In this document: in pieces, positions 1-64,000 of the stretch | How the letters are laid out: the number at the start of each line of letters is the position of its first letter | Position numbering within the stretch: the stretch's first letter is position 1 | Virus record (IMG/VR): IMGVR_UViG_3300013830_000006 | Span: 1 to 64,000 of that record | Strand: one strand, 5' to 3' | Source of the DNA: a virus | Taxonomy: Duplodnaviria; Caudoviricetes | DNA length: 64,000 bases | The notes under the pieces: generated by a model | The model's database searches: none | What the model saw: the letters and a program-made list of their open reading frames with translations, nothing else | What the model was told of the DNA's origin: nothing | Translations under genes and position numbers: made by a program

Positions 1-75
1 GGTGGGTTGTGAGGGACTCGAACCCTCGACCAATAGATTAAAAGTCTACTGCTCTACCGACTGAGCTAACAACCC
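1..75 (-). tRNA. tRNA-Lys(UUU); last A of CCA would fall just outside the window
   Basis: Reverse complement GGGTTGTTAGCTCAGTCGGTAGAGCAGTAGACTTTTAATCTATTGGTCGAGGGTTCGAGTCCCTCACAACCCACC forms a cloverleaf; anticodon TTT; GTTCGA T-loop. Confidence 0.96.
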
Positions 76-80
76 ATAAC

Positions 81-166
81 TGGTGCCGATGGAGGGGATC
101 GAACCCTCATGGTCAAAGACCGAGAGATTTTAAGTCTCTTATGTATACCAGTTTCATCACATCGGC
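81..166 (-). tRNA. tRNA-Leu(UAA) with long variable arm and encoded CCA
   Basis: GCCGATG/CATCGGC acceptor stem, AGAGA-CTTAAAA-TCTCT anticodon arm, GGTC-TTT-GACC variable arm, GTTCGA, ends ACCA. Confidence 0.95.
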
Positions 167-242
167 AATTACTAATATCTTCAAACAATAGTACAAGGTT
201 ATAAAAAAATATCGGGAAAGTTTATTTCCCGATACTAATAAT

Positions 243-932
243 TTATTGCTTGACTACATCAGAATACATCAACATAAGATCTTCGTTAGTACTGAAAATA
301 TGCTTAATCTGTTCGTCAGTAATTACCCCAATTTCTTTAGCTCTGGTGTATACGACATCATAGTAGTTTTTATATTCTTTGCACACGGTTAAGAATTCAG
401 GTTTGGAGAATATAAGAGCACCATACCTATACATTTCTCTGTTCTTGCCAAAACACCATATCATAGTTTCAGATAAGGAGCACATACCTGCAGCTATGGT
501 GTTTACAGTGCCAGGACAGCTGATGATACTGCTGATAATAGGGCCAAGAAGTTGTGTTTGATTATCTTCAAGCTCAACACCTAATACAAAGGTAACTGTT
601 TCACCGGGTTTTCTCGTATCAATAAATCTACAGAGAAGATTGACTTCTCTTGGCATCATCAGGGTATCACTTCTGAAGTAGATTCTGAAATTCTTACCGT
701 CTGAAGTTCTGATGGAAAATGGTAATCTTTGTTGCTGTTGCATAAGGAGAGCATTAGCACCCATCTGAGCATTCTTCTTATTGCCAAGTCCCTGATAATA
801 ATCAAAAGATTCAGTAGCAGCTATCTCTTCATTAGTATCAACAGGCTGTGAATCTACTTCTGTTTTATCTGTAAGTTCATCTACTGTAATACCAGCATCC
901 TCATAAGGATCTACTGTCTCTAAATAACTCAT
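243..932 (-). CDS. ClpP-fold protein, probably catalytically inactive, with acidic N-terminal segment
   Basis: Aligns by eye with the neighbouring ClpP (VNTIAAGMCSLSE vs VYTIARGLCASAA) but Leu occupies the nucleophile position; acidic N-terminus ends in ATE-SF. Confidence 0.55.
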   Translation of the reverse strand: MSYLETVDPYEDAGITVDELTDKTEVDSQPVDTNEEIAATESFDYYQGLGNKKNAQMGANALLMQQQQRLPFSIRTSDGKNFRIYFRSDTLMMPREVNLLCRFIDTRKPGETVTFVLGVELEDNQTQLLGPIISSIISCPGTVNTIAAGMCSLSETMIWCFGKNREMYRYGALIFSKPEFLTVCKEYKNYYDVVYTRAKEIGVITDEQIKHIFSTNEDLMLMYSDVVKQ

Positions 933-1651
933 TCTTCACTCCCTTTACCTGTACGTTTCATCCATTCAACAGCAGGAACTATAATATCTTCTCCAGCCTG
1001 AATACGGGCAAATTCTTCATCAGTGATATGATGATCAGCTCTTGCTTTCTTAAGTAATGTTTCATTAACATACTTAACCTGATTCTGTGCTCTCCCTTTG
1101 ATACCAGTAGATACACCTGAATCAGCATGCGAACTCATGTGATATAGCATAACTGCTAACGGCGATACCGATGTATATTCAGGCTTGGCAGCACTATGAA
1201 TAAGAGCAGCAGCACTGGCGCATAATCCACGGGCAATAGTGTATACTTTACCAGCACAGTGATCAATAGCACTTGCTACTAATCCGCCAGAAGCAATCAT
1301 GCCGCCAGGACTATCGATATAAATCTTGATAACATCTTCAGAAGTAGCAGTTAACAGTACATCAATAAGATCTACATAGTTGTTAACTTCACCTATAGGC
1401 CCTGAAATATAAGCGCTGATAATCCTTGCGTTAGTCTGAGGATCGATAGATAAGAATACAGGACACTGATTCATCGCTCCTTTTTCAGGACGAATATCAG
1501 CAGTGATATAGGTAATGTCCATATTCTTACAATCTGCATTAGCCTGAGGCGGCATTTTGAAATCTTCTGTATGAGGAATAGATTTAGGAGTTACTTTATT
1601 CTCAACATTGAAATCAGCCATACCGCCAAGTAAATCATCATAACCAAACAT
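929..1651 (-). CDS. clpP: ClpP-like serine protease
   Basis: YISGPIG, IKIYIDSPGG, GLCASAA (Ser), MLYH (His), GEDI (Asp). Confidence 0.85.
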   Translation of the reverse strand: MFGYDDLLGGMADFNVENKVTPKSIPHTEDFKMPPQANADCKNMDITYITADIRPEKGAMNQCPVFLSIDPQTNARIISAYISGPIGEVNNYVDLIDVLLTATSEDVIKIYIDSPGGMIASGGLVASAIDHCAGKVYTIARGLCASAAALIHSAAKPEYTSVSPLAVMLYHMSSHADSGVSTGIKGRAQNQVKYVNETLLKKARADHHITDEEFARIQAGEDIIVPAVEWMKRTGKGSEE

Positions 1652-2473
1652 TTACATTCTTCCTCTATAAAGTAAATCAGCGGCTGATCCAATATTGCCA
1701 TCAGCACCTAAGACACTGCTATCACCAGTGATATCAGTAGCTACTAACCTACCATTGATTTTATAATCTTTTTCATTATAGAATTTCTTAATCTGTCTAT
1801 CAGTGATCATCATAGCTTCCATACCACAGGAAGCAACAGCATCAGTCATTTCCTGTTTAGAGATATTAACTTCAAATGATTCATTGCCATTGACATATCT
1901 CTTGGAAGCTATTTCGAATCCTGGAGCATTAACCGCATCAAAAGTCACAACTATCTGAACTTTACGATATTCATAAGCACCGGGACCAGTAGAAGGTAAA
2001 CATAAACTTCTGATACTGAATGCAGTATTGATCATCGGATCTCTTAATGATTTTTCAAGTACCTCACCATAAGGGCCGCAAGGCTTAACCTTAGCTCTGA
2101 TAGGATATGCATTAACACCATGCATATTGACAGGTACATCATCTATCCAGATCTTGGTAAATAAATGGGAAATATATTTTTCATCTATTCTCATCAGACG
2201 AGGGATATCCTTCTGACCGTTGATAACAGGATGTCCCCATTCACCGAATAAGTTGCCATCCTTAAGACAGATATTGAATCTGGAATCAGGATCGTTCATG
2301 GCCTTGACTAATGAATCTGCTTCATAGATAACGTTAGCACGGGTAGGAGCACCAACACATCCTAATACAGCATCATAGCAGCCATTTTCATCAGCAGTAA
2401 GGCTTTTAAGTGAGTGCCCGTTGTACGATGGTAAGGCACCACAGGAGAATTTTAAATTAGGAGCTAAACCCAT
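1652..2473 (-). CDS. Prohead (head maturation) protease, phiKZ gp175-like
   Basis: GEWGHP, VKPCGPYG, AFSIRS and TFDAVNAPG motifs of T4 gp21/phiKZ gp175-type proteases; near the vRNAP gene. Confidence 0.85.
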   Translation of the reverse strand: MGLAPNLKFSCGALPSYNGHSLKSLTADENGCYDAVLGCVGAPTRANVIYEADSLVKAMNDPDSRFNICLKDGNLFGEWGHPVINGQKDIPRLMRIDEKYISHLFTKIWIDDVPVNMHGVNAYPIRAKVKPCGPYGEVLEKSLRDPMINTAFSIRSLCLPSTGPGAYEYRKVQIVVTFDAVNAPGFEIASKRYVNGNESFEVNISKQEMTDAVASCGMEAMMITDRQIKKFYNEKDYKINGRLVATDITGDSSVLGADGNIGSAADLLYRGRM

Positions 2474-2488
2474 AAGTAACCTCTAAAT

Positions 2489-3166
2489 TTATTGACGGAA
2501 TACGTCTTCAAGTTCGTTATTCTTGGTTTCTTTATTGACTAATGCAGCGTTCAATCCGATATCGTCATAAGCACCAAATAGTCTACTATGCGTAGTAGTT
2601 GTACCGAAGGATACATCATGTAAGTTAATGACTACTGGTTCTTTTTTCATATCAGTATATCGGTATTGGACATTAGGATTATCTTTGTCACGAAACATAT
2701 GAGAATATACTAATTCGAATAATGCATGACTCTTAGGAAGATTAAGACCAGTACAATCAGGCACATCATCATACAGACTGATGATATTATTGTAAGTAAG
2801 GAAGGATGGTCTGTTGTCCTGAGTTAAAAACTCCATCCATAAGTCATAACCAATATGAGAGTTTTGAATGAGCATATTGCTATCGTTGAATACACTTCCT
2901 TTATGCAGAGTAACTACGTAATATCTTTTCTCATTGATAGTTTCCTGATCAAGTAAATCGGGAACTATAGTTATCATACCAGGTAAGTTTAATCCGCATT
3001 CAGTCTTATCATCCACTATCATAGTAAACACACCCAGTGTAGTTACAGTATCAGTGATTACCAGATAGTCTTTATCCTCATATCTCTTAGGAATATAACA
3101 AACAAGTTTATTACAGGTTACATAGAACTTATGATCTTTTTCGTTATATTCGAATAACTTAAGCAT
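2489..3166 (-). CDS. Conserved jumbo-phage protein (phiKZ gp176-like by synteny)
   Basis: 225-aa ORF between the protease and vRNAP genes. Confidence 0.5.
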   Translation of the reverse strand: MLKLFEYNEKDHKFYVTCNKLVCYIPKRYEDKDYLVITDTVTTLGVFTMIVDDKTECGLNLPGMITIVPDLLDQETINEKRYYVVTLHKGSVFNDSNMLIQNSHIGYDLWMEFLTQDNRPSFLTYNNIISLYDDVPDCTGLNLPKSHALFELVYSHMFRDKDNPNVQYRYTDMKKEPVVINLHDVSFGTTTTHSRLFGAYDDIGLNAALVNKETKNNELEDVFRQ

Positions 3167-4453
3167 TTAAACTCCTCCTAATAAGGATAGCATTGTAACA
3201 GTACTTTTGTTAAGATCTTCAAAAGTATGATGATAACAATCAGGTTTAACAAAAGATGTCTGATCTTTATCAAAGTTATCATCAGTTACAAAGATATTTT
3301 CATATGCCTGAATAGTTAATTCTTTGCGATCAGGTAATGTATCCTTATGATAATTCTTGACTATATGAGTAGCATCATTAAGAAGCAATCCTTCTGTAGT
3401 ATTCAAATCTACTGTAATGGATTTTCTCCATGAAGTTAATTTAGTTCTGGTAGTACATAAATTACTTATATGAAGATAGATAATAAAAGTATCTTTAGAT
3501 AAAGCAGTATTGAATTGTTCTAAGACATAAGTCTTTGGATCAATAGATGTATAACTTATATCACTGGAACAATCTGGTTCATTCTGAAGAAACTTCTTCA
3601 AGGCTAATGCCTTATTAAGAGGGAATCTGTCTAAGTTAATAGTTAACTGATATTCACTCTTAATCTCATATTCATCAGGAAAAATAAGCATACCACCTAT
3701 ACTGATGATAGGTGTCCATTCATATAAGGAATAGTTCTCGTTAATCAAACTGAAATTATACATGCCATCTGTACTATATGCATAAGTACAGGTGTCAAGA
3801 GTATGTTTTTCAGTATGAATAGATTCACAGTGATAATCACCTATAGAAGTAAAGTCTAACAGTTGTACTTCAGGAGTAGTATGTAAACCATTATGCCAAC
3901 ATAAATGAGAACCATCTAAAGCATAGAGTTTATTGTCTTCTTCTCTGTATACTGGTCTGCAGGCAAAACCATTGACTATAGGAATGCATCTTTTAAGATT
4001 AGGATAGTCTAAAGCTTTATCTGCTATAGAGATACTTAAATCTTTAAGCTTCCATCTGATTGCAAAAATATTTGCTCTTCCGGACAAGTAATCGCAATAT
4101 TGAATATCGAAAGTATTGATAGAAGACATTGTATCCCAGATCTTAATAGGATTAGTAGGATACATAGTACCTGGTACGTAACCCGGTAATTTAACCGTAT
4201 ATCCTAAGACTAAAGCATCTGTTAATTGTTTATCAAATGTCTTCCAATCGTTTACTTCCATAGGTTCATAATCAGTAACTAATTTACTATAATTCAAAGC
4301 TACTGATTTTTTTGAATCTGAATTGTATACCGATACGAATATTTTAACGTTTACACCTATTCGATTAGCTAATTCAGATGGAGATATTTCATCAGGATTA
4401 TAGACAGCGATATGATTGCGCTGTTCTATATAGATCTTGTTTACATTGTACAT
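3167..4453 (-). CDS. Conserved jumbo-phage protein (phiKZ gp177-like by synteny)
   Basis: 428-aa ORF with GAGG RBS; synteny only. Confidence 0.45.
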   Translation of the reverse strand: MYNVNKIYIEQRNHIAVYNPDEISPSELANRIGVNVKIFVSVYNSDSKKSVALNYSKLVTDYEPMEVNDWKTFDKQLTDALVLGYTVKLPGYVPGTMYPTNPIKIWDTMSSINTFDIQYCDYLSGRANIFAIRWKLKDLSISIADKALDYPNLKRCIPIVNGFACRPVYREEDNKLYALDGSHLCWHNGLHTTPEVQLLDFTSIGDYHCESIHTEKHTLDTCTYAYSTDGMYNFSLINENYSLYEWTPIISIGGMLIFPDEYEIKSEYQLTINLDRFPLNKALALKKFLQNEPDCSSDISYTSIDPKTYVLEQFNTALSKDTFIIYLHISNLCTTRTKLTSWRKSITVDLNTTEGLLLNDATHIVKNYHKDTLPDRKELTIQAYENIFVTDDNFDKDQTSFVKPDCYHHTFEDLNKSTVTMLSLLGGV

Positions 4454-4610
4454 TTAACTAACCTCTATGTAAACAGTTGATTTGGATTATTGATCATATC
4501 ATTGCCGACCCACGGCGAACATATTATTTAGAACAAAAAAATAAAAAGGCGTATACTCAGTTAAGAGTATACGTCTTAAATTGTGTTGCGTTAAAATACA
4601 CTAGTAAAGA

Positions 4611-5417
4611 TTAACCATCGTATTCGTCCCAATCGTCATACGTAGGATTAAAACGATAACCAGTTTTCATTGTGTACTCTGCTTTAGTTAATATTAAATG
4701 CGGATGATTCCAAATCAATTCTGTTAGATATTTTTGCATATCAGGAACTGAGTTCCCGCACGGAGATATCAGTCTCCCAGGTGCATAGTTAGGCATATCG
4801 TAATTTATCTGGCATACATCATAACACCTGTTAGTATCCTCATCAATAGTGACATATTCGTCACAGGAGAAGTGGTATTCAACATTGCCGTCACGTAACT
4901 CTATTCTAAACAGATACGCATTGGCAATGATCCAATTAAGTTTGCTTTCAGTTTTTTTATCGATTTTACTAGAACGATTACAGATAGCTTTTGGCGGTAT
5001 CTCATCTTCATCCTCGTCATGCTCACTGTAATGGTCGTAGCAATCAGCATAAATATATTTTAGTTCGCAAGGCTTATGAGATGTACTTACCCATTTGTTT
5101 TCATTAGAATCAAAATTTACATGTTTCGTGTAAATAGCTTTTTTCAATATAAGATCAGGATGGTTTTTGACTAGTTCAGATACGCAATCAGCCATGTCGT
5201 CGATCTGATCCTTGCATGCATCCAAATGCCGATTGCCTTCTGAGTTATTATGATTAATTTTAGTAGCAAAGCAAACTGTGTCAATCTGACGGTCATCAGT
5301 GATGTACGGATAACATTCGAAGTGATATTCTGTCATGTGATCCCACAAAACAATTTCGAACAAATACGCATGCTTAATAATCTGAACAAGCTTATTACCT
5401 GTTTTTTCATCGATCAT
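4611..5417 (-). CDS. Hypothetical protein made of two diverged ~125-aa repeats
   Basis: IDEKTGNKLVQIIKHAYLF..EYHFEC..PDLILKKAIYT and IDKKTESKLNWIIANAYLF..EYHFSC..PHLILTKAEYT. Confidence 0.75.
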   Translation of the reverse strand: MIDEKTGNKLVQIIKHAYLFEIVLWDHMTEYHFECYPYITDDRQIDTVCFATKINHNNSEGNRHLDACKDQIDDMADCVSELVKNHPDLILKKAIYTKHVNFDSNENKWVSTSHKPCELKYIYADCYDHYSEHDEDEDEIPPKAICNRSSKIDKKTESKLNWIIANAYLFRIELRDGNVEYHFSCDEYVTIDEDTNRCYDVCQINYDMPNYAPGRLISPCGNSVPDMQKYLTELIWNHPHLILTKAEYTMKTGYRFNPTYDDWDEYDG

Positions 5418-5532
5418 GATTAACTCCTTAATAGTTGCTTAATAAATTGACCATATGAATAATGCATGGAAATAATTAATTTGAAAAAAAAAATAAAACC
5501 CAGAGTCTTTCGGCTCCGGGTTCCATTTCTCA

Positions 5533-6099
5533 TTACTCTGCCAGAGCATCAGGATCAATTCCCGATGCCTCCAGCATTTTACGAGATCGAATCTCAATCT
5601 GAGCCATTGTTACTGGCCCGATGAGATCGAAAATCTCATCTTTTGACGGTACAGTTGTTGCACCGTCAATGACGAATTTTCCGGTTCTTTCCCAGACCTC
5701 CAGTCTGTTGATTCTGTCCAGGAGATCAGCTCCGGCAGCTGCTCCCAGTTCATTATACATCTTTTTAAGAGCCATCAAAAGGGAGTGTCCTTCTCCCATT
5801 TCGACGGCTTTTCCGTCGGCGGCGACCTCGTAACACATCGCCTTTTTAGAGCAATGTGCGTAGAAGCACGCCACCTGAACTTCCAGCATGGTCATGCCGG
5901 GTTTTAGCAGAATGTGCCAGTCTGCTGCTGGGTCATCAAGATGACCGATTTCATGGCAAATAATGCCAGGAAATTTCCTGACAAGATCCACCATGGAAGG
6001 ATCGATGACTATGACGCCACGGCTAGTATCGGCCACGGCGCCATATACGCCAATTGCTTCAACGACGACGGTATGATTAAACATAACAAATGAATCCAT
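5533..6099 (-). CDS. HExxH zinc metallopeptidase-like protein
   Basis: CHEIGH plus downstream EVAAD; GGAGG RBS; more GC-rich than background. Confidence 0.65.
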   Translation of the reverse strand: MDSFVMFNHTVVVEAIGVYGAVADTSRGVIVIDPSMVDLVRKFPGIICHEIGHLDDPAADWHILLKPGMTMLEVQVACFYAHCSKKAMCYEVAADGKAVEMGEGHSLLMALKKMYNELGAAAGADLLDRINRLEVWERTGKFVIDGATTVPSKDEIFDLIGPVTMAQIEIRSRKMLEASGIDPDALAE

Positions 6100-6202
6100 A
6101 TTGCCTCCTGATTTGTTGGTTAATCAAATGCGTTATATATAGATATTTTTTTTCAATTTACATTACGGTCACGATATAGAACTATCGCAGTTATTTAGGA
6201 GA

Positions 6203-9200
6203 ATGTATCAGATGGAAGATTTTGATAAGTTAATGTGGGGGGATTTCGACTATAAGAATAGAGATTTTCCTGAAGAAGCAACTGAGCGTATGAATGAACA
6301 GAGATTCGCTCGTGAATACACTGTTTACAAGATGGGTGATTTGGTTAATAAGATTATCACCTTGGATAAGAAGTTTGAATTACCGTTTAATTCAATTCTT
6401 CATGTGCTTGACAACGTATCTTATCCAGATAATTATCAGGATGCTCCAAGAGTAGATGAGAATGAATTTATTCAGAGAGAATCGGGTAAGAAGTTTATCT
6501 ATCACATCAGAGAATTAGATACTACTGGCCCTATTGTTTATCCAGATAAATTTATTTTAAGGTTTGCTGGATTACCTACTACTTTAATGAAGTTCAGACA
6601 GCAGCAAGGTTCTAATTTCCGTTACTTAAATAAGATAGAAGAATTTCCTACTAATAACTTATACTTAATAGTCGTTAATCACAATCCGTTATTCAGAATG
6701 AGGATGTATGGCAGACTTCCTTATTTCAGAATTATGCAGCAGATATTAGCTTCAGTGTTTAATACTTGTGATAAACTTAAGTATCAGCATAGACATCAGT
6801 TTATTTTACTGCCTTGGTCATCTGAAGTATATGACAAATCGTTGTTTATTCGTTCCCGTAAAGAGTTAACGCCTTCAACAGTAAGAAAGCCTAATAGTTT
6901 TCACTTTATTTTTATGATGCATCTGGTTAATTTCCTATGGGAAAAAGAAACAACTTCTATGTTAGAGAAGTTAGATGATGAAACGTTAGCTCAGATTAAC
7001 ATCATTTTAAAACATAATGATAAATATCTGATCTTTAATCTTAAAAAGATTAAAGATTTTAATGCTAAGAATATCATCTATTATAGATTCGTTAATCAGT
7101 TAAATCTCTTAGCACTTATGGGAAGTGAAGAGGCTGAGAAACATCAGGATACTATCAATCAGTTAATTGAAGAGAATAAATCTGAAACAGAAAATACTAC
7201 TTTTGAAATTAAATCACCTGAGGATAAAACTGAGTTAGATGAAGTACATCAGGATACAGTTATCAATAAGTTAGTATCAGTTATTAAGCCTAAGAAAGAA
7301 ATAGCTCCAGTACGTGCAGCTGCTGCAATTAAGACTTATGTACCTCAGCCTAAAGAAGTAATGAGAGAAGTCAAACCTTCAGGTGAACAGGTAGTAAGAA
7401 GAGTAGCTATTGTAAACAAGATAGCTAACGTATCTACTATTTCAACTAAAGAAACCAAAGATACTTATGCAGAAGAGTATGTAAAAGATCTTGACACCGA
7501 AACCAATGATTTTATTGATAATAACGAAGATCTTACTCCTGCTGCCAAACAGCATTTTAAGAAATTAGCTGCAAAATATAAAGAATGTAAGGTAGATGGT
7601 GTATACATCTCCAAACTGCTACTTGATCATTCTGATATAGGATTGGAGAAAGAAGTACTTAATGAGAAAGTAGTGGGATTTGCACCAGATAAATCTGCTT
7701 TGGAGAGTTCTACTGATACATTTGAGAAGAGTTATAGAGAAAAGACATTTAAGAAACATTTTGCTGGTGTGATTTCATCATTCCAGAACAAAGGTGTATT
7801 CTTAACTGATGTTAAACAGGAAGTAATAGCAGATCCTCTTAATAATTATACGTTGTATACCTGTTCTTATGAAGATATACATAGTAAGAAATCTACTATT
7901 AAGATTAAGATACCTAACATCGATAGCAATGATAGATTTATAGCTGATGGTAACCCTATGGTTATCAAGAAGCAACGTTGCGCATTGCCTATTATTAAGA
8001 TCAATGACCACGAAGTAGCGTTAGCTTCTAACTATAACAAAACCCGTGTAGTAAGGAACACTACTAAGGCGCATAGCTTTACTGGTTATGTAGAAAGCTT
8101 TGTAAATAATAAGGATAAATCCACTGCAAGTATCATATTCGGTAGCCTCGATATCAACGAGCCTATCTCTTATGAATACTGCATGATGGCTAAACGCTTT
8201 AATGAAATTACTTTTACCAATAAAGATAAGTTTGTATTGGTATTTGACTACTATCATAGATTCAATCATGTTAAAGCTTCACAGGTTAGTCCAGAGAAAG
8301 TAGAAAAGTTAGAAAATAATTATGGTACTTTCTTTGGTTATAATACCAATGATATATTCTTTATTGATAATACTAATCAGGTATTTGCGGTTAATAAAAA
8401 GAATTTCAGTGAAGATGTAGATTTCCCTTATACATCGTTATTGGATCTTCTTAAATTATCTTTAAGAGATGGAATAGAAGTTAAAAAAGCTCTCAGTGAA
8501 TTTCTTACTATTAAGATACTTAATGCTGAATTACCTGTAATGATTATGTTAGCTTACAGGTATGGTCTCAGAAGAATGTTAGACTATATCGGTATAGAGT
8601 ACTACATTACTGAGAACAGATCTAAGATTATTGTAAGTGAAAGTACTCCTGCTACTGAGTCATTCGGAGTTAATTCAGACAGAGTGGCTGGTTCTGATGA
8701 GCTTGAAATACTTTATGGTAAAGATTGGATTAAACCTAGAAATGATTCTAAGCCCAATATTGTTATAACCAATAGAAGAGCTGAACAGGATGAAACTGAT
8801 TATGAGATTCTTCAGAATGATAGAAATAAAAATGATCTGACGTATAGTTTACCTGGTACAGAAGATCTTAAAGTATTCGAAGAAGATGGTTCTACCCGTA
8901 TTCTGTGGCAGCATCTTAATGCTGGAATGTGTATTGCATTAATAGCTGATCCTAATCCAGAATATCTGAATACTGATGATGAAGCAACAGAATATGCACG
9001 TTCTATTATAAAGAAATACGATAGAAATGGTGATCTGTTTCTTATGACTGATGATACGTGGGCTAAAGAAATTTGCCAGAAATATCATTTAGACAGACAT
9101 CCTGATATTGTGTTTAGAGGAGGAACAGTTTACTGTTCCTGTTCTGGCGGTACTATTCTTTTGTATGAAAAATTATTTGAGGCCTTTCCTGAAGCTTTTT

Positions 9201-12187
9201 ATGAGAATTATAGAAAAGCGTGTCGTGAGTGCGCATTTGGCAGAATATTTATAACGTTTAAGCCTGCTGAATTAAGAAAGATCTTTAATATTAAGAAGTT
9301 TTCGAAAAAATTTATAGAAATAGCATTGTTTTCGGGAATCATGCACGAGCGTGGTCATACTTTTACACCTATGAAGTATTTTAATAAAATGCTTAATAGA
9401 GGAGTTTTTGATAAAACTTATACAGAGTTATATGCTAACATGTATGCTATTCCTAAAATACGTGAAAAACTTGAAGAATTAGGATTACCAACAAAGATTA
9501 CCAAAGAACAAGTTGCATCTGTATATGTAAGAGATAAACGTAATACTCCTTATCTTAAGAGTATGCCGGATATCGATATAGGTATAGGTATTAGTAAATT
9601 TAACAAATACATAACAGATGGTTATGATACTAATGTTCCTAATTATCCTGATGTTTCCAAATATTTGGATAAACCTATTTCAGTGAAAAATAAATTCAGT
9701 GTTAATGCAATTACCTCAATATTTGATAATCCATTTAACGTTATATCCGGCGCTATTGATAAAGTTAAATCAGTATTTGGTCTTGAAGGATTAGATCGTC
9801 CTGTTAAACCCAGATTAGGTAAAATACATTTCTACATTACTGTTACTTCTACCGGTGATGAACTTAATCCCAGTGCAGTTAAGATCAGAGGAATGCTAAT
9901 AGAAGTTAAATTAGGTCAGTCTCATGCAGTTATGAGAAGAGTACTTAATTATGATGGAATAACATTTAGAACTCAGGATCCTCAGAAGTTATCTAAATCT
10001 ATTTTAGAGAAAGCTTCTGATTATCTGCATTGTACTGAGCATAAGATTAAATCAGCTGATATTACAGTTATTCCTAATGCAGCTCCTCTTCCTCAGGATG
10101 TAGCTAAAGCCAGACCTATGACAGCAGAAGAATATGCTAAGGTAACTTCTAAATTGAATAATGAAGAAACACGTGTAGGCGGTAATGAATCTTTTGATGA
10201 ACCTATGATTTCATCAGAAAAACGTTATGAACCTAAACCTAATGATATTCATATTAAATTTGCTGATCGTGTTTTACATTTCAACAGGTATCCGTTAGAT
10301 AAATCTCTGATAGTAGCCGGATTAGATGCATACGATTTAACCGGATACAGTATGGCTGATTTTGAAGGTAAAGATGCTTACTTCAGTTTATTTGCTGAGA
10401 ATGGGTTAGCTGTTAACTATCTTAAAGGTATTGACAGTTTCTATGATCTGTTTGTAGACAATATGACTTATACCGTACTTAAACAGATGCATGAACCTAC
10501 CAATGTGAGAGATCTGTTATTAAGATGCGGTGTACTGTTATCTACTATTGATCATAGAGAAGCATCTTCAGGTGCTAACCATCGTATCAGAGGATATGAA
10601 CAGTTTAATGCTATTCTCTATAACGAGATGTCAAGAGAGTTTGCAGGATATCAGGCAAGACGCAGTAAGAATAATGCTTTCAGTATCAACCCTAAAGCAG
10701 TATATTTAAGAATAGTCCAGAATGAATCTACTATGCCAGCAGAGGCATCTAATCCTCTTGAAGATATTAAGATGTATTCTAATATTACTTATGGCGGTAT
10801 AGGCGGAAGAACTGGTGAATCATTCGTTACTAATGATAGACGTTTTGCTGCAGATGATATAGGTGTGTTAAGTGAAGCAACTGCTGACTCAGGTAAAGTT
10901 GGTATGAATGCTATGCTTTCATTCGATCCTACTGTAGTTAACACTTTAGGTGTTTGCGAATCCAAAGATCCACACACACTTAAGCCAGCTAATGTAATGT
11001 CAATACATTCATTATGTATGCCATTCGCTAACACTGACGATCCCCCTCGTGTTAACTTCAATTCTATTCAGTCAACGCACTTAATGGGAACTGAATACGT
11101 TAATAAGAACCGTGTGCGTACTGGATATGAACGAGTAGTAGCTCATCGTGTATCAGATGATTTTGCCGCAGTAGCAGAGAAAGATGGTAAAGTTACCAAG
11201 ATAGATCATGAAGCCAAACTTATGGAAGTTACCTACAATGATGGTACTAAAAATGTATTCCGTATAGATGATCAATATGAATATGCTGAATCTATAGTTA
11301 TACAGCAGAATCTGGTAACCAATTTCAAGGTAGGTGATAAGTTTAAGAAGCAGGATGTTCTTACTTATAATAAGAACTTTTTCACCAGAGATAATTTCAC
11401 TGGTCAGGCTGATTATACTACTGGTGTTATGACTAACGTAGTTTTCATCGAAACTGAAACTACTCTTGAAGACTCTACTGAGATATCGGAAGCATTATCC
11501 AAGAAGTTAGCTATTGATCCTGTCAATCCTAAAGTAATAACATTATCTGCTAAGTCTAAAGTATATAAAGCATTAAGTATTGGAGATAAGGTAGAGGTAT
11601 CTACACCGTTAATGGTATTCGAAGAGGATCCTGTTGGTGACGATAATGGACTTACTGTTGATGAAAGTACTGTTGAGTTACTTGGCGATCTTAATAGAGC
11701 TACACCTACTGCTGGATATAGTGGTGAGATAGTTCATATTGATGCTTACTATGGTGGAAGTATTTCTAATATGAATCCGTCAGTAGCTAAGTTAGTTAAC
11801 GCTGCTATAGCTGAAGTTAACGCTGCATCTAAATTAGCATCTGGAAGTATGAGAGCTAATGAGTTTATTAAATCAACTCAGGTACCGATAGGCAGTAAGT
11901 TTAAAGGAATAGAGTTTGATGAAGATACAGTGATGTTCATCTATTATATCAAAGAAAGAATACCTCATAGTACTGGTGATAAGTTAGTACTCTGTAATCA
12001 GCTTAAAGCTACTACAGCAGCTATCTTCCCTAAACCAGTTCAAACTGAATCAGGTGTACCTATTGACATGTTCTTTTCTCAAAGAGGTGTCAATGCACGT
12101 AAGTGTTTAAGTCCATTCCTGACTGGTATAATTTCAAGAATAATAGAGAAAACAGAAAAAAATATAATCAAAGATTATTTTGGATAA
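6203..12187 (+). CDS. Virion RNA polymerase beta-like subunit (phiKZ gp178-like) with a large internal insertion
   Basis: Beta motifs GGIGGRTGES, SEATADSGKVG, DDPPRVNFNSIQSTH, RTGYE, EDSTEIS, GDKL..NQLK. Confidence 0.85.
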   Translation: MYQMEDFDKLMWGDFDYKNRDFPEEATERMNEQRFAREYTVYKMGDLVNKIITLDKKFELPFNSILHVLDNVSYPDNYQDAPRVDENEFIQRESGKKFIYHIRELDTTGPIVYPDKFILRFAGLPTTLMKFRQQQGSNFRYLNKIEEFPTNNLYLIVVNHNPLFRMRMYGRLPYFRIMQQILASVFNTCDKLKYQHRHQFILLPWSSEVYDKSLFIRSRKELTPSTVRKPNSFHFIFMMHLVNFLWEKETTSMLEKLDDETLAQINIILKHNDKYLIFNLKKIKDFNAKNIIYYRFVNQLNLLALMGSEEAEKHQDTINQLIEENKSETENTTFEIKSPEDKTELDEVHQDTVINKLVSVIKPKKEIAPVRAAAAIKTYVPQPKEVMREVKPSGEQVVRRVAIVNKIANVSTISTKETKDTYAEEYVKDLDTETNDFIDNNEDLTPAAKQHFKKLAAKYKECKVDGVYISKLLLDHSDIGLEKEVLNEKVVGFAPDKSALESSTDTFEKSYREKTFKKHFAGVISSFQNKGVFLTDVKQEVIADPLNNYTLYTCSYEDIHSKKSTIKIKIPNIDSNDRFIADGNPMVIKKQRCALPIIKINDHEVALASNYNKTRVVRNTTKAHSFTGYVESFVNNKDKSTASIIFGSLDINEPISYEYCMMAKRFNEITFTNKDKFVLVFDYYHRFNHVKASQVSPEKVEKLENNYGTFFGYNTNDIFFIDNTNQVFAVNKKNFSEDVDFPYTSLLDLLKLSLRDGIEVKKALSEFLTIKILNAELPVMIMLAYRYGLRRMLDYIGIEYYITENRSKIIVSESTPATESFGVNSDRVAGSDELEILYGKDWIKPRNDSKPNIVITNRRAEQDETDYEILQNDRNKNDLTYSLPGTEDLKVFEEDGSTRILWQHLNAGMCIALIADPNPEYLNTDDEATEYARSIIKKYDRNGDLFLMTDDTWAKEICQKYHLDRHPDIVFRGGTVYCSCSGGTILLYEKLFEAFPEAFYENYRKACRECAFGRIFITFKPAELRKIFNIKKFSKKFIEIALFSGIMHERGHTFTPMKYFNKMLNRGVFDKTYTELYANMYAIPKIREKLEELGLPTKITKEQVASVYVRDKRNTPYLKSMPDIDIGIGISKFNKYITDGYDTNVPNYPDVSKYLDKPISVKNKFSVNAITSIFDNPFNVISGAIDKVKSVFGLEGLDRPVKPRLGKIHFYITVTSTGDELNPSAVKIRGMLIEVKLGQSHAVMRRVLNYDGITFRTQDPQKLSKSILEKASDYLHCTEHKIKSADITVIPNAAPLPQDVAKARPMTAEEYAKVTSKLNNEETRVGGNESFDEPMISSEKRYEPKPNDIHIKFADRVLHFNRYPLDKSLIVAGLDAYDLTGYSMADFEGKDAYFSLFAENGLAVNYLKGIDSFYDLFVDNMTYTVLKQMHEPTNVRDLLLRCGVLLSTIDHREASSGANHRIRGYEQFNAILYNEMSREFAGYQARRSKNNAFSINPKAVYLRIVQNESTMPAEASNPLEDIKMYSNITYGGIGGRTGESFVTNDRRFAADDIGVLSEATADSGKVGMNAMLSFDPTVVNTLGVCESKDPHTLKPANVMSIHSLCMPFANTDDPPRVNFNSIQSTHLMGTEYVNKNRVRTGYERVVAHRVSDDFAAVAEKDGKVTKIDHEAKLMEVTYNDGTKNVFRIDDQYEYAESIVIQQNLVTNFKVGDKFKKQDVLTYNKNFFTRDNFTGQADYTTGVMTNVVFIETETTLEDSTEISEALSKKLAIDPVNPKVITLSAKSKVYKALSIGDKVEVSTPLMVFEEDPVGDDNGLTVDESTVELLGDLNRATPTAGYSGEIVHIDAYYGGSISNMNPSVAKLVNAAIAEVNAASKLASGSMRANEFIKSTQVPIGSKFKGIEFDEDTVMFIYYIKERIPHSTGDKLVLCNQLKATTAAIFPKPVQTESGVPIDMFFSQRGVNARKCLSPFLTGIISRIIEKTEKNIIKDYFG

Positions 12188-12195
12188 AATAAGAA

Positions 12196-12235
12196 GTAGC
12201 CCTCTCAGCTTCTCAGCTGAGCAGGGCTACCTTTT
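12196..12235. terminator. Hairpin terminator between convergent genes
   Basis: GTAGCCCT-CTCAGCT/AGCTGAG-C-AGGGCTAC followed by TTTT. Confidence 0.7.
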
Positions 12236-12255
12236 AAGACAAAATACTAATTGCC

Positions 12256-12630
12256 TTATTTGCGCGTATACTTACGTACACGCTTCAAAGTAAATGAAGA
12301 CGTATCCTTGAGAACAATTACTGCTTCTTGTCCAATGACAGAATACGATCTTCTAATGTCCCTGATAAATTCCTCGGTAGAAGGATATATAACAGAATGG
12401 TTCTTCAGGTCCCACTCTTCTGGCTTAGCTGATTCCGTCCAGTTGATATCCTTAATCCACTTGCCATCAGCTTTACGAATTATCGTAGTGGCAAACAGTC
12501 TACCGTTCTCAAAATAAGCCGGAAATTGCACCTCAGACACTCCATCTTCCACCTGCAAAAGATCATCGGGAGAGATGTAAGAGAAGTACGGCTGCTTGGA
12601 TACAACCAATTTAATTCGTTGTTTATTCAT
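12256..12630 (-). CDS. Hypothetical protein (start reassigned to MNKQRIK)
   Basis: GGAGG RBS before ATG at 12630; overlaps the stop of the upstream gene. Confidence 0.6.
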   Translation of the reverse strand: MNKQRIKLVVSKQPYFSYISPDDLLQVEDGVSEVQFPAYFENGRLFATTIIRKADGKWIKDINWTESAKPEEWDLKNHSVIYPSTEEFIRDIRRSYSVIGQEAVIVLKDTSSFTLKRVRKYTRK

Positions 12631-12985
12631 TAGACCTCCAAAAACACTGATTAAAACACTCAGGCTCATCGCAAAACGGTTGATTGATTGGCGGAGCCAT
12701 GCCAGTACCATCAGCATCTTCGCCGTCATAATCAACAATCCGCGGATTAAAGTTGGTGACAACTTCAATCTGCTGAGAATTAACGTAGATCTCGAGCGTA
12801 CGTTTACCATGATACACGTATGCCTTAGGATCAATCTCAAGTCCATCTTCAACGGCATCATGAAGATCATAGCCGGTGATGGTCTCAAAGTTCCTACGAA
12901 AACCTAAATTGATGTCTTCATCATACTCAGAGCCAATACGATAGATTGCATAGAAATGCAAATCATCTCCTTCATAAATGTACAT
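12623..12985 (-). CDS. Acidic hypothetical protein (start MYIYEG)
   Basis: GAGG RBS; the longer GTG start lies inside a terminator hairpin. Confidence 0.6.
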   Translation of the reverse strand: MYIYEGDDLHFYAIYRIGSEYDEDINLGFRRNFETITGYDLHDAVEDGLEIDPKAYVYHGKRTLEIYVNSQQIEVVTNFNPRIVDYDGEDADGTGMAPPINQPFCDEPECFNQCFWRSNE

Positions 12986-13096
12986 ATTAACCTCGTTAGT
13001 TGGATGGATAAAAAAATAGCTCACCCAACAAGAATGTTGAATGAGCCATCTGCCTGACCTAATTCAATTCAGCATCAGGCTTGAAGAATTGTTGTT

Positions 13097-13360
13097 TTAG
13101 TTCTGCACCTCCTTGAGTTTGGACTCAAGTTCCTCTGCTTTCCTTGAGAGTTGATAAGCGTCATCTCTCAGGCAGAACGCCTCGTGGCGATACGACTGCG
13201 CATAGTCGTAGTCGTCACACCCTGGAAGTGAGTTCTCGGCATCGTATGCCATTCTCTCCTTCCATTCCGATTCTGCGATCAAAGCATCTGCTTTGTCGCA
13301 GAGTGCTTCAACCATAAGGGACAGGAGATGCGCCTCCTGCTTCTTGGTAGTTCTCGCCAT
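13097..13360 (-). CDS. Hypothetical coiled-coil protein (start MARTTKK)
   Basis: AGGGGG RBS right after the upstream stop. Confidence 0.6.
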   Translation of the reverse strand: MARTTKKQEAHLLSLMVEALCDKADALIAESEWKERMAYDAENSLPGCDDYDYAQSYRHEAFCLRDDAYQLSRKAEELESKLKEVQN

Positions 13361-13368
13361 ATTCCCCC

Positions 13369-13629
13369 CTATTCCAAAGTCCAGTACCTCTCTTCCCCGC
13401 AAACTGGGAGGAGCGAGGGACCGTAGTTGAAGAGAGCCTTGGCCTCTTCAACCGTCGACGGGACATCAACATCTCTTTCAGTAGACCACTCCTGCCCGTC
13501 GCTGAGAGTGTACTCAAAAGCTTTGAGAGTTCCAAGTGCCTTGAGTTCCTGAAGAGCCTTAACCTGCTCTTCATAGGTGCCGTTCTTAAAGGCGGCGGTA
13601 GCCTTAGAGAGTACTTCGTCTCTAGTCAT
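13369..13629 (-). CDS. Hypothetical protein
   Basis: GAGGA RBS; small-gene cassette. Confidence 0.6.
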   Translation of the reverse strand: MTRDEVLSKATAAFKNGTYEEQVKALQELKALGTLKAFEYTLSDGQEWSTERDVDVPSTVEEAKALFNYGPSLLPVCGEERYWTLE

Positions 13630-13708
13630 GATTAATTCCTCAAAAAGGCACGCTTACTAAGTATTGCATGATCCAGACGCGTGCCAATAATCTGAATCAA
13701 ACTTTTTG

Positions 13709-14032
13709 TCAGTCGACCTCTACAGCACCATCACAGTACTGTACGTTATCGCGTACGTACTCTATGACAGTGTCAGTGTTGAGACAGGGCCGATGATAAA
13801 CTACCTTGATGGGTTCATCAGAGTCCGAGTCCACAGGGAGGTCTTCATTGTAGACCTCCTTGGTCCAGTCCCAAAGTCCGCTGACTGGATCGCGGACATA
13901 GGTCTCTACATAACTCTTCTTCCAGTCAGGAGAAGAGTATGAGCAGTGAATTGCCTTGCAAAGTTGCTCAACCTTTGCAATCTTCTCTGCTGTTAACAGA
14001 GAATGACCGTAGAAAATACCAAGACAATTCAT
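13709..14032 (-). CDS. Hypothetical protein, first gene of a putative early cassette
   Basis: AGGAGG RBS; TATATATTAT motif about 70 nt upstream. Confidence 0.6.
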   Translation of the reverse strand: MNCLGIFYGHSLLTAEKIAKVEQLCKAIHCSYSSPDWKKSYVETYVRDPVSGLWDWTKEVYNEDLPVDSDSDEPIKVVYHRPCLNTDTVIEYVRDNVQYCDGAVEVD

Positions 14033-14101
14033 GGCATTTCCTCCTTTAAGTCAATGAGAAGAAAACGAGGAGTATAATACTAAATACCCTCAACCACGCA
14101 T

Positions 14102-14111
14102 ATAATATATA
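14102..14111 (-). promoter_or_regulatory. Putative early promoter motif TATATATTAT (representative copy)
   Basis: Same or near-identical 10-mer upstream of at least 12 minus-strand units; resembles the phiKZ early motif TATATTAC. Confidence 0.6.
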
Positions 14112-14149
14112 GTTGAATAATTGTTGATTTTTCTGAGTTGGGTAATGAT

Positions 14150-14602
14150 ATGGCTTTTGAATATTTGGAGTTAAGAGATAAAATGTCTTGGATTGGATAT
14201 AGAAAGTATAAGTTATCCTTATGGGATAGAATCAAATTATTACTGTCAGGCTGTGGTAGTCATAAAGAAAGTGCTGAGTTTAGATTAGTATCGGTACTGA
14301 CTAATAACGATTTTCATTCGTATTCTTTAGATCCCAATGCACACGGATTTTCTTCAAATTGGGAATTAAAAAATGGTTGGTCCTTCGTACACATACCAGT
14401 AAAAACATTTAAACCTTATTTACATGAATATAGAACCTGCAAATTGAATATTGTTTGTGATTACGGTTTTATTTCATCTAATCCTAATGATACTTCAATG
14501 GTTACCTTAATAGGAACTATTCTAGCAGCATCACAGCCTGACACTACTGGTCCTTTAAATTTGGTTACCTGGTTAGAAAAAACTTTTACCAAAGTAGGAT
14601 AA
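14150..14602 (+). CDS. Hypothetical protein
   Basis: ORF from ATG 14150, followed by a hairpin at 14609-14640. Confidence 0.55.
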   Translation: MAFEYLELRDKMSWIGYRKYKLSLWDRIKLLLSGCGSHKESAEFRLVSVLTNNDFHSYSLDPNAHGFSSNWELKNGWSFVHIPVKTFKPYLHEYRTCKLNIVCDYGFISSNPNDTSMVTLIGTILAASQPDTTGPLNLVTWLEKTFTKVG

Positions 14603-14683
14603 CAATAAATAGTTATGCAGATTTAGGTCTGCATAACTATATTGACATAATGTAGATTTAGATGTCAAGTGAGGGTTTTATTT

Positions 14684-15253
14684 ATGAGTTATATAACTGT
14701 TTTAGGAATAGATCCTGGTATTCACAATTGCGGTATTGCTTATAACAAATACGATCCTAAAACCGGAGTCATGACAGTTGCGGATTATTTTACCATTCAT
14801 GCAGCTGAGTTAGCTAAGAAAGAAAACAAGCGTGTATTTAAAGATTACGGAACGGTGTTCTCTTTACTCTTATTAGAAAGAGAAATGAAAGCTATCTTAA
14901 CTAAGTACAATCCTGATTATGTAGCAAGCGAAGACGCATTCTATTCACCTCGTACTCCTAATGCGTATGTATCATTGAAGTTCTGTATCAATTCCATTCA
15001 GAGAGTACTGTTTCAGGATTTCAATAAGAAGTTATATAAGATACCTCCTAAGTTAGCTAAGGCAGCAGTATCACAGGGCACAGCTGATAAGGTAGCAATA
15101 CAGACCAGCATTCGTAATCTTCCTGATATTAAACTTAAAGATACTAAGTGTCGTCCTTTAGATGAAATGGTAGAACATGAAGCTGATGCTATAACTATAG
15201 CTTATGCATTTACTAAGAATATATTACCTAATATTTTATTAGCTCAAAAGTAA
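14684..15253 (+). CDS. ruvC: RuvC-like Holliday junction resolvase
   Basis: VLGIDPG, ASEDAF, K..V..G.ADK, HEADAI. Confidence 0.88.
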   Translation: MSYITVLGIDPGIHNCGIAYNKYDPKTGVMTVADYFTIHAAELAKKENKRVFKDYGTVFSLLLLEREMKAILTKYNPDYVASEDAFYSPRTPNAYVSLKFCINSIQRVLFQDFNKKLYKIPPKLAKAAVSQGTADKVAIQTSIRNLPDIKLKDTKCRPLDEMVEHEADAITIAYAFTKNILPNILLAQK

Positions 15254-15313
15254 ACAAAATATGCACTTCACTGCTCAATGAAGTGCATACTATTAAAATA
15301 ATAGTTAATTTAT

Positions 15314-16228
15314 TCAATCGCAATAATCGTCGGATCTATCGTCATAGATTATTTCGTTGTAACTTTCATCACTGGCAGTAGGATCTGTATACTGACAGTT
15401 TCTTCTGCCATAGCAAAGATCTTCGTTTTCAGGTATATTGGCGCAAATGTCTACGCCGCCACCACTTAATGGGAATAGAACCCATTTATGCTCAAACGGT
15501 TCATTTAAGATCCAGTCACATTCTTTATCACTTCCTATACATGCGAAATCTTTAATTTCATAAGCACCGATTCTTGGGATCCATAGACCAAATGTTCTAA
15601 ATAATTTTTTAACATATTGTCTGAATTTTTCATCATAAGTATTAAGATATATTTCAAAACTACGTATACCAAGCTCTAGTTTCTCAGACCTAGGATAATA
15701 GTAAGAATATAATCCGTAATCTATATCAGATCGTCCAAGAGAATTTGACTGTACTTCATACATTAGTGTGAAAAATGTATTAGCTCCTTGTTCAAGATTT
15801 GCTAAGTATGGATCGTTAACTATTTTAATTTGTTTTAAAGTGTATCCTGAAACAGGTTCGCTATCAGCTTTTAGCAGATGATACAAACCATCAGCGTCAA
15901 AATTACAACCAAATACTCTGAGAACAGTTAATCTGGATTTTTCAGGTACAAAGACTTTAATAGATTTTTTTTCAGAATCTGTCTTATCAAGACAACGCAG
16001 ATTCATTTTGCCGTTTTTATAAAATTCTAAATCGAAAGTAGGATAAATTTTTCCTTTATACTTTAATTCTGTTTCAGTAGAAGTATCGTTAAGAACTACT
16101 TCACCGGTCATATCTATTACAGATAAGCCGTTAAGCCATTTGGTTTCATCTGGAAGTCCGCTGTTAGTAAAACTCGCATAGCGAACACATGCTGGGTTAT
16201 CAATGGAAATACTTTTGAATAAATACAT
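15314..16228 (-). CDS. Hypothetical protein
   Basis: 304-aa ORF with AGGAG RBS. Confidence 0.6.
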   Translation of the reverse strand: MYLFKSISIDNPACVRYASFTNSGLPDETKWLNGLSVIDMTGEVVLNDTSTETELKYKGKIYPTFDLEFYKNGKMNLRCLDKTDSEKKSIKVFVPEKSRLTVLRVFGCNFDADGLYHLLKADSEPVSGYTLKQIKIVNDPYLANLEQGANTFFTLMYEVQSNSLGRSDIDYGLYSYYYPRSEKLELGIRSFEIYLNTYDEKFRQYVKKLFRTFGLWIPRIGAYEIKDFACIGSDKECDWILNEPFEHKWVLFPLSGGGVDICANIPENEDLCYGRRNCQYTDPTASDESYNEIIYDDRSDDYCD

Positions 16229-16315
16229 TTTAGTCTCCTTAAATTAACTAACACATAAAAGATATACATCCTCTGTCTCAGAGGATGTATATCCTATATT
16301 AAAACTAAAATTTAT

Positions 16316-17086
16316 TTAGTTCCATTTCTCTGAGTCGTTTTTGTCAAAACGCTCTTTATGCTTCTTACCCTTCTTAGCACCATCGTCATGACAATCAATA
16401 AATGCATTGACAAGAGAGTTGTTGAAAGAAGGCTCGAGCTTACCAAAATCAATTCCAAGAATAGCAGGTTTCTGCCTCTTCTCGAACTTAGGACGCTCGG
16501 AGTTAGACACTACTACCAGATTCTCTCCATCAAACTTAACGTCTAACAGCATATTGGTTTTAGTATTCATATTGAAGTATGCAATCTCATACTCTCTGTC
16601 TTTATCAGCAATAAGTACAGAAGGCTGACACTCATCCTGAACTGTCTTACCGTTCTTAAGAGTAATGATCTTATCACTCTTGAGACATCCAGAAATAAGA
16701 GTATTGCCTAAAGAATACTGTTTAGCATTACGGAAACGAGTACGGGTACGAGGATCCATATTGCTCAGATAAATAAAGCACTTATCGTTGTTACCAAGTT
16801 CTTCAGTTGCCCATCCCTGTTTGAATCTCTTGACTTCACCTTTGTAGCAGGGGTTGAGATAAGTTACACTGTCAGTTAAACCAATACGATTGTGAATAAG
16901 GAAGTACTTACGAACACGCTCTTCAGGCTTCTTATCGTACTCCTTCCTGAAGTAACCGATGTCGAGACCATAAAGAGTCTTCTCCTCATTGTCCTTACCA
17001 GTTACCTTGAAAGAAGATAACGGAGCACCCTCAGCGATGAATACCTCACCGTTCTGATCATATGGATTGAGAGTAAAAATTTTCAT
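16316..17086 (-). CDS. Hypothetical protein with charged C-terminal tail
   Basis: 256-aa ORF; downstream hairpin near 16261-16293. Confidence 0.65.
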   Translation of the reverse strand: MKIFTLNPYDQNGEVFIAEGAPLSSFKVTGKDNEEKTLYGLDIGYFRKEYDKKPEERVRKYFLIHNRIGLTDSVTYLNPCYKGEVKRFKQGWATEELGNNDKCFIYLSNMDPRTRTRFRNAKQYSLGNTLISGCLKSDKIITLKNGKTVQDECQPSVLIADKDREYEIAYFNMNTKTNMLLDVKFDGENLVVVSNSERPKFEKRQKPAILGIDFGKLEPSFNNSLVNAFIDCHDDGAKKGKKHKERFDKNDSEKWN

Positions 17087-17176
17087 CTTATTATTTGTTA
17101 GACCTTTAAGTTGAATTAATCCGGATTAAGTAAGCTTAGCTAATTTAGCTTAAGCATTACATGATGGATATAATAT

Positions 17177-17424
17177 GCAACATATTTACTGATCATTGCT
17201 AGCTTCTTATTTTACGATTTTTAACTATCGTTAATCAATCGTTTCCCAATAAGAAGATAAAGTGGTGATAATGCTCTGTATTACACCCGAAGCAGGTGAT
17301 GACGTCAGCAGCGTGACCTCCTACACGTGTGTTGATCAGGGACATCATCTGTAATATAGAGCTAAGGCGCCATGATGATTACGACGTAAAACAGTTGTTA
17401 TCTTTGGTTTGATAAATGTGTTGT
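17177..17424 (+). ncRNA. Candidate structured ncRNA (~250 nt)
   Basis: Closing stem GCAACATATTTA/TAAATGTGTTGT encloses two long hairpins; the mismatches checked are G-U on the + strand. Confidence 0.5.
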
Positions 17425-17429
17425 TTTAT

Positions 17430-17469
17430 GACCCTCCTCCCCCAATGGCGAGAACCGGGGAGGAGGGTC
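17430..17469. terminator. Strong GC hairpin
   Basis: GACCCTCCTCCCC/GGGGAGGAGGGTC perfect 13-bp stem. Confidence 0.65.
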
Positions 17470-17482
17470 GCCTTTGTCTCTC

Positions 17483-17965
17483 TTATCTCTTCAACTTACT
17501 AAAGCAGCTCAGTCCATCACTGCATTTAGATGCACTGAACCACTCCCAAATCATTCTAAAATTAACTAACTTACCCTTACCTACTGTATCTCCTATCCAC
17601 TTCAAAGTCATTTGCTCAGAGTTATCATGATCCTTAAGAAAATAAGTATGATACAGTCCTACTAATGTAGTGATAGCATCAGGAATAGAACTGCACTGCG
17701 ATGATAACCAGGCTAAACATACTAACGAGATGTTAGGCTGCATATGCATAATGTAATCACAGGAAGTAGCATTGTAGTCAGTATGACTAACATGACTGAT
17801 CATGTTAATGATTTCCTGAGGAGGTAACTTCTTATGCTCTAAACTGATGAAATAATCGAACAGTGTGTTCATATCTTTTGAGCCACTGTTAACTGCCTTC
17901 ATCTTGCTGATGAATTCATCAGCTAATTCTACAGGTGTCTGACCTGCTCTTGTTTTAAGTTCCAT
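17483..17965 (-). CDS. Hypothetical protein coupled to recJ
   Basis: ATG directly follows the recJ TAA. Confidence 0.6.
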   Translation of the reverse strand: MELKTRAGQTPVELADEFISKMKAVNSGSKDMNTLFDYFISLEHKKLPPQEIINMISHVSHTDYNATSCDYIMHMQPNISLVCLAWLSSQCSSIPDAITTLVGLYHTYFLKDHDNSEQMTLKWIGDTVGKGKLVNFRMIWEWFSASKCSDGLSCFSKLKR

Positions 17966-19693
17966 TTATACTCCATTAGCTAACCTGATGGCTATTACTT
18001 TCCATTCAGTAACTAAACCGCCTGTAAAGTACACAGGCATAGCGTTTAATAAAACATCAACCTGTTTATACATAAATTGCTCATAATCGACAGCTCTGAA
18101 TTTAGATACCATAACAGTAAAACCTATTCGATCTTTAAGAAAGATTTCTGAAGTTTCACCTCTGGATTTTATCGCAGCTACTGTCACATTACTTAATAAA
18201 AGGTTGACAGGTTCGTTTTTATTACCATATGGACCAAAGTTCCATAAGAATAATTGAAAACGTACATCATACAAATTTGGAATAGTTATCTCAGCATCAA
18301 TGTATCTATCAAATGTGATAGTATCATTAGGCTGCCTTACTGCCTCAATAAACTTTTTGGTAAATGCATCAAGATTTTCATGCTTTAATGCTAATCCAGC
18401 AGCTACCCGATGCCCACCAAATTGTATTAATGAATCTTTACATCTATCTAATGCTCCAAATAAATCTATACCATCAGGTGCTCTTCCGGAACCGTGAATA
18501 ATATCATCACCAGTAAGTATCAGTGTTGGTACATGATATCGTTCTACTAGTCTGGAAGCCACTATTCCCACTACTCCTGCATGAAATTCTGGTGAGTATA
18601 CAACTATAGCAGGGGGTACGTTCTCCCTTATCTCATCAGTGATCTGATCATATATCTGAGCTTCGATTATTTTACGATTACTGTTAAGCGATCTTAATTC
18701 ATTTGCATAAATACGAGACTTGGCTTTACCAGGAGAATCATCATCAACACAGAGGAGTACGTCCATACCTTTCTGTACATTGTTCATTCTTCCAGCAGCA
18801 TTTAATTTAGGATTAACCATGAACGAGATGAATTGCGATGAGATTTCATGCTCAACTCTCATACCGCACATAACCATTAGTGCTAATAATCCATTATGCT
18901 GAGTGTTATTTAAGCACAATAAACCATAATCCAGTTGAACACGTATCTCTTTGTTGATATCTATCATATCGCTTTCAATAGAAAGTGCAATGAAGCTGCT
19001 TAGTATCTTTTTATAGTATTCAAACTTATCTGATTTATACTTTCTGATGATTTCAAGACCAACCTGTGCCCCAACAAAACAACCAGATACCATGTACTCA
19101 GCGTCTTTTTCATTTAAATATAATTTAGGATCAAGGAGTACGTCAGCATTAGGTTTGTCTTTCTGAGGAAGATGATGATCAGTCACTACGATAGTATAAC
19201 CTAACTCTTTAAGCTGCTTGATTTCTTCTATTTCAGCTATACCAGTATCAACTGTTATGATTAAACTTTTCTCAGGAAGCATTTCGAGAGCTTTGGCTAC
19301 ATTCAACCCATAGCCTAGTTCTCTATTGGGAATAAACCATCTTACATTTTTATCCAGTTCCTGTAAAGTAAGCACCAATGATGCAGTTGCGGTCATACCA
19401 TCGACATCATAATCTCCCCATACTAATATAGGTCGTTCATCTTTGATAAATGGTTCAATAGCTGCTACTGCCTTATCTAATTCTTTTTTATATTTATTAG
19501 AAGGATTAGTCAATAACAGATTTTTATAATCTGTTGTAGTGATGATATCGAGATTAGCTCGTCTCATTATCAATGTGTCTAATGACAATACATCTTCAGA
19601 GAGATCTTCGTATCTTGTCATCAGAGTTCTTACCGAATTTTTAGATCTACTTTTAAGTAATGGCTTCGGTCGCCATGCTTCTTTAACAATCAT
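17966..19693 (-). CDS. recJ: RecJ-like ssDNA exonuclease (DHH family)
   Basis: GDYDVDG, ITVDTG, TDHH, PKLNAAGR, GSGR, FGGHRVAAG. Confidence 0.93.
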   Translation of the reverse strand: MIVKEAWRPKPLLKSRSKNSVRTLMTRYEDLSEDVLSLDTLIMRRANLDIITTTDYKNLLLTNPSNKYKKELDKAVAAIEPFIKDERPILVWGDYDVDGMTATASLVLTLQELDKNVRWFIPNRELGYGLNVAKALEMLPEKSLIITVDTGIAEIEEIKQLKELGYTIVVTDHHLPQKDKPNADVLLDPKLYLNEKDAEYMVSGCFVGAQVGLEIIRKYKSDKFEYYKKILSSFIALSIESDMIDINKEIRVQLDYGLLCLNNTQHNGLLALMVMCGMRVEHEISSQFISFMVNPKLNAAGRMNNVQKGMDVLLCVDDDSPGKAKSRIYANELRSLNSNRKIIEAQIYDQITDEIRENVPPAIVVYSPEFHAGVVGIVASRLVERYHVPTLILTGDDIIHGSGRAPDGIDLFGALDRCKDSLIQFGGHRVAAGLALKHENLDAFTKKFIEAVRQPNDTITFDRYIDAEITIPNLYDVRFQLFLWNFGPYGNKNEPVNLLLSNVTVAAIKSRGETSEIFLKDRIGFTVMVSKFRAVDYEQFMYKQVDVLLNAMPVYFTGGLVTEWKVIAIRLANGV

Positions 19694-19800
19694 AATAAAT
19701 ATCCAATCATATAAGTACTACATCATTTTGTCGCTAAGTAAAAAAAATCTACCTTGACACTGCGACGTGTCAAGGCAGATCCTCATCAGATTAAAACTGA

Positions 19801-21438
19801 TTAAATGTGATCAACGTAAGTTGCATTTTCAAATGCTTTTTGAACGAAGTTATACCTTGGACTGGATAATATTGTATCTAATTTAAAATAATCTGGAATT
19901 TCTTTTTCTATGGTAGCTGCAATGATTGTATGCATATCAACCCCTTTTATTACAGTGATACCAAGGTCAGTATAATAATCAGGCTCTATTTCGTCAGAAC
20001 ATAAATCCCAGATGATAATCTTAGGTATAGTGTACCCATATTTAGTAAACGCTTTCTCTACATTGACATAATTTCTTTTTTGTGAAGAAAAAGATTCATC
20101 ATTAAGAACTTGCTTAGGATTGTAATCTGTGATGATTACAAACTCCGTAGGAATATCTTCGGGTTTGACATTATGAGAATACGCATTACTAGCAATTATT
20201 TCAAGTGCGGTATAAACTTCTTTGATATCAAACGGTTTTGATGTTGAAACGGCATTTAGTTTTGCTTTAATCGTTTTGCAATCATCAATACTTCTGAATT
20301 CAATTCCTTTTCTGGCCTTAATAAGTATCTTACCATTATAATAAGAACTTGCATTATTTTCAGATGAACGAAGAATAATAGTTCTTGCTATATCTATAGT
20401 TCGATAGTTAAGCTTATTAACGATAATATCTTTGGAACAATCAGCACATACTAATCTGTTAGTACTATAACATCCGGCATAATGATTCCATATATTATCA
20501 AGCTTTCTTTTAATCTTGTTATTAACTGCATCAAACCTGAGAATAGTAGAACGCTTAACTGCATCAATTGCATTGCACACTCTGTCAGGATATCGTATCG
20601 AGACTCGTCTATAGTTGGTGATACGCTGTTTATCATGCTTATACAGAGCTTTCTGATATTTTTTATAAGCAAGTGCTGGCATTTTTTTATAGTTAATGTT
20701 TTTGTATTTTTTAGTAGTAAGATGATGCTCAGCTATGTTGATGCGATTTCTTAAAGCTACACACATTTTGCGATAGGATTCACAGGTAAATGCTTTGGGA
20801 AGATTAGGAAATGCATTATGATCAGAGATTCTGATTCTGTGATTAAATATCGCAATAAGCCATTTTGCTTTTGCTCTGGTTTCCTTACTGCTGGCATTGA
20901 TACTGGGTAACCATTTACCGAGCATGGATATCTCAGTATTTGTATCAACATAAAACATATCAGAATCAAGCTGCTTTAACAATACCCAAATCAGTATATC
21001 TAACTGTATATTATCGTGAAGATAATAGCCAATATTGATTAAATCATCCCATCTTCCATAGTTAGGTATAGCTTTGAATAAAATCTCCCAGGCATTGCCT
21101 TCGTTATCATACGCACTGTTTATTCCTGTATCCCGAAAATGAAGATAGGCAAGCCGATTAAGTACATATGAAAATAACGTAATGAATGCTTCCCTACAAC
21201 CTAAATTCTCACCTCTATCACGAAGATGAAATAATAAAACGACAGTATCTGTTATATCGATATTGAGGCACTCAGTGATTAATGGATAAATTTGTCCTAC
21301 GGTAAAATGATTGGGAGTTTTAGAAAGTGTGTTAAACTCTTCAAACAGTTTAATGAAGCACGGATGACGTTTCGAAACATTAGTGTTGACAGTGCTAATA
21401 ACGTCTTTATTCTCGTTGTTAATTGAAATCTCATTCAT
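19801..21438 (-). CDS. DUF2828-type Ro60/TROVE-like protein with degenerate vWA domain (start MNEISIN)
   Basis: LRDRG..GCRE, YGRWDDL, GKWLPS, YRK, INYKKMPA, IIIWDL; MIDAS DxSGS reads DCSKD; GGTGG RBS. Confidence 0.75.
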   Translation of the reverse strand: MNEISINNENKDVISTVNTNVSKRHPCFIKLFEEFNTLSKTPNHFTVGQIYPLITECLNIDITDTVVLLFHLRDRGENLGCREAFITLFSYVLNRLAYLHFRDTGINSAYDNEGNAWEILFKAIPNYGRWDDLINIGYYLHDNIQLDILIWVLLKQLDSDMFYVDTNTEISMLGKWLPSINASSKETRAKAKWLIAIFNHRIRISDHNAFPNLPKAFTCESYRKMCVALRNRINIAEHHLTTKKYKNINYKKMPALAYKKYQKALYKHDKQRITNYRRVSIRYPDRVCNAIDAVKRSTILRFDAVNNKIKRKLDNIWNHYAGCYSTNRLVCADCSKDIIVNKLNYRTIDIARTIILRSSENNASSYYNGKILIKARKGIEFRSIDDCKTIKAKLNAVSTSKPFDIKEVYTALEIIASNAYSHNVKPEDIPTEFVIITDYNPKQVLNDESFSSQKRNYVNVEKAFTKYGYTIPKIIIWDLCSDEIEPDYYTDLGITVIKGVDMHTIIAATIEKEIPDYFKLDTILSSPRYNFVQKAFENATYVDHI

Positions 21439-21508
21439 AATAAAACCACCTGTGAAATAAGTAAAAGAAACTTCTCTGTGCAAATACACAGAGAAGCGAT
21501 TGTAAAAC

Positions 21509-21690
21509 AAGGCACATTATTAATTTTGATTTTCTGTATCATAGGTGGAATCTATTGATACAGTGGTGGAACTAATAAAACACCGGGCCTTATGCGCATT
21601 CATCAATTGGCTATGATTTTCCAGCGAACCAAAGAATCCTGCAATCAAGGTTGTTGCCCAAGGAGGTGAACTGCTGCTGATATGTGCCTT
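21509..21690 (-). ncRNA. Structured RNA unit C of tandem array
   Basis: 5' AAGGCACAT-ATCAGCAGCAG and 3' ATGTGCCTT-GTTTT; internal hairpin at 21534-21563. Confidence 0.55.
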
Positions 21691-21726
21691 TATGTTTACA
21701 ATTTAAAAAGCGTACAATATATAAAC

Positions 21727-21925
21727 AAGATAGTCTCCTGTATTTAACTCAATACAGAACCTGATGTCAGAAGAAGTTTGAGTTAAATGTGCAATCTGCA
21801 AACATATTCTCCTGAGTGTTTTATGTCAACAAAACACCTGAAACATAAAGGATTTTTTCGCTTGCGATTACAGACTTGGGAGCTTGAATACCTTTGGAGT
21901 TGCTGGTAGCTGCTGTAACTATCTT
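21727..21925 (-). ncRNA. Structured RNA unit B of tandem array
   Basis: 5' AAGATAGT-TACAGCAGC and 3' GGAG-ACTATCTT-GTTT; internal hairpin at 21741-21789. Confidence 0.6.
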
Positions 21926-21988
21926 TAAAATATAGATCATACGCTTATTAAATTGTGCTAAAAGAAAATCACACGTGATACATAAAAC

Positions 21989-22195
21989 AAGATAGTCTCC
22001 TTTATTCAGACACATTAAAGCGGGTAAACACATGTGTCTGAACATATAATCTATGAGAGGAATGTTTAATGATTCAACTACCTTACCAGCAACTAAAAAA
22101 CAATAAAAAATTGCTGATAAATGTTAAAAACTCATGATTATATAAATTCAGGAGATTGTGATGCAACATAGGAGGAGAGCTGCTGTAACTATCTT
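21989..22195 (-). ncRNA. Structured RNA unit A of tandem array
   Basis: 5' AAGATAGT-TACAGCAGC-TCTCCT and 3' AGGAG-ACTATCTT-GTTTT; 11-bp hairpin at 22005-22042 and a long hairpin at 22044-22142. Confidence 0.6.
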
Positions 22196-22241
22196 TAAAT
22201 TGTGTTATTTCTTCTAGCATATAATATATTCAGGATTATAA

Positions 22242-22727
22242 TTAATTACTTTGAATGTATTTGATTACATCATCAGAATTTATATCCAAGACATCAGAAT
22301 CTTTAATCATATTGAAATAATCTGTTATTTTCTTTATCCATTGCTGATGAGTTATTTGAGAATCGATACAGTCAGTAGCTGTGAGAATATCGCTTAAGTA
22401 AGAAACAGCATCATAAGTATCACTTAATCTGTCGTTTATTTCAGATACTTTGGTGTATAATAATGATTGAAATAATGCCTGATGCATAGTACTACTGGTT
22501 AAGCATAATTTTTGTTTAACATTTATAAAGAAAGGATTGTTGTGAACGAGATCGTATAGTTCTTCACCCAGTGTTTGACAGGCTTTAATGAAAGGTAAAA
22601 AATCACTGCGGACTACAGTACGTTCAGGATATATCCAAAAACGTTTATCAACTACTATTTTGGGATCAGATTGTAATGCAGTCCATAACAGCAAACGAAT
22701 AATAGTTATGTATGTGTTCACAGTCAT
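22242..22727 (-). CDS. Hypothetical protein
   Basis: 161-aa ORF with GGAG RBS. Confidence 0.55.
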   Translation of the reverse strand: MTVNTYITIIRLLLWTALQSDPKIVVDKRFWIYPERTVVRSDFLPFIKACQTLGEELYDLVHNNPFFINVKQKLCLTSSTMHQALFQSLLYTKVSEINDRLSDTYDAVSYLSDILTATDCIDSQITHQQWIKKITDYFNMIKDSDVLDINSDDVIKYIQSN

Positions 22728-22808
22728 TCTCCAATTAACTGCATTGGGTTATCATTGGATGCTACTAGAGCGAAGCATGTTGTAGTATAAATTAAGGAGG
22801 ATTTAAGT

Positions 22809-24977
22809 ATGGTAAGACCTACTTTAAATGATAATGCCAATACCTGGCAGAGAGTACCATACCAGGTAACTTGGGGCGGTTTATTTGCTGATTTACGCAG
22901 TACACTTACATATAGGTCTATTGATCAATATGGCATAACTACAGCTGATCGTATTAAAGGCTATTACTCTATGGGCGAAGATGTCATGAATGGCCTTGGT
23001 ATAAATAATAACTCAGCAGAACGAGAAGTAGTTTCACATCCTTATTTCAGAGATACCAGAGTTGGTGGTAATGATGCGATAAATTGTACCTGGCAATTTT
23101 GTCAGGATGATGATATCTGTTACCCGGTATTAGCCACTGAATCTCATCCTGATACCCCGGATTATGGTCCGTATAACGGGTTAGGCAGAGTGTATGCTAC
23201 TACTACAGAGCACAATGCTCAGATATGCTGGTTTACTTTTGGTGTTCCTTATTATACGCCATTAGCTGATTTCTATAAGAATTCATTCAATCAGGATCTT
23301 ATTGAGTTAAACAACGCTGGTCAAACCAGTATTAGTATTGGCAAGGTATTTAAATCAGTAGTATCGCTTTCAATAAAAATTTTAATATTTCCTATAAAAC
23401 TCTTTGGTTATTTATCCAAAAATTTAAGATCTACTTATCCAGTAAACCGATTTTATGAATTACGTGCATGTATGCCGTTGTATTATCAATATGTAGACAG
23501 TATACTTGCTGAATGGTTAGTTAGTGTAGGGTTGTACAGTAATGGTAATCCTTCTAAATATGGAAGCGGTAAATATTCACGTTGGGATAGTAACAAAGAT
23601 CAAAAAGATCGAAGTGAATGGGAGAACTGGATAGGAGGATTATCAGGTGGAAAAAATTCCTGGGTAGCTGATGCTGAATTTGTACCTGATGCATTAAGAG
23701 CAACTGGCGCATCTATTTGGGATATTATCAGAAGAAGAGCTATGGTAGCGTATGGTCAGCCATTTGAAGATGATTCGGCTTCTTCGTATGCTTCATTCTC
23801 AGAACTATATGAATCATATATGGATGAATACTTTAAAGTAGACGATGATGGTAATCCTGTCAAAGCCACTAATAAAGTAGATTGGAAACAAAAATTATCA
23901 AAGTATGTAAATGCCGCAGACAGTAGCAATATAAGTTATGCATCATCAGTAGAATATCATACTAATTCAGATCAATCAGCAAATGATCCTGGCGGTAGAC
24001 CTCGTACCAACCCGTTCGCTAATGATGGCGGCAATGGAACATGGTTAGATGCGTTTAAAGCAAGTGCCTTAGGTGCTACTCAGTTTATTGGATTTAAAAT
24101 CAACAAAGATACTGATGCATCTGAATCATTCAGTAACTCAACTTCGCCTTCCAGCTTTGCAGAATCATATAACTCTAAAGTAAGAGAAGCTGCAGCTAAA
24201 AAGAATGATGTCGCAATGGGTGGCAATAATGATGCTAATTTTGGATTGGGTTGGTTTGATGATGTTATGAATGGTGTTGTTGGAGCAATTCAAGGCGTCA
24301 TCCAAGGATTACAAGATGTTTCAGATGGAGTTCTTGATCTGTGCTCAGCTGTAATAACTGGTGCATATATCGATATACCTGAAATGTATTCAGGCTCTTC
24401 ATTTGGTGGTGGCTCGCACAGTATCACTTTTCAATTAAGATCTCCTTATGGTGATTATATCAGTATATATCAGTCTATTATAGTACCATTAGCATTATTA
24501 TTAGCCGGTTCATTACCAAGAGCTGGTGGTCCTGATTCATACATGCAGCCATTCTTATGCAGATGCTATTGTAAAGGTATGTTCTCTGTGCCTATGGGTA
24601 TTATTGAAAGTTTATCGATTAAACGCGGCAGTTCTGAATTTGGTTGGACTTATAATAACTTACCGACTTGTGTAGATGTTTCTTTAACTATTAAAGATAT
24701 GAGTCCGATAATGTATCTGACTTTGAATAATAGTTATTTTGAAGGATTGTTTGTACAGGATAACTCATTTAAGCAATACATAGCAACTTTGTCTGGCTTA
24801 GGATTGTTTGAGCGTATTTCGGCATTCTCACGAATCAAACGTAATGTACAATTCACGATGCATAGATTAAGAAATGAATTATTCAGTTCGTCATATTGGA
24901 GCAATGAAGTAGCAACCTTTGCACCTGTGAGAGTTGTATCCGCGATTATACCTAAACAGATGTACGGCGAAAGATAA
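22809..24977 (+). CDS. phiKZ-type tail/baseplate structural protein
   Basis: C-terminal LRSPYGD..SY.QPF..C..KG..GII.SLSI.RG..GWT..LP..VDVS pattern recalled from phiKZ-like baseplate proteins; AGGAGG RBS. Confidence 0.6.
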   Translation: MVRPTLNDNANTWQRVPYQVTWGGLFADLRSTLTYRSIDQYGITTADRIKGYYSMGEDVMNGLGINNNSAEREVVSHPYFRDTRVGGNDAINCTWQFCQDDDICYPVLATESHPDTPDYGPYNGLGRVYATTTEHNAQICWFTFGVPYYTPLADFYKNSFNQDLIELNNAGQTSISIGKVFKSVVSLSIKILIFPIKLFGYLSKNLRSTYPVNRFYELRACMPLYYQYVDSILAEWLVSVGLYSNGNPSKYGSGKYSRWDSNKDQKDRSEWENWIGGLSGGKNSWVADAEFVPDALRATGASIWDIIRRRAMVAYGQPFEDDSASSYASFSELYESYMDEYFKVDDDGNPVKATNKVDWKQKLSKYVNAADSSNISYASSVEYHTNSDQSANDPGGRPRTNPFANDGGNGTWLDAFKASALGATQFIGFKINKDTDASESFSNSTSPSSFAESYNSKVREAAAKKNDVAMGGNNDANFGLGWFDDVMNGVVGAIQGVIQGLQDVSDGVLDLCSAVITGAYIDIPEMYSGSSFGGGSHSITFQLRSPYGDYISIYQSIIVPLALLLAGSLPRAGGPDSYMQPFLCRCYCKGMFSVPMGIIESLSIKRGSSEFGWTYNNLPTCVDVSLTIKDMSPIMYLTLNNSYFEGLFVQDNSFKQYIATLSGLGLFERISAFSRIKRNVQFTMHRLRNELFSSSYWSNEVATFAPVRVVSAIIPKQMYGER

Positions 24978-24984
24978 TAATAAG

Positions 24985-25018
24985 GTCTATATGAGAGCAT
25001 TTCAGCTCTCATATAGAC
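24985..25018. terminator. Hairpin between convergent genes
   Basis: GTCTATATGAGAGC/GCTCTCATATAGAC perfect 14-bp stem. Confidence 0.75.
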
Positions 25019-25028
25019 TGTTTTGAAA

Positions 25029-26429
25029 TTAATCGCCAGTAGGTGCATTACTATTATTATAGAAACTAATTTTCTTATGATATGCTTCCTTTAAATCGTT
25101 TAATGCATTTACTTTATCAGGGTCTTTTATATCGTAATCATTCAATACCTCTGTTAGCATATGCTCTATTGTTGTATTATATTTTTTGCAGATTAAACCG
25201 TTTTTAGCAGTATTGCCATAGCATTGTGATACAAAGGCAGAGGCATCTTTAATTTTCAGAATCATTTCTTTAACACCATTAAAAGCTTCTTGAGGTGAAC
25301 TAGGACCTGTAGGTGAACCGCCTTGTTGCTGAGACTGAGTCTGAGGTGTCGCACTGCTTGTATTTATAAGAGTATCAAGTTTTTTGAGTTGTTCATTGGT
25401 TTCTTTAATCAGCTCATCGATGTCCTTTGTTGTCTTTTCAATATCGGCTCTACCTTTTTTAATATTAAGTAGAACATAAGTAGATTCATTAGGCGTTGAT
25501 ACAATTATTTTCGTCTTTTCTTTACTCCACGGAGTTGAATTTTTATCATCACCCAGCAAGTTTTTATAGTCGCTGCCACCATTAGTACCTGATATGGTGT
25601 CAGATTGATTTTGAATTTCTTGTATCTTGGACGTTGCTGCTAACTTGTTAAGTGCTGGTTCTACCTGTTTTAGCATTGCTAGTGCCGCGTTAGATGCGTT
25701 ATCCGCTGCCTTAGCTAACTCACCATTTTTAGCATCATTTTCCACATAATACATTGTCTCATTTAAAATATCTTTTAAATCAGACTTAACATGATCTCTG
25801 AAAGCATCGGCATCAAATTTCTTTTTCTTATTGTATTTTTTAATGACATCACCAGTGGATTCAACAAGTGCTTTGATAACCTTTTTTATTTCACTCTTAG
25901 TGCTTAAGTGCGAATTATCTATGTCTACTTCTTTCCAAGCTTCTTTTATTTTTTTCCATAATGCTCTAAAAGGAGTAGTTATCCATTTAAATACTGCTTT
26001 AATTGTTTTCCACAATACTTTAAAGAATTTACCAATAGTCTTACCTATGCCTTCCATACATACTAAGGATAGCTCAGAATACGGACTGCCTATATTAGAC
26101 ATAGATTCACAGGAAGGTAAAGTTACATTAAGATAATTAGCAAATCTATTGTTTCTATTGAGTAAACTTAATACAGCTCTGTCTGCTCCATAGTTTTTAA
26201 TGTAACTTTGATAAGCAATCATCTCATCTAAACAGGTAGAAGCTAAGTCAGCTTTAGTCTGAATAGCTTCTGCTTCGAATTCCAATGCTTCCATACCTTT
26301 ATCAAGAGCTTCATAATCAACTGGCTCTTTAGGAGTAGAAGGATCGTCGAAGCACTCCTCTTCTACAGGGTCATACCTGGTTTTAAGCGCTTCTATCCCA
26401 TAAAACACATCATCTAACGAATGCCTCAT
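25029..26429 (-). CDS. Probable internal head protein with cleavable propeptide
   Basis: Acidic N-terminus with GIE-A, GME-A, ALE-F and CME-G sites, then the amphipathic KFFKVLWKTIKAVFKWI helix typical of phiKZ-like inner head proteins. Confidence 0.6.
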   Translation of the reverse strand: MRHSLDDVFYGIEALKTRYDPVEEECFDDPSTPKEPVDYEALDKGMEALEFEAEAIQTKADLASTCLDEMIAYQSYIKNYGADRAVLSLLNRNNRFANYLNVTLPSCESMSNIGSPYSELSLVCMEGIGKTIGKFFKVLWKTIKAVFKWITTPFRALWKKIKEAWKEVDIDNSHLSTKSEIKKVIKALVESTGDVIKKYNKKKKFDADAFRDHVKSDLKDILNETMYYVENDAKNGELAKAADNASNAALAMLKQVEPALNKLAATSKIQEIQNQSDTISGTNGGSDYKNLLGDDKNSTPWSKEKTKIIVSTPNESTYVLLNIKKGRADIEKTTKDIDELIKETNEQLKKLDTLINTSSATPQTQSQQQGGSPTGPSSPQEAFNGVKEMILKIKDASAFVSQCYGNTAKNGLICKKYNTTIEHMLTEVLNDYDIKDPDKVNALNDLKEAYHKKISFYNNSNAPTGD

Positions 26430-26543
26430 TTATTTTTCCTCTTAGTGAATGGGGTAAATTACTATTTTATGACTAAAATGCTTATACTCTCTGATACTCA
26501 ATAACGAGTATCAGAGAGCTTAGATTCAGAACTAAAATAATTG

Positions 26544-26687
26544 TTACTTAGCAGACACGTGCTTAACTCTGTCACGAACCTCAGCCATCTTAGCACTATT
26601 AAATCTTTCAACCTTAGCCAGATAACCAGTAATCCTTGCAACGCGATTAAACTTAACACCAACACCGATTAATGTATTTCTTGTCAT
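26544..26687 (-). CDS. Stand-alone NrdD glycyl-radical domain (47 aa; not in the ORF track)
   Basis: MTRNTLIGVGVKFNRVARITGYLAKVERFNSAKMAEVRDRVKHVSAK*; GGAG RBS; RITGYL and E..DRVKH motifs; hairpin at about 26487-26518. Confidence 0.88.
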   Translation of the reverse strand: MTRNTLIGVGVKFNRVARITGYLAKVERFNSAKMAEVRDRVKHVSAK

Positions 26688-26853
26688 AGGTAGTACTCCG
26701 TTTAGTAACATGTAATCTACATCAACACTTAATGTAGTATAGCATTATTTACTTAATTCAATTTTTTGACAAAAAATAAAAAATCGAATATATAGGAAAA
26801 AAAAATAGCCGCACCTTTCGATGCAGCTAACTTTTACTACTACAATACCCTCC

Positions 26854-27414
26854 TTACATATCGTAGTAGTATTCAAACCCTTCGTTATCTGCAATACCGT
26901 AGGCATCGGGAGCCTTTTTAATCTTAGGCTCTCCTTTCGTTACCTTAATGACGTGATAATATGCATCACGTCCGTTAGTGTTAAGAGCCCATACGGTATC
27001 ATCAGAGATCCACTTCTCAAAGATCTCATCACAATGTTCATGATACCCTTCATGGATACCACACCCACTGTCCCAGATGTAATTTCGACCATCGATGAGA
27101 TAAGTCTTTTTCATCTCTGTCGCAGAGATGAAAAAATCAGCGCAGTTCTTACCATTGCTGATGGTCGCCATAAACCCATGACGCTTTTCCTCGCCAAACA
27201 CCTTGACGATATTGTCAGGATTGTTCCTGACAAAGTCAATCAACATCTCCGCAATGGAGAATAAATCAGCCTCGGGCTGATCCCATTCCACCCTTTTATC
27301 GCAGGTGGATTCACGGCCTACATAGACAATCTTCCCAAGAATGTCCATAGGCTCTCTCCATTTCTCCGTTACTTTTACAGTTACTCTTACGTGCATAATG
27401 CCTCCTTTTGCCAC
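26854..27414 (-). CDS. Hypothetical protein
   Basis: ORF with promoter-like motif at 27472; start may be the internal MHVRV after GGAGG. Confidence 0.6.
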   Translation of the reverse strand: MAKGGIMHVRVTVKVTEKWREPMDILGKIVYVGRESTCDKRVEWDQPEADLFSIAEMLIDFVRNNPDNIVKVFGEEKRHGFMATISNGKNCADFFISATEMKKTYLIDGRNYIWDSGCGIHEGYHEHCDEIFEKWISDDTVWALNTNGRDAYYHVIKVTKGEPKIKKAPDAYGIADNEGFEYYYDM

Positions 27415-27498
27415 TAGAAAGCAAAAATAAAAGAAGTGACGTACCTATCTAGTATCGGCTACGTCACTTTAATAATATATTGCTATTTTTTTTTTCAA

Positions 27499-27690
27499 TT
27501 ACTTAGTTGCTCTTTTAGCATCAGTAACAACTTTGCAATTGCTAATAAACTTACGCAGATCTTCATCTGTAACTCTGTAGCTGTTGCCGATCTTAACTGC
27601 ACTCAACTTACCAGATTCTACGTACCTGTAAATGGTAGTCATACTGACACGTAACATCTTGGCTACCTCTTTTAAAGTATAAAACTCCAT
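27499..27690 (-). CDS. Excisionase-family HTH DNA-binding protein
   Basis: FYTLKEVAKMLRVSMTTIYRYVESGKLSAVKIGNSYRV. Confidence 0.88.
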   Translation of the reverse strand: MEFYTLKEVAKMLRVSMTTIYRYVESGKLSAVKIGNSYRVTDEDLRKFISNCKVVTDAKRATK

Positions 27691-27699
27691 AACTATCTC

Positions 27700-27999
27700 C
27701 TAATAGCTGGCTAATTCATACCTTCTGCAATATTTAGAAATACTGCGAGAAGGTTCAATCACTGGACGGCAAGAAGGATCTACTATCTGATAGTCATAAT
27801 GATACCGATCCTTATTGAACTCTTCGATAGGAAGATAAATGTCCTCTTTCCAATCATAAACCCATTCCTCTTCATCAGTGTCAGCATTAACACCGATGGT
27901 AAAGCGCGGCATCGTTACGTTGATAATTGCCACACAGAAAATAACGAACAAATTAAAACAAATAGCCCAAATTAAAACTTTAGAAATTTTATTTATCAT
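27700..27999 (-). CDS. Small membrane-anchored protein
   Basis: N-terminal hydrophobic helix; GAGG RBS. Confidence 0.6.
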   Translation of the reverse strand: MINKISKVLIWAICFNLFVIFCVAIINVTMPRFTIGVNADTDEEEWVYDWKEDIYLPIEEFNKDRYHYDYQIVDPSCRPVIEPSRSISKYCRRYELASY

Positions 28000-28156
28000 A
28001 TTTACCTCATTCGTTAGTTAAAATTATACTGATCTAACACTACTGTAGACCAGCATCAATCTACAATGATAATGTATATTCGTACATTTTTTGATTTTTG
28101 TGAAAAGACCCAGACAGCAGCTATCACTGTCTGGGCTTTTTACTGCTTAATTTAAC

Positions 28157-31100
28157 TTAAATATCGTTAGTTGTTGTATCGTTATCTTCAAGCATATCTT
28201 TATCTACTGCATACTCAGGAGTAGGTCTGTATGTATGTAACTCTAATAACTTTCCAGCAGGTACACCTTCGCCTTCATGTCTGCCACATCTGGGACATAC
28301 ACCACCAAGAGGAATATGACCAACATAGCCGCATACAGGATCATGATCGATAGGATGGTTGATACTGAAATAAGTCATTCCGCTATCAGCCATAGCATCG
28401 ACTAATTTCTCCATAGCTTCGGTATTTTTAGTTGCGTCATAATCAAGTTCAATATAACTGATAACACCTGCACTGCACAGAGGATGATAAGGTGCTTCTA
28501 TCTTAATCTTATCATAAGCACTGATCTTGTAGTATACAGGTACATGACAGCTGTTCGTAATATACTCTCTGTCAGTAACTCCTTTGATAATACCAAAACG
28601 TTTTCTGCATGCTCTTAATAATCTGCCAGCGCATCCTTCAGCAGGAGTAGCAAACAAACTATAGTTTACTTTTTCCTTCTTGGCATAATCAGCTATACGA
28701 TCATGCATACGTTTAACTATTGCTAATCCTTTCTCCTGAGACTCTTTAGATTCGCCATGATGCTTACCAAACAGTGCAACCAAACATTCAGCTAATCCAC
28801 AGAATCCAACACTCTGAGATCCTTCTTTGATAGCCTGTTCAATTGAATCATCAGGAGTAAGATTCTCACTGCCAATGTACAGATGCTGTCCCATAGCAAA
28901 CGGGAAATTCTTAGCTTTACGTCTGCAGGCTAATTTGAATCTTTCCTTACTGAAAGCGATACAGTCATCTACACGGGTATCAAGAGCTTTATTAAATGCA
29001 TCATATAACTCTTCAGTAGTAGCATCAGGATTATTCTCTTTAACCTCTAATGCCAGATAAGGAAGATTAATAGTGGTAAAGAACAAATTACCTCTTCCTG
29101 TTACCTGACGATGTTTAGGATCATAAGTGTTGTCAATCACCCGGGTACGACAGTTGTGACTAAAGACACCTGAAAGATCAAAACGATCACTCTCGGTTTC
29201 AACATCATAACTTGGCTCAGCTATATCAAGTTTCTCAATTCTTTTAACCGAAATTATTTTAATTTCATCATGAGTAATTTCGTCGCGAAAAGGCGTACCC
29301 AAGACTGATATTTTTGATGAATCAACAAGTTTATAATGCGAAATAGCTTTGATGCAATCACCAACTTTAAGATTATCTACAGTAGTACGACCTCTCCCTT
29401 CAATCGGCAACGGATGATCACCTGTTACAATTATAGAACGATTATCAGAAAAAGTTATTTTCCAGAAATTAAATGATACTTTGTTATGAATAAGCGTTTT
29501 AACGTTAACAAATCCGCCACTATGCGAATCATAAACTTGTAACTCATCTCCAGAAAAGTAAATCACTTCGCAATTTTCAGTTATATGACTGATCGAATGC
29601 TGCATTGAGCACAGTTGCCACAGGGTGCTAAACGGATATGTAAACCATCCAGCTTTAGTTCTTATAGTAACTGATTCGTGTCCTTCAGCACATCCCATCG
29701 TCGCTACTTCTGTCTCAGGATGTCCTTTCTTATAATACTGGATATTCATAGGTGCAGAGACATTAACCCAATTAGGGAAGCCTCTCTTAGCTGATACTCT
29801 GATAGACTGCTGATACAAATCATAGTTCTTACAGCCTTTAGTAGTAACGCCTTTGAGTATCTTGAAAATAGCTATAGGGAAAATAGCTGTTTCACCAGCA
29901 CCTAATCCAGCATCAATAGCATTCATGAAATTTTTTGATACCATCCTGCCTTCTTCAGAAATATCGGTACCAAAATTACATGAACTAAAAGGAACCTGAC
30001 CACCTGATCTGGATGCTAATGTACAAAGATTGTGTATCAATGCTTCCATAGCCTGATAGGTTTCTCGTTCAGTCTTACGGTATGCATAATCAAACATATT
30101 CTCATGATTCAGATATCTTGGATCATTTGTAAACGGCAATGTATTCAGCAACACATCTTCAATTTTTGTTTTCCCTTCATCATCCATGATGTGCTCATGA
30201 ATATCGATATAAGCATCGATCGGTTCAATTAATTTTTCTTTAAGATATGCTGTTAGATCAAACTTTGAAAACATTGCCATTGTCATACCATCGATTGGTT
30301 CAAATACGTCTTCATATTTAATCTCAAGATATCTTGCTATATTTCTGATATATGATTTGGCTACAAAAGGAGCAAGATCATAATCAAGGGTCGGAATAGC
30401 TTGACCACCCGAATATCGGTATTCTGACTATATCATCTACTTCACCTTTCAGTGTTAAGTAGCCACATTTTTGGAATCAGTTCCAATTTCTGATTCTACT
30501 CTACTCGGTTACTCATAACAAATTGAGAGATCATCTAGCATAATCTCACCTTTGAAATTACCCTTTCGATAGTCGATTAACCTGTTACTTAGATGTTTGA
30601 TGTACTTTATGATTGATATTCATCTAAAATAACGTGGCACAGGATTGCCATATTCCCAAGCTATTTAAAACTGAATATGGTGTCCCCTGTTAGCAGAACA
30701 ATTAAGAACTCATTTACTAGTTCAAATCTTTCGACTTGTTCCACACCTTTTGGATAAAGTTAACGTGGTTTTCAATATACATTTCTGTATAAGGCTTCAG
30801 TGCTGTCTAAAGAAATCATTCTGCGAGGATTGGATGATAATAGCTATAAGAGTAGATGCACTTCCTATAGATTTAGGAGTTCTGAGATATCCATGACCTG
30901 TACTGAATCCAGTTCTCAGTAATCTTCCAGCAGGTATCATTAAGCAGTTAACAGCAAACATCGCAAGATCGCTATCGTGAATATGTATCTTGCCATCAAA
31001 ATGCATTTTAGCATACTTGGGTGAAATGTGATTGAAGAAATAATCTTTCATCACAGCTCCACCTACTTTGAATAAGCTGCCGCACATCGTATCTGCGTTA

Positions 31101-31465
31101 ATGTTAGCATTCTCACGTTTTTCATCAGAGTTAGCTGCATCAATGTTAACCAGATCATCAATAACATTATTAAGTTTAAGCTTACTTGTTCTTGCCTTGG
31201 TTCTCGCTTCTCTGTACTTGATGTACTCCTTAGCTACTGCTATGTAACCATTAGCAATAAGTGCATCTTCTACTACATCCTGAATATGCTCAACAGGAAC
31301 ATATTCCTTATTCTCATGAATAAGTTTGGTGTTAACATACTCAGCACAAATCTTAGAAGGTGCTGCTGAATCCATATCACAAGCTTCGAATGCTTTAAAA
31401 ATAGCATTCTGGATTTTGATAAGATTGTAATCTACAATTGTACCATCTCGTTTAACAACTTGCAT
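28157..31465 (-). CDS. nrdD: Anaerobic ribonucleoside-triphosphate reductase large subunit; exon 1 31465-30809, exon 2 30409-28157; contains an intein; lacks the Gly-radical tail
   Basis: ATP cone (VVKRDG), IHIHD, splicing restores QNDFF-GGQ, SRSGGQVPFS, intein removal restores TMG-CRT, ATPAEG, C-terminal CPRC. Confidence 0.93.
29153..29692 (-). mobile_element. Mini-intein (180 aa) in NrdD
   Basis: Starts Cys (CAEGHE), block B VTGDHPL, block F YDVET, ends SHN with +1 Cys; no endonuclease domain. Confidence 0.92.
30410..30808 (-). mobile_element. ORF-less group I intron (399 nt) in nrdD
   Basis: P1 CUUU|AG pairs with CUGAAG with U-G at the splice site; core AACAGGGGA, AATCCTGTG, TCGACTA, GATATAGTC; terminal G; frame restored. 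Confidence 0.92.
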
Positions 31466-31584
31466 ATATCATCCCTCAGTAATAATAGGCATATGATTAT
31501 ATTCAAATTAATGAATTTTGCCAAAAAAATAAATATCCGCACAGTATATACTAAACTAGATAAAAACCTAGCAAAACAAAAAGA

Positions 31585-31820
31585 AAAAGCCCGATTGCTC
31601 GGGCTTAAAGTTAAATGGAGACATGCGTCAACGACCCACATGTCTCCGGTGCTATTACCTACTCGGCCGGGTGCTTAGCAAAGAGCACACCTTTCGGTAA
31701 TGGAATGTCATCACATAGATGTGATGATGACTATAGTAGTCAGCATTACTACCCCTCCAGTTGATTGCCGATTTTTGTGGCACCAACTTTGGATTGATAG
31801 ATTACTTTCTACTATCACTA
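31585..31820 (-). ncRNA. Candidate multi-hairpin ncRNA with its own promoter motif and terminator
   Basis: Motif variant at 31823-31832; several hairpins; AAGCCCGA/TCGGGCTT-TTT terminator. Confidence 0.45.
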
Positions 31821-31882
31821 TTGTGATATATGTTTTAAAAAATAAGAGCTACACTCTCTATGAATAGAGAGTGTAGCCTTAA

Positions 31883-32407
31883 TTAAATCTTATTAGTTAC
31901 ATCAACGAATTCAATATCGTTATCAGTTACTACCGGAGTATAGATTTTCTGATTACTGCTGCCAGCCCATTTAACAGTACTGGGAGTTTTATCCTGTTCA
32001 AATCTTCCAACTTTAATGTAGTTAAACATAGATAAAAACAGCTTAAATCTTTCCTGAGTATGACACTTATGTATCAACTCATTTAGATCAGCACCTGTGA
32101 ATAGCATATAATCATATTCACGATTTGCTTCAGTTACTTTCTGCTTAATATAGATTAAAGTATCCAGAAGATCGTTATATTGATAAACAGGATCACCACC
32201 GCTAATAGTAACTCCAGTTTCAATAGGATCCTGCAATATCTCATTAGCTAATTCTTCTGAAGATATATCAACACCAGTACCGAATGCCCAGGTATGTTCA
32301 GAATGACAGCCTTTACAATGTCTTTTGCATCCCTGAACAAATACAGTACATCTCAATCCAGGACCATTAGCACCATCATCATGAATTATTCCCGCTAAGT
32401 TGATCAT
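31883..32407 (-). CDS. nrdG: Anaerobic RNR activase (radical SAM)
   Basis: NGPGLR..FVQGCKRHCKGCH, GVTISGGDP, GSSNQ. Confidence 0.93.
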   Translation of the reverse strand: MINLAGIIHDDGANGPGLRCTVFVQGCKRHCKGCHSEHTWAFGTGVDISSEELANEILQDPIETGVTISGGDPVYQYNDLLDTLIYIKQKVTEANREYDYMLFTGADLNELIHKCHTQERFKLFLSMFNYIKVGRFEQDKTPSTVKWAGSSNQKIYTPVVTDNDIEFVDVTNKI

Positions 32408-33155
32408 GCTTAATCTCCTTCATCATATTGTCAAGATTATTCATTTCAGTTTCTTTATAAATAGCACGAATAGGACGTATACCTTTCTTAATGTTAAGAT
32501 CACCTTTGACTACTTCGGCATCTATAACATCATCACCAGACAATTGTTTCATATTGTTCTGATGTAATAGATAGATAGTGCCTCTGATTAAATGCGTCTT
32601 ACCGTTAACAGAAAATATACCGTCAGGAGATAGCATATATATTTTATTTTTCATACTTGCATAAGTAAGACATCTAAAATACTTATCAGTTACATCCTTA
32701 GGATTAAAATCATAATCAAACTGATCTTTAGTTAGTCCTAATCCTTCTGATTCAATATCTATATTGTTAGACTGAGCAATATCATTGATGAAAAGATTAC
32801 CGCCACGAGGCATCAATAGTACTTTCTCAGATACTATAGATGCAGTGTTGTCAACAAAGATCAAAAATTTATTACTGTCATTAGCTGTTCGCTGTAACTG
32901 TGCTTTATAACGCATCAGACGATGAAGATAATCTTTGATCTTGGTGTTGTTATTACCATGCACCATAATCAAATCAAATTCATTCCATCGGCCATCGTTG
33001 TAATTATCTATACCAGCAACTAATACCTGATGAGACTGACAGATAATATTTTTAATACCATTATTAACAGTTAATGATTTCTTTTCATCTGGATAAACTA
33101 TATGCAGTGCTCGGGTGCATTTAGTCTTGAAATAACTACTTGATATGAGTAACAT
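32379..33155 (-). CDS. Hypothetical protein
   Basis: 258-aa ORF in an operon with nrdG. Confidence 0.6.
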   Translation of the reverse strand: MLLISSSYFKTKCTRALHIVYPDEKKSLTVNNGIKNIICQSHQVLVAGIDNYNDGRWNEFDLIMVHGNNNTKIKDYLHRLMRYKAQLQRTANDSNKFLIFVDNTASIVSEKVLLMPRGGNLFINDIAQSNNIDIESEGLGLTKDQFDYDFNPKDVTDKYFRCLTYASMKNKIYMLSPDGIFSVNGKTHLIRGTIYLLHQNNMKQLSGDDVIDAEVVKGDLNIKKGIRPIRAIYKETEMNNLDNMMKEIKHDQLSGNNS

Positions 33156-33938
33156 TTATAATCCTTTATAAGTACTTCTGGTAAGCTGATCCATAATAGG
33201 AAGCAAGATAGTATAATTCTTATTATCTATAACAGTAGGAATAGGCATTATGAATAACGGTTTCTCTCTGTCATTGAGAATCCTACATGCTTTCTGATAT
33301 CTTCGTACCCAATCTGATTCAATGATCATAAAGAATGGAATTCTTATATCGTATTTATGAATAAACACAAATTTATCTACCTGCTGTTTACACTTATTAT
33401 AAATACGTTCATAATCATTTCCAAACCATTGCTTCATCACGGTAATTGTTTTATCTGCAACACCAGTAACTGAAACAGGATGATAATGTTTAAGGCAATC
33501 CAGATAACCATAAACGTATAAGTGTTCAGTAGTTGATATACCTATAGTTGATTCAGTATTCTCAGCAGTGAATACAAACTTAGGTACATTTTTAAGAGTA
33601 TTTATCCAGAGTTCTTTTTCCTCTTCTAACTTACCACGGGAAAAAAATATAAAAATCGGGCGTTTGAGAAATAACTGATCAATACCTTTGGTTGTCTTAG
33701 CCGTAGAAAGAGTGACAGATGGGATACCATATGCATCGTAATCCCATCCGCACTCAAAACGCCCCTGAAGCCAAGAACAGATATGAGCTTCAGGAGAATC
33801 GTTGGAATCATTATAAAAAGCGAATGACTCCAACGACTGTATCAGAGTATCTGATAAAGATAATTCTTCTTTATTGCTAAGATAAATCAAATAGTTATTG
33901 GTATCAGCCTTCTCTACTGTGTAGTGAAGGTTTATCAT
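33156..33938 (-). CDS. Hypothetical protein (start MINLHY)
   Basis: AGGAGG RBS before ATG at 33938. Confidence 0.6.
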   Translation of the reverse strand: MINLHYTVEKADTNNYLIYLSNKEELSLSDTLIQSLESFAFYNDSNDSPEAHICSWLQGRFECGWDYDAYGIPSVTLSTAKTTKGIDQLFLKRPIFIFFSRGKLEEEKELWINTLKNVPKFVFTAENTESTIGISTTEHLYVYGYLDCLKHYHPVSVTGVADKTITVMKQWFGNDYERIYNKCKQQVDKFVFIHKYDIRIPFFMIIESDWVRRYQKACRILNDREKPLFIMPIPTVIDNKNYTILLPIMDQLTRSTYKGL

Positions 33939-35106
33939 TAGGTTCCTCCTTAGTTGATTTAGCATCAGAAGCATTAGCGATCTTACGTATAGGCCGTACA
34001 TTATATTGCCCAATCAATTCAAAATGATTCTGTATATATTTGAGCTGATTGAACTTTGCTTTATCTGAAAAATAACTGGCTCTTAAATATAGATCAAACT
34101 GCTCTGGTGCAAAGATATTAATTAGCTGTCTGCATATATATTCAGTAATATATGCGTCGTCGGCTAATTCCCAGTCTACTGCCAAATCATGCAAAGTCAG
34201 AACTTTATCACGAAATGTGCATATACATACGCCTATAAATTCGTACATCTGTTCGTATATCGGATTTGATTCTCTATTAACGAATATTCCAAACATCGTA
34301 ACAGATGTGTGATTAAAACGGCGTACTATGTCATCTTGCAGTATAATTGATATATCATTTCTTGACATATGTAAACTTTCAAGTCGACGATACGATCTAA
34401 ACATATCAGTACGTTTTAAAAGTTCAAATAACCTATCAAAATTAGCAATATTACAGTTATTTGCTTTATCGAAATGCGTTTTATAATTAGTTAAAATATT
34501 AGTTAATGCGTATCTTTTTTCTGCTCCTGAAGTAAGATACATGTGCTCTTCTATATCTCTGGTGATACAATCCGCTTCATTATATCTTAAAATGAGTGGT
34601 TCATTAGAACCAAAATACTTAGAACCTAAGCACTGCTGATTGTATAAATTATTGAGATCGCCGTCTACATCTAGTTTAGAAATTCGATTTAAATATCCTA
34701 TTTGCTGACATTTTGAAAAATGTTTATCTGCCCATTCTTCCATTATTTCGTAGCACATGTGTCTGCGATTGCTGAGCACACTTTCATCAAAAGCAAGATT
34801 TTCTATATCTGCACGATAGTTAAATAAATCAAGTCTTTTAATCTTAACTGTAAAATAACCAAGTACATTAAGAAGACCTTGAGACGGAAGCTGAAAATAA
34901 TCTACAAAAGCATAAAAATTCTCAGGAGGTTCAACCGGTCCTTTATCTTCGTCAAACATAGCAGTATAGTAGCCGATTACTAAAGATTTAGTGATCTTAG
35001 GATAAGTTTTACTATTAATGATAGCAATACTAGTTGGTCTACTAAAATCTCTAAGCTGTTCATAAAGAACAACTCCTTCTTCAGGAGTAAATGTATCTAT
35101 AATCAT
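33904..35106 (-). CDS. Hypothetical protein
   Basis: 400-aa ORF with GAGG RBS. Confidence 0.6.
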   Translation of the reverse strand: MIIDTFTPEEGVVLYEQLRDFSRPTSIAIINSKTYPKITKSLVIGYYTAMFDEDKGPVEPPENFYAFVDYFQLPSQGLLNVLGYFTVKIKRLDLFNYRADIENLAFDESVLSNRRHMCYEIMEEWADKHFSKCQQIGYLNRISKLDVDGDLNNLYNQQCLGSKYFGSNEPLILRYNEADCITRDIEEHMYLTSGAEKRYALTNILTNYKTHFDKANNCNIANFDRLFELLKRTDMFRSYRRLESLHMSRNDISIILQDDIVRRFNHTSVTMFGIFVNRESNPIYEQMYEFIGVCICTFRDKVLTLHDLAVDWELADDAYITEYICRQLINIFAPEQFDLYLRASYFSDKAKFNQLKYIQNHFELIGQYNVRPIRKIANASDAKSTKEEPNDKPSLHSREG

Positions 35107-35161
35107 AACTTTACCTCAGTTAAAAAGCAAGTAATTTCTCGGATTACTTGCCTGATAATAA

Positions 35162-36835
35162 TTAGCAGTTGTTAAGCTCAATTGCGCCAAGTGCATTCAA
35201 TAGTGCAACATGCTTTTCATCTGCGTACCACTCTTTGATATGGTCAATAACTGATTTGGATAACCCATACTGTCTCATCTCAGATTCAGACTGAAACAGC
35301 CTGTGTATATCAGTTACATGACGCACATCACGTACTACTTTACTTGCAATAACTTTACTGAAACCAGGAATGCTAAGCATAGTCAATAACTGTATCATCG
35401 CTATATTCTTAGCTGCTAAATAAAGTTTGTCAAGTAATTCCTGTGAAACTGATTTAGACTTAGACTCCATCATGCTGAAGATATCTGTTAACTTAGTTAT
35501 AGTTCCGCTATTGACAGCTTCGGCTATAAACTTGTCTCCAATACCTTTAACATTAAGAACATCTTTACCGATAATAAAAGTAAGAAGAGCTATAAGTCTG
35601 CCTTTACATTCGTCATTAGTGCATTTTAAATCAGTTGATATCTTTGTTACCTTTTCTCCGCAATAAGGACATACATCAGGAAGTCCATGATATCCGTTGC
35701 TCTCAATTATCTTTGAGATCTTAGGAATAACATCTGCACTCCGTATGACAGATACTTTAGTACCAACACCTATCTGATTACTCTCAACATAAGAAGCATT
35801 GTTAAGTGTAACTTTGTTTATGTTAACACCATTAATATTGATAGGCTCAATAACAGCAACCGGTGTTAATCTGCCAGTCCTGCCTATATTCCATTTGATT
35901 GCATCGATAACAGTATCAGAACCAGCCGCCCTAAATTTGTATGCAATACTAAACAACGGTGCATGAGTGTTCCAACCAACTACAGAATACAATTCAATGT
36001 TGTTCTGCTTGATTACAACACCGTCAATGTCATATGGAAGATCATTTCTTGAAATTCCTATAGCATTGATAGCATTCATAATCTCTCCAAGTGAATGACA
36101 TACCTCACCTCCTCTCGGAATATTGAATCCTAATTTCTTAAGTACTTCCATGCACTCATTGTGCTTAAGTTTGGAACCTTTAACTTTAACATCCCATGCA
36201 TAAAACAGCAGATTTCTTTTAGCTGTTACTTCTGGGTCGTCCTGCCTTAAACTACCAGCTGCGTAATTCCTACAGTTAGAAAACAGGGGCTGCTTGTTAG
36301 CTGCTCTGCTTATGTTTGCATCGTAAAATGCTTTCTTAGATACCACTACCTCACCACGTACTACTATTGGTTCAGCGTATGGAATACGTACAGGCAAGTT
36401 ACTGATTTTATAAGCATTGGGAGTTACTGATTCGCCGTACATACCGTTACCACGAGTAACGCAACGGATAAGTTCACCATGTTCATAAATTAATTCAACT
36501 GACAGTCCATCCATCTTGCAGTCGACATAAAACTCATCAGCATCCTTAAGATTCCTAAATCTCTTAAGAAATCTCTGCATATCGTTTTCATCGAATGCGT
36601 TCTCAAGACTATACATCGGATACACATGCTTAGTCTTATGCTCAAAAGCAGCCTCTCCAACTCTCTGAGTAGGTGAATTGACAGCAATATCCTTAGTTGA
36701 GTCTTCATAATCCTTGACACTCTTATACAGCTGATCGTACTCAGTATCAGGAATAAGAGACTTGTTATTGACATGATACTCGTAGCATAACTTATTCAGA
36801 TAGTCTACTTTCTCAAGATACTCATCATGGGTCAT
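35162..36835 (-). CDS. ligA: NAD-dependent DNA ligase without BRCT domain
   Basis: DTEYDQL, SPTQRVG, KMDG, TRGNG, RGEV, DGVVIK, GRTGRLTP, CPYC..C..C zinc finger; ends after the HhH region. Confidence 0.95.
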   Translation of the reverse strand: MTHDEYLEKVDYLNKLCYEYHVNNKSLIPDTEYDQLYKSVKDYEDSTKDIAVNSPTQRVGEAAFEHKTKHVYPMYSLENAFDENDMQRFLKRFRNLKDADEFYVDCKMDGLSVELIYEHGELIRCVTRGNGMYGESVTPNAYKISNLPVRIPYAEPIVVRGEVVVSKKAFYDANISRAANKQPLFSNCRNYAAGSLRQDDPEVTAKRNLLFYAWDVKVKGSKLKHNECMEVLKKLGFNIPRGGEVCHSLGEIMNAINAIGISRNDLPYDIDGVVIKQNNIELYSVVGWNTHAPLFSIAYKFRAAGSDTVIDAIKWNIGRTGRLTPVAVIEPININGVNINKVTLNNASYVESNQIGVGTKVSVIRSADVIPKISKIIESNGYHGLPDVCPYCGEKVTKISTDLKCTNDECKGRLIALLTFIIGKDVLNVKGIGDKFIAEAVNSGTITKLTDIFSMMESKSKSVSQELLDKLYLAAKNIAMIQLLTMLSIPGFSKVIASKVVRDVRHVTDIHRLFQSESEMRQYGLSKSVIDHIKEWYADEKHVALLNALGAIELNNC

Positions 36836-36948
36836 TTATCACCTTTGATATGAAATACCATACATAGCGTGGCTATGCTCCTTAATAAAATATCTAAACT
36901 AAACCTGAGACCTTGCGATCTCAGGCTTAGCTGACAGACTTAAACTAT

Positions 36949-37719
36949 TTACTTATTTTCTTCTTCGTCATCATCCCAGCTATCGTTATCAATCTCAACA
37001 GATACCTTTTTGGTAGCTTCCTCTAACTTCTTAGCTAAGTCAGCCATAACTTCATCCTGCTTCCTGGACTGCTCTTCAGGAGTTACAGCTGCCGTAGGAG
37101 TAGAAGGTTCAATATACGGCTGATGATTAATCTCTACTGGAACATCCTTAGATGCCTGAACTGCTGACATTGTTTGCTGCATAATTGACTTAATCTTATC
37201 AGCAGACTTAGCATTGAGCTTCTGAGCAGGAGTATCTTTCTTCTCAGGCTCAGGCTTAGGAGCAACAGGGGTATTCATGTAAAGATCATCGAGATTGGTA
37301 TCCTCTGAATACGGATCTAAATACGGAGTAGGTACATTCTCAGGATTCTCAATCTTCTTAAATGAGATGATAAGAGAAGACTTTTTGTACTCAACTTTAG
37401 TCTGTTCAAAGGCATTATCGAAGTAATCTTCTTTAATGATTTCCCACGCTGCAGGAGTCTCGATAGTCATCTCAACAAAGTTGAAAGTAATAACTGCTGC
37501 TAATCTAGGCCTAATTACTACTGCGACCTTCTTGGCGTTCTTGATGATGCTGTCCATCATTGAGCAGAAGTCAACCCACGATAATTCATAACCAAAGGTG
37601 TACTTATTATCTCTCCTCTGTTCAACGACATTGTTACCTACATTAATAATAATCTGATCATTAGGACCAGTACCGGTAAACTTAACTAAATCCTCAAACA
37701 TACGTACATATGTTGTCAT
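36949..37719 (-). CDS. Hypothetical protein with acidic tail
   Basis: 256-aa ORF downstream of the helicase. Confidence 0.6.
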   Translation of the reverse strand: MTTYVRMFEDLVKFTGTGPNDQIIINVGNNVVEQRRDNKYTFGYELSWVDFCSMMDSIIKNAKKVAVVIRPRLAAVITFNFVEMTIETPAAWEIIKEDYFDNAFEQTKVEYKKSSLIISFKKIENPENVPTPYLDPYSEDTNLDDLYMNTPVAPKPEPEKKDTPAQKLNAKSADKIKSIMQQTMSAVQASKDVPVEINHQPYIEPSTPTAAVTPEEQSRKQDEVMADLAKKLEEATKKVSVEIDNDSWDDDEEENK

Positions 37720-37726
37720 ATTACCC

Positions 37727-39253
37727 TCACATTAATTTAAATGATTCAACCAACTTAGCCTTATCCTTGAATATGTCTAAACGGATACGGGCATGGTTAA
37801 CCTGAGATGGAACTTCTTCATTACACATATCAATATAGTAAGTATCTTCGTCAGGTAACTCTCTCAATCTGCCTAAGCACTGAATTGTTTGAGGTACGCT
37901 GGCCATACTTACTGTGTTAATACATGTCTTTAATCCTTTAATATCACGTCCAGTTCCACAACTTTTTATAGTTGAAACGATGATATTACTCTTTAAAATC
38001 TCCTCATTGCCATAAGTTTTATCACCACTTAGAAATACTGAAACAGTTTCGCTCTCATCTACTTTCTTAATCAATGCATCGGACAATGCCAGAGCAAATT
38101 TACGTGTCTGACACAGAATAAGGCAATGCTGTCCTATCTTCCTGACATTGAAGAAATATTGATAAAGCATAGGAGTTACTACACAGTTAACAAAAAGTTT
38201 AAGATACTTTCTTTGCCTTACCAGATAATTTTCATAAAGCATGTGATTGTATCCTTTAGCTGTTTTGAATCTGGATAGATGCTCTCTAAAGATATTCAGA
38301 TGATAGAAAGCAAATTCTACCGTAGTGTATCTTTTAACTAACTGTTCTCCATATTTCAGTTCAGCTGGAAAATACATATCAAAGATACGCTTGCCATCAC
38401 GAGAAGTTCTCTGATATGTAGCCGACAGATAGATGTTGACTTTGATATTAGATCTAAAATCTATCTGACTATTAGTTCCAAACTTAAGATGACATTCATC
38501 TATTACTTTAATACCTATGCCTAATACAGTGCACAGTTCTTCATACGAACGTAATGTGTTATAGCCTTCTGCATTTTCAACAGTATACAAATCCAGTGTT
38601 CTGGTACTGAATAAAATAATAGCTGGCTTATAACCATTATCTATCATAGTCCAGAGATCTTTCAACGAATCAAATCCTCTGACTATATAAATATCATCTT
38701 TTGTTAAAGTTGTAAACTGAAAAATAGAATTAAGCCACTGATCTATCAACTGACCCAAAACAATAATTGCTCTATATCCTATCTTAACTATAGAGTTAAT
38801 TGACAGAAATGTTTTACCAAACCCCGGTCTTAATGCTAATGGCCTAAAACCAATTTTGTTGTTGATTAGAAAATCAGCTGCTTCTACCTGTTCCTCTCTA
38901 GGTTTGATACCATCTCTCAGATGCATCTCTACTGACTGCGGAACTATAGGCTCAACTATGTGCTGTTCTACTTCGAAATCATAAGCTTCCATATATTCAA
39001 TAAAACTGTCTAATGAATATCTAGGCATACGTAATTCACCATGAACGATATCGTACCACAGATATTTAGAAACAATTTCTACATATTTAAGCTTAGGATT
39101 CCATTCCCTCTCATACAAAACTCTACGGATAAAATCAGCTATAGAGAAATGCGTATCAGGTAAGATACCGTTTCTATAGACAGATACACTTATCCACGTA
39201 GTAGCTACATTCACTACTATGGTTTTAATCATACATCCTCCAAGGTTACTCAT
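37727..39253 (-). CDS. SF2 DExH helicase (phiKZ gp75/UvsW-like)
   Basis: GFGKT, DECH, SAT, GTGRDI, QCLGRLR. Confidence 0.88.
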   Translation of the reverse strand: MSNLGGCMIKTIVVNVATTWISVSVYRNGILPDTHFSIADFIRRVLYEREWNPKLKYVEIVSKYLWYDIVHGELRMPRYSLDSFIEYMEAYDFEVEQHIVEPIVPQSVEMHLRDGIKPREEQVEAADFLINNKIGFRPLALRPGFGKTFLSINSIVKIGYRAIIVLGQLIDQWLNSIFQFTTLTKDDIYIVRGFDSLKDLWTMIDNGYKPAIILFSTRTLDLYTVENAEGYNTLRSYEELCTVLGIGIKVIDECHLKFGTNSQIDFRSNIKVNIYLSATYQRTSRDGKRIFDMYFPAELKYGEQLVKRYTTVEFAFYHLNIFREHLSRFKTAKGYNHMLYENYLVRQRKYLKLFVNCVVTPMLYQYFFNVRKIGQHCLILCQTRKFALALSDALIKKVDESETVSVFLSGDKTYGNEEILKSNIIVSTIKSCGTGRDIKGLKTCINTVSMASVPQTIQCLGRLRELPDEDTYYIDMCNEEVPSQVNHARIRLDIFKDKAKLVESFKLM

Positions 39254-39383
39254 TACTATAATAGTGATATATATCTATGGAAAAAATGAAAAAAAAAATA
39301 ACCCACGCATTTAAATTGCTATGCGTGGGCTTACCTCTCATATGCTAAGCCGCCTGAGGGGGCGGGGGCATGGAGTTACCGAG

Positions 39384-39656
39384 TTATGCGCGGTCGATAG
39401 ATACCTCGCTGATGAAGTACTGGGGCTCACCGGAGCTCCAGTAGTCGCCGACATAGCGACGGGGAAGCCCGCCGATGAACCGCTCCAGCGCAGCGGTTCT
39501 GAGGACGCTGCGCTGTCCGTCCTCGCGCTCGACAAGCCAGCGGCCGCGGCCAAGCGAGAAGACGCGGTACTCGACGTCCGCAGGGACGTCGTAACTGACG
39601 CCCTCCTCGCAACGAGTGGAGACAACAACGTTGTTTGAACGATAGAACTTAGCCAT
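39384..39656 (-). CDS. Small GC-rich hypothetical protein (90 aa; start MAKFYRSN)
   Basis: GGAGG RBS; TATATATTAT at 39711; downstream hairpins. Confidence 0.6.
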   Translation of the reverse strand: MAKFYRSNNVVVSTRCEEGVSYDVPADVEYRVFSLGRGRWLVEREDGQRSVLRTAALERFIGGLPRRYVGDYWSSGEPQYFISEVSIDRA

Positions 39657-39800
39657 GATGGCCTCCAAAAAAAGCCCGCTAGGAAGGCGATATACACTAG
39701 CTTCACCTGAATAATATATAAGTGTTTTTCTTTGAATTACACAAAAATAAAAAGCACATCTGTATTTCAAGATGTGCTTACCAACTAATAACAATAGAGA

Positions 39801-40316
39801 CTATTTGTTTTCTTTCAAATATCTCTTAATGAGTTCAATGCGTGCTCCCTCGTCTGTCTTAAACAGGAAGTCTCCGCACCAATAAAAGACTCTCAGGAAA
39901 CTCAACAGATCTCTACCCATACCGCATTTGCAGACATATCTGTCTGCTCTTGCTTCTGACAGTACAGGCATCCATCTGCGATGCTTCTCAACGCCAGCAC
40001 CCTTATCATCCCATTCGATCTGCTTAAAATCATTGTGAATGATGTGGCACTTCTCATGGAGTAAAACAGCTTCAATACGACGCTTCCACTTTTTGGAAAC
40101 AGTGTACATACGATACAGCCAAGGTGCAATAAATACATACACCTTGTCTCCTGCCTGATTGTTAGCCGAGCATACAGGCATTTTAGATCCTGGAAGAATC
40201 ATGCTGTACACAGTAACGTTGTCGAGACCAATGAACTTAGTAAGTTCATCAGCCTCATCAGTTGCATGAATGATCTCAAAGAGATCAAGAGTAAAGTCAA
40301 ACGGTGCTTTATCCAT
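39801..40316 (-). CDS. HExxH metallopeptidase-like protein (start MDKAPF)
   Basis: LHEKCH and SEARADRY; AGGAG RBS; motif at 40384. Confidence 0.65.
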   Translation of the reverse strand: MDKAPFDFTLDLFEIIHATDEADELTKFIGLDNVTVYSMILPGSKMPVCSANNQAGDKVYVFIAPWLYRMYTVSKKWKRRIEAVLLHEKCHIIHNDFKQIEWDDKGAGVEKHRRWMPVLSEARADRYVCKCGMGRDLLSFLRVFYWCGDFLFKTDEGARIELIKRYLKENK

Positions 40317-40437
40317 AATACTACTCCTTATGGAAATTAAATAAATGAAGATATAATACTGCATATCTTCTCCTATCACGAAAATAATATATATGCGTGT
40401 TCTCTCTGATATTTCTATCAGAGAGAACATAACGATG

Positions 40438-42552
40438 TTATCCAAGTATACTACAAATCTTATTTACAAATCCTTTGATATTATCAAATACATCTTCGTT
40501 ATTATCAATAGCTCTGTTAAATTTCTTATCTATCTCTTTGGATACTTCTCTGTGTTTTTCGCTATCTTCTACTTTAATACCAGATACTATTTCATCGAAT
40601 TGCTCTTTACTCCATTGTACGATATCTTCGAGATGAGTTGAAAGATTAGGTACACCATCAGTATCAAGCATGACTGAAATAATATTGACTACTGAAGCAT
40701 CCTGTCCTATTCGCCATACTCGGTCTTCTGCCTGTGATACCATAGCCTGTCTCCAGGGTTTACCAACGAATATAACTGTGTTAGCTTCAATGATGGTATG
40801 CCCTGCTCCCATAACCTGTACCGAGCAGACCAATGGATTAAGAGTTTTATCCTTTTTAAACTTATCCAATATCATCTTGGCATCTCTGGAATTAGAACCA
40901 TTGATAAGAACCGGATTAAGATTCCAGGATTTGCATTTAGCCATAGCTATATCGAGTACATCATTTTGAGTCGAGAAGATAATAGTCTTCTTTTCAGCTT
41001 CAACTATAATCTGATGTACTTCTTCTCCTATCAGGTTAGAATACATTTCAGCACGTAACCCACTAAGTACAGTGCCTAATGTTTCACCCATACATTTAAG
41101 TAAATAGTATCTATAGACGCTCTTACTTTCTCTGAAAGGTCTACGTAAATGTACTGGAAGATTTGGTATGATAACATCATTTTCATATTTGTTAACTGAA
41201 ATTATCATCTCACCAGTACGTCCGCCCATTACGGCTAACATAGAAGTAATGTTCTTGGATTTAATTTTCTCTACATCATTTCTATATCGTTCATAACGAT
41301 TTTTATCTGTCTTAGAAACTAATGTCTTTTCAAATTCTTTAAGGCAATCTTTATATTGCTTTTCATACTTATCAAAATTCTTTTGATAGTAATCTACTCT
41401 TTGCTTGAAATAGTTTACACAGGCTAATTTAACTTCATCGTTAGTATACTTTTTACCTTCAGGTATTTTAATCATAATGTCTTTATGAACTTTCTCTGGA
41501 AGTTCTGGCATGATCTCAGATGCTTCTTTACGATAAGTTACTGTACCTAAGCGGTGATGCACTAACTCATTCATGACATTAGGAAAACGGCCTAATGATT
41601 TTAAAATATCTTCTACAACAGGTGTATAAAAATCATCTAATAAACTAAAAATAGGCATAGCCTCAAGAGTAGTAGCAAATACTGGAGTACCACTCATTAA
41701 CAGAATATCATTGCATTTGAATAATGAAGTAAATTTAATCAGTTCCTGAGTACGCTTGGATTTAATGTCTTTATAGTTATGACATTCATCTACTATAATG
41801 ATAGTGTCTTCAGGCTTAAATTTACTTATAATGATTTCTTCCAATTTAGCTACACTTTCATAGTTAGTTATAACTACATCAGTATCTGCTTTAATCTTGG
41901 AATAATCATCTTTAGCACCTACTACTTTTTTCTTTTTGACAAAAGTATTTTCTATCTCCTGAGGCCAGGAATTTAATGCTACTGATAATGGCGCTATGAT
42001 AAGAATATGTTTCTTCTTAAGACAACCAGCTAAACTTAACGATGTAAAACTCTTACCCGCTCCTTGTGGCAATGCGAGGAGATATCCTTTTAAATGATAC
42101 TGAGTTTTCTTTTGGCAATACACATTCTGAATAAAATCTAACTGATAAGGTCTTGGATTACGTTTGATTTCTTTGCCAAATATTTTAACATCGCAAATTG
42201 TTGGTACAATATCTTTGGTAGATGCATACCAGGTATTAGCATATAATCCGTCTAATACCTGATTATATTGTTTAGCTGAAATATAATAATTACGTACACA
42301 CTGATTTAAAATAAACACTATTTCAGGTATAAAGAATTGCGGTATATTAATTGTACCAAACATAGACATAGCAAAAAATCTATTAGCGAATCCAGGTGAC
42401 TGATACAAATCCTTGAACATGTTAATAAGACGATTAACATTAATTCCTTTAATACTTACAATATCTTTCTTAGAGTCATATGTTACTCCAACCACTCCTA
42501 AGGCTGACCATAAGCTTTCTACATATGGATTGCCCAATACTGATTCAGTCAT
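40438..42552 (-). CDS. SNF2-like SF2 helicase
   Basis: QGAGKS, DECH, SGTP, GHTI, QAEDRVWRIGQ. Confidence 0.88.
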   Translation of the reverse strand: MTESVLGNPYVESLWSALGVVGVTYDSKKDIVSIKGINVNRLINMFKDLYQSPGFANRFFAMSMFGTINIPQFFIPEIVFILNQCVRNYYISAKQYNQVLDGLYANTWYASTKDIVPTICDVKIFGKEIKRNPRPYQLDFIQNVYCQKKTQYHLKGYLLALPQGAGKSFTSLSLAGCLKKKHILIIAPLSVALNSWPQEIENTFVKKKKVVGAKDDYSKIKADTDVVITNYESVAKLEEIIISKFKPEDTIIIVDECHNYKDIKSKRTQELIKFTSLFKCNDILLMSGTPVFATTLEAMPIFSLLDDFYTPVVEDILKSLGRFPNVMNELVHHRLGTVTYRKEASEIMPELPEKVHKDIMIKIPEGKKYTNDEVKLACVNYFKQRVDYYQKNFDKYEKQYKDCLKEFEKTLVSKTDKNRYERYRNDVEKIKSKNITSMLAVMGGRTGEMIISVNKYENDVIIPNLPVHLRRPFRESKSVYRYYLLKCMGETLGTVLSGLRAEMYSNLIGEEVHQIIVEAEKKTIIFSTQNDVLDIAMAKCKSWNLNPVLINGSNSRDAKMILDKFKKDKTLNPLVCSVQVMGAGHTIIEANTVIFVGKPWRQAMVSQAEDRVWRIGQDASVVNIISVMLDTDGVPNLSTHLEDIVQWSKEQFDEIVSGIKVEDSEKHREVSKEIDKKFNRAIDNNEDVFDNIKGFVNKICSILG

Positions 42553-42659
42553 CTTTGATTTCCTACAAAAAATAAGGTATCTATAGCATGTTAAATAAAA
42601 GGCCTCTGCATATTCTGCAGAAGCCTCCACTTCAATAATAGTTAAATTAATGATTTAAC

Positions 42660-43004
42660 TTATTCTCCAGGAAAAGGACCACCGCTAAATACGTGGTTCT
42701 TCCCAGCAGGATCGGTAATCACAATCTCACGATTATCATACGCACTGGCAACAGTGTACTCTCCCTCAGTAAGACGTGACATAATCCGTGCACAACGCTT
42801 AAGATACTTAAGCCACATATTACTTTCACGCCATTTCTGACGACATCCAACAAAAGCGCTAAGACTGGCGTCAAAGTCTTTAAGACCACCAAAATCAAGA
42901 TAATGCATGTATCCAGTATCTGCCGAATCTGCGGCATTGACAGAACGCATAGCAGACTGCCACATAGCCTCTTTAATCAGCGGTACCCACTTAGAATGTC
43001 TCAT
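42660..43004 (-). CDS. Hypothetical protein
   Basis: 114-aa ORF with GGAGG RBS. Confidence 0.55.
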   Translation of the reverse strand: MRHSKWVPLIKEAMWQSAMRSVNAADSADTGYMHYLDFGGLKDFDASLSAFVGCRQKWRESNMWLKYLKRCARIMSRLTEGEYTVASAYDNREIVITDPAGKNHVFSGGPFPGE

Positions 43005-43016
43005 TATTGGTTCCTC

Positions 43017-43352
43017 CTATTTGACTTTGGGTTTTCTATATTCTCCGGATGCGTTAGCTATGATCCTATCCATCGCATCCTTAAACTCAGGATCATATTT
43101 GCATAATGTATGATACACTAAGTCTGAACACGAAGAAGGTATTTCTCGTATCTTCTTATTTATGAATCGTTCCCTAGCAATTTTTATAGCTCTTCTTGCA
43201 TCCTCCTTATCTCTAGGTGGTTTGATAAATGCATACGATTGACCATCAAATACGCATTTCCCACGACCATATACTTCCAGAAAGTAATACGTAGCAAATA
43301 TTGTTGCTACAATTGCTACCAGCATAACTAATATGCATGCTAAAATGCTCAT
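43017..43352 (-). CDS. Small membrane-anchored protein
   Basis: N-terminal hydrophobic helix; GAGG RBS. Confidence 0.6.
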   Translation of the reverse strand: MSILACILVMLVAIVATIFATYYFLEVYGRGKCVFDGQSYAFIKPPRDKEDARRAIKIARERFINKKIREIPSSCSDLVYHTLCKYDPEFKDAMDRIIANASGEYRKPKVK

Positions 43353-43402
43353 GATTACCTCATAATAAAGAGACGCTACATATTGCGGTAGCGTCTCCCG
43401 TA

Positions 43403-43424
43403 TTTACTGCTCAGATTTAAATCC
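43403..43424. repeat. 22-bp direct repeat, second copy at 44841-44862
   Basis: TTTACTGCTCAGATTTAAATCC is identical at both sites; the 44841 copy is the end of the gp74-like gene. Confidence 0.9.
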
Positions 43425-43438
43425 ACATTTTCAATACG

Positions 43439-44779
43439 TTAAATACAACCATTATTATTGTTATTGTACCAGGTTACGTATGCATTACGATGCGTATCAA
43501 AAATATGATACATTGCATCGTTCATTAGTCTACCTAATTCCATTGATACAAGAAGTACATCCGTTTCATACATCTTGGATGAACATGTCTTCTCAATCTT
43601 TCGAATTAAGTTATACCGTTCATCAGGTGTCATCTGAGTTTCAAAACTCAAAGCTTTATCAAACTGCTTTAGTGCACGTGCTCGCAGATAATCGATATTA
43701 GCAGTATCAATAAATTCATCGAGAGGTTTACATCTGCCTCTAAAGAATGCACCGCCAAAAGACAAATATCCTGAATTGCAACCACCAGGAAGCACACAGG
43801 ATGCACCGCATTTATCGAGCATATCATTTAACGTATCTACATAATTGTTACCATTTGCTACATCAAAACTCAGTTTGTCAATACCAACTAATCCGGCACG
43901 ATTAGGAGTAACATCTAACGCAACTATCGGATTAAGAAGATACTCGGCAATAAATTTGCGAACATCATCATCGGTATCGCAATATTCTCTAGCTTCTGAA
44001 GTTACTAAATTCTTTAAAGAATATGCTTTATCTATAATCCAAGGAGTATACCAATTACCCATAGTAACAAACCATCTGATCGCTGCTGCGATGTAGAAGA
44101 TAAGTGCACTGAGCGATGGATACAATGCAGTAATCTCAGAAATATGAATAACCGGAATAAACCGCAATACAGGATTTGCTACTGGAACAAAATCAGTATA
44201 AGCACCAATCAATACAACAGGAATATCTGCTTCTTTACCGTGATCATCTTTACTCTTATCATAAAGAACCAGAGTAGAATCATGCCTAAGAGCTAACTTA
44301 TGAGGATTGTATGTATCATACAGTCTTTCATAAGTATCGTGGTCCCCGTTAAATATCAGATTCATACTGTTGATGTTGTATCTAACATGGTCAGGTTCAT
44401 TGACTACTCTGAAAAGTGCAGCCAGATATCTGGCCATTGCTTCATACTTAGAAAAATCTTCCGGAAAGATTCTAATAGCTTTTATCAAAGTACCAATCTT
44501 AACAGGAGAATCTTCTTTGGTTAATTTGTTCGCAACGTTATCGGCAAAACCAGCATTGTCAATATCATCCATGCAAACCAGTACAACAGAATGATTGTTC
44601 TCATCACTGACAATAATGTCATCATCAGTAAATGAAATTGAATGTATGGTTGTTACAGTAAGCTTATCGTTGAATCTGTGAAGATTACCGGTAAGATTAG
44701 CAACATAAGTCGGAAAATTCGGATCATAGCTTACCTCATTATCAGCTATGATAAGCTCAGAAAAGCTTTTAACATTCAT
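43439..44779 (-). CDS. Hypothetical protein between the 22-bp direct repeats
   Basis: 446-aa ORF with AGGAG RBS. Confidence 0.65.
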   Translation of the reverse strand: MNVKSFSELIIADNEVSYDPNFPTYVANLTGNLHRFNDKLTVTTIHSISFTDDDIIVSDENNHSVVLVCMDDIDNAGFADNVANKLTKEDSPVKIGTLIKAIRIFPEDFSKYEAMARYLAALFRVVNEPDHVRYNINSMNLIFNGDHDTYERLYDTYNPHKLALRHDSTLVLYDKSKDDHGKEADIPVVLIGAYTDFVPVANPVLRFIPVIHISEITALYPSLSALIFYIAAAIRWFVTMGNWYTPWIIDKAYSLKNLVTSEAREYCDTDDDVRKFIAEYLLNPIVALDVTPNRAGLVGIDKLSFDVANGNNYVDTLNDMLDKCGASCVLPGGCNSGYLSFGGAFFRGRCKPLDEFIDTANIDYLRARALKQFDKALSFETQMTPDERYNLIRKIEKTCSSKMYETDVLLVSMELGRLMNDAMYHIFDTHRNAYVTWYNNNNNGCI

Positions 44780-44841
44780 GATTTAGTCTCCTAGAAAAGG
44801 TACTATAATTTCATATAGTACCCTGATTAAATTAATATAGT

Positions 44842-46824
44842 TTACTGCTCAGATTTAAATCCTACAAATACATCAAAAGGTGATCTCTGCTTTGGACTGG
44901 TATAAGTATTGGGATCTCTGATGTAACTTGTAAGGTTCTCAAATGCCAGTTTGGTTCCTACATGTCTGTGATTCAGAATCTCGTTCATGGTTCCAAATTC
45001 AACATGATTAGGATCTTCGACCATAGGTATCTGATACTGATCATTTGCCCTGCTTGTAATTTCATACGCTTTAAGCAATGTCTCGAGATGCACAATATTC
45101 ACACTGCACTTACTGTACACTATATCGGAAAATGCCTTAAGCGCTTCAGTACAAGTCTTCATGTTGCGAATACTTTTCTTTGACTTTTTATCCTCCTTAT
45201 CTCCACCTCCTAAGAACGATGATACTGATGATACATAATCAATCATGTTATCGTTGACAACAATGGTCTTAAGAATAGGGATATCTTTAGTACCGATAAT
45301 AGGTATCCAGATAATTCCATTCTTGGTTTCGATATCATCCATGTGATCACGAATGTAAATAAGTAACTCTTTACTTAAGAACGGAGTCTGCTTATTCTGC
45401 ACCAGATCATATTTACCTTTGACTGTATTGCCTTCTCTAAGGAATACTGAACTAAGACAAGACATCTCCTGTTCAGATATATCCTGTCCATCTCTAATAA
45501 GTCTGACATCGCCAAGACCAGAAAAATCCTGAGCTAATATTCCAAAATACCAAGGCTTGATACGTTTGAATACATCTGGTTTCCAATGATATTCAACAGT
45601 ATCGATACAATCAAAATACTGTAGTAACTCAGGGTTCATATTGTATAAAATTGAAAGTGTCTTAATCAGATGCTTAGCTGACAAGATCTTCTGAGTTACC
45701 GGTTCAACAGTAGTTATTGCTGATAATATACCGATAAGTATCTTACGGTTGATATTTGCTAATACCGAGCCTCCGCAAACTTCGCATACTCCATTTCTGA
45801 ATCTGCAAGTCATAGGACTGCGCATTTCAACATTCTTGTTCAGATAGTTGACGATATTCTTTTCAGTCAGTAATACTAACTTACCATTATCAACAATGAA
45901 CTTACCGATAAAGTTCCTATAATTTCCTTCAACTCCTCTTTTCTTATCATCCCCTGTTATCAGGAAAGTTACATACGCAGTAGAACCACAATCTCCTTTA
46001 TACAAATGCGCTACACTTGATGAAAGAAGATGCTGTTTTCTGCCGAAATACTGAGAGCTCCTTACTGCGTTTCTATTGTAGAACGCCGACTTCTTAGCCG
46101 ACAATGCCTCAATAGCAAATTCCTGAATATCTCTGGTTCCATCAATCGCACTTCCTATTACCGGTTTGCGAATAATAGAATCATCAACATCGGTACGTAC
46201 GCCGAACGCATATACAGTTTGCGGTACCTGGAATTTGTTCAGCTGTCCAATTAACTGATAAGGCAGTAATGCTTCATTCTTCAATGCGCCAGGAGTACCC
46301 ATGATATTCATGATTTTCTTGCGTTCATCTTCAATGAAGTCTTCTACTTTATCAGTAGGCCAGGAATCAGTTATCGCATATTTGGTATCTAACTCTTTCT
46401 TCATAACCGGATCAGTAGCTATTTCAGCCATGTCGATTATATCGATAGTACCTACATACGAAAGCAGATTATTGAAACACATGTTGTACAACTTCTGATA
46501 CGAATTCATAATGATGTGCTTCAATCTCTTGGCGTAGTTAAAGTTGATTCCCATAATCTCGGTATAATACCGATCAAGAACCTTTACCAGCATTCCTTTA
46601 TTAAGAGGGACTCGCTTGATAAAATGATCTTTCCTGATAGGAATATCAAACTCTGTCAGAATAGGAAAGCAAAATAAGTTGAAGAACGCCTGACGCTTTC
46701 CAACTTTAATCTTACCATCCGAAAGTTCCAAGATAACCTTACCAGTTAATGCATCCGGATCTTTGGCAAGGCTATCAAGGAAGTTCGGATCAAGTATTTG
46801 TTGCATGGTCCAAACTTCGTCCAT
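44842..46824 (-). CDS. Non-virion RNAP beta-prime-like subunit, C-terminal part (phiKZ gp74-like)
   Basis: SQYFGRK, DCGS, RSPMTC..GVCEVCGG zinc site, TQKILSAKH. Confidence 0.85.
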   Translation of the reverse strand: MDEVWTMQQILDPNFLDSLAKDPDALTGKVILELSDGKIKVGKRQAFFNLFCFPILTEFDIPIRKDHFIKRVPLNKGMLVKVLDRYYTEIMGINFNYAKRLKHIIMNSYQKLYNMCFNNLLSYVGTIDIIDMAEIATDPVMKKELDTKYAITDSWPTDKVEDFIEDERKKIMNIMGTPGALKNEALLPYQLIGQLNKFQVPQTVYAFGVRTDVDDSIIRKPVIGSAIDGTRDIQEFAIEALSAKKSAFYNRNAVRSSQYFGRKQHLLSSSVAHLYKGDCGSTAYVTFLITGDDKKRGVEGNYRNFIGKFIVDNGKLVLLTEKNIVNYLNKNVEMRSPMTCRFRNGVCEVCGGSVLANINRKILIGILSAITTVEPVTQKILSAKHLIKTLSILYNMNPELLQYFDCIDTVEYHWKPDVFKRIKPWYFGILAQDFSGLGDVRLIRDGQDISEQEMSCLSSVFLREGNTVKGKYDLVQNKQTPFLSKELLIYIRDHMDDIETKNGIIWIPIIGTKDIPILKTIVVNDNMIDYVSSVSSFLGGGDKEDKKSKKSIRNMKTCTEALKAFSDIVYSKCSVNIVHLETLLKAYEITSRANDQYQIPMVEDPNHVEFGTMNEILNHRHVGTKLAFENLTSYIRDPNTYTSPKQRSPFDVFVGFKSEQ

Positions 46825-46826
46825 TT

Positions 46827-48941
46827 TTACTCCTCATCTTCTGGACTAACATCAACACCAAACGTACTGAAGATATGTTTGGCAACTCCGACGATACCAT
46901 TACTCTTAATCATCTCATCAACAGTCATGTTGTCAATTCTCTTAAGAGTACCTGGTTTATCATCATTGAGCAAATGCCCAGCTAAATCATTCACAGCTTC
47001 AGGACTATTCGCATATTCGCAAAGTATCTTAGCTGCCGTATTAGCTCCTGCTACCATAACCAAATTCCTAACTTCATCTTCACCTAATCTGAATGGTGTC
47101 TGATTAATCGGATATTGTTCCATGGCAGTCTTACTACCCTTCACCGGCGTACGATACTGATTGACGTGAGAAATACCTGAGCCATGAGCATGAGGCATTT
47201 TATACAGCATCATCCAGTATTCATACCCAATCATTACCGGCTTTTTGGTCGTTACCCATTTTACTTCTCCGTTCTCATCATACACTCCAAAGGTAACATT
47301 AGATTTATAGATGTTATATTTCTTGATAAGTTCCATCACTTTATTCTGATCAATACCTTTCTGGAATGGTACTATATTCAGATAAATACCATCGTTAAGA
47401 CAATCGTCAATAAACTCTCGTTGCTTCTCTGGAGTATCAGTCATATGCCTGATCTTATTACCATAATTCTCATTAACATCAGTACAATAAGAAACGATCA
47501 GATCATAAGCTTGCTGATAATCATGCGTAGTTGCAATGATATCCTTAACTCTCTGGATGATTAATTCTGATCCTCTATTGAAGAACTGTTCATACCACTG
47601 AGCAGGATTCATTCGGTTGAATACTGAAATAGGGTCAACAACTATATCGGCTCTCAGACCGTTTTCATCAACCGGCATCATCTCATCAGGCATAACTATA
47701 GAAACCACTCCCTTATTTCCATAGCGTCCTGCAAGCTTATAACCGCACTGCAACTCCCTATCGTACATATAAGTTATGGTCAGACTTATATACTCAACTA
47801 CTTCCTTTTTAATTCTCGGCTTTACCTTTCTCCTACCTCCACCAGGAACATCTTCCAGAGGCTGATTATCAACTCTCAACCGATTATACGCTGCAGCTAT
47901 CAAACCATTAAAATCAAACGTTAATGCCTTAGCACCAAAATGATGTTTAATGTCCTGATAAGTGTCATATATCTGTCTATAATACTTATCAAGCTGATCT
48001 CTGTACTTTTCGCACTGCGCGAATATAGCCTGAGACTGATAAACTGCTGAGTTAATAACTACATCAACATCTACTATCTTAGCTCCTCTTGGCGCATAAT
48101 ACACTGCGTCATGCAAAGGCTGAACTATAGATAAGTTTTCAGCTGCCGTATCATAAATAAACGATTCAGCAGTAGGTCTTCTTAATGCACAGATGATACC
48201 ATCGTCATTAACATATTCTCCTACATCAGGGAAGAATTTATATTCACCTTCTTCATTTCCATACAGATTAACTGGAATCTGATCAATTTTGATATTGATA
48301 GTTACCTGTTCAATACCAGTTGTCCTGCATTTATTCGCTGCTGTCCTTGAGATGAGAAAAGCATCTTCTGTCACATGCGGAAGTGACATATATGCTACTC
48401 TCAGATTAGTTCCGTAACAATACTTATTACCTTTATGACAAGGTGATGTTACCAATTTTTCTTCTTTGGGAATAAATGTATTCTGATCGATATTACTATA
48501 GTTGATCTTTACATTAGGATACCCATATCCATCAGATCTGGCAGTAAAGTTATTTATATTGAAATAACCAAACTTCACTTCGTTATTAGCATCTACGGTC
48601 TGATAAATTACTGTTGTCGTCGGATAATAGGTTAGAGGGTTAACACCATTATCGACATTGAACTTCAGAATGTTTCGTACAATAGTAACATCGGTATCTC
48701 TGTCAGTTGTAGATACCTCATACGAACCAATTTGTTTCTCATATCCAGTAAAGACATAAGGAAACTCACATCCTTTCAGTACCTGCCACTGAGAGATGTG
48801 ATCGGAAAACATCTTGCCTCTCTGTGCTGATACATGATCAGGCATAGGATTGAGCAGCGTAGTTACACCTAACAGTCTTGGATCTGCCTTAACATTATTA
48901 AGATAAGACGACAAACTGCTGGCTGCTGATAATGTTGCCAT
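46827..48941 (-). CDS. Non-virion RNAP beta-like subunit, C-terminal part (phiKZ gp71/73-like), uninterrupted
   Basis: SAQRGKM, EDAFLIS, GYKLAGRYGNKGVVS, NRMNPAQ, RLGEDE. Confidence 0.9.
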   Translation of the reverse strand: MATLSAASSLSSYLNNVKADPRLLGVTTLLNPMPDHVSAQRGKMFSDHISQWQVLKGCEFPYVFTGYEKQIGSYEVSTTDRDTDVTIVRNILKFNVDNGVNPLTYYPTTTVIYQTVDANNEVKFGYFNINNFTARSDGYGYPNVKINYSNIDQNTFIPKEEKLVTSPCHKGNKYCYGTNLRVAYMSLPHVTEDAFLISRTAANKCRTTGIEQVTINIKIDQIPVNLYGNEEGEYKFFPDVGEYVNDDGIICALRRPTAESFIYDTAAENLSIVQPLHDAVYYAPRGAKIVDVDVVINSAVYQSQAIFAQCEKYRDQLDKYYRQIYDTYQDIKHHFGAKALTFDFNGLIAAAYNRLRVDNQPLEDVPGGGRRKVKPRIKKEVVEYISLTITYMYDRELQCGYKLAGRYGNKGVVSIVMPDEMMPVDENGLRADIVVDPISVFNRMNPAQWYEQFFNRGSELIIQRVKDIIATTHDYQQAYDLIVSYCTDVNENYGNKIRHMTDTPEKQREFIDDCLNDGIYLNIVPFQKGIDQNKVMELIKKYNIYKSNVTFGVYDENGEVKWVTTKKPVMIGYEYWMMLYKMPHAHGSGISHVNQYRTPVKGSKTAMEQYPINQTPFRLGEDEVRNLVMVAGANTAAKILCEYANSPEAVNDLAGHLLNDDKPGTLKRIDNMTVDEMIKSNGIVGVAKHIFSTFGVDVSPEDEE

Positions 48942-49028
48942 AGTTTGAGAACACCTCCTATTAAAGTACGCATATAAGTAATATATACTTATATGTTAAA
49001 TGAGTTATTAAGTTAAGGAAGAAAATAA

Positions 49029-49409
49029 ATGAGTGAATTACTTATAAGCAATTCTGATTCAAATACAGGTTATGGTTCGCATGTAGCGTATAAATTAAAT
49101 CAGGAGATACTGAACGATAGTACTGAATCGTGGATTCAGTATCTCAGAGATCACAGATCTTTAATCAAAGAGCATTCTGACCATATTGACATTGATGGCG
49201 AAACTATTCATAAATTCAAATACCGTATTCGCAAATATCTTTATAACATCAACATGTCATACGAAGAGTTAGAATTAGCTTTCAGAATAGTAAACAGATT
49301 AAACAACGATCGTGATTTTAATGAAGAAATAACAGAAGTGTATTTACCACGTTACAACTATATAGTTGAATTAAGAAAAATGTATGTTACTGTGCAGAGC
49401 CAGATTTAA
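49029..49409 (+). CDS. Small hypothetical protein, possibly virion-associated
   Basis: AAGGA RBS; + strand like other structural genes in the window. Confidence 0.5.
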   Translation: MSELLISNSDSNTGYGSHVAYKLNQEILNDSTESWIQYLRDHRSLIKEHSDHIDIDGETIHKFKYRIRKYLYNINMSYEELELAFRIVNRLNNDRDFNEEITEVYLPRYNYIVELRKMYVTVQSQI

Positions 49410-50178
49410 CGATAGTTGGTTCTATATTTGTAATCTTAGTAGTGGCTCCATCAATCTCGCCATCAAGTACTGTTTGAACTAACTGTAAAAATGGAGCCCA
49501 TGGTACCTGAGCTAACAGATTAGTCCAGTCTTCTTTAGTTGGAATAGGTTGATCATTAATAGTTTTAGGTAATCCATAAATCATTCCATATAAAAATTTG
49601 CCAATAAAAGTTCTGATAACTTCAGTTGGTACTTCTATATAAATATTAGCAATAGTATCAAAAAATCTACTGCCCGAATGACTGAATTCGGTGTCCTTCA
49701 TAGTCTGAAGAAGAATATCCCAATATGAAGGAAATGGCAAAAATTTAACATCAATATTTCTTAGAGAGTAAGATAAAGAACTCTCTATAGGTCTTCCCAC
49801 ATCAGTTATAAGCTTAAGATCCTGAAGTATCCATCTGGCGATGAGATTCTTCATGGTTTCAAGACCTTTCTCATACACTTCGTTGTTCTCAATAACAACA
49901 GGATACATCACACCATCTTCCAGCATAACACCTGTCATTACCGAATCAATTAATCCTGATTTTCTAAAAGGCCACATATAAAATCCTCTATCAGTGAAAT
50001 ACAAATTATTATTTTGATGTATAAAAACAAAAATAAACCCACACACATAACTGGCAATGTGTGGGTTCAGGAGATGATTGACCTTTTCATTCAAACGTTT
50101 AACTGTATCGAAAAAATCATCTCCCAAAGATAAGTCCATGTATGGCAAACACGGACTTGTGGGTGTGTAAACCGTCAT
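49387..50178 (-). CDS. Hypothetical protein
   Basis: 263-aa ORF; motif variant at 50202. Confidence 0.6.
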   Translation of the reverse strand: MTVYTPTSPCLPYMDLSLGDDFFDTVKRLNEKVNHLLNPHIASYVCGFIFVFIHQNNNLYFTDRGFYMWPFRKSGLIDSVMTGVMLEDGVMYPVVIENNEVYEKGLETMKNLIARWILQDLKLITDVGRPIESSLSYSLRNIDVKFLPFPSYWDILLQTMKDTEFSHSGSRFFDTIANIYIEVPTEVIRTFIGKFLYGMIYGLPKTINDQPIPTKEDWTNLLAQVPWAPFLQLVQTVLDGEIDGATTKITNIEPTIVKSGSAQ

Positions 50179-50227
50179 ATGCTATTCAGGTCTACATCTT
50201 GATAATATAGATTTGAAAATCTATTGG

Positions 50228-50536
50228 TTATTCTTCAATTTGACAAGTATCACATCCGGTTACAATAACGTGACTGCCACTATTGCAATTACCGGATACT
50301 TTACTTCCCACCATAGCTACTGCTATTCCATTTATTTTAATAAATGAACTTCCTTCGGTAATATAAGGAGTATGTGTACCATGCTTAGGTTTGCTATGCG
50401 GTTTACATTTAGATCCTACTACCGCAACTGGTATACCGTTGCATGTTACAAAGTCACTTCCTTCGATTACCGGCACTGCTGGAAATCCATCATGACCACT
50501 GGTCATACTTCCGACAACTGCTATACTTCTTCCCAT
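50228..50536 (-). CDS. PAAR-domain spike tip protein
   Basis: Repeated NGIPVAVVGS/NGIAVAMVGS; GHDGF, EGS; His/Cys metal ligands. Confidence 0.9.
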   Translation of the reverse strand: MGRSIAVVGSMTSGHDGFPAVPVIEGSDFVTCNGIPVAVVGSKCKPHSKPKHGTHTPYITEGSSFIKINGIAVAMVGSKVSGNCNSGSHVIVTGCDTCQIEE

Positions 50537-50538
50537 GA

Positions 50539-51414
50539 TCAGATACCTTTAGCAAAAGAAATACTGCTAGCACCCAAGGTAAGACTACTGCCACCGCCAT
50601 GCTTGCCAGTACCCTTAAATTTAAGTGTCATATCGCCATCTGCACTGGCATTAAAATTACTCTTAGTCTGCTGCGTAATATCAGATTTAGCTGCCATAAC
50701 TATCTCGTTATTAGTTGATCTGATAGTTAACTTACCTTTACAGATGATATTAATATCTTCTCCATCCAACTGAATAAGTGAACCTTTTTCATTGGCCATG
50801 GTAATACATTGCTTATTAGTATCGATGATAAACATATTCTGTTTTTCATCAGCTAGCATTATCTGACTGGTTTCTGGAGATATCTTAAATTTATATTGAT
50901 GTTCTTCTCCATCAGACTGAGATGTGGATAAAAGAATATGCTTATGTTTTCTGGTATCCATCTCAAGGAAATAAGTATTATCATCAGTAAGATTACAATC
51001 ATTCTCTAAAGTATCATTAACCTGCCATCTTACTCTCTCAGTTTTTCTTAATGATTGAGATCTATCACAGCCTATCCAATACCACTGATCGCTATCGCCA
51101 TATTGAAATATCTTAACTATTTCACCTTTACGCACATCAGGAGGATAAGCTCTATTACTACATGCAAAATCACCGCCATAAGTGCAATCAATGTAATTCT
51201 TGCAGGTTGCACTGGATGTAGTAGCTACTCCATTTTTATCTACTGATTTGGAAATACTATCTACATTCTTAGCCTGTAATTCACCTTGCATCAAAAATAA
51301 AAGATCCTTACAATATACTTTAAGATCTCTGCTGTTATCAGCTTTATCGCAAACAGCTATACCTTCGTATTCTCTTCTTGAATTGTTCTGACCGGCGTCA
51401 ATACTTCCTTGCAT
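50539..51414 (-). CDS. Baseplate central spike protein (phiKZ gp164-like)
   Basis: SNRAYPPDVRKGE..YW..LRKTE, then a beta-helix-like C-terminus; adjacent to PAAR. Confidence 0.7.
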   Translation of the reverse strand: MQGSIDAGQNNSRREYEGIAVCDKADNSRDLKVYCKDLLFLMQGELQAKNVDSISKSVDKNGVATTSSATCKNYIDCTYGGDFACSNRAYPPDVRKGEIVKIFQYGDSDQWYWIGCDRSQSLRKTERVRWQVNDTLENDCNLTDDNTYFLEMDTRKHKHILLSTSQSDGEEHQYKFKISPETSQIMLADEKQNMFIIDTNKQCITMANEKGSLIQLDGEDINIICKGKLTIRSTNNEIVMAAKSDITQQTKSNFNASADGDMTLKFKGTGKHGGGSSLTLGASSISFAKGI

Positions 51415-51504
51415 ATACGTTCCTTTATGAAAAAAAAATCTCCCCATGCGTGCATGAGGAGATCCAAATTATATTCGAATATAGTTCGTTAGTTTATTAT
51501 TCTT

Positions 51505-52539
51505 TTACATGAACGGATTGCCTGATTTCCCGCCATTGTCCGAAACATGTATGGGATCAAACATTCCGCCAGAACCCATCTGTGCATATGGATTAACGGG
51601 CATCTGCATCATCATATAAGGTTGCGGTATCTGTACTGCAGGTGGAACAAACGATACTGGCGCAACAGGTATCGCTACTGGTGTAACGGGCTGACCCCAA
51701 GGAGTAGTCGATGCAGGTACTGCCGGTTTAACAATCTGTCCGTTAGTGCAGGAAGTACACCACTTAGCCTTGTTATAATACAGCTCAAGGTTAGGCAGAT
51801 GCGCTCTGATTGCTGCAGTATCTACGTAAATCTCAATCAGCTTTAAAGGTTCTTTCAGTGCATCGAATACATTAAGGAATACTTTTACATATGCCTCAAA
51901 TGTAGGAATAGCTGCTGATGAAGGGCCTTCACTGAGAGTCTTCAGATCATTCGTTTTGAATAACTTCAAAACTATTTGCTGAAGTGGTTCCCAGGTTGAT
52001 TTACGAATTCCCGGATACACTTTCTTTGATGAATCATTGAACAAAGCGCACTTTACTTCGCACACTTTCTTCTGCTTGTTGTAATACAGCTTAATGAAAT
52101 CCTCCATCTTGGAAGATATCTTATTAAACTCAGTAAGCATTTTGTTATCAATCATGTTAGCATACTTGCCGACATACTTGATAAGTTCACTGCCATCAGT
52201 AGCAGTTTCATCCTCTTTCTTATCAACTGATGCATTCTCAAGAATATACTTCATCAGTGCAATTACCAAGCCACTGACCAGAGTATTTCTTGTACGATAG
52301 AACCAGTTGTCCTGATTGCCCAGATCGCCATCCGCAAACGGATTAACAATTACAACATCTCTTGCCTGAGTGCCGTAAATAGCAAGCTTCTTAGACTTAC
52401 TTCCCTGAGAAATCTCTTCTACCTCGTTAGTCGCAACGTTTCTGATAAACTTTTCAGAATTACGATCGACTTCGTTACTCCCACCTAACTCGAGAAGCTC
52501 GGTAAGAAAATTCGAAATGTCCTCATCACTAAATGTCAT
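51505..52539 (-). CDS. Conserved jumbo-phage protein (phiKZ gp70-like by synteny) with Pro-rich tail
   Basis: Position in the gp68-gp74 block. Confidence 0.45.
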   Translation of the reverse strand: MTFSDEDISNFLTELLELGGSNEVDRNSEKFIRNVATNEVEEISQGSKSKKLAIYGTQARDVVIVNPFADGDLGNQDNWFYRTRNTLVSGLVIALMKYILENASVDKKEDETATDGSELIKYVGKYANMIDNKMLTEFNKISSKMEDFIKLYYNKQKKVCEVKCALFNDSSKKVYPGIRKSTWEPLQQIVLKLFKTNDLKTLSEGPSSAAIPTFEAYVKVFLNVFDALKEPLKLIEIYVDTAAIRAHLPNLELYYNKAKWCTSCTNGQIVKPAVPASTTPWGQPVTPVAIPVAPVSFVPPAVQIPQPYMMMQMPVNPYAQMGSGGMFDPIHVSDNGGKSGNPFM

Positions 52540-52548
52540 GATTCACTC

Positions 52549-54108
52549 CTAATACATTGTTGGATTGGAAGTTAAAGCGCTTCCAAGTATTCTTAACTGA
52601 CCAGCATTATGTTCGCACTGATCACTATTCCCCATTAATCCACTTCCTACTCCTCCCAGACTATTATTGGTCACAGAAACACCCTTATCATTATAGTCGT
52701 CCATTAGCATTAAATTGACAACAGTGTCTCCACCTACAGAACAGAACACATCACACCTTACTTCACCAAAATTAGCAACAATCGGTTGCATAACATCATC
52801 AATGATATCACGCTTCAGATTAAGTGCTGTTGTTTTATAATTATAATCATCCATAGGTATCAGTGTCATCATGTATTTAATCGCACAGAGACCTTTATAA
52901 TTATGCATATCGCCACCGGTGCTATAAGAACTATACGAAAATACAGCATCAGTTACCAATCTATTAATTAAAGTAGTTGGCATTGCCGATGTGATAATCG
53001 CGGTCGCAATATTCTGTCTGGTAGGACCACCGGTATCTCTTACATTAAGATTACCAAATGAATAGTTCATAGGGGCCTCAATCTTATGAACTCTCAGTGA
53101 TGATCCCGGCCACATCTGATTGATATCTTCAAACGAATACGATCTATCGATCTGCAGCTCTTTTCTGTGAGCAGTACAGTTAACTGTTTCGCTATAATCC
53201 TCAATTTGCTGACCCCAATCAGACAGCATATTCTCACTGCCATACAACTTATTGTTTGAACCGGCACGGTAGCCATTGTCAACTCTTACATAAGTTGATA
53301 ATCCAGTCATCAGTCTACTAAGATGTTCAGTAGGAGAATTGAATCCTGCATCTGTTGGTTTAGCAGTTGTAAATGATTTGATAGGAATCGGGCTGAATCC
53401 TGATGAATCAAACTCACTTGGATTATAAGATCCAACACAACTTCTTTCCAAAATATCCTTAGGAGTATTCAGAAACAAATCGTCTCCGCCAGATAATTGT
53501 TGCGTTAACTGACTCGGAATAATATCACTGTCCCAGATGGATTTATCAATTGTTGGAATACTACTGCCGAAATCTCCAATAGACGACACTGCTTCATGAT
53601 ACTTAGTTACATGTGTTATCCAAAACATCGCATGTGGATTATATCGCTGAGATGCTGTTATACCAGATACTATCCCAAGTTCTATAGGATCATCCTGTAC
53701 ATATCCAGTATAAACAACACGATCATTACCAATGAGTTTGGAATACGGGTTATTAATATCAAGAACTAATACAAAAGTCCATGATCCCGCAAGTACATTG
53801 GTATTGATAGGTTCTGCATCAGCTGATGGCAGAACGCATTCAGCACAAGTACCACCGAGTTTGGAATCCTTGGGAGTAATACCGCCTAGTGTATTCGCTT
53901 TATCGAGATAATTCTCAATTCTGCGAATGTCATTGCTACCAAAACGATAATTAATCGACCTCCTGTACTGAGGGATAACTTCCTTTGGCGGAATTAAATA
54001 CAGAATAGCCTTAGTACCTGTCATATCAGGTAACTTGAACTGCTCCGACTGGTTTATCTGAGCGGATACATCGGTAGAGAACATACCGCCATTATCAGGA
54101 AACTCCAT
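52549..54108 (-). CDS. Conserved jumbo-phage protein, possibly phiKZ gp69 (PicA/Imp1)-like
   Basis: Synteny between the gp68-like and gp70-like genes only. Confidence 0.4.
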   Translation of the reverse strand: MEFPDNGGMFSTDVSAQINQSEQFKLPDMTGTKAILYLIPPKEVIPQYRRSINYRFGSNDIRRIENYLDKANTLGGITPKDSKLGGTCAECVLPSADAEPINTNVLAGSWTFVLVLDINNPYSKLIGNDRVVYTGYVQDDPIELGIVSGITASQRYNPHAMFWITHVTKYHEAVSSIGDFGSSIPTIDKSIWDSDIIPSQLTQQLSGGDDLFLNTPKDILERSCVGSYNPSEFDSSGFSPIPIKSFTTAKPTDAGFNSPTEHLSRLMTGLSTYVRVDNGYRAGSNNKLYGSENMLSDWGQQIEDYSETVNCTAHRKELQIDRSYSFEDINQMWPGSSLRVHKIEAPMNYSFGNLNVRDTGGPTRQNIATAIITSAMPTTLINRLVTDAVFSYSSYSTGGDMHNYKGLCAIKYMMTLIPMDDYNYKTTALNLKRDIIDDVMQPIVANFGEVRCDVFCSVGGDTVVNLMLMDDYNDKGVSVTNNSLGGVGSGLMGNSDQCEHNAGQLRILGSALTSNPTMY

Positions 54109-55298
54109 TATAACCTCCTGTATGAATAATCAAGCCTAATAAATCCATCATCAAGAGCTGATGCTATGATCAGGTCAACAACAAGCATATAGCTATTGTC
54201 TCCCAATGCTCTGATAATCAGCATATCATTAGGCGTCTTATCTATTACCACATCAGTAAACTTCCCTGAGGGTAATACCCTTTTGATTATGTTTGATCCA
54301 CGCTGTATCACATCAGTAAACAGATCATCAAACTGCTTCTGATTACTGGTATCAGTGTAAATTAATTCATAATCCCATTTAGGTAATATATACCTAAAAC
54401 ACATTTGAACAGCTGGTAGCTGCAACAGCCGTCTTATCCAGTCTAATAGTTCAGGACTAAACGTTGTTATCTGTCTGACCTGACTATGATTTATTGCTCT
54501 TATTGAGCCATCTCTATATGCTCTAAGATCACTTTTATCTAAAATGTCATATGCACATTTTAACGTAAAATTATCCAGCGAAAGATCATATGGCAATATA
54601 GGTTTACTCCAACGATACAGAAATTCATCTACATTTTTGTTCTCCTTAAACATATTCAGACAATAATCAAATGCGCAATTGAATAGTCCATACATTGACC
54701 CATCATTATACGCATTAAAATCCTTGCTAAAGCTCACGTTGCTAAACACCGGCAAATACGTATCACAGCAACTATCAAGATTTATGTATCCAGGCGCATC
54801 ATTATCAGTAAAACTAATAAAACTGTTCCGCATACGTGAACCTTGATTATCAAGGCAACTCATGCATGTTTCACCTTGCGTTATCATGTCGTATCTGTCG
54901 CTGATATCATAGAACGCATCATCATTATCACGCCAAAAACATCTAATAGCCTCTTTTAATGCTTCATCTCTTGCGAATACCACCTCCTTATCAGGTTCAG
55001 ATATCTTAGAAAGTTCATTAACTCCCGCAACATGAGTCAAAACGATTACGTCACTCGGATGAAATATTCTTGTACGTATGGGATAAATAAATGCTCCATA
55101 CCTTAAAAATACTCTTTCAATTAAGTAATCATTTTGCTCCCGAATGATGATACGCGTTGCATCTTTAGGTATTACGAATTTATTACCAAATACAATGTCA
55201 CAGAATCCATTGTACAGGCAAGACATCGATGCGCCAGAAGAAGCATACTGCGTATCATCCTGATTCAGACATTTAGTTTCGCTATAATAAACTAGCAT
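54108..55298 (-). CDS. Hypothetical protein
   Basis: 396-aa ORF overlapping both neighbours. Confidence 0.6.
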   Translation of the reverse strand: MLVYYSETKCLNQDDTQYASSGASMSCLYNGFCDIVFGNKFVIPKDATRIIIREQNDYLIERVFLRYGAFIYPIRTRIFHPSDVIVLTHVAGVNELSKISEPDKEVVFARDEALKEAIRCFWRDNDDAFYDISDRYDMITQGETCMSCLDNQGSRMRNSFISFTDNDAPGYINLDSCCDTYLPVFSNVSFSKDFNAYNDGSMYGLFNCAFDYCLNMFKENKNVDEFLYRWSKPILPYDLSLDNFTLKCAYDILDKSDLRAYRDGSIRAINHSQVRQITTFSPELLDWIRRLLQLPAVQMCFRYILPKWDYELIYTDTSNQKQFDDLFTDVIQRGSNIIKRVLPSGKFTDVVIDKTPNDMLIIRALGDNSYMLVVDLIIASALDDGFIRLDYSYRRL

Positions 55299-57019
55299 TC
55301 ATCCTGCCTACTAAACAAATCATTAATAAAATCACAGATTGTTGTGGCTAGTGTGATTGGTGGAGTATAGATTTTGTTAGTCTGGGTAACTTCTTCTCCC
55401 ATCATCTCACAGATTGTTGTGGCTAGTGTGATTGGTGGAGTATAGATTTTGTTAGTCTGGGTAACTTCTTCTCCCATCATCTCACAGATTGCTGGAGCAG
55501 TATTATACAGATAAGTTCTTGATGTGACATCATTGATTAACTTCTCCAATGCAGTATCCCATCTAAGAGCTCGTGCAGTTTCAAAATTAAACCGTTCGTC
55601 ACAGTTTCTGTATGAGTTGCTGCTTTTCCAAGATTCTCTCAGCCGCATTTCATTACTGTTCTGCATTAATTTAAGATTATTGGTAGGAAGCAGAGATAAC
55701 AAGTGAACCATATCTCTAAAATTCTTACGATAACAATAAATCTGTGCTAACGGTAATAATGCTGCCAAATCATTAAGAGTCAAAGACTCTATTGACTTAG
55801 CACCGCAAAGATCTCTTCCAAATAACGTTGATAAAATAAATTCATTGTTATTCCCTAATGTCGGATGACTCATTTCTGAATAGTATACATATGCTGCGTC
55901 ATATACCTCTCTATCAATACTGAATTCATTCAGATAGTGTTTAATCGTCTCCTGCACAGCAAACGAAATTATCAAATTGAAATCAGCTGTTTCTTTAGAA
56001 GCAGATGATTCAGCCTCAAGCACTGAACTATTGCCATCATCATAAGACTCCTCAAATTCATCCGGGAGTTTACGTTCAGCAACAGTTATCTTACCTCCAT
56101 CTTTCTTAGAACCTGACGACTTAGTAGATACTATACCTTTAGCACAGGTATTAACATAAGTCATTAGGTTACTTTCAGTGTTAGACAAATCCACAGTTAT
56201 GAACTTTCTGGTATACATCGAAGCAGTAACTGCCATCTTCGACATATCTGTTGAAAATCCATTATACAGATTAGTCAGTTTATTTTTAGACATAGCCTTT
56301 TCATTACTGTCAATAGTATTTGCCAGATAATTCTCCAGCTTATCTGCAATAGCCTGACACTTATTAGCTATGATATCTCTGAAAATATTAGCCGCATGAA
56401 TCTCTTTAAAGTTCTGCGAGATATCCATGTTACTGCATTCACGAATAAACACACCAACTATCGGCGTCATCAGCTTACACAATACTGCTACAGCTGTGAG
56501 ATCAACCAAGTCAGGAGTCTTGAATGTCATCTCATCTGAATCCTGAGCACGAGATCCGATATTATCAGCTACCTTAATCGGAATATTCTTTTCAACGTAC
56601 TCATGTATCTTATGATACAAATCAATCTTGAGATCAAGACTTGCTACTGTATCAGACAACTTAGTTTCAAGTTCATGAACCAGATTAGCATTGTGATTCT
56701 TGATGTGATTGATTTCAGCATCGTTCATTCCCAGACTAATATGCTTCTGATGAGATGTTGTTAACTGAATGTCCTGATGACACGCACAATAACAGCCTGC
56801 CAGATAAATCTGCTCTTCACCCGACAGAGTATTAACAAAAGCTTCCGGAATACTAAATACTTTATCCCACTCCTCCTGAGACTGATTAGCACCCAACGCC
56901 TTATAAGTACTGATACTGAAAACAAGCAGACTCTTTAAATCTTCAGGAATCTCTAATCCTTCGGTATCAATAACTACCAATGCTTTACCAGCATCATCAT
57001 ACTTTTTAACGAATTTCAT
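55292..57019 (-). CDS. Non-virion RNAP promoter-specificity subunit (phiKZ gp68-like; start MKFVKK)
   Basis: Synteny; TF..DL..L..VAV.CK.M.PI.G.F and DDGN.SVLE patterns; AGGAG RBS. Confidence 0.6.
   Translation of the reverse strand: MKFVKKYDDAGKALVVIDTEGLEIPEDLKSLLVFSISTYKALGANQSQEEWDKVFSIPEAFVNTLSGEEQIYLAGCYCACHQDIQLTTSHQKHISLGMNDAEINHIKNHNANLVHELETKLSDTVASLDLKIDLYHKIHEYVEKNIPIKVADNIGSRAQDSDEMTFKTPDLVDLTAVAVLCKLMTPIVGVFIRECSNMDISQNFKEIHAANIFRDIIANKCQAIADKLENYLANTIDSNEKAMSKNKLTNLYNGFSTDMSKMAVTASMYTRKFITVDLSNTESNLMTYVNTCAKGIVSTKSSGSKKDGGKITVAERKLPDEFEESYDDGNSSVLEAESSASKETADFNLIISFAVQETIKHYLNEFSIDREVYDAAYVYYSEMSHPTLGNNNEFILSTLFGRDLCGAKSIESLTLNDLAALLPLAQIYCYRKNFRDMVHLLSLLPTNNLKLMQNSNEMRLRESWKSSNSYRNCDERFNFETARALRWDTALEKLINDVTSRTYLYNTAPAICEMMGEEVTQTNKIYTPPITLATTICEMMGEEVTQTNKIYTPPITLATTICDFINDLFSRQDEC
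55332..55491. repeat. Perfect 75-bp tandem duplication
   Basis: TCACAGATTG at 55332, 55407 and 55482; encodes ICEMMGEEVTQTNKIYTPPITLATT twice. Confidence 0.95.
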
Positions 57020-57183
57020 AATACTCCTTTTAATTAACACAAAGTACTGCAATATAGTAATATATATTTTCAAGTACTTTGATTAATAATCAAATTATGC
57101 ATATGTTATTTAACTATTGATTTGAAGAATAAAAATAAGTACCACCCTACTTAAAGGGTGGTACCTATTCTATCAATTAAACC

Positions 57184-57816
57184 TTAAAGTAAATTATCTA
57201 AATCGTCATCTCCGCCTTTAAACGGGTCGGCTGAGTTAGATTGCTTTCTATATCCTTCAGATGTCAGATGCTGCTTATTAGGTCCAGTGTTGCCAGTTCT
57301 ACTAGGGAATTTAGTAAGGTTCCATCTGGTAAGTTCCATAGCTGTATAAATCATCTTATCGAGAACATCATAAAATTCCTGAAGTCCCAATACGCTCTTT
57401 CTCTCTTCACTAAGACTATCATCACCGTTAGAGAACGTACCTCTTCCTCTCATTCTAAATGTCATAGGAGCAGTAGTAGGTGTGCTAACCTCAATACTCA
57501 AAAGTCTCTTGTCATCTTTAATAAAAGTAACATTAATACCTGTTTTATAGCTCTTGGTGTCAGCATCATAGACTAACTGAATAAAAGGAAGTCTGGTACC
57601 AGGATTAGCAGTAGTAGCTTCCTTGGCTAATCTCTTAAGTTCCCTGATGAAAGAAAGATTGAGACTAAGCTTAACAACCGGCTTGTTAATTCCTTTCTTA
57701 AAAACTGCGAGACTTGCGTTACCAGCATAAGCTCCAATCTGAAGGTTATCGCCATCACGATTAGTAGTTCCCCATAACTTCTGTAAATCAAAATTGTTTT
57801 CCATAATTCTCCTCAA
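57184..57816 (-). CDS. Conserved jumbo-phage protein with acidic tail (possibly SSB-like)
   Basis: Beta-rich core, disordered tail ending DDDLDNLL; synteny. Confidence 0.45.
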   Translation of the reverse strand: MRRIMENNFDLQKLWGTTNRDGDNLQIGAYAGNASLAVFKKGINKPVVKLSLNLSFIRELKRLAKEATTANPGTRLPFIQLVYDADTKSYKTGINVTFIKDDKRLLSIEVSTPTTAPMTFRMRGRGTFSNGDDSLSEERKSVLGLQEFYDVLDKMIYTAMELTRWNLTKFPSRTGNTGPNKQHLTSEGYRKQSNSADPFKGGDDDLDNLL

Positions 57817-58700
57817 ATATCAGGTCTAATAAATTGAGCGTATGAAGCAATGTTCATACTGATTAATGATTTTAGTATTTCCTTATCAGGTAATACATTC
57901 CATGATTCCTTTTCAGCTCGATCGCTAATAAGCTTTTTAGTCTTATTATCAACCAGTTGCTTAATATACCATTTATCGCCAAGAAGTAAATGAGTATATT
58001 TATTAAAAGGAACTGAATCTAACTGAAATACTTTCTTGCCAAAATCCTTTTTAGTTTTGAAAGCACCAGTATAAGATTCCAATAGAGTAAATTCATCAAA
58101 CACTTTATATAAATGAAAATCTAATGGCACATGACTTATCATTAAAGTCTTTCTATACTGAAGCCCTTCATATTGATGCATTAGTTCTTTTGCTAACTCT
58201 TTATGAGGATATCCAATCTTGTCATTAGATTCAAAAAATAAAATATCTGTATCTTCATAGGAAGCAGTAAATTCTCTGCTTTTTAATTTCTCTGCAACCA
58301 GGTTTCTTATTTTCCATCTATCTTCTGTACCTTTGGGTAATTTATCACGTATATGCTCATGCGGAAGATTCTCATACTTATTCATATAGAAGCATACCAT
58401 TGCTCTGATTTTAGAACCTCTGGGTAGCACCATTGAATTATAGCTTGCTATATACTGTGCCATAACAGTTATATCGGTTATAACATTTTCTATCATCTGA
58501 GTATTGGTAACTTCTTCTTTAGTTTTCCTATCTCTGATAATCGTTTCAACATTAACCAAATACAGTGTCCAAGGTATTCTGTTTCTGGACTTCGACAATC
58601 CAGCCAGTGCATTCAATATAGGTATGATGCCATAACTGACAACCATACCGTTATATAACTGTGGCTGATCTGGCGTCAAAAATTTTACACCATCACCCAT
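57813..58700 (-). CDS. Conserved jumbo-phage protein, possibly nuclease-fold
   Basis: LVNVETIIR, SHVPLD, LLESYTG, PFN..LGD; follows sbcD. Confidence 0.5.
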   Translation of the reverse strand: MGDGVKFLTPDQPQLYNGMVVSYGIIPILNALAGLSKSRNRIPWTLYLVNVETIIRDRKTKEEVTNTQMIENVITDITVMAQYIASYNSMVLPRGSKIRAMVCFYMNKYENLPHEHIRDKLPKGTEDRWKIRNLVAEKLKSREFTASYEDTDILFFESNDKIGYPHKELAKELMHQYEGLQYRKTLMISHVPLDFHLYKVFDEFTLLESYTGAFKTKKDFGKKVFQLDSVPFNKYTHLLLGDKWYIKQLVDNKTKKLISDRAEKESWNVLPDKEILKSLISMNIASYAQFIRPDI

Positions 58701-58716
58701 TTTAATTTATCCTGTT

Positions 58717-59844
58717 TTAAACTTCTACAATATAAGTAAGATACTTATTTATGGTTTCTTTATCGAAAACACCTAAGTTGTTTTCCAATAAGAATTGACA
58801 AATTAAATTAGGAAGATTTTCTCTGCTTGGTTTAATATTGTCAAAAGTATCCAACTCTATATTATCCAGTTTAATTTCTGTTTTTTCTGTATCAGATATT
58901 GGTTTGGAAGTATATCTTAAAGATGGATATTCCTGTAAACAAATTTTATTTAACAATAATCTTATTTCAGGATCGTTATGTGCTACTCTTACATTACCTG
59001 TCTTATTAGGAAAGATATTAGCTATCTGAGAGTTGAAATCTGCTATAATTTCAGCTGTAGTATTCCCCTGGGGGTAAATAGTCACAAATAATGACGCCTG
59101 ATCATTCTTGACGAAGGTAGCTTTCCATTTTCCAGATGAATTGTCAAAAGTATAGAAACCTTTAGGTTGTTCCTCACCATGAGACATTCTTTCGAATGAA
59201 CCACAGTAATAAACATTCTTCTTATGGCTGGAAATATGAATATGACCCATGATAATCAAACTATCTTCAGTAGTTATCTTATCAAATTGCTCTATAGTGT
59301 ATGTACAGGGTGGAAGATGATTAGTTGATACTGGAAGAGCATGAGAAAATGTTCCATGACCTAAAACAATATCAACAGTTTTCCACCCCATAACAGTAAG
59401 CACTTTATCTATATGTTCCATAACTTCTTCACTTCTTTTATAAGAAAGATTATCTGGAATGTATAAAACTTTAAAGTGCTTGCCTTTGACGACTAAATCT
59501 TCACAGGATATCTCATTAATTATTTTCGCATCAGTATCTTTAAGCTTAAGCTCATTAAGAACATTCAATTGATTTCTATCATGAGAATAAGTACCATGAA
59601 GTATTCTTATAGGTACATGAGATTTAGCTGAGAATACAAACAATTCTCTGATGAATTTAGAGATGAAACAATTAGCATCACTATTAACTGTAACTAACTG
59701 ATCAAATAAATCACCTGTTAATAAAACTAAATCAGATGTATCTACCTCAGGATAAAATGATGCTCTTAATTCGTTGTACAATAAACTGCAGTTGATTCTC
59801 GGATTACCAAAATGAAAATCACCTGCTGCTGCTATTTTAGTCAT
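58717..59844 (-). CDS. SbcD/Mre11-like metallophosphoesterase nuclease
   Basis: GDFHFG, GDLFD, GTYSHD, GHIH, YCGSFER..HGEE..KGF. Confidence 0.9.
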   Translation of the reverse strand: MTKIAAAGDFHFGNPRINCSLLYNELRASFYPEVDTSDLVLLTGDLFDQLVTVNSDANCFISKFIRELFVFSAKSHVPIRILHGTYSHDRNQLNVLNELKLKDTDAKIINEISCEDLVVKGKHFKVLYIPDNLSYKRSEEVMEHIDKVLTVMGWKTVDIVLGHGTFSHALPVSTNHLPPCTYTIEQFDKITTEDSLIIMGHIHISSHKKNVYYCGSFERMSHGEEQPKGFYTFDNSSGKWKATFVKNDQASLFVTIYPQGNTTAEIIADFNSQIANIFPNKTGNVRVAHNDPEIRLLLNKICLQEYPSLRYTSKPISDTEKTEIKLDNIELDTFDNIKPSRENLPNLICQFLLENNLGVFDKETINKYLTYIVEV

Positions 59845-60521
59845 TCTTCAAATACCAATACGTCTTCGTCATCGACTTCCGAAGCAGCTGCTTTTTTCTC
59901 TTGTACATTCTCCTGTTTTTGGTCATTTACTTCCTCCTTGGGACCATTGTACCAATAATTATTACTGAATGATTTTGCTAATTTAGCATATTGATTCTGA
60001 TCAGCTTTAAGTTGATCATTGTCTTGAACACGTAAGATATTACGATACAGATTATCTGTAGCTATTTGTTTTCTTACATAAGCAGATGGATTACTTATAT
60101 CAGATTCTTCAAACGTGCTGGCAAGTATCTGAGTAGCTTCTGCCTGTTCAGCAGTTGTCAAAGTATTTAATCGTCTGAATAAAGGAGGAAGAACAAAAAT
60201 CTCTTCTCCACTATAATCATCAACTATATGAATAGGTCGCTGAGTATTGACACTATGATAAAATTCTTCTGATAACTCAGCGATATGTTCACGTTCTTCT
60301 CTGGTAGCTTCAGTCGAAGCTAAACGATCTCTGGTAGACTTCAGATAAAGAACAGCAAACTTTTCAAAATCAGAATGCTTCATATAAGTATCATGTTCAG
60401 CATTAGTCACAAAATCCTTATACATCGCATCAATATTACGTTCACGCAATGTTGCTGGATTAGTATCAACAGTGACATTTCGTAATTGCTGATCAAGAGA
60501 TTCTATGTTTTGATTACTCAT
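59841..60521 (-). CDS. Conserved hypothetical protein
   Basis: 226-aa ORF coupled to sbcD by an ATGA overlap. Confidence 0.6.
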   Translation of the reverse strand: MSNQNIESLDQQLRNVTVDTNPATLRERNIDAMYKDFVTNAEHDTYMKHSDFEKFAVLYLKSTRDRLASTEATREEREHIAELSEEFYHSVNTQRPIHIVDDYSGEEIFVLPPLFRRLNTLTTAEQAEATQILASTFEESDISNPSAYVRKQIATDNLYRNILRVQDNDQLKADQNQYAKLAKSFSNNYWYNGPKEEVNDQKQENVQEKKAAASEVDDEDVLVFEE

Positions 60522-60524
60522 ATC

Positions 60525-60974
60525 TTACTCCAAACTTGCTGTATCTGTAGTATTACTAAACTTTAATTTTATTTCATTAGTCTTTTTATCTGTAGTTATA
60601 TCACCGGTAATGAAAGCCGATTCAAAACCTGTAGATGACATAGGTTCTATAGCTATTTTAAAAGCTATAGTGTATAATCCATTCTTTACATCTTTTTGAT
60701 AATCAGATACTGAAAATTCACAATCAAAATTATAATCCCTAAATTTATTAGACAAAAAATTTTTTACAGTACTTTCTAACGTACTGGCAAATAAATCTCT
60801 GTCGCTATCATACTTGGAAGATAAGTATCTGAAACTATATAATCGATCTTCCCAGAGATCAGAAGTTCCGCCTGGATTCATGATAAAAAATTTAACGAAA
60901 TGCATAACCTGATCTCTAACATCAGTCAGATATCCAGCTGATGAAGATAAAGTAGGTGTTATACTTATGGCCAT
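60525..60974 (-). CDS. Conserved jumbo-phage protein (phiKZ gp62-like by synteny)
   Basis: N-terminal PTLSS..GY pattern; synteny. Confidence 0.45.
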   Translation of the reverse strand: MAISITPTLSSSAGYLTDVRDQVMHFVKFFIMNPGGTSDLWEDRLYSFRYLSSKYDSDRDLFASTLESTVKNFLSNKFRDYNFDCEFSVSDYQKDVKNGLYTIAFKIAIEPMSSTGFESAFITGDITTDKKTNEIKLKFSNTTDTASLE

Positions 60975-61081
60975 AGATATTATCCTTGATTTTACTGTAC
61001 TATCTTATAATCAGCTGTAAACAAAAAATAAAAGCAGCAGTCTTTCGACTGCTGCCCATTATTACTACAACCTATCAGAAA

Positions 61082-61810
61082 TTACTTAGGTCTCCTACCC
61101 CTGAGATTGATCTTCTGATATTTAGTCGACGAGAAGATCTTTGCCAATTCTGCAAGAGTCGTCTGCTTGTTAATTTCATCGAAGCCATATACTTTAAGTA
61201 CTGACTTGATGGATCTCGAAACATACTTGATGTACTCATGAAACGCAGGGTACACTTCATCAAAAAGATGAACAATGTTGTATTCAACAAATACAGCTCT
61301 TGCCTTATTTTTCTGTGCCAAAAATTCCTTAGTGACTAACTTCAAATCAAGAAGCTGTGCAAACTTACATTCTCCGTACGCATGGTACGTAGGAGAATTG
61401 TAAATCTGCTTTGTGGATTCTACTCCAATTGACAGAAATGCATCAACCAATTCAGCCCATGCAAATTCGGCATTTTCAGGAATCTTCTCTGCAAACGGTG
61501 TATCCAGATCATACACCTGCTTAGATTCTTCCTGCTCTTCCGCCTTATTGTCAGCCTTACTGCCAGTTACTGCAAAGCTAATAGACTTATTTGCAGTATT
61601 CTTCTGAAGAGCATCCAAAAGAAGTTTACTAGCCTCGTCCTTGGTGAACTCACTAATTGCAATACTAGCACTCTCACCTTCCTTACTGCAAACATTAATG
61701 TTCACGGTAAGCCCCTTTTCAAAACCAGATAAAACAGCTACAACCATAGCCGTAATTCTAGAATCAACCATATTATCATTCTCCAAAAACACGCGTGTTA
61801 TTGAAGCCAA
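61082..61810 (-). CDS. Hypothetical protein ending in RGRRPK
   Basis: TTG start with GAGG RBS; TATATATTAC at 61837. Confidence 0.6.
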   Translation of the reverse strand: MASITRVFLENDNMVDSRITAMVVAVLSGFEKGLTVNINVCSKEGESASIAISEFTKDEASKLLLDALQKNTANKSISFAVTGSKADNKAEEQEESKQVYDLDTPFAEKIPENAEFAWAELVDAFLSIGVESTKQIYNSPTYHAYGECKFAQLLDLKLVTKEFLAQKNKARAVFVEYNIVHLFDEVYPAFHEYIKYVSRSIKSVLKVYGFDEINKQTTLAELAKIFSSTKYQKINLRGRRPK

Positions 61811-62089
61811 AACAGTTTTAGCCTCAAATCGTTAAAGTAATATATAATCAAAAAACTGATGAACTAAAAAAAAAAATAAAACTGCAATTAGCAGTTCGTA
61901 TAAGACCGGTGAGCTTCTCCTAATTTCTCTAGGATAACTCACCGGCTGTTCTGTTGCCTATATCAGTAGACTTCACAGGGCAACCACAATTTCCCTGCTT
62001 ATACTACTTAGTTCAGCTTCTGGTCCAGGATGCAGAACGCACCCTCCATTTATTTTTCGACGTTGGGATCTACGTCGGGAACCACCGGA

Positions 62090-62413
62090 CTAGTGGGTCA
62101 ACGCCTTAGCGCCGACTACCTGTCCGGCTTCGTTCCTCACGTACTCGGATACGCCGAGCACATCGGAACGGGAGCCGTGGAGGGCAGTCAACACCATTGC
62201 GCTTACCACGTAGTAGGTTCCCTCAACGGGATCAGGTAAACCCTGCACCTCGCCGAACGAGGTGGTGTTTACCTTCACACCGTCAAGGAGACCCACCTGC
62301 GTGGTATTTACAGCGCAGCGGGCGACGACACCGCTAGCCTCGATGGTTACTGACTCCCCAGTCACCTTAAACAAGGTGATGGCATGGGGAGTCAAGTTAA
62401 CCAACGTTGCCAT
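62090..62413 (-). CDS. Small beta-rich NLTPH-motif protein, GC-rich
   Basis: LVNLTPH..SG.VAR..GLPDP.EGTYYVVS..R.D..VRN..GQVVG; GGAGG RBS; motif at 62523. Confidence 0.7.
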   Translation of the reverse strand: MATLVNLTPHAITLFKVTGESVTIEASGVVARCAVNTTQVGLLDGVKVNTTSFGEVQGLPDPVEGTYYVVSAMVLTALHGSRSDVLGVSEYVRNEAGQVVGAKALTH

Positions 62414-62604
62414 TGGTATCCTCCAGCACTTGTGGGAGTGCTGTCCCTTGCATAGTCAAGTCGCGTGCTATGCCACGGAATTAAACACGTGAGCTTTTAT
62501 GGCTCATATTTAATTCATAAAAATAATATATAGACAAAAAAAAGACACCTACATATTTCTATGTAGGTGCCCATAACTCAATTATACGTATAACTAGTTA
62601 ACTA

Positions 62605-63225
62605 TTAACCATGCAGCGATGTAGGATCCGTGAAATCCAAATGACGGGTTTTAGGATTATCCATAAACTCATCAATGTAATCACGAGTGCTGCTGAGAGC
62701 CAGAGCCTGTTCCGGAGTAAGCTCACGGTCATCAGAATCACTCTTATATTCTACATCAATCTTATTGTCCTTGATATCGTCTGCAGTATACCTTATCTTA
62801 CCAGATTCACATGCGTTCTCAAAAGGATCGTTGATAGGCAACTCTTCAGGTTTAAACCCAAAGCCATCAATTCTCCCTTCGTTGAACATATCTCTGAGAG
62901 GTTCATAAGTAACGATTCCCATCCTCATACAAGGCGGAACACCTCTCATGAGTTCATCCATTGATGAAATCTCACGATATTCATCGAAACACTCATAGCC
63001 AACAGCAATAGCTTTGAGTTCCTCAGCACTCTGACGAATAGGTTCAACTATATGCGTCATGTACGTCTGGTACCCTTCTCGCATAGGATCTGCTTCTGAT
63101 CCAAAGTAACTACGACCACCTGTAGTACTCTCCAGATTATTAAGCAGCATTTGCTGAGAATTGCCACCCAACAAACTTCCTAACGAGAATAGATTACTGT
63201 TGACACGTAACGTGTCAATTATCAT
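62605..63225 (-). CDS. Conserved jumbo-phage protein (phiKZ gp59-like by synteny)
   Basis: ATGA overlap with the upstream RNAP exon; GGAGG RBS. Confidence 0.55.
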   Translation of the reverse strand: MIIDTLRVNSNLFSLGSLLGGNSQQMLLNNLESTTGGRSYFGSEADPMREGYQTYMTHIVEPIRQSAEELKAIAVGYECFDEYREISSMDELMRGVPPCMRMGIVTYEPLRDMFNEGRIDGFGFKPEELPINDPFENACESGKIRYTADDIKDNKIDVEYKSDSDDRELTPEQALALSSTRDYIDEFMDNPKTRHLDFTDPTSLHG

Positions 63226-64000
63226 TTTACCTCCTCATAATAATCACTATCTTTGTCATACTCCATATAGTTCTCAAGCATGACATACATTTGATTGAGC
63301 AATGTTACACTATCACTCAATCCTGGATTTCTCACATTGAATAAGAATTGCGACGGATGCGCAGCAGATAATGCTTCCGCTAACTCATCTTCAAATATGA
63401 AAAAGCCATATAACTCGTCACCATCGAAATGTCGGGATAGATTGTTTATTCAATATTCTAATATTGAACAAACTACCCCCCGCCAAACCGTACGTACGAC
63501 TTTCGCCGTATACGGCTTTCACCGAGTATTTCTACTCGCTAGAATCCTTCTCTCCACTGTTTATTATCACAGTTTCACAGATACTATGATTCCTCCGATT
63601 TCTCTCAAAAGAGAGACGTCCCTTACGAAATTTCGATCTTCAGTATATGAGTTCTTTTAGGTACTGCATATCCTTCAGAGCGCATCCAGATTTTTAATCC
63701 GTACTCATTTGGTAACATAGACTTATTTTAATCAAATGAGCTAGCCCCTGATGACTAATCCAGTTCGTGTTCCTTACCATAAGAACTTCCGCATCTGAGG
63801 TCTTTCCACAAAATACATCGCTATATTCTGCTGTCCTCTTCAAATGCTTTGCATTTTTCAGCAAATCGATCGAACTCAATAAGGCATACCTATGTTTGCC
63901 GGTGTAACTATACTTGCATTAATCTCAAGAGTTTCATCTGCTGGATTAGTCTTGAAATTTCTAACATATAGCAACATCATTGATCCATAATTTAACGTAG
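63222..64000 (-). CDS. Non-virion RNAP beta-prime-like catalytic subunit (phiKZ gp55-like), 5'-partial; exons 64000-63890 and 63430-63222
   Basis: Spliced translation TLNYGSMMLLYVRNFKTNPADETLEINASIVTPANI-D-FDGDELYGFFIFEDE...EEVK* restores NxDFDGD. Confidence 0.92.
63431..63889 (-). mobile_element. ORF-less group II intron (459 nt)
   Basis: 5' GTATG; domain V GAAAGCCGTATACGGCGAAAGTCGTACGTACGGTTTG; domain VI ending CTATCCCGAC; EBS1 CTATGTT complementary to exon end AACATAG. Confidence 0.93.

What the first reader, a model, noticed from the sequence alone, without database searches (positions are those of the whole stretch)
19801..22230. Tandem array of three ~200-nt structured RNAs ahead of a Ro60/TROVE-like gene: candidate phage ribonucleoprotein system
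Seen: downstream of a promoter-like motif at 22221-22230 lie three units (22195-21989, 21925-21727, 21690-21509). Each opens with an 8-9 nt arm followed by CAGCAGC and closes with the exact complement of that arm plus GTTT(T). Units A and B use AAGATAGT/ACTATCTT; unit C uses AAGGCACAT/ATGTGCCTT, a fully compensated change. In A and B pairing resumes (CTCC/GGAG), leaving the CAGCAG motif bulged. The interiors differ in sequence but contain long hairpins. The next gene is DUF2828-like. Knowledge: Ro60/Rsr proteins bind a bulged terminal stem of Y RNAs, often encoded next to the gene. Inference: these are processed Y-like RNAs with a constant protein handle and variable cargo, perhaps decoys or tethers; recJ lies just downstream.
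Basis: partly seen in the sequence, partly recalled or inferred. Interest (0 to 1): 0.85.

Follow-up and report, generated by a model that had tools for sequence, protein, structure and literature searches.

The report
Phage Ro60-like protein's partner RNAs
A cattle-rumen jumbo phage carries three ~200-nt folded RNA genes sharing one conserved "handle", just ahead of a gene whose protein is predicted to fold like the RNA-surveillance protein Ro60; the same RNA-protein pairing recurs in hundreds of phages but is in no RNA catalogue or paper I could search.

Summary
On the minus strand, three tandem units (22195-21989, 21925-21727, 21690-21509) each have an 8-9 bp terminal helix (AAG...CUU), a (U)A/UCAGCAGC motif just after the 5' arm, and G-U-U-U after the 3' arm. 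A 12-bp terminator follows, then a DUF2828+DUF7788 gene.

- The protein's predicted structure matches only Ro60/TROVE proteins over its full length (Z 9.8-11.5).
- The units are kept in four related loci, including one whose protein is 49% identical. Changes there are compensatory or G-U.
- The same handle, AAG-arm-(U)ACAGCA(A/G)...arm'-CUUG, flanks DUF2828 genes across 160 distant loci. With the motif, there are 200 hits on the gene strand and 1 on the other.
- An RNA-only search returned DUF2828 on the same strand in 70 of 70 loci that held the gene.
- Some relatives carry YrlA-type permuted tRNA cargo.

The window's units are the long extreme (182-207 nt against a median of 66). They are not tRNA-like and match no Rfam family.

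The handle also resembles Dictyostelium Class I RNAs; that link is untested.

This scan has already noted the same pairing on many other genomes. I reached it independently before reading those notes.

The parts
22196..22241 (-). Conserved non-coding stretch upstream of unit A. It is the presumed promoter or 5' flank of the RNA transcription unit.
   Evidence: It is 97.8% identical to L093, whose flanking coding DNA is 70-76% identical. No sigma-70-type match exceeds chance, so the promoter role is inferred.
21989..22195 (-). Unit A, a 207-nt structured RNA. P1 pairs AAGAUAGU (22195-22188) with ACUAUCUU (21996-21989). The motif UACAGCAGC lies at 22187-22179. P2 is CUCC(U)/GGAG, and the cargo is two long hairpins.
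   Evidence: It is 91% identical in L093, against 49% for the protein. All one-sided changes keep pairs (A-U to G-U, U-G to U-A).
21959..21979 (-). Short hairpin ATCACGTGTGAT plus a T-run between units A and B. It may be a weak terminator or a processing spacer.
   Evidence: Read from the sequence. The hairpin and T-run themselves are invariant in all four relatives; the A-B spacer as a whole is 87% identical in L093. Its function is inferred.
21727..21925 (-). Unit B, a 199-nt structured RNA with the same P1 arms and motif as unit A (TACAGCAGC at 21917-21909) but different cargo.
   Evidence: The interior is only 56% identical in L093 while the handle and several blocks are kept. Six pairs show compensatory changes.
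21509..21690 (-). Unit C, a 182-nt structured RNA. P1 pairs AAGGCACAU (21690-21682) with AUGUGCCUU (21517-21509), and the motif is AUCAGCAGCAG.
   Evidence: The window and L093 copies fold into the same four-element architecture. An 8-bp helix under the invariant loop AUUCCAC differs at 7 of 8 pairs yet stays paired. P1 shows G-U variants in L093 and in L090/L092.
21460..21497 (-). Intrinsic-terminator-like hairpin (12 bp) plus T-run. It closes the RNA array ahead of the gene's ribosome-binding site.
   Evidence: one such site found against 0.4 expected. It is conserved in all four relatives.
19801..21435 (-). DUF2828 + DUF7788 protein of 544 aa. It has a helical-repeat domain plus a vWA domain, is Ro60/TROVE-like by predicted fold, and is the presumed partner of the RNAs.
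   Evidence: Pfam PF11443 (1.7e-13) and PF25043 (1.4e-8). PHROG 850 'RNA-binding protein'. Fold matches. The family profile's best PDB sequence hit is the phiLo TROVE protein, E 0.3, collinear. The MIDAS motif is degenerate in this clade.
17966..19693 (-). RecJ-like DHH/DHHA1 exonuclease gene downstream. It is a neighbour in this clade only.
   Evidence: Pfam DHH 2e-20 and DHHA1 2e-11. PHROG 2484. It is not a recurrent neighbour among 91 other DUF2828 loci.

Best explanation
The three units are genes for stable non-coding RNAs of a widespread, uncatalogued class that travels with DUF2828 genes. This class is a divergent branch of the Ro60/Y-RNA ribonucleoprotein.

Each RNA brings its two ends together in an 8-9 bp helix (AAG...CUU). 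The helix presents a single-stranded (U)ACAGCA(G/A) motif on its 5' side and a short G-U-rich 3' tail. This 'handle' is the constant part.

The Ro60-like DUF2828 protein encoded directly downstream most likely binds the handle. Ro60 likewise reads a 5'-strand motif beside the terminal stem of Y RNAs.

The interior of each RNA is a cargo domain that sets what the particle engages. In other phages the cargo is a hairpin, a whole tRNA or a permuted tRNA mimic. In this phage it is three different 150-180-nt multi-helix domains.

The array is probably transcribed as one unit, from the conserved stretch upstream of unit A to the strong terminator after unit C, and then cut into three RNAs.

Shown here: the sequence anatomy, conservation and covariation, strand-specific genomic linkage to DUF2828, and the Ro60-like predicted fold.

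Inferred: transcription, processing, protein binding, and the downstream role. That role could be tethering the protein to a nuclease or another factor, or acting as a decoy for RNA-targeting host defences.
For: Anatomy and folding.

Within the clade:
- The units are kept in L090, L091, L092 and L093.
- Unit A is 91% identical in L093, against 49% protein identity and 70-76% nucleotide identity in flanking genes.
- Compensatory and G-U changes occur in helices of B and C and in P1.

Across the family:
- The handle motif gives 280 hits on the gene strand and 8 on the other in 1.3 Mb of 160 DUF2828 loci.
- A stem-only scan gives 372 against 106; of those, 200 against 1 carry CAGC. After CAGC, A follows at 93% and the next position is A at 82%; neither position was required by the scan.
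- From sequence-only seeds, 39% have at least 5 contiguous pairs, against 4.7% when arms are swapped. There are 71 distinct arms.
- Single non-Watson-Crick pairs are G-U 32 times and A-C 6 times.
- 152 of 179 units lie within 500 nt of the gene.

Reverse test: an RNA-only pattern in IMG/VR gave 116 loci. 70 held a DUF2828 ORF, all 70 on the same strand, at a median distance of 184 nt.

Control genomes: T4, T5 and Bxz1 have tRNA arrays but no DUF2828 and no model hits. KVP40 and a Felix O1-type phage have DUF2828 and weak model hits (best E 0.26 and 0.07); only the Felix O1-type hits lie beside the gene.

Link to Y RNAs:
- Units beside DUF2828 in L100 and in mycobacteriophage Winky have the T-arm, closed acceptor stem and D-arm order of YrlA. 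They score 29.1 and 21.7 bits on RF02553.
- The protein fold matches Ro60.
- There is a precedent of two Y-like RNAs upstream of a phage Ro60 gene (PMC12135203).
Against: - The TROVE Pfam model does not hit this genome. The sequence-profile link to TROVE is not significant on its own (E 0.3).
- Fold matches have high rmsd (7-8 A) and TM 0.3-0.5, so a closed Ro60-like ring is not demonstrated.
- The window's RNAs miss every Rfam model. They lack the tRNA-like module and the GNCGAA-type motif of known bacterial Y RNAs.
- The metal-binding MIDAS motif, conserved in the DUF2828 family, is degenerate in this clade. This protein may therefore work differently from its relatives.
- In many phages the units sit inside tRNA operons, so part of the linkage could reflect a shared operon rather than direct binding.
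Confidence: 0.7

Rival explanations
1. The handle is a processing or stability module of RNAs made from phage tRNA-type operons. It would be a leader-trailer helix read by a host or phage RNase, or one that shields the ends from exonucleases. It would work without DUF2828, and the protein would merely share the operon.
For: Units are interspersed among same-strand tRNA genes in many loci. Five units wrap a complete tRNA directly between the two arms (L165). No binding data exist.
Against: The window has no tRNA within 20 kb of the units, yet they abut the DUF2828 gene. The RNA-only search returned DUF2828 on the same strand in 70 of 70 loci that held it, at a median of 184 nt. T4, T5 and Bxz1 have tRNA arrays without DUF2828 and give no model hits. 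A conserved single-stranded 8-nt motif beside a covarying helix looks like a protein-recognition site, not like an RNase III or RNase P substrate.
Confidence: 0.15
2. The units are cis-acting leader elements of the DUF2828 mRNA. They would be autoregulatory binding sites or an attenuator, and the hairpin at 21497-21470 would be a regulated terminator. They would not be free-standing RNAs.
For: The units lie directly upstream on the same strand. A terminator sits between them and the start codon. 112 of 179 units in other loci are upstream of the gene.
Against: 42 of 179 units lie downstream of the gene, for example all three in Winky. Arrays reach 7-8 units with different cargoes, including whole tRNAs. 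Three large, different, individually conserved cargo domains are hard to explain as a leader.
Confidence: 0.07
3. The units are DNA-level elements with terminal inverted repeats, either miniature mobile elements or recombination sites, and they were duplicated in tandem.
For: They have 8-9 bp terminal inverted repeats. Units A and B share identical arms.
Against: The strand bias is extreme, 200 to 1 with the motif. Non-Watson-Crick pairs are G-U on the gene strand far more often than A-C, 32 to 6. Internal helices covary. I saw no target-site duplications or transposase. Only three copies exist in 95.6 kb.
Confidence: 0.02

Closest known systems
Ro60 (Rsr/TROVE2) with Y RNAs: bacterial and mycobacteriophage YrlA/YrlB (Rfam RF02553; Chen et al. 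2014, PMC4201824) and Thermus phage phiLo Ro60 with Yrl1/Yrl2 (PMC12135203; PDB 9KOP, 9L5Y)
   Same: The protein has a helical-repeat plus vWA architecture, and its best structural matches are exactly these proteins. The RNA genes sit next to the protein gene, in tandem, as in phiLo. The RNA 5' and 3' ends pair in a terminal stem with a conserved 5'-strand motif beside it and a modular second domain. In relatives that domain is the same permuted tRNA mimic as in YrlA.
   Different: The protein belongs to Pfam DUF2828/DUF7788, not TROVE. The 5'-strand motif is (U)ACAGCA(A/G) instead of GNCGAAN0-1G or GGUCCGA. The RNAs fall far below the YrlA gathering score, and the window's own units give no hit at all. 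The window's cargo is not tRNA-like and is about 3 times longer than usual. MIDAS is degenerate in this clade.
Class I RNAs of dictyostelid social amoebae (Rfam RF01414; Aspegren 2004; Kjellin et al. 2021, PMC7919456)
   Same: Both start with AAG, have a short terminal stem whose sequence varies but whose pairing is kept, and place ...UACAGCAA directly after the 5' arm. Both end C-U-(U)-G-U, have a median length of about 60-66 nt, and occur as clustered genes with variable interiors. Out of 4227 Rfam families, RF01414 recurs among the top weak hits on phage units from two unrelated phages.
   Different: Scores are 14-19 bits against a gathering score of 41.5. The window's long units give no hit. 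Class I RNAs are eukaryotic, are driven by the DUSE promoter element and are reported as unique to Dictyostelia. Their shown direct binder is the RRM protein Rnp1A. I could not test whether Dictyostelium has a DUF2828 protein.
'Ro-like RNA binding protein' of cluster L mycobacteriophages and PHROG 850 'RNA-binding protein' (Felix O1-type, Listeria, Staphylococcus, Campylobacter and Vibrio phages)
   Same: They belong to the same protein family. Winky gp55 and Salmonella phage Mushroom gp127 are DUF2828+DUF7788. 711 cultured-phage records hold a homologue. Both examples carry handle RNAs beside the gene.
   Different: Those annotations name only the protein. In the records I looked at the flanking RNAs are unannotated. 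Their units are short, and the terminal bases differ (AAG...CUGG in Mushroom, UGG...CCAG in Winky).

Membership tests
Ro60/TROVE protein family (Pfam PF05731) | Match to the TROVE sequence model | tested here: not met
   Pfam reports only DUF2828 and DUF7788. PF05731 finds nothing in the 95.6-kb record at E<=0.01, while it does find the Deinococcus and Bacteroides controls.
Ro60/TROVE protein family (Pfam PF05731) | Helical-repeat (HEAT) domain followed by a vWA domain, forming the Ro60 fold | tested here: met
   The top four VIA-align hits are all Ro60/TROVE, with Z 11.5, 10.9, 10.0 and 9.8 over 356-415 residues spanning model residues 25-531. vWA-only hits have Z<=7.7. The Foldseek top 10 are all Ro60/TROVE. 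The high rmsd (7-8 A) leaves ring closure unproven.
Ro60/TROVE protein family (Pfam PF05731) | Intact MIDAS metal site (DxSxS...T...D) in the vWA domain | tested here: not met
   The DUF2828 family has D-x-S-G-S-M...T...D. The window protein has D-C-S-K-D and K in place of T. Clade members P0004 and P0005 have C-C-N-K-N and R-C-T-S-S.
Ro60/TROVE protein family (Pfam PF05731) | Binds Y RNA through the terminal stem and its 5'-strand motif | not testable with these tools
   This needs EMSA, CLIP or a solved complex.
Y RNA / YrlA (Rfam RF00019, RF02553) | Covariance-model score at or above gathering | tested here: not met
   No Y RNA or YrlA hit at E<=10 in 21300-22400. Related units in L100 and Winky score 29.1 and 21.7 bits against a gathering score of 69.
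Y RNA / YrlA (Rfam RF00019, RF02553) | 5' and 3' ends paired in a terminal stem, and gene adjacent to the Ro60-type gene | tested here: met
   The units lie 74-760 nt upstream of the gene on the same strand.
Y RNA / YrlA (Rfam RF00019, RF02553) | Ro60-binding 5'-strand motif GNCGAAN0-1G (bacteria) or GGUCCGA (vertebrates) | tested here: not met
   The motif here is UACAGCAGC or AUCAGCAGC. The known motifs are as given in PMC4201824.
Y RNA / YrlA (Rfam RF00019, RF02553) | tRNA-like module (T arm, acceptor-like stem, D arm) | tested here: not met
   ARAGORN and Rfam find nothing tRNA-like in the three units. The module is present in relatives' units.
DUF2828-associated 'handle' RNAs (uncatalogued class defined here) | AAG...CUU(G) terminal helix of at least 6 bp, with arm sequence free to covary | tested here: met
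   The three units have 8-9 bp helices. The class shows 71 distinct arms, and 39% of seeds are paired against 4.7% in the arm-swapped control. Pair counts are, though on sequences that were selected for pairing.
DUF2828-associated 'handle' RNAs (uncatalogued class defined here) | (U)ACAGCA(A/G) within 4 nt after the 5' arm | tested here: met
   Units A and B have U-ACAGCAG and unit C has AU-CAGCAG.
DUF2828-associated 'handle' RNAs (uncatalogued class defined here) | Same strand as a DUF2828 gene and within about 500 nt of it | tested here: met
   Unit C ends 74 nt before the ATG. For the class, 152 of 179 units are within 500 nt, and 70 of 70 are on the same strand in the reverse test.
DUF2828-associated 'handle' RNAs (uncatalogued class defined here) | Typical length 50-130 nt | tested here: not met
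   The window's units are 182-207 nt. The class median is 66, the 90th percentile is 132 and the maximum is 214. The short-unit model R1 cannot span them.
Dictyostelid Class I RNA (Rfam RF01414) | Covariance-model score at or above gathering (41.5 bits) | tested here: not met
   No hit in the window. Short phage units score 18.3, 17.0, 18.9 and 14.3 bits.
Dictyostelid Class I RNA (Rfam RF01414) | AAG start, covarying short stem, ...UACAGCAA motif next to the 5' arm, C-U-G-U end | tested here: inconclusive
   The phage class logo has A-AAG, a covarying stem, (U)ACAGCAA and CUUG-U. The Class I features are as described in PMC7919456. This is a resemblance of signatures, not a scored homology.
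Dictyostelid Class I RNA (Rfam RF01414) | DUSE promoter element about 60 nt upstream; occurrence in Dictyostelia | not tested
   These are a eukaryotic promoter feature and a host range, neither of which applies to a phage.

The most novel reading that the evidence does not exclude
The DUF2828-associated handle RNAs of phages and the long-unexplained Class I RNAs of dictyostelid amoebae are one RNA class. DUF2828-type Ro60-like proteins would then be the missing dedicated partner of that class. If so, a protein with no assigned function would gain a ligand in viruses and eukaryotes alike. Class I RNAs, known since 2004 and reported as unique to Dictyostelia, would become a branch of the Ro60/Y-RNA world. 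A side reading for this window: its three unusually long, non-tRNA cargo domains, together with a MIDAS-degenerate protein, mark a re-purposed version of the particle in nucleus-forming jumbo phages.
Probability: 0.2. Interest if true: 0.85.

Novelty: new variant of a known kind. Interest (0 to 1): 0.72.

Why it matters
Ro60/Y-RNA particles are a classic but narrowly sampled RNA-surveillance system. The evidence here points to a second, much larger viral branch.

- It uses a different protein family (DUF2828/DUF7788) and a different RNA recognition signature.
- It has freely exchangeable RNA cargo.
- It is present in hundreds of cultured phages, including workhorses such as Felix O1-type, Listeria, Staphylococcus, Campylobacter and cluster L mycobacteriophages. 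In the records I inspected the RNAs are unannotated.

This gives DUF2828 a testable ligand. It gives phage tRNA-region 'gaps' a content. It also gives experimenters tractable systems for asking what a viral Ro-like particle does, whether RNA decay, tRNA protection or decoys against RNA-targeting defences.

The window adds the extreme case: long, non-tRNA cargo in a nucleus-forming rumen jumbo phage. One RNA there, unit A, is conserved far better than the surrounding genes.

If the resemblance to Dictyostelium Class I RNAs reflects common descent or a shared partner, a 20-year-old open question becomes directly testable.

Tried and rejected
- I therefore have no flanks for the Logan/ENA homologues and no read or expression evidence. 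Read laying was not usable without runs.
- blastn of the region against cultured phages found nothing. The single-protein scan of IMG/VR also found nothing.
- The exact 17-mer scan of IMG/VR gave 7 loci, about the chance number. Two of them (L005, L008) are short 66-nt units with the same arm, and none has DUF2828 in its flank.
- Model R1, built from 75 short units, cannot bridge the 200-nt interiors. It gives only E~1 partial hits in the window.
- Whole-genome hits of R1 in control phages are weak, with E between 0.07 and 0.8. I treat that test as suggestive only.
- The tally of neighbouring genes (91 downstream ORFs) showed no recurrent protein partner. RtcB appeared in 2 of 91 and Metallophos in 2 of 91. 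I therefore dropped the idea that RecJ is part of the system in general.
- I first read the Felix O1-type tRNAs as lying on the opposite strand, following the annotation table. ARAGORN shows they are on the same strand, so I withdrew the argument built on it.
- My attempts to test whether Dictyostelium encodes DUF2828, or what the pull-down protein DDB_G0281243 is, all failed. No paper links the two. The stored proteome supplement is cut and holds no motif match. Avesson 2011 and the 2020 Ro60 review are not held. The protein atlas showed only viral clusters. The 'longer' homologue search returned unnamed metagenomic proteins.
- Pair counts on alignment A8 rest on units that were selected for pairing. 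I rely instead on the seed test.
Full report
WHAT IS THERE

The window is part of a 95.6-kb fragment of a jumbo phage, estimated about 36% complete. Earlier notes of this scan call it a cattle-rumen, chimallin-encoding phage.

On the minus strand, between a 161-aa ORF (22727-22242) and a 544-aa gene (21435-19801), lie about 800 bases with no credible ORF.

- Units A (22195-21989) and B (21925-21727) open with AAGATAGT, then TACAGCAGC. They close with GGAG-ACTATCTT followed by GTTT.
- Unit C (21690-21509) opens with AAGGCACAT, then ATCAGCAGCAG. It closes with ATGTGCCTT followed by GTTTT.

RNAfold closes each terminal helix. The folds are more stable than shuffles, with z = -6.3, -3.1 and -2.6. 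These are the only full-signature units in the whole record.

A 12-bp hairpin with a T-run (21497-21470) separates unit C from the gene's AGGTGG ribosome-binding site and its ATG at 21435. No Rfam family matches the region, even at E<=10.

THE PROTEIN

The gene product matches Pfam DUF2828 and DUF7788 and PHROG 850 'RNA-binding protein'. It does not match TROVE.

An AlphaFold2 model built on a 64-sequence alignment has a mean pLDDT of 81. It shows a helical-repeat domain (about residues 25-320) followed by a vWA domain.

- In Foldseek the ten best PDB matches are all Ro60/TROVE proteins.
- In VIA-align the top four are Thermus phage phiLo Ro60 (9kop Z 11.5; 9l5y Z 9.8), Deinococcus Rsr (2nvo Z 10.9) and human Ro60 (9nen Z 10.0). 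Each is aligned over 356-415 residues spanning nearly the whole model. vWA-only hits stop at Z 7.7.
- The rmsd is high (7-8 A). I therefore claim a shared architecture, not a proven closed ring.
- A profile of the family finds the phiLo TROVE protein as its best PDB sequence match. The match is collinear and includes the R-D-x-R-x-x-L-G-x-R, R-x-D-D and D-x-S-G-S-M blocks, but E is only 0.3.

Conserved basic residues line the helical domain. In this phage's clade the MIDAS metal site, which the family otherwise keeps, is degenerate.

CLOSE RELATIVES

Four metagenome contigs carry the same locus. Their proteins are 95%, 93%, 86% and 49% identical to the window's. All four keep units A, B and C in order.

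Against the 49% relative (L093), identities are:

| Region | Identity to L093 |
|---|---|
| Flanking coding DNA | 70-76% |
| Stretch upstream of unit A | 97.8% |
| Unit A | 91% |
| Unit B | 56% |
| Unit C | 65% |

The handles and several internal blocks of B and C are intact.

- Every change inside unit A's helices keeps a pair.
- Units B and C show 6 and 7 pairs with changes on both sides.
- The window and L093 copies of unit C fold independently into the same four-element architecture. An 8-bp helix beneath the invariant loop AUUCCAC differs at 7 of its 8 pairs.
- P1 of unit C has an A-to-G change in L093 and a C-to-U change in L090/L092. Both create G-U pairs on this strand only.

THE CLASS

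DUF2828 genes are common in phages. IMG/VR holds at least 464 and 711 cultured-phage records have one. In 160 loci with about 25% identical proteins I looked for the handle.

- The pattern AAG + arm, CAGC within 4 nt, then reverse-complement arm + CTT + G occurs 280 times on the gene's strand and 8 times on the other.
- A scan that asks only for an AAG...CTTG helix of at least 8 bp gives 372 against 106. Of these, 200 against 1 have CAGC just after the 5' arm. After CAGC, A follows at 93% and the next position is A at 82%; the scan required neither. A precedes AAG in 77%.
- The class signature is therefore A-AAG-arm-(U)ACAGCAA...arm'-CUUG-(U). The median length is 66 nt.
- Starting from sequence-only seeds, 39% have at least 5 contiguous pairs. 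The figure is 4.7% when arms are swapped among units. There are 71 different arms.
- Single non-Watson-Crick pairs are G-U 32 times and A-C 6 times, as expected for RNA on this strand.
- 90 of 144 non-identical loci have at least one strict unit, and some have up to 7. 152 of 179 units lie within 500 nt of the gene.

In the reverse direction, an RNA-only pattern for one arm type retrieved 116 IMG/VR loci. Of these, 70 held a DUF2828 ORF in the often truncated flank. All 70 were on the same strand, at a median distance of 184 nt.

T4, T5 and Bxz1 have tRNA arrays but no DUF2828, and they gave no hit to a model built from 75 short units. KVP40 and a Felix O1-type phage have the gene and gave weak hits.

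CARGO

The handle encloses very different interiors.

- Most units hold a plain hairpin (L095).
- Five hold a complete tRNA (L165).
- About half of the 81-140-nt units carry a T-loop motif.
- Units in L100 and in mycobacteriophage Winky have a T arm, then a closed 7-bp acceptor stem, then a U8-A9-D arm. This is the circularly permuted tRNA mimic that defines YrlA. They score 29.1 and 21.7 bits on Rfam YrlA, against a gathering score of 69.
- The window's units are the long extreme, at 182-207 nt. ARAGORN and Rfam detect no tRNA-like part in them.

About half of the loci have a tRNA within 1.5 kb, and all 512 tRNAs are on the gene's strand. No protein gene is a recurrent neighbour, so the RecJ-like gene downstream in the window is a feature of this clade only.

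HOW IT MOST LIKELY WORKS

Ro60 binds Y RNAs through the terminal stem and mainly through a conserved motif on its 5' strand. In bacteria, the rest of the Y RNA tethers Ro60 to PNPase or mimics tRNA (PMC4201824). A phage Ro60 with two Y-like RNAs encoded upstream has been characterised (PMC12135203).

The anatomy here is the same in kind. There is a covarying terminal helix, an invariant single-stranded motif on the 5' side, interchangeable cargo, and a Ro60-shaped protein encoded alongside.

I therefore read units A-C as partner RNAs of the DUF2828 protein. The handle would be the binding site and the cargo would set what the particle engages. The array is probably one transcript that ends at the strong terminator and is cut at the unit boundaries.

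None of transcription, processing, binding or biological role is shown. I put this reading at 0.70.

Rivals:
- The handle is a processing or stability module of tRNA-type operons that works without the protein (0.15).
- The units are cis-regulatory leaders of the gene (0.07).
- The units are DNA-level inverted-repeat elements (0.02).

COMPARISON WITH THE KNOWN

The system works like Ro60/Y RNA, but it fails the membership tests of both the TROVE protein family and the Rfam Y RNA and YrlA families. It has a different Pfam family, a different recognition motif, and sub-threshold or absent model scores.

Cluster L mycobacteriophage 'Ro-like RNA binding proteins' and PHROG 850 are this same protein family. 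So the Ro-likeness of the protein is already reflected in annotations. The RNAs are unannotated in the records I inspected. They are absent from Rfam 15. They are also absent from the papers I could search.

A SECOND RESEMBLANCE

Among 4227 Rfam families, the Dictyostelium Class I RNA model recurs as a weak top hit on short phage units from two unrelated phages, at 18.3, 17.0, 18.9 and 14.3 bits against a gathering score of 41.5.

Class I RNAs are described as about 60-nt RNAs with these features (PMC7919456):
- they start with AAG;
- they have a short stem of variable sequence but conserved pairing;
- they carry an 11-nt motif, CCUUACAGCAA, beside the 5' arm;
- they end in CUGU;
- they are clustered in the genome;
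- their function is unknown;
- they are reported as unique to Dictyostelia.

The phage class logo matches point for point. One of four proteins pulled down with a Class I RNA, DDB_G0281243, has no known function.

I could not determine whether it, or any dictyostelid protein, is a DUF2828 member. I keep this as the novel case at probability 0.2.

EARLIER NOTES OF THIS SCAN

After completing the analysis above, I found that the scan has noted the same DUF2828-plus-handle-RNA pairing on many other genomes, including the Class I resemblance. One such report was later checked. What was seen stood, and its bold reading was given low odds. This is one reason I keep the novel case modest. My tests were run independently on this window's data.

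LIMITS

- Covariation within the clade rests on effectively two lineages.
- The class-wide statistics use my own pattern scans, not a curated structural alignment.
- The control-genome test is small and its scores are weak.

Noticed in passing
window 19801-21435 (-), protein residues 332-336, 405, 436-438: The DUF2828 family keeps a canonical vWA MIDAS motif (D-x-S-G-S-M ... T ... D). The window's clade has D-C-S-K-D and K in place of T, and its more distant members have C-C-N-K-N or R-C-T-S-S. Loss of the metal site coincides with the unusually long RNA cargo.
   Followed up: partly
window 60940-61009 (-): An intergenic stretch, not inside any ORF of 80 aa or more, resembles a decayed or divergent handle unit: AAGAUA-G-UACAGUAA ... 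UAUCUU-C. It scores 13.1 bits on model R1, E about 2. It may be a fourth, degenerate unit about 39 kb from the array.
   Followed up: partly
P0103 and P0105: Metagenomic proteins fuse DUF2828/DUF7788 to an RtcB RNA ligase domain (675 aa) or to a RecQ helicase (1148 aa). RtcB was also the downstream neighbour in 2 of 91 loci. This hints at a link to RNA repair, as in the bacterial rsr-yrlBA-rtcBA operon.
   Followed up: no
L130:2173-2267, L166:3052-3145, L165:397-503, L141:3227-3346, L094:112-247: Five handle units wrap a complete, normally ordered tRNA directly between the two arms, for example AAGGCACCA-ACAGCGA-[tRNA-Met]-GTGCCTTG. L094, from a rumen sample, uses the same arm as window units A and B (AAGATAGT/ACTATCTT + GTTT).
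   Followed up: partly
L170 (Salmonella phage Mushroom, NC_041923.1) 4540-7340: The annotated-feature table gives the tRNA genes the strand opposite to the DUF2828 gene. ARAGORN places them on the same strand. The table's strand for these tRNA rows appears to be wrong after the locus was turned.
   Followed up: yes
L171 (Mycobacterium phage Winky, KC661276.1) 3884-4252: The unannotated 370-bp gap after gp55, the 'Ro-like RNA binding protein', holds three handle units. The middle one is a YrlA-type permuted tRNA mimic. In this GC-rich phage the terminal bases are UGG...CCAG instead of AAG...CUUG, while CUA/CCU-ACAGCAA is kept.
   Followed up: partly
window 22104-22120 (-), inside unit A: Unit A's long internal hairpin contains a second AUCAGCAAU, paired with GUUGCUGGU. 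It is a copy of the handle motif sequence buried in a stem, and it is invariant in all relatives.
   Followed up: no
window 63431-63520 (-): Rfam group II intron domain match, 66.7 bits. It is unrelated to this finding.
   Followed up: no
L005:7477-7542, L008 (minus strand, about 2943): Two other IMG/VR contigs carry 66-nt units with exactly the window's A/B arm and CAGCAGC motif (tttggt-AAGATAGTTACAGCAGC ... ACTATCTT). Their fetched flanks hold no DUF2828 ORF.
   Followed up: partly

Follow-up and report, generated by a model that had tools for sequence, protein, structure and literature searches.

A probable two-subunit class III ribonucleotide reductase in a phage, with the radical glycine on a separate 47-residue protein

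Overview

The phage sequence in the window (the whole stretch of 64,000 nucleotides that was analysed) quite probably encodes a native two-subunit class III ribonucleotide reductase (RNR) in which the radical glycine is carried by a separate protein of 47 residues. Class III RNR, an oxygen-sensitive enzyme that makes DNA precursors, is the textbook glycyl-radical enzyme with the radical on its own C-terminus. The family tested here was its catalytic subunit NrdD (Pfam PF13597, TIGR02487). The gene architecture, its conservation, purifying selection on its parts and separate expression signals were all observed. A two-piece enzyme had been proposed in an earlier note on this DNA, and the proposal now has strong comparative support from four phage lineages, the varied spacing of the two genes, a dN/dS of about 0.03 and homology with split bacterial enzymes. 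Since the architecture is conserved in both bacteria and phages, it points to a native two-subunit reductase and not to a local accident. Furthermore, the catalytic body has no radical tip of its own and therefore the small protein would serve here as a regular subunit, not as a spare.

The catalytic body and its activase

All features described below lie on the minus strand. The first exon of nrdD (30797..31465) encodes the ATP-cone and NRDD profile positions 1-102, and the distal part of the body is encoded by the second exon (28157..30286), an ORF of 709 aa that contains positions 94-531. Between the two exons is a group I intron-like RNA (30405..30742; Rfam RF00028, E 5.9e-4) with NRDD homology present on either side of it, although its score of 27 bits is below the Rfam gathering score of 50 and the intron call is thus sub-threshold. 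The second exon also has a Pfam Intein_splicing match (residues 229-378), and the intein (29153..29692) is placed immediately 5' of the NrdD catalytic cysteine. The best sequence match of the body was found to be the NrdD of Prevotella copri (PDB 8P23; E 3.6e-105). This alignment is interrupted at the intein, between query residues 200 and 376, with the cysteine loop aligned on both sides of it, and it extends up to chain residue 706.

The Pfam NRDD match of the second exon (E 4.5e-114) stops at profile position 531 of 562. The cysteines of the body, of which the last motif is CPRC, align with their counterparts in 8P23 and in T4 NrdD, showing that the zinc ribbon is present. The CPRC motif is followed by 41 residues. 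As the earlier note had described, RxxGY is absent from this chain; it was found instead on the separate 47-aa ORF. No second copy of the NRDD regions was observed in the record, which represents about 36% of the phage genome; a one-piece nrdD might be encoded in the remainder. The activase gene nrdG (31883..32407), a radical SAM protein with matches to Pfam Fer4_12 (E 9.2e-30) and Radical_SAM, is part of the same operon and is intact.

The 47-residue glycyl-radical protein

The missing end of the profile is located downstream of the body. The ORF at 26544-26711 matches NRDD positions 533-562 with 30.1 bits (cut-off 26.2; E 2.6e-7) and aligns to residues 708-740 of 8P23. The profile is therefore divided exactly, with positions 1-531 on the body and 533-562 on the small protein. 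NRDD is the sole Pfam match of this ORF and no match to the PFL-type Gly_radical family was found at E up to 0.1. Translation likely begins with the ATG at 26687, the same Met that is used by relatives, which gives a gene at 26544..26687 (stop codon included) and a protein of 47 aa. The radical ORF placed by the earlier note about 1.5 kb downstream, past three genes, is thereby recovered with its RITGY motif. The protein consists of a GxGVxF strand, the RITGY radical loop and a C-terminal helix with VKH at its end. In this phage, the residues before RITGY are GVGVKF; GxGVxF is common to the detached pieces and the same positions are variable in one-piece enzymes.

The small gene has its own signals, and both of those that were noted earlier were found. 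A Shine-Dalgarno GGAG, read from the sequence, is located at 26696..26699, 8 nt 5' of the ATG, and a hairpin of 15 bp (26486..26519; dG -25.4 kcal/mol, z -6.5) lies 3' of the gene. In addition, a promoter-like site (TTGTCA, 17 nt, AATAAT; 26732..26772) overlaps a block of 23 nt whose sequence is conserved 5' of the small gene in L001, a related phage. This block occurs once in the window and not at all in shuffled sequences. An identical small protein was observed on 326 contigs, and no dedicated family for it was found in Pfam, PHROGs or NCBIfam.

The region between the two genes

The stop codon of the body and the start of the small gene are separated by 1469 nt which contain three ORFs of 99, 63 and 186 aa. 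A terminator-like hairpin (28100..28143; dG -22.8 kcal/mol, z -4.7) is located directly 3' of the body stop, and a U-rich run comes after it. The first intervening gene (27700..27999; 99 aa) has a hydrophobic N-terminus, no family match and a weak homologue in the corresponding gap of L001. The second (27499..27690) encodes a 63-aa excisionase-like HTH_17 DNA-binding protein (Pfam HTH_17 E 1.2e-16; phrog_66) and is followed by a hairpin of dG -15.4 kcal/mol. The third (26854..27414; 186 aa) has no match in Pfam, PHROGs or the ESM Atlas, and is followed by a terminator-like hairpin with U9 (26806-26829). None of the three ORFs matches a homing endonuclease in Pfam or PHROGs. The three genes are not the origin of the split, which is ancestral; they were inserted between genes that were already separate.

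As an intein and a group I intron-like RNA are already present in this gene, and the homology breaks off and resumes within one profile position, the two coding regions might be thought to become a single chain at the RNA or protein level, through a group I or II intron acting in cis or in trans or through a split intein. We consider this highly unlikely. A search of 26500-28320 with Rfam at E up to 10 gave only noise and no intron family, and the gap is occupied by three strong hairpins, terminator-like in part, together with the three genes; an intron in the gap was rejected on these grounds. A split intein was likewise rejected because the 41-residue tail and the head of about 12 residues are too short and are without intein terminal residues, and there is no intein match beyond the known intein. 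Moreover, the residues beyond the break are conserved, under selection and homologous to bacterial tails, and the spacing in relatives ranges from an overlap to 5 kb. Among 5.8 billion clusters, none was found to contain a fused protein close to the small protein of this phage.

The conserved tail of the body

The 41 residues after the zinc ribbon (residues 669-709; 28160..28282) form a family-specific conserved element. The earlier note had described them as an acidic tail; a tail is indeed there, but it is more than an acidic run-on, being conserved, under selection and homologous to the tails of bacterial split enzymes. A profile built from bacterial split NrdD tails only gave 26.6 bits for the phage tail, against 6.2 for the best of 1000 shuffles, and the GEGV-type tail that follows CxxCGR in the window's body is homologous to other split tails. 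The split tails were also found to be related to the small proteins themselves (hhalign E 2.5e-5), and the tail of the body is probably a second copy of the radical domain that has decayed. The tail, the zinc ribbon and the GxGVxF strand of the small protein are likely candidates for contact elements between the two chains.

In comparison with L001, dN/dS was observed to be about 0.03 for the small gene, about 0.07 for the tail and 0.06 for the core, at dS values of 1.1-1.8. The small gene and the tail are under strong purifying selection and evolve at a pace as slow as the core. Such values (0.03-0.07 at dS above 1 in all three parts) are at odds with simple decay, where a broken nrdD would have left a 3' fragment surviving by chance and the phage would use the host RNR. 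We find this scarcely credible, even though the phage nrdD has been heavily colonised by an intron, an intein and inserted genes, and phage nrdD genes in fragments, of unknown status, are described in the literature (PMC3653736). The start, ribosome-binding site and stop of the small gene are intact, as is nrdG, and the arrangement is kept across phages and bacteria.

Distribution in phages and bacteria

The window derives from a rumen jumbo phage. It was found to have no DNA similarity to deposited phages, and a tblastn search with the small protein against these gave only 5 weak matches, four of them on unannotated gut contigs. The pair formed by a tail-bearing body and the small gene was also found in three other phage lineages, where the spacing differs: a gap of 5.08 kb in L001, an overlap in L091 (in three independent assemblies) and adjacency in L084. 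L091 has an HNH gene at another break, upstream of the zinc ribbon. In each of the four related phage loci, the small gene is found together with a tail-bearing body.

The earlier note had anticipated similar short ORFs in anaerobe genomes, and hundreds of them exist. It had also proposed a survey of co-occurrence of tail-less nrdD (that is, without the radical loop) with the small ORF; in addition to the four phage loci, co-occurrence was observed in 45 of the best 80 GTDB matches, the others being one-piece enzymes (20) and lone mini-genes (15). In these 45 loci, a core ORF with a homologous tail is followed by an ORF of 50-60 aa with its own ATG. All three relative reading frames are found among them, with gaps from -83 to +298 nt.

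The mini-gene was also observed to occur alone. Among 30 phage records searched whole, 19 of which are at least 90% complete, 27 have the mini-gene and no NrdD body. Lone mini-genes are located at moron-like places, beside lysis genes or an integrase, and split-NrdD bacteria have 1-5 extra unlinked copies. These observations favour a role in which the small protein would mainly provide the host NrdD with a spare or additional radical subunit, as GrcA/YfiD and T4 Y06I do for pyruvate formate-lyase, with the tail-less phage body being secondary or also served. We regard such a main role as unlikely in this phage, because its body is without a radical loop and would require the small protein as a regular subunit, and because the small gene accompanies a tail-bearing body in the four related loci. 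The two roles are compatible with each other.

The phage body shares about 50-55% identity with bacterial enzymes, whether split or one-piece. In the tree it groups weakly (0.75) with a split clade of the Succinivibrionaceae type and therefore no donor is named. When the split or one-piece label was mapped on the tree, about 5 changes were counted, compared with 18.5 when the labels were shuffled. Judging from this distribution, the origins of the split would be few, and a single origin is not implied.

A single-stop read-through fusion of the bacterial split locus L162 was modelled with AlphaFold2 (alignment A2). The core had a mean pLDDT of 82.8 and the small part remained undocked with a pLDDT of about 30. 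A likely cause of the latter value is the MAFFT alignment, where the radical domains of the one-piece enzymes were in part placed over the tail.

Comparison with known systems

The phage enzyme shares the ATP-cone, barrel, catalytic cysteine loop, zinc ribbon, RxxGY loop and radical-SAM activase gene with the one-piece NrdD and NrdG systems of phage T4 (PDB 1H78) and P. copri (8P23; PMC11226230). Unlike these, its chain is interrupted after the zinc ribbon and before the radical loop, a conserved tail has been added to the body, and the radical loop is found together with the C-terminal helix on a 47-aa protein of its own that has a GxGVxF head. The T4 nrdD gene is itself split by a group I intron, whereas no catalytic intron RNA fold was found between the phage body and the small gene.

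GrcA/YfiD of E. coli and Y06I of phage T4 are autonomous glycyl-radical cofactors for pyruvate formate-lyase (PMC8683613; PMC13450708). As in these systems, a small stand-alone protein carries the glycyl-radical loop and would be activated by the activase of its partner, and Y06I is also encoded by a phage. However, the protein described here is homologous to the radical domain of NrdD and not of PFL, is 47 aa long compared with about 127 aa, and has a partner without a radical domain of its own, which suggests a constitutive subunit instead of a repair part. In the formate-lyase systems, by comparison, the partner does have such a domain and the small protein takes its place once oxygen has cleaved it. 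The cheap replaceable radical carrier envisaged by the earlier note is a plausible analogy to GrcA/YfiD.

Two other split reductases were considered. In Aeromonas phage Aeh1, NrdA is split by the mobE endonuclease (nrdA-a / mobE / nrdA-b) and new tails are thought to hold the pieces together (PMC3045599). Both phages make an RNR catalytic subunit from two genes, in Aeh1 without RNA or protein splicing. The present enzyme differs in being class III and not class Ia, in a break that frees only the radical loop and in a gap that has no endonuclease gene; its split would be ancient and common to many bacteria, not a recent single insertion, and its tail resembles a decayed copy of the detached domain. 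NrdJa/NrdJb is a split class II RNR where an extra C-terminal element of the body has been proposed to bind NrdJb (PMC9669993). It is similarly a natural two-chain RNR with a separate C-terminal functional module, but its class and chemistry are different and NrdJb has a zinc finger and redox cysteines, not a radical site.

Proposed mechanism

The catalytic body would be joined from its two exons and the intein removed, so that the mature body has the ATP-cone, barrel and zinc ribbon, with the conserved tail in place of the radical loop. The 47-residue protein, transcribed and translated separately, would bring the radical glycine loop and the C-terminal helix. We propose that it binds non-covalently to the body, that phage NrdG places the radical on its glycine, and that the radical loop enters the barrel beside the catalytic cysteine as in one-piece NrdD; assembly, activation and catalysis of the two-piece enzyme would then proceed from these steps. 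The split would have been inherited from the widespread bacterial split-NrdD lineage, where its probable origin is a duplication of the gene's 3' end, after which the upstream copy decayed into the tail. In this phage, the three inserted genes would later have moved the two genes 1.47 kb apart.

A broader role can be suggested tentatively, and we rate it as possible but doubtful. Radical subunits of about 50 residues might form a mobile family of autonomous glycyl-radical cofactors that serve class III RNR, and would then be the first such cofactors beyond pyruvate formate-lyase. As the fragile radical is placed on a cheap chain that can be detached, oxygen-damaged enzyme might be renewed by a swap of this chain. 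Phage copies with or without a body might then sustain dNTP synthesis in an infected anaerobe, and the tail might act as a docking or place-holding element that allows the exchange.

Implications

According to a superfamily review of June 2026, formate lyases are the only enzymes with known spare-part proteins, and it has yet to be established whether other glycyl-radical enzymes have them (PMC13450708); family-wide RNR surveys from 2022 describe split class II but not split class III enzymes (PMC9669993, PMC9531940). We found no description of a split NrdD or of an NrdD spare part in the full-text literature, subscription-only papers being outside the scope of that search. A conserved natural system with the radical loop on a protein of 47-60 residues makes the spare-part question directly testable for other glycyl-radical enzymes. 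With the small radical protein, the access of the activase to the glycine could also be studied on a minimal substrate, and a way towards modular glycyl-radical enzymes is suggested. In many gut anaerobes and their phages, this essential enzyme would be built differently than in the model organisms. At present, the mini-genes are labelled 'anaerobic ribonucleoside-triphosphate reductase' or 'hypothetical', and tail-less bodies could therefore pass for truncated genes.

Organization of the nrdD locus

The radical glycine of this class III ribonucleotide reductase was found to be encoded by a gene of its own, separated from a large NrdD chain (the body) in which the motif is missing. The nrdD gene, encoded by the minus strand, is broken up into several pieces. 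Its first ORF (30797-31465) contains an ATP-cone and positions 1-102 of the NRDD profile and is followed, between exons 1 and 2, by a group I intron-like RNA (30405-30742, minus strand; Rfam 27 bits, E 5.9e-4, below the gathering score) in which no long ORF was found. NRDD homology extends 5' of the annotated ATG at 30286, where profile positions 94-289 correspond to 29561-30439. The remainder of the barrel is formed by a 709-aa ORF (28157-30286, minus strand) interrupted by an intein of about 180 aa (29153-29692, minus strand) located directly N-terminal of the catalytic cysteine. In this ORF the NRDD match ends at position 531 of 562 and the match to the one-piece NrdD of Prevotella copri (PDB entry 8P23) ends at chain residue 706, after which 41 more residues (the tail) without match to one-piece enzymes precede the stop codon. 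The activase gene nrdG is located at 31883-32407.

The small ORF (26544-26711, minus strand) exceeds the cut-off with 30.1 bits for NRDD positions 533-562, aligns with 8P23 residues 708-740 and contains the radical motif RITGY. The ATG at 26687 is most likely the real start, giving a product of 47 aa; a GGAG is located 8 nt 5' of it and the nearest relatives start at the same Met. No other NRDD match was found in the whole 95.6-kb phage record, estimated by CheckV to represent about 36% of the phage. These results bear out, in every particular, the earlier observation of a body without RxxGY and a separate 47-aa ORF with the radical motif. The exact 47-aa protein is present on 326 contigs. With an intron-like RNA, an intein and a detached radical domain in one gene, the jumbo-phage enzyme needs RNA splicing and protein splicing, and on the two-piece reading it would also need non-covalent assembly.

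An intron or another join across the 1469-nt gap between the body and the small gene was rejected, as the gap contains three ORFs (99 aa, a 63-aa HTH_17 protein and 186 aa) and three strong hairpins, and no intron family was matched in 26500-28320 by Rfam at E up to 10. One hairpin is located directly 3' of the body stop (dG -22.8 kcal/mol, z -4.7) and another is followed by nine U. A search for longer related proteins found no fused form close to the small ORF; the best were ordinary bacterial NrdDs with 62-75% identity. The 186-aa ORF (26854-27414, minus strand) has a His/Cys-rich stretch and no match in Pfam, PHROGs or the ESM Atlas.

Related phages

A body with the same tail at its end is also encoded by the related phage L001 (218-kb contig), where five genes, among them an SNF2-type helicase, separate it from the small gene 5.08 kb downstream. 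Synonymous sites between the two phages are saturated (dS 1.1-1.8), and dN/dS was about 0.03 for the small gene, 0.07 for the tail and 0.06 for the core; therefore, both tail and small gene are functional coding sequence. A promoter-like site precedes the small gene. In addition, a 23-nt AT-rich block (26732-26754, minus strand) is kept, with one Y position, at about 7940-7965 of L001; it is 5' of the small gene in both phages, occurs once in the window and has different upstream neighbours in each, and may be the promoter of the small gene. A 466-aa gene (25029-26429, minus strand) adjoins the small gene on its downstream side, and its homologue in L001 (6705-7895; 36% identity, faint phiKZ internal-protein match) adjoins it on the upstream side. 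The neighbourhood has been reshuffled around the retained small gene.

The small ORF immediately follows the body in provirus L084. In the phage locus L091 (327-4934), nrdD is found in three ORFs, with a 1058-aa piece followed by an HNH/NUMOD4 endonuclease gene, a 113-aa distal piece and a 58-aa radical subunit. The endonuclease gene cuts nrdD at a different point from the split between body and small gene, and the 113-aa piece ends in a tail of the conserved type which the small ORF overlaps in another frame. This structure was identical in three independent assemblies.

Split NrdD in bacteria

At least 587 related stretches were obtained when each GTDB species was scanned through one genome, and the best 80 of these were classified. 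The split layout was observed in 45 of the 80, where an NrdD body of about 760-800 aa ends in a tail and a 50-60-aa ORF starting at an ATG of its own comes next. One-piece enzymes account for another 20, and lone mini-ORFs, for which no body was found closer than 6 kb, for the other 15. The two ORFs of the split loci are found in all three relative frames, with gaps between -83 and +298 nt, which sequencing frameshifts would not account for. Carriers include Lachnospiraceae, Oscillospiraceae, uncultured Bacilli, Muribaculaceae, Fibrobacter, Desulfovibrio and Succinivibrionaceae. On one contig labelled Akkermansia muciniphila (L129), the names in the cluster of the mini-protein come from Succinatimonas and Succinivibrio alone, and the body was grouped together with Anaerobiospirillum. 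Mis-binning of this contig is probable, and Akkermansia was therefore not counted.

The tail of the window scored 26.6 bits on a profile built from bacterial tails alone with the zinc motif excluded (best of 1000 shuffles, 6.2). A GxGVxF head is common to the detached radical pieces, whereas the same positions are variable in one-piece enzymes. Furthermore, in a tree built from the last 300 residues of the core, split and one-piece labels were clustered (5 changes versus 18.5 when shuffled). In tree placement, the phage body grouped weakly (0.75) with a Succinivibrionaceae-type split clade. The split is thus a widespread native architecture, and the phage inherited a two-gene nrdD whose members were already apart when the three gap genes entered between them.

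Origin of the tail

When a profile of 40 tails was compared with a profile of 40 small proteins, 40 columns could be aligned (probability 75%, E 2.5e-5). The start of the tail resembles the small protein, with a GEGV-type sequence followed by a similar hydrophobic/charged pattern, and MAFFT independently placed the radical strand of one-piece enzymes on the tail. At the radical-glycine position, G-Y is kept in some lineages and the glycine is replaced in the window phage. These alignments are most simply explained, with moderate confidence, by a tandem duplication of the 3' end of nrdD, the proximal copy decaying to the tail and the distal copy becoming the gene. Among the tails of bacterial split bodies (for example L099:5847-5978, L140:5836-5955 and L174:3398-3496), many contain a CxC or CC pair. 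A second metal or redox site, or a vestigial radical loop, is a possible explanation for this pair or for the G-Y; both are absent from the tail of the window.

Proposed working and prior knowledge

One-piece NrdD has, after its zinc site, a buried loop that contains the radical glycine and then a surface tail; its radical domain is mobile as a whole and can meet the activase only after exiting the barrel (PMC11226230). In the split enzyme this mobile element would be a free chain held by the tail and zinc ribbon of the body; NrdG would activate the free chain, which would then insert beside the catalytic cysteine. In an AlphaFold2 model of a stop-read-through fusion from a bacterial split locus (L162), the core was confident (mean pLDDT 82.8) and the small part scored about 30 and was left undocked, a result that speaks neither for nor against assembly. 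The two-piece reductase proposed in the earlier note is well supported by its architecture and conservation, by selection and by the separate expression signals observed here, and its rationale of a replaceable radical carrier is put forward as a hypothesis.

Split phage RNR genes documented so far comprise introns, inteins, endonuclease-split nrdA and fragmented nrdD of unknown status (PMC3653736, PMC3045599), and split NrdJ is the sole split form covered by the 2022 RNR surveys (PMC9669993, PMC9531940). According to glycyl-radical papers of 2021 and 2026, the only validated spare parts are YfiD and Y06I, and those for other glycyl-radical enzymes are yet to be found (PMC8683613, PMC13450708). 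The mini-proteins have no dedicated family in Pfam, PHROGs or NCBIfam and are labelled in databases with the name of the parent enzyme or as hypothetical. The system of the window belongs to a large group of class III RNRs in split form, apparently not described before.

Lone mini-genes

Relatives of the small protein are encoded by 277 IMG/VR stretches, and among the best 80 of these the small ORF has no body within 10 kb in 79. Thirty of these IMG/VR records (19 at least 90% complete) were searched whole; the mini-gene is alone in 27 and one provirus has the split pair. Another of the thirty, a complete 119.6-kb phage with terminal repeats (L018, record G004), contains a one-piece NrdD (59799-61427, profile positions 15-560) together with two separate mini radical-domain ORFs (7804-7899 and 5420-5512). 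Lone copies are located, among other places, in the lysis region or at the integrase end of prophages. This pattern fits a detachable subunit carried by phages.

Five bacterial genomes carrying lone copies were also searched whole. One has two one-piece NrdDs and a single lone copy, and the other four have a split NrdD with one to five extra unlinked mini-genes. As an example, Bilophila wadsworthia ATCC 49260 (L096, G031) has six mini-genes, one adjoining the split body and five unlinked on other contigs, while three extra copies were observed in Desulfovibrio falkowii and four in a Mogibacterium MAG.

Follow-up and report, generated by a model that had tools for sequence, protein, structure and literature searches.

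The window, a stretch of 64,000 nt at the start of a 95.6-kb IMG/VR record that covers about 36% of a phage genome expected to reach about 265 kb, ends within a gene read on the minus strand and coding for the beta'-N subunit of a non-virion RNA polymerase (nvRNAP). The gene is split: exon 1 consists of 433 codons and the G of an interrupted Asp codon, and exon 2 overlaps the ATG of the following gene (62605-63225). Between them, at 63431-63889 on the minus strand, lies a complete, ORF-less group II intron of 459 nt, in which all six domains were found (Table 1). The 437-amino acid ORF of exon 1 carries a Zn-ribbon (CxC...CxxC) and matches PHROG 2987 (E 1.6e-81); its best match in the PDB is gp55 of the phiKZ nvRNAP (7ogp_A; E 1.4e-19), and the beta' subunit of the AR9 nvRNAP is found at E 2e-17. 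This homology, the Zn-ribbon, a C-terminal NxDFDGD motif and a split beta' all place the product in the phiKZ-type, or gp55, family of nvRNAP beta'-N subunits. DFDGD is the Mg-binding motif, and NxDFDGD is restored only by removing the intron; the spliced product is predicted to have 502 residues, reading ...PANIDFDGDELYGFF... at the junction. The gene model therefore needs correcting, in that the catalytic subunit of the middle/late polymerase is readable only once the 459 nt are taken out, and automatic annotation leads to a truncated protein without the Mg-binding motif. A reading made earlier from the letters of the window (hereafter the sequence-only reading) had stated that the list of ORFs misses this gene entirely. 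The list does lack the full gene and gives only a 40-amino acid stub, but the cause is that exon 1 lies mostly outside the window (record positions 64001-65189).

Upstream of the beta'-N gene is an ORF of 534 amino acids, the predicted structure of which (pLDDT 62, pTM 0.65) had chimallin/PhuN proteins as all of its nine top Foldseek matches (E 8e-15 to 4.5e-13; TM 0.53-0.57), the next match being at E 0.03. By sequence, no match to chimallin was obtained with PDB phmmer, phage tblastn, PHROGs, Pfam or Atlas. The order of the chimallin-fold gene and the beta'-N gene is that of gp54 and gp55 in phiKZ. Since the neighbouring gene is predicted to fold as a chimallin, the phage is, according to this structural model, a divergent, uncultured, chimallin-encoding (nucleus-forming-type) jumbo phage. 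The earlier assignment of the split gene to a non-virion polymerase agrees with this setting, as well as with phiKZ gp55 being the best solved relative.

Exon 1 ends GCA AAC ATA G at 63890 and exon 2 starts AT TTC GAT GGT GAC GAG at 63430, so that the first Asp codon of N-I-D-F-D-G-D is split behind its G (G|AT); the predicted ligated junction is ...GGCAAACATAG|ATTTCGATGG... (ACAUAG|AUUUCG in the RNA). This exact junction, as proposed in the sequence-only reading, was corroborated. PHROG 2987 is colinear across the insert, with exon 1 covering positions 5-416 of the profile and exon 2 covering 419-475, and three uninterrupted homologues (P0007, P0014 and P0017) align up to 63891 and resume at 63428, with one residue, the Asp, missing across the gap. 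Moreover, a close relative (L123; 98.8% identical over 3.8 kb upstream) reads unbroken ...ACATAG|AC... where the intron sits. Both a restored host reading frame and intron-less alleles, which count towards group II membership, are thus present.

The insert (63889-63431) starts with GUAUG (GTATG in the DNA) and ends with AC, in line with the group II boundary form GUGYG/AY except for the variant 5' end; GUAUG likewise opens the introns of AR9, Internexus and c-st (PMC12350094, Table S1), and the 5'-ends of the intron in relatives of the present phage also vary (GUGAG, GUAAG, GUAGG, GGAAG and GAGCU). The Rfam model Intron_gpII (RF00029; gathering score 40 bits) matched 63431-63520 on the minus strand with 66.7 bits and E 9.1e-12, the sole RF00029 match in the whole 95.6-kb record. 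A covariance match near 63431-63530 had been predicted, and the GTATG start, the AC end, a domain V with AGC triad and GAAA loop, and domain VI were all found where the sequence-only reading had placed them; its group II identification is upheld by the RF00029 score and by the comparative covariation described below. No Rfam D1-D4 model matched the intron, even at E <= 1, and the corresponding introns of two relatives (L129 and L131) barely reach group-II-D1D4-3 (32-34 bits). The ORF-less state also held, as no conserved reading frame was found and neither RVT_1 nor GIIM was found in the record. An intein or a frameshift was rejected as an explanation, the insert being a non-coding RNA with a ribozyme core, and a search for a group I intron in the phage's own record gave at best a 13-bit non-match.

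Table 1. Positions of the intron parts and flanking exons in the window.
Feature	Position	Strand	Description
Exon 1, 3' end	63890..64000	(-)	nvRNAP beta'-N; exon 1 reaches record position 65189, beyond the window
IBS1 AACAUAG	63890..63896	(-)	last 7 nt of exon 1
Domain I	63621..63884	(-)	intron positions 6-269; closed by CCUUAU/GUAAGG; MFE and RNAalifold structures
Receptor (zeta), 5' half UAUGG	63777..63781	(-)	11-nt-type tetraloop receptor; AUGG core invariant in 9/9 introns
EBS1 hairpin	63703..63741	(-)	9-bp stem 63741-63733/63711-63703, 21-nt loop
AAGU, delta-delta'-like candidate	63721..63724	(-)	directly 5' of EBS1; invariant in 9/9 introns
EBS1 CUAUGUU	63714..63720	(-)	in the hairpin loop; 7/7 complementary to IBS1
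Receptor (zeta), 3' half CCUAA	63657..63661	(-)	CCUA core invariant in 9/9 introns
Domain II	63597..63620	(-)	short hairpin, positions 270-293
Gamma nucleotide G294	63596..63596	(-)	J2/3 linker
Domain III	63541..63593	(-)	positions 297-349
Domain IV	63521..63540	(-)	bare 6-bp hairpin, GAAA loop, no ORF
Domain V	63485..63518	(-)	34 nt, AGC triad, 2-nt bulge, GAAA loop
Domain VI	63433..63482	(-)	positions 408-457
A452, candidate branch point	63438..63438	(-)	bulged A in CUAUCCC, 8th nt from the 3' end
Gamma' C459	63431..63431	(-)	last intron nucleotide
Exon 2	63222..63430	(-)	AT of split Asp, FDGDELYGFF... (68 codons), stop TGA 63224-63222

A homologous intron was found at the same site in eight metagenomic relatives (independent contigs); these introns are 441-510 nt long, with 54-84% nucleotide identity. 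An assembly artefact was rejected, as the intron recurs in eight independent assemblies. Among the nine introns, compensatory changes affect 73 of the 103 consensus pairs, and 95% of the pair cells are standard, as compared with 72% and 49 pairs for shuffles and 35-42% and 18-29 pairs for slid controls; the count given by the alignment tool was 55 of 83 pairs. As judged from these alignments, the six-domain structure is clearly maintained by selection for a splicing-competent RNA. No match to 62600-64000 was obtained by blastn among 50,697 phage records, a search of IMG/VR with a single protein gave no close relative, and an alignment-based search of IMG/VR recovered only three loci (36% identity). 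A 17-nt pattern, ATGGNRAGGAACACGAA, occurs at 107 IMG/VR loci, mostly by chance, only two of which (L062 and L073) are related. The sequence core of domain III is common to Bacillota group II introns, in which its motif mainly occurs; these introns match only domains III-VI, however (30-73 bits), and point to no particular bacterial donor or host.

The compensatory changes extend to most helices of domain I and are found in eight of the nine pairs of the EBS1 stem, in 7/7 pairs of domain IV and in 4/13 pairs of domain V, the GAAA loop of which is conserved. The 7/7 pairing of EBS1 with IBS1, noted in the sequence-only reading, is sustained by covariation: two independent double changes were found (AACAUCG/CGAUGUU in L006 and AACAUGG/CCAUGUU in L140), and L128 has a U.G wobble. 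The AAGU next to EBS1 could pair with the first four nucleotides of exon 2 (AUUU here, ACUU in the relatives), the exon side being fixed by coding. In the receptor, UAUGG pairs with the CC of CCUAA, and one flanking pair is compensatory. The gamma-gamma' pair, which fixes the 3' splice site, is Watson-Crick in 9/9 introns (G:C in four, A:U in four and U:A in one); one other column has the same pattern, so that the relatedness of the sequences contributes to it. The YAUC context of A452 is kept in all nine. No consistent complement of at least 6 nt to exon positions -8 to -20, as expected of EBS2-IBS2, was found in any aligned intron region, and no column pairs in all nine sequences with intron positions 3-4, as expected of an epsilon-epsilon' partner. 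EBS2-IBS2 occurs in classes IIA and IIB, is absent in IIC and is not required for group II membership overall. As to class, the family is homologous to the IIB intron of Internexus and to two IMG/VR introns that match group-II-D1D4-5; the candidate 4-nt pairing beside EBS1 is IIA-like, EBS2 was not found, and D1D4-3 is matched weakly by the introns of L129 and L131.

Occupancy of the beta'-N gene varies among relatives. L123, with a 99% identical exon, is without the group II intron and carries a different, group I-like intron 11 nt downstream, so called only because its P1 pairing includes a U.G wobble and its last nucleotide is G; RF00028 did not match it, even at E <= 1. In other relatives, too, a group I-like intron is found 11 nt downstream, in some cases together with the group II intron. 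L127, L130, L137 and P0007 have an intron at neither of these two positions (sites A and B), L136, L138 and L139 have an intron only at site C, further upstream, and L129 and L131 have three introns each. HNH_3 endonuclease genes are found in introns of the beta'-N gene of relatives; in L007 the site considered here is occupied by a group II intron with an HNH_3 ORF in the domain VI loop, and this ORF is homologous to that of the neighbouring group I-like intron in L009 (36% identity, E 8e-18). The NxDFDGD codons of this gene are a hotspot at which both classes of self-splicing intron land, and intron turnover could be studied in nature in phages that are nearly identical but differ in their introns.

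Taken together, the sequence comparisons establish what the intron is, where it begins and ends, its conserved structure and its exon-binding contacts. We put at about 90% the probability of the overall explanation, in which a structurally complete group II intron without an ORF, one of a compact family of 441-510 nt, occupies a single fixed site in the nvRNAP beta'-N gene of a chimallin-encoding jumbo phage; its mode of splicing we infer as follows. An unspliced transcript would yield no active subunit, as translation would stop four codons into the intron and the motif would be absent. The intron RNA would fold and hold the 5' exon by the 7-bp EBS1-IBS1 helix, and two transesterification steps, in which the branch nucleophile is probably A452 (domain VI), would give the 502-residue beta'-N. 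The dependence of the enzyme on splicing, already argued in the sequence-only reading, would follow from the split catalytic Asp codon. The intron most likely persists as a selfish element; its site would be intolerant of imprecise deletion, and its spread would occur by recombination between co-infecting phages.

ORF-less group II introns often splice poorly if a maturase is lacking, and many bacterial and organellar ones depend on trans-acting proteins. The present intron may likewise be real and non-autonomous in vivo, being served in trans by a maturase or RNA chaperone from another intron in the remaining two thirds of the genome, from the phage or from the host, a possibility to which we give somewhat less than an even chance. 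It has no ORF, domain IV is a bare hairpin and RVT_1 and GIIM were not found in the record (about 36% of the genome), and help in trans has been proposed for Listeria phage LPJP1 (PMC12350094). Against this, no candidate helper was found in the 95.6-kb record, no RT lies beside the intron at the loci of the relatives (a few kb around the gene), and the compact, highly paired structure with its receptor-tetraloop contact is compatible with self-folding. At the other extreme, a decayed remnant that no longer splices, with the gene a pseudogene or divided into two separate polypeptides, is barely credible; the variant 5' consensus, the lack of a D1-D4 Rfam match and the lack of EBS2 would suit decay, but structure and tertiary contacts are kept by compensatory change across nine diverged copies, both exons are in frame and conserved, exon 2 has neither a start codon of its own nor a ribosome site at the junction, and no second copy of beta'-N was found in the 95.6-kb record.

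The sequence-only reading had also suggested that splicing could be a regulatory checkpoint; as such, it would time the switch from the virion to the non-virion polymerase. The gene codes for an early, essential catalytic subunit, and the amount of active enzyme would depend on splicing; however, a regulatory mechanism, if conserved, would not be dispensable, and here near-identical phages have a different intron and more distant relatives have none at this spot. We therefore regard a checkpoint as very unlikely; because occupancy varies among near-identical phages, a selfish mobile element fits better. A more speculative proposal, rather unlikely in our estimate, is that the separation of transcription from translation in chimallin phages allows slow-folding ribozymes to be tolerated in an essential early polymerase gene, so that catalytic codons could be inhabited by a group II ribozyme or even by introns of both groups stacked about a micro-exon of 11 nt; the compact family would then be a protein-independent ribozyme adapted to such phages, and the alternation, in 99%-identical phages, of the group II intron with an HNH-bearing group I-like intron 11 nt away would be a competition of intron against intron. 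If so, occupancy of one site would alter the target of the neighbour's endonuclease.

The sequence-only reading took phage introns to be mostly group I, a view that is now dated: group II introns, some of them ORF-less, have been described in polymerase genes of jumbo phages (Merk, Jones and Eddy, NAR 2025; PMC12350094). The kind of element is thus already known, and the novelty lies in the lineage of the phage, the precise insertion site, an intron of very small size and the presence in relatives of a group I-like intron 11 nt downstream, in some cases next to the group II intron. Group II introns are absent from the text of a 2025 review of nucleus-forming phages. The group II introns of phage polymerase genes that we found in the literature are from jumbo phages of Bacillota, and their range now extends to a very divergent, chimallin-encoding lineage. 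The unusually small family, with its covariation-rich alignment, is also a convenient candidate for structural study of the ribozyme.

The closest parallels are the ORF-less group IIB introns in RNAP genes of AR9-like phages, namely Bacillus phage Internexus (594 nt), Staphylococcus phage PALS_2 (580 nt) and Listeria phage LPJP1 (PMC12350094). As here, group II introns that lack an ORF interrupt a multisubunit RNAP gene of a phage, and they were detected in the same manner, by an RF00029 match and an intron-less homologue (PMC12350094). The present intron shares the GUAUG start with those of Internexus and AR9 (the latter with an ORF) and the AGC triad with those of PALS_2 and two of LPJP1; by nhmmer (55.7 bits), the Internexus intron is homologous to the present family over a stretch that begins in the receptor region and extends to domain VI. 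However, in the AR9-like phages of Bacillota the host gene codes for a subunit of the virion polymerase, whereas here it is the nvRNAP beta'-N of a chimallin-encoding phage, and the insertion point of the AR9 and Internexus introns is RYPIEQY|QNIYP, some 180 nt further upstream, rather than within DFDGD. Moreover, the present intron is 120-230 nt shorter than the AR9-like ones, has no D1-D4-5 Rfam match and has no detectable EBS2. Group II introns with a homing endonuclease instead of an RT are known from AR9, PBS1, MarsHill and S6, and the related endonucleases of L007 and L009 parallel those shared among AR9-like phages (PMC12350094); that of L007 is, however, an HNH_3 enzyme in the domain VI loop, in contrast to the EDxHD/Vsr-like enzymes in domain IV of the AR9 type.

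Among nucleus-forming phages, PMC11512511 mentions introns in phiKZ gp55, with reference to Ceyssens 2014 and Mesyanzhinov 2002, and the solved phiKZ subunit is a fusion of gp55 and gp56.1. The phiKZ locus (gp55, gp56 (HNH) and gp56.1) involves the same gene, the same catalytic motif and the same place directly after the nuclear shell gene. Its intron, however, separates the N from the A in NADFDGD, which places it 4 nt upstream of the present site, and has group I hallmarks (the exon ends in U and the intron in G) and an HNH gene, whereas the present intron is of group II and has no gene. In PhiPA3, the HNH endonuclease gp210, encoded in a group I intron of a virion RNAP gene, acts in phage-phage competition (Birkholz et al., 2024; PMC11620839); this too is an intron, in this case mobile, in a polymerase gene of a chimallivirus, the PhiPA3 intron encoding an endonuclease and the present one being ORF-less.

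On the minus strand, the polymerase gene reads ...GCA AAC ATA G/GTATGCC ... CCCGAC/AT TTC GAT GGT GAC GAG..., where the slashes mark the borders of the insert. The Rfam group II domain V/VI model, with a gathering score of 40, matches 63431-63520 over its entire length (66.7 bits; E 9.1e-12), with the AGC triad and the GAAA loop, near 63431-63530 where the sequence-only reading had expected a domain V; this is the sole such match in the 95,576-bp record, estimated by CheckV to be 36% complete. In the PHROG 2987 profile ('RNA polymerase beta subunit'; 478 positions), exon 1 aligns with positions 5-416 and exon 2 with 419-475. Against three uninterrupted homologues (P0007, 65% identity; P0014; P0017), the alignment stops at base 63891 and restarts at 63428, and the single residue missing is an Asp, the codon of which is split G/AT. 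Thus, the splice junction proposed earlier is exact. Together with this junction and a covarying structure (see below), the domain V/VI match confirms the group II assignment, and the comparative sequence evidence supports a genuine intron, as first read, except for the suggestion of a regulatory checkpoint.

The window ends within exon 1, which in the full record is a 437-aa ORF whose final four codons are already intron. The predicted spliced product has 502 residues and contains ...PANIDFDGDELYGFF...; NADFDGD is the three-aspartate Mg-binding motif of multisubunit polymerases, and removal of the intron is predicted to restore it. Its closest solved relatives both belong to non-virion polymerases: phiKZ gp55 (7ogp_A, E 1.4e-19) and the beta' of AR9 (E 2e-17).

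Coordinates of the intron, its gene and the comparison loci (intron position p is window 63889-(p-1))
Feature	Position	Strand	Remark
Group II intron	63889-63431	-	459 nt
Domain I	intron 6-269		
UAUGG / CCUAA	intron 109-113 / 229-233		tetraloop-receptor-like, in domain I
EBS1 hairpin	intron 149-187		CUAUGUU in loop, 170-176
Domain II	intron 270-293		
Domain III	intron 297-349		
Domain IV	intron 350-369		shrunk to a 6-bp hairpin
Domain V	intron 372-405		
Domain VI	intron 408-457		bulged A452
Exon 1 ORF	record 65189-63876	-	
ORF with predicted chimallin fold	record 65562-67166 (L002:3562-5166)	-	534 aa, just past window end, upstream of polymerase gene
Downstream gene	window 62605-63225	-	206 aa
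L20 leader-like match	window 61020-61174	-	
Site A	ANI-G/AY		window group II intron
Site B	DFDG/D, 11 nt downstream of site A		group I-like intron
Site C	GRNP/T		introns of ~270 nt; RF00028 match in L135
Site B introns	L123:3812-4080; L009:4812-5790		
Sites A, B and C occupied	L129:3740-4860		same arrangement in L131
Same-site group II intron of L007	L007:4789-5841		L008 identical
HNH_3 ORF of that intron	L007:5249-5824		191 aa
Group I matches in the same gene	L135:1277-1514, 1649-1874; L152:403-688		more distant relatives
Jumbo-phage contig	L062:9780-11420		IMGVR_UViG_3300028886_000033, 288 kb
GIY-YIG-like ORF	L062:10138-10836	opposite to RNAP ORF	

Protein searches with exon 1 returned about 50 relatives, many of which end prematurely at the motif. 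Scans of the relatives' DNA place homologous group II introns at exactly the same site in L004, L006, L128, L129, L131, L134 and L140 (441-510 nt) and in L007 (1053 nt), with 54-84% identity to the window intron. The L007 intron has unusual ends (5' GAGCU, 3' AA) and carries its endonuclease ORF inside the domain VI loop, not in domain IV. In an alignment of nine introns, standard pairs fill 95% of the pair cells and both partners have changed in 73 of the 103 consensus pairs; shuffled controls reached 72% paired (maximum 75%) and a mean of 49 such pairs (maximum 58), and slid-partner controls 35-42% and 18-29 pairs. Deriving the consensus structure from this very alignment somewhat favours the pairing score, yet the margin over the controls is large. 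In the alignment tool's own alignment, 55 of 83 pairs were compensatory, with a covariation term of -19.5 kcal/mol.

Two tertiary contacts, not used by the structure models, covary as well. The pairing of the intron with the end of exon 1 noted in the sequence-only reading (IBS1/EBS1, AACAUAG/CUAUGUU) is one of them: EBS1 tracks the changes of IBS1 in L006 (AACAUCG/CGAUGUU) and L140 (AACAUGG/CCAUGUU); L128 has AAUAUAG/CUAUGUU, with a U.G pair. In all nine introns, the J2/3 base (G294 here) can pair with the final base of the intron, as G:C, A:U or U:A; in L007, the odd terminal A faces a U in the gamma position. As judged from these sequences, the two contacts appear to define the 5' and 3' splice sites and indicate selection for splicing. 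A search for EBS2 in the intron found none; an invariant AAGU adjoining EBS1 may base-pair with bases 1-4 of exon 2, with which the alignment is compatible, the exon side being fixed by coding and so offering no covariation test. No reading frame is kept across the intron family, in agreement with the description of the intron as ORF-less, and neither RVT_1 nor GIIM has a match in the record, at its 36% completeness.

In relatives, the same few codons form a hotspot that also carries other introns. In L123, L009 and the contig of P0003 the group II intron is absent and a group I-like intron is found at site B instead; it bears an HNH_3 gene in both L009 and the contig of P0003, and none in L123. 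The last exon base before site B is U, which forms a U.G pair with a GCCGUCA guide, and the last base of the intron is G; RF00028 matches in L152 and has no match in L123. The Rfam group I matches in L135 and L152 are clear (75-82 bits). All three sites are occupied in L129 and L131, within about 100 codons of the polymerase gene, with an 11-nt micro-exon, ACTTTGACGGT, separating the group II from the group I-like intron. Sites A, B and C are all empty in L127, L130, L137 and P0007, and L136, L138 and L139 have sites A and B empty and an insert of ~270 nt at site C. Because occupancy of site A is polymorphic, the proposal that splicing could serve as a regulatory checkpoint is not upheld.

Exon 1 of L123 and P0003 is ~99-100% identical to that of the window phage, and that of L009 83%. 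L123 matches the window phage at 98.8% identity over 3.8 kb upstream and differs at 1/880 nt downstream; between sites A and B, 3/11 nt differ, all synonymously, a patch that would fit co-conversion, or an intron-specific exon context, after a recent intron exchange. The HNH gene within the L007 group II intron is a homologue of that in the L009 group I-like intron (36% identity, E 8e-18).

For the 534-aa ORF that precedes the polymerase gene, sequence searches gave no match to any named protein. Its AlphaFold model (pLDDT 62, pTM 0.65) retrieves with Foldseek nine top matches, all chimallin/PhuN (E 8e-15 to 4.5e-13; next, E 0.03), and the ORF product is thus predicted to share the fold of the phage nuclear shell protein, chimallin. 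Relatives have orthologues of 535-567 aa in the corresponding position. The order of chimallin, then beta'-N, is that of gp54-gp55 in phiKZ. From this modelled neighbour and the phiKZ-like gene order, the phage is placed among the chimallin-encoding jumbo phages as a very divergent lineage; its contig and those of its relatives are of metagenomic origin. Downstream, the start of the 206-aa gene overlaps the polymerase stop codon (ATGA); the gene is conserved at this position throughout the relatives, with PHROG 3254, of unknown function, as its sole match. Further on, the model of the ribosomal protein L20 leader matches weakly (30.3 bits; gathering score, 58.7); the signal comes from a GC-rich hairpin resembling a terminator, with a U run behind it, after a gene that ends near 61082, and probably represents no more than a terminator.

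Group II introns in phages, including ORF-less IIB introns (580-690 nt) and endonuclease-carrying ones in polymerase genes, were reported by Merk, Jones and Eddy (NAR 2025, PMC12350094) for AR9, PBS1, Internexus, MarsHill, S6, PALS_2 and LPJP1, so that introns of this kind are already known; as an IMG/VR record, the present contig would probably be among their 6,703 RF00029 matches in IMG/VR. Introns in gp55 have been noted (PMC11512511), and a 2025 Annual Review on nucleus-forming phages covers group I introns and endonucleases, with group II introns unmentioned. The Internexus intron is related to the window family (nhmmer, 55.7 bits), as are introns of two IMG/VR jumbo-phage contigs, which have group-II-D1D4-5 matches; Bacillota introns match the family only in domains III-VI. 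In L062, an RNAP beta'-like ORF ending ...NGDY is followed by a GIY-YIG-like ORF and then by a group II intron related to the family (D1D4-5, 66 bits; domain V/VI, 45.5 bits). The insertion sites differ: the AR9/Internexus intron lies at RYPIEQY/QNIYP, ~180 nt before the motif, AR9 has a group I intron after GGDYD, and in phiKZ gp55 an HNH-bearing, group I-type element separates N from A in NADFDGD, 4 nt upstream of site A. New, relative to these systems, are the phage lineage carrying a group II intron in its polymerase gene, the intron site within the catalytic motif, the small size of the intron, below that of every phage group II intron it was compared with (ORF-less introns of 580-690 nt in PMC12350094, Table S1), and its occurrence together with, or in place of, group I-like introns.
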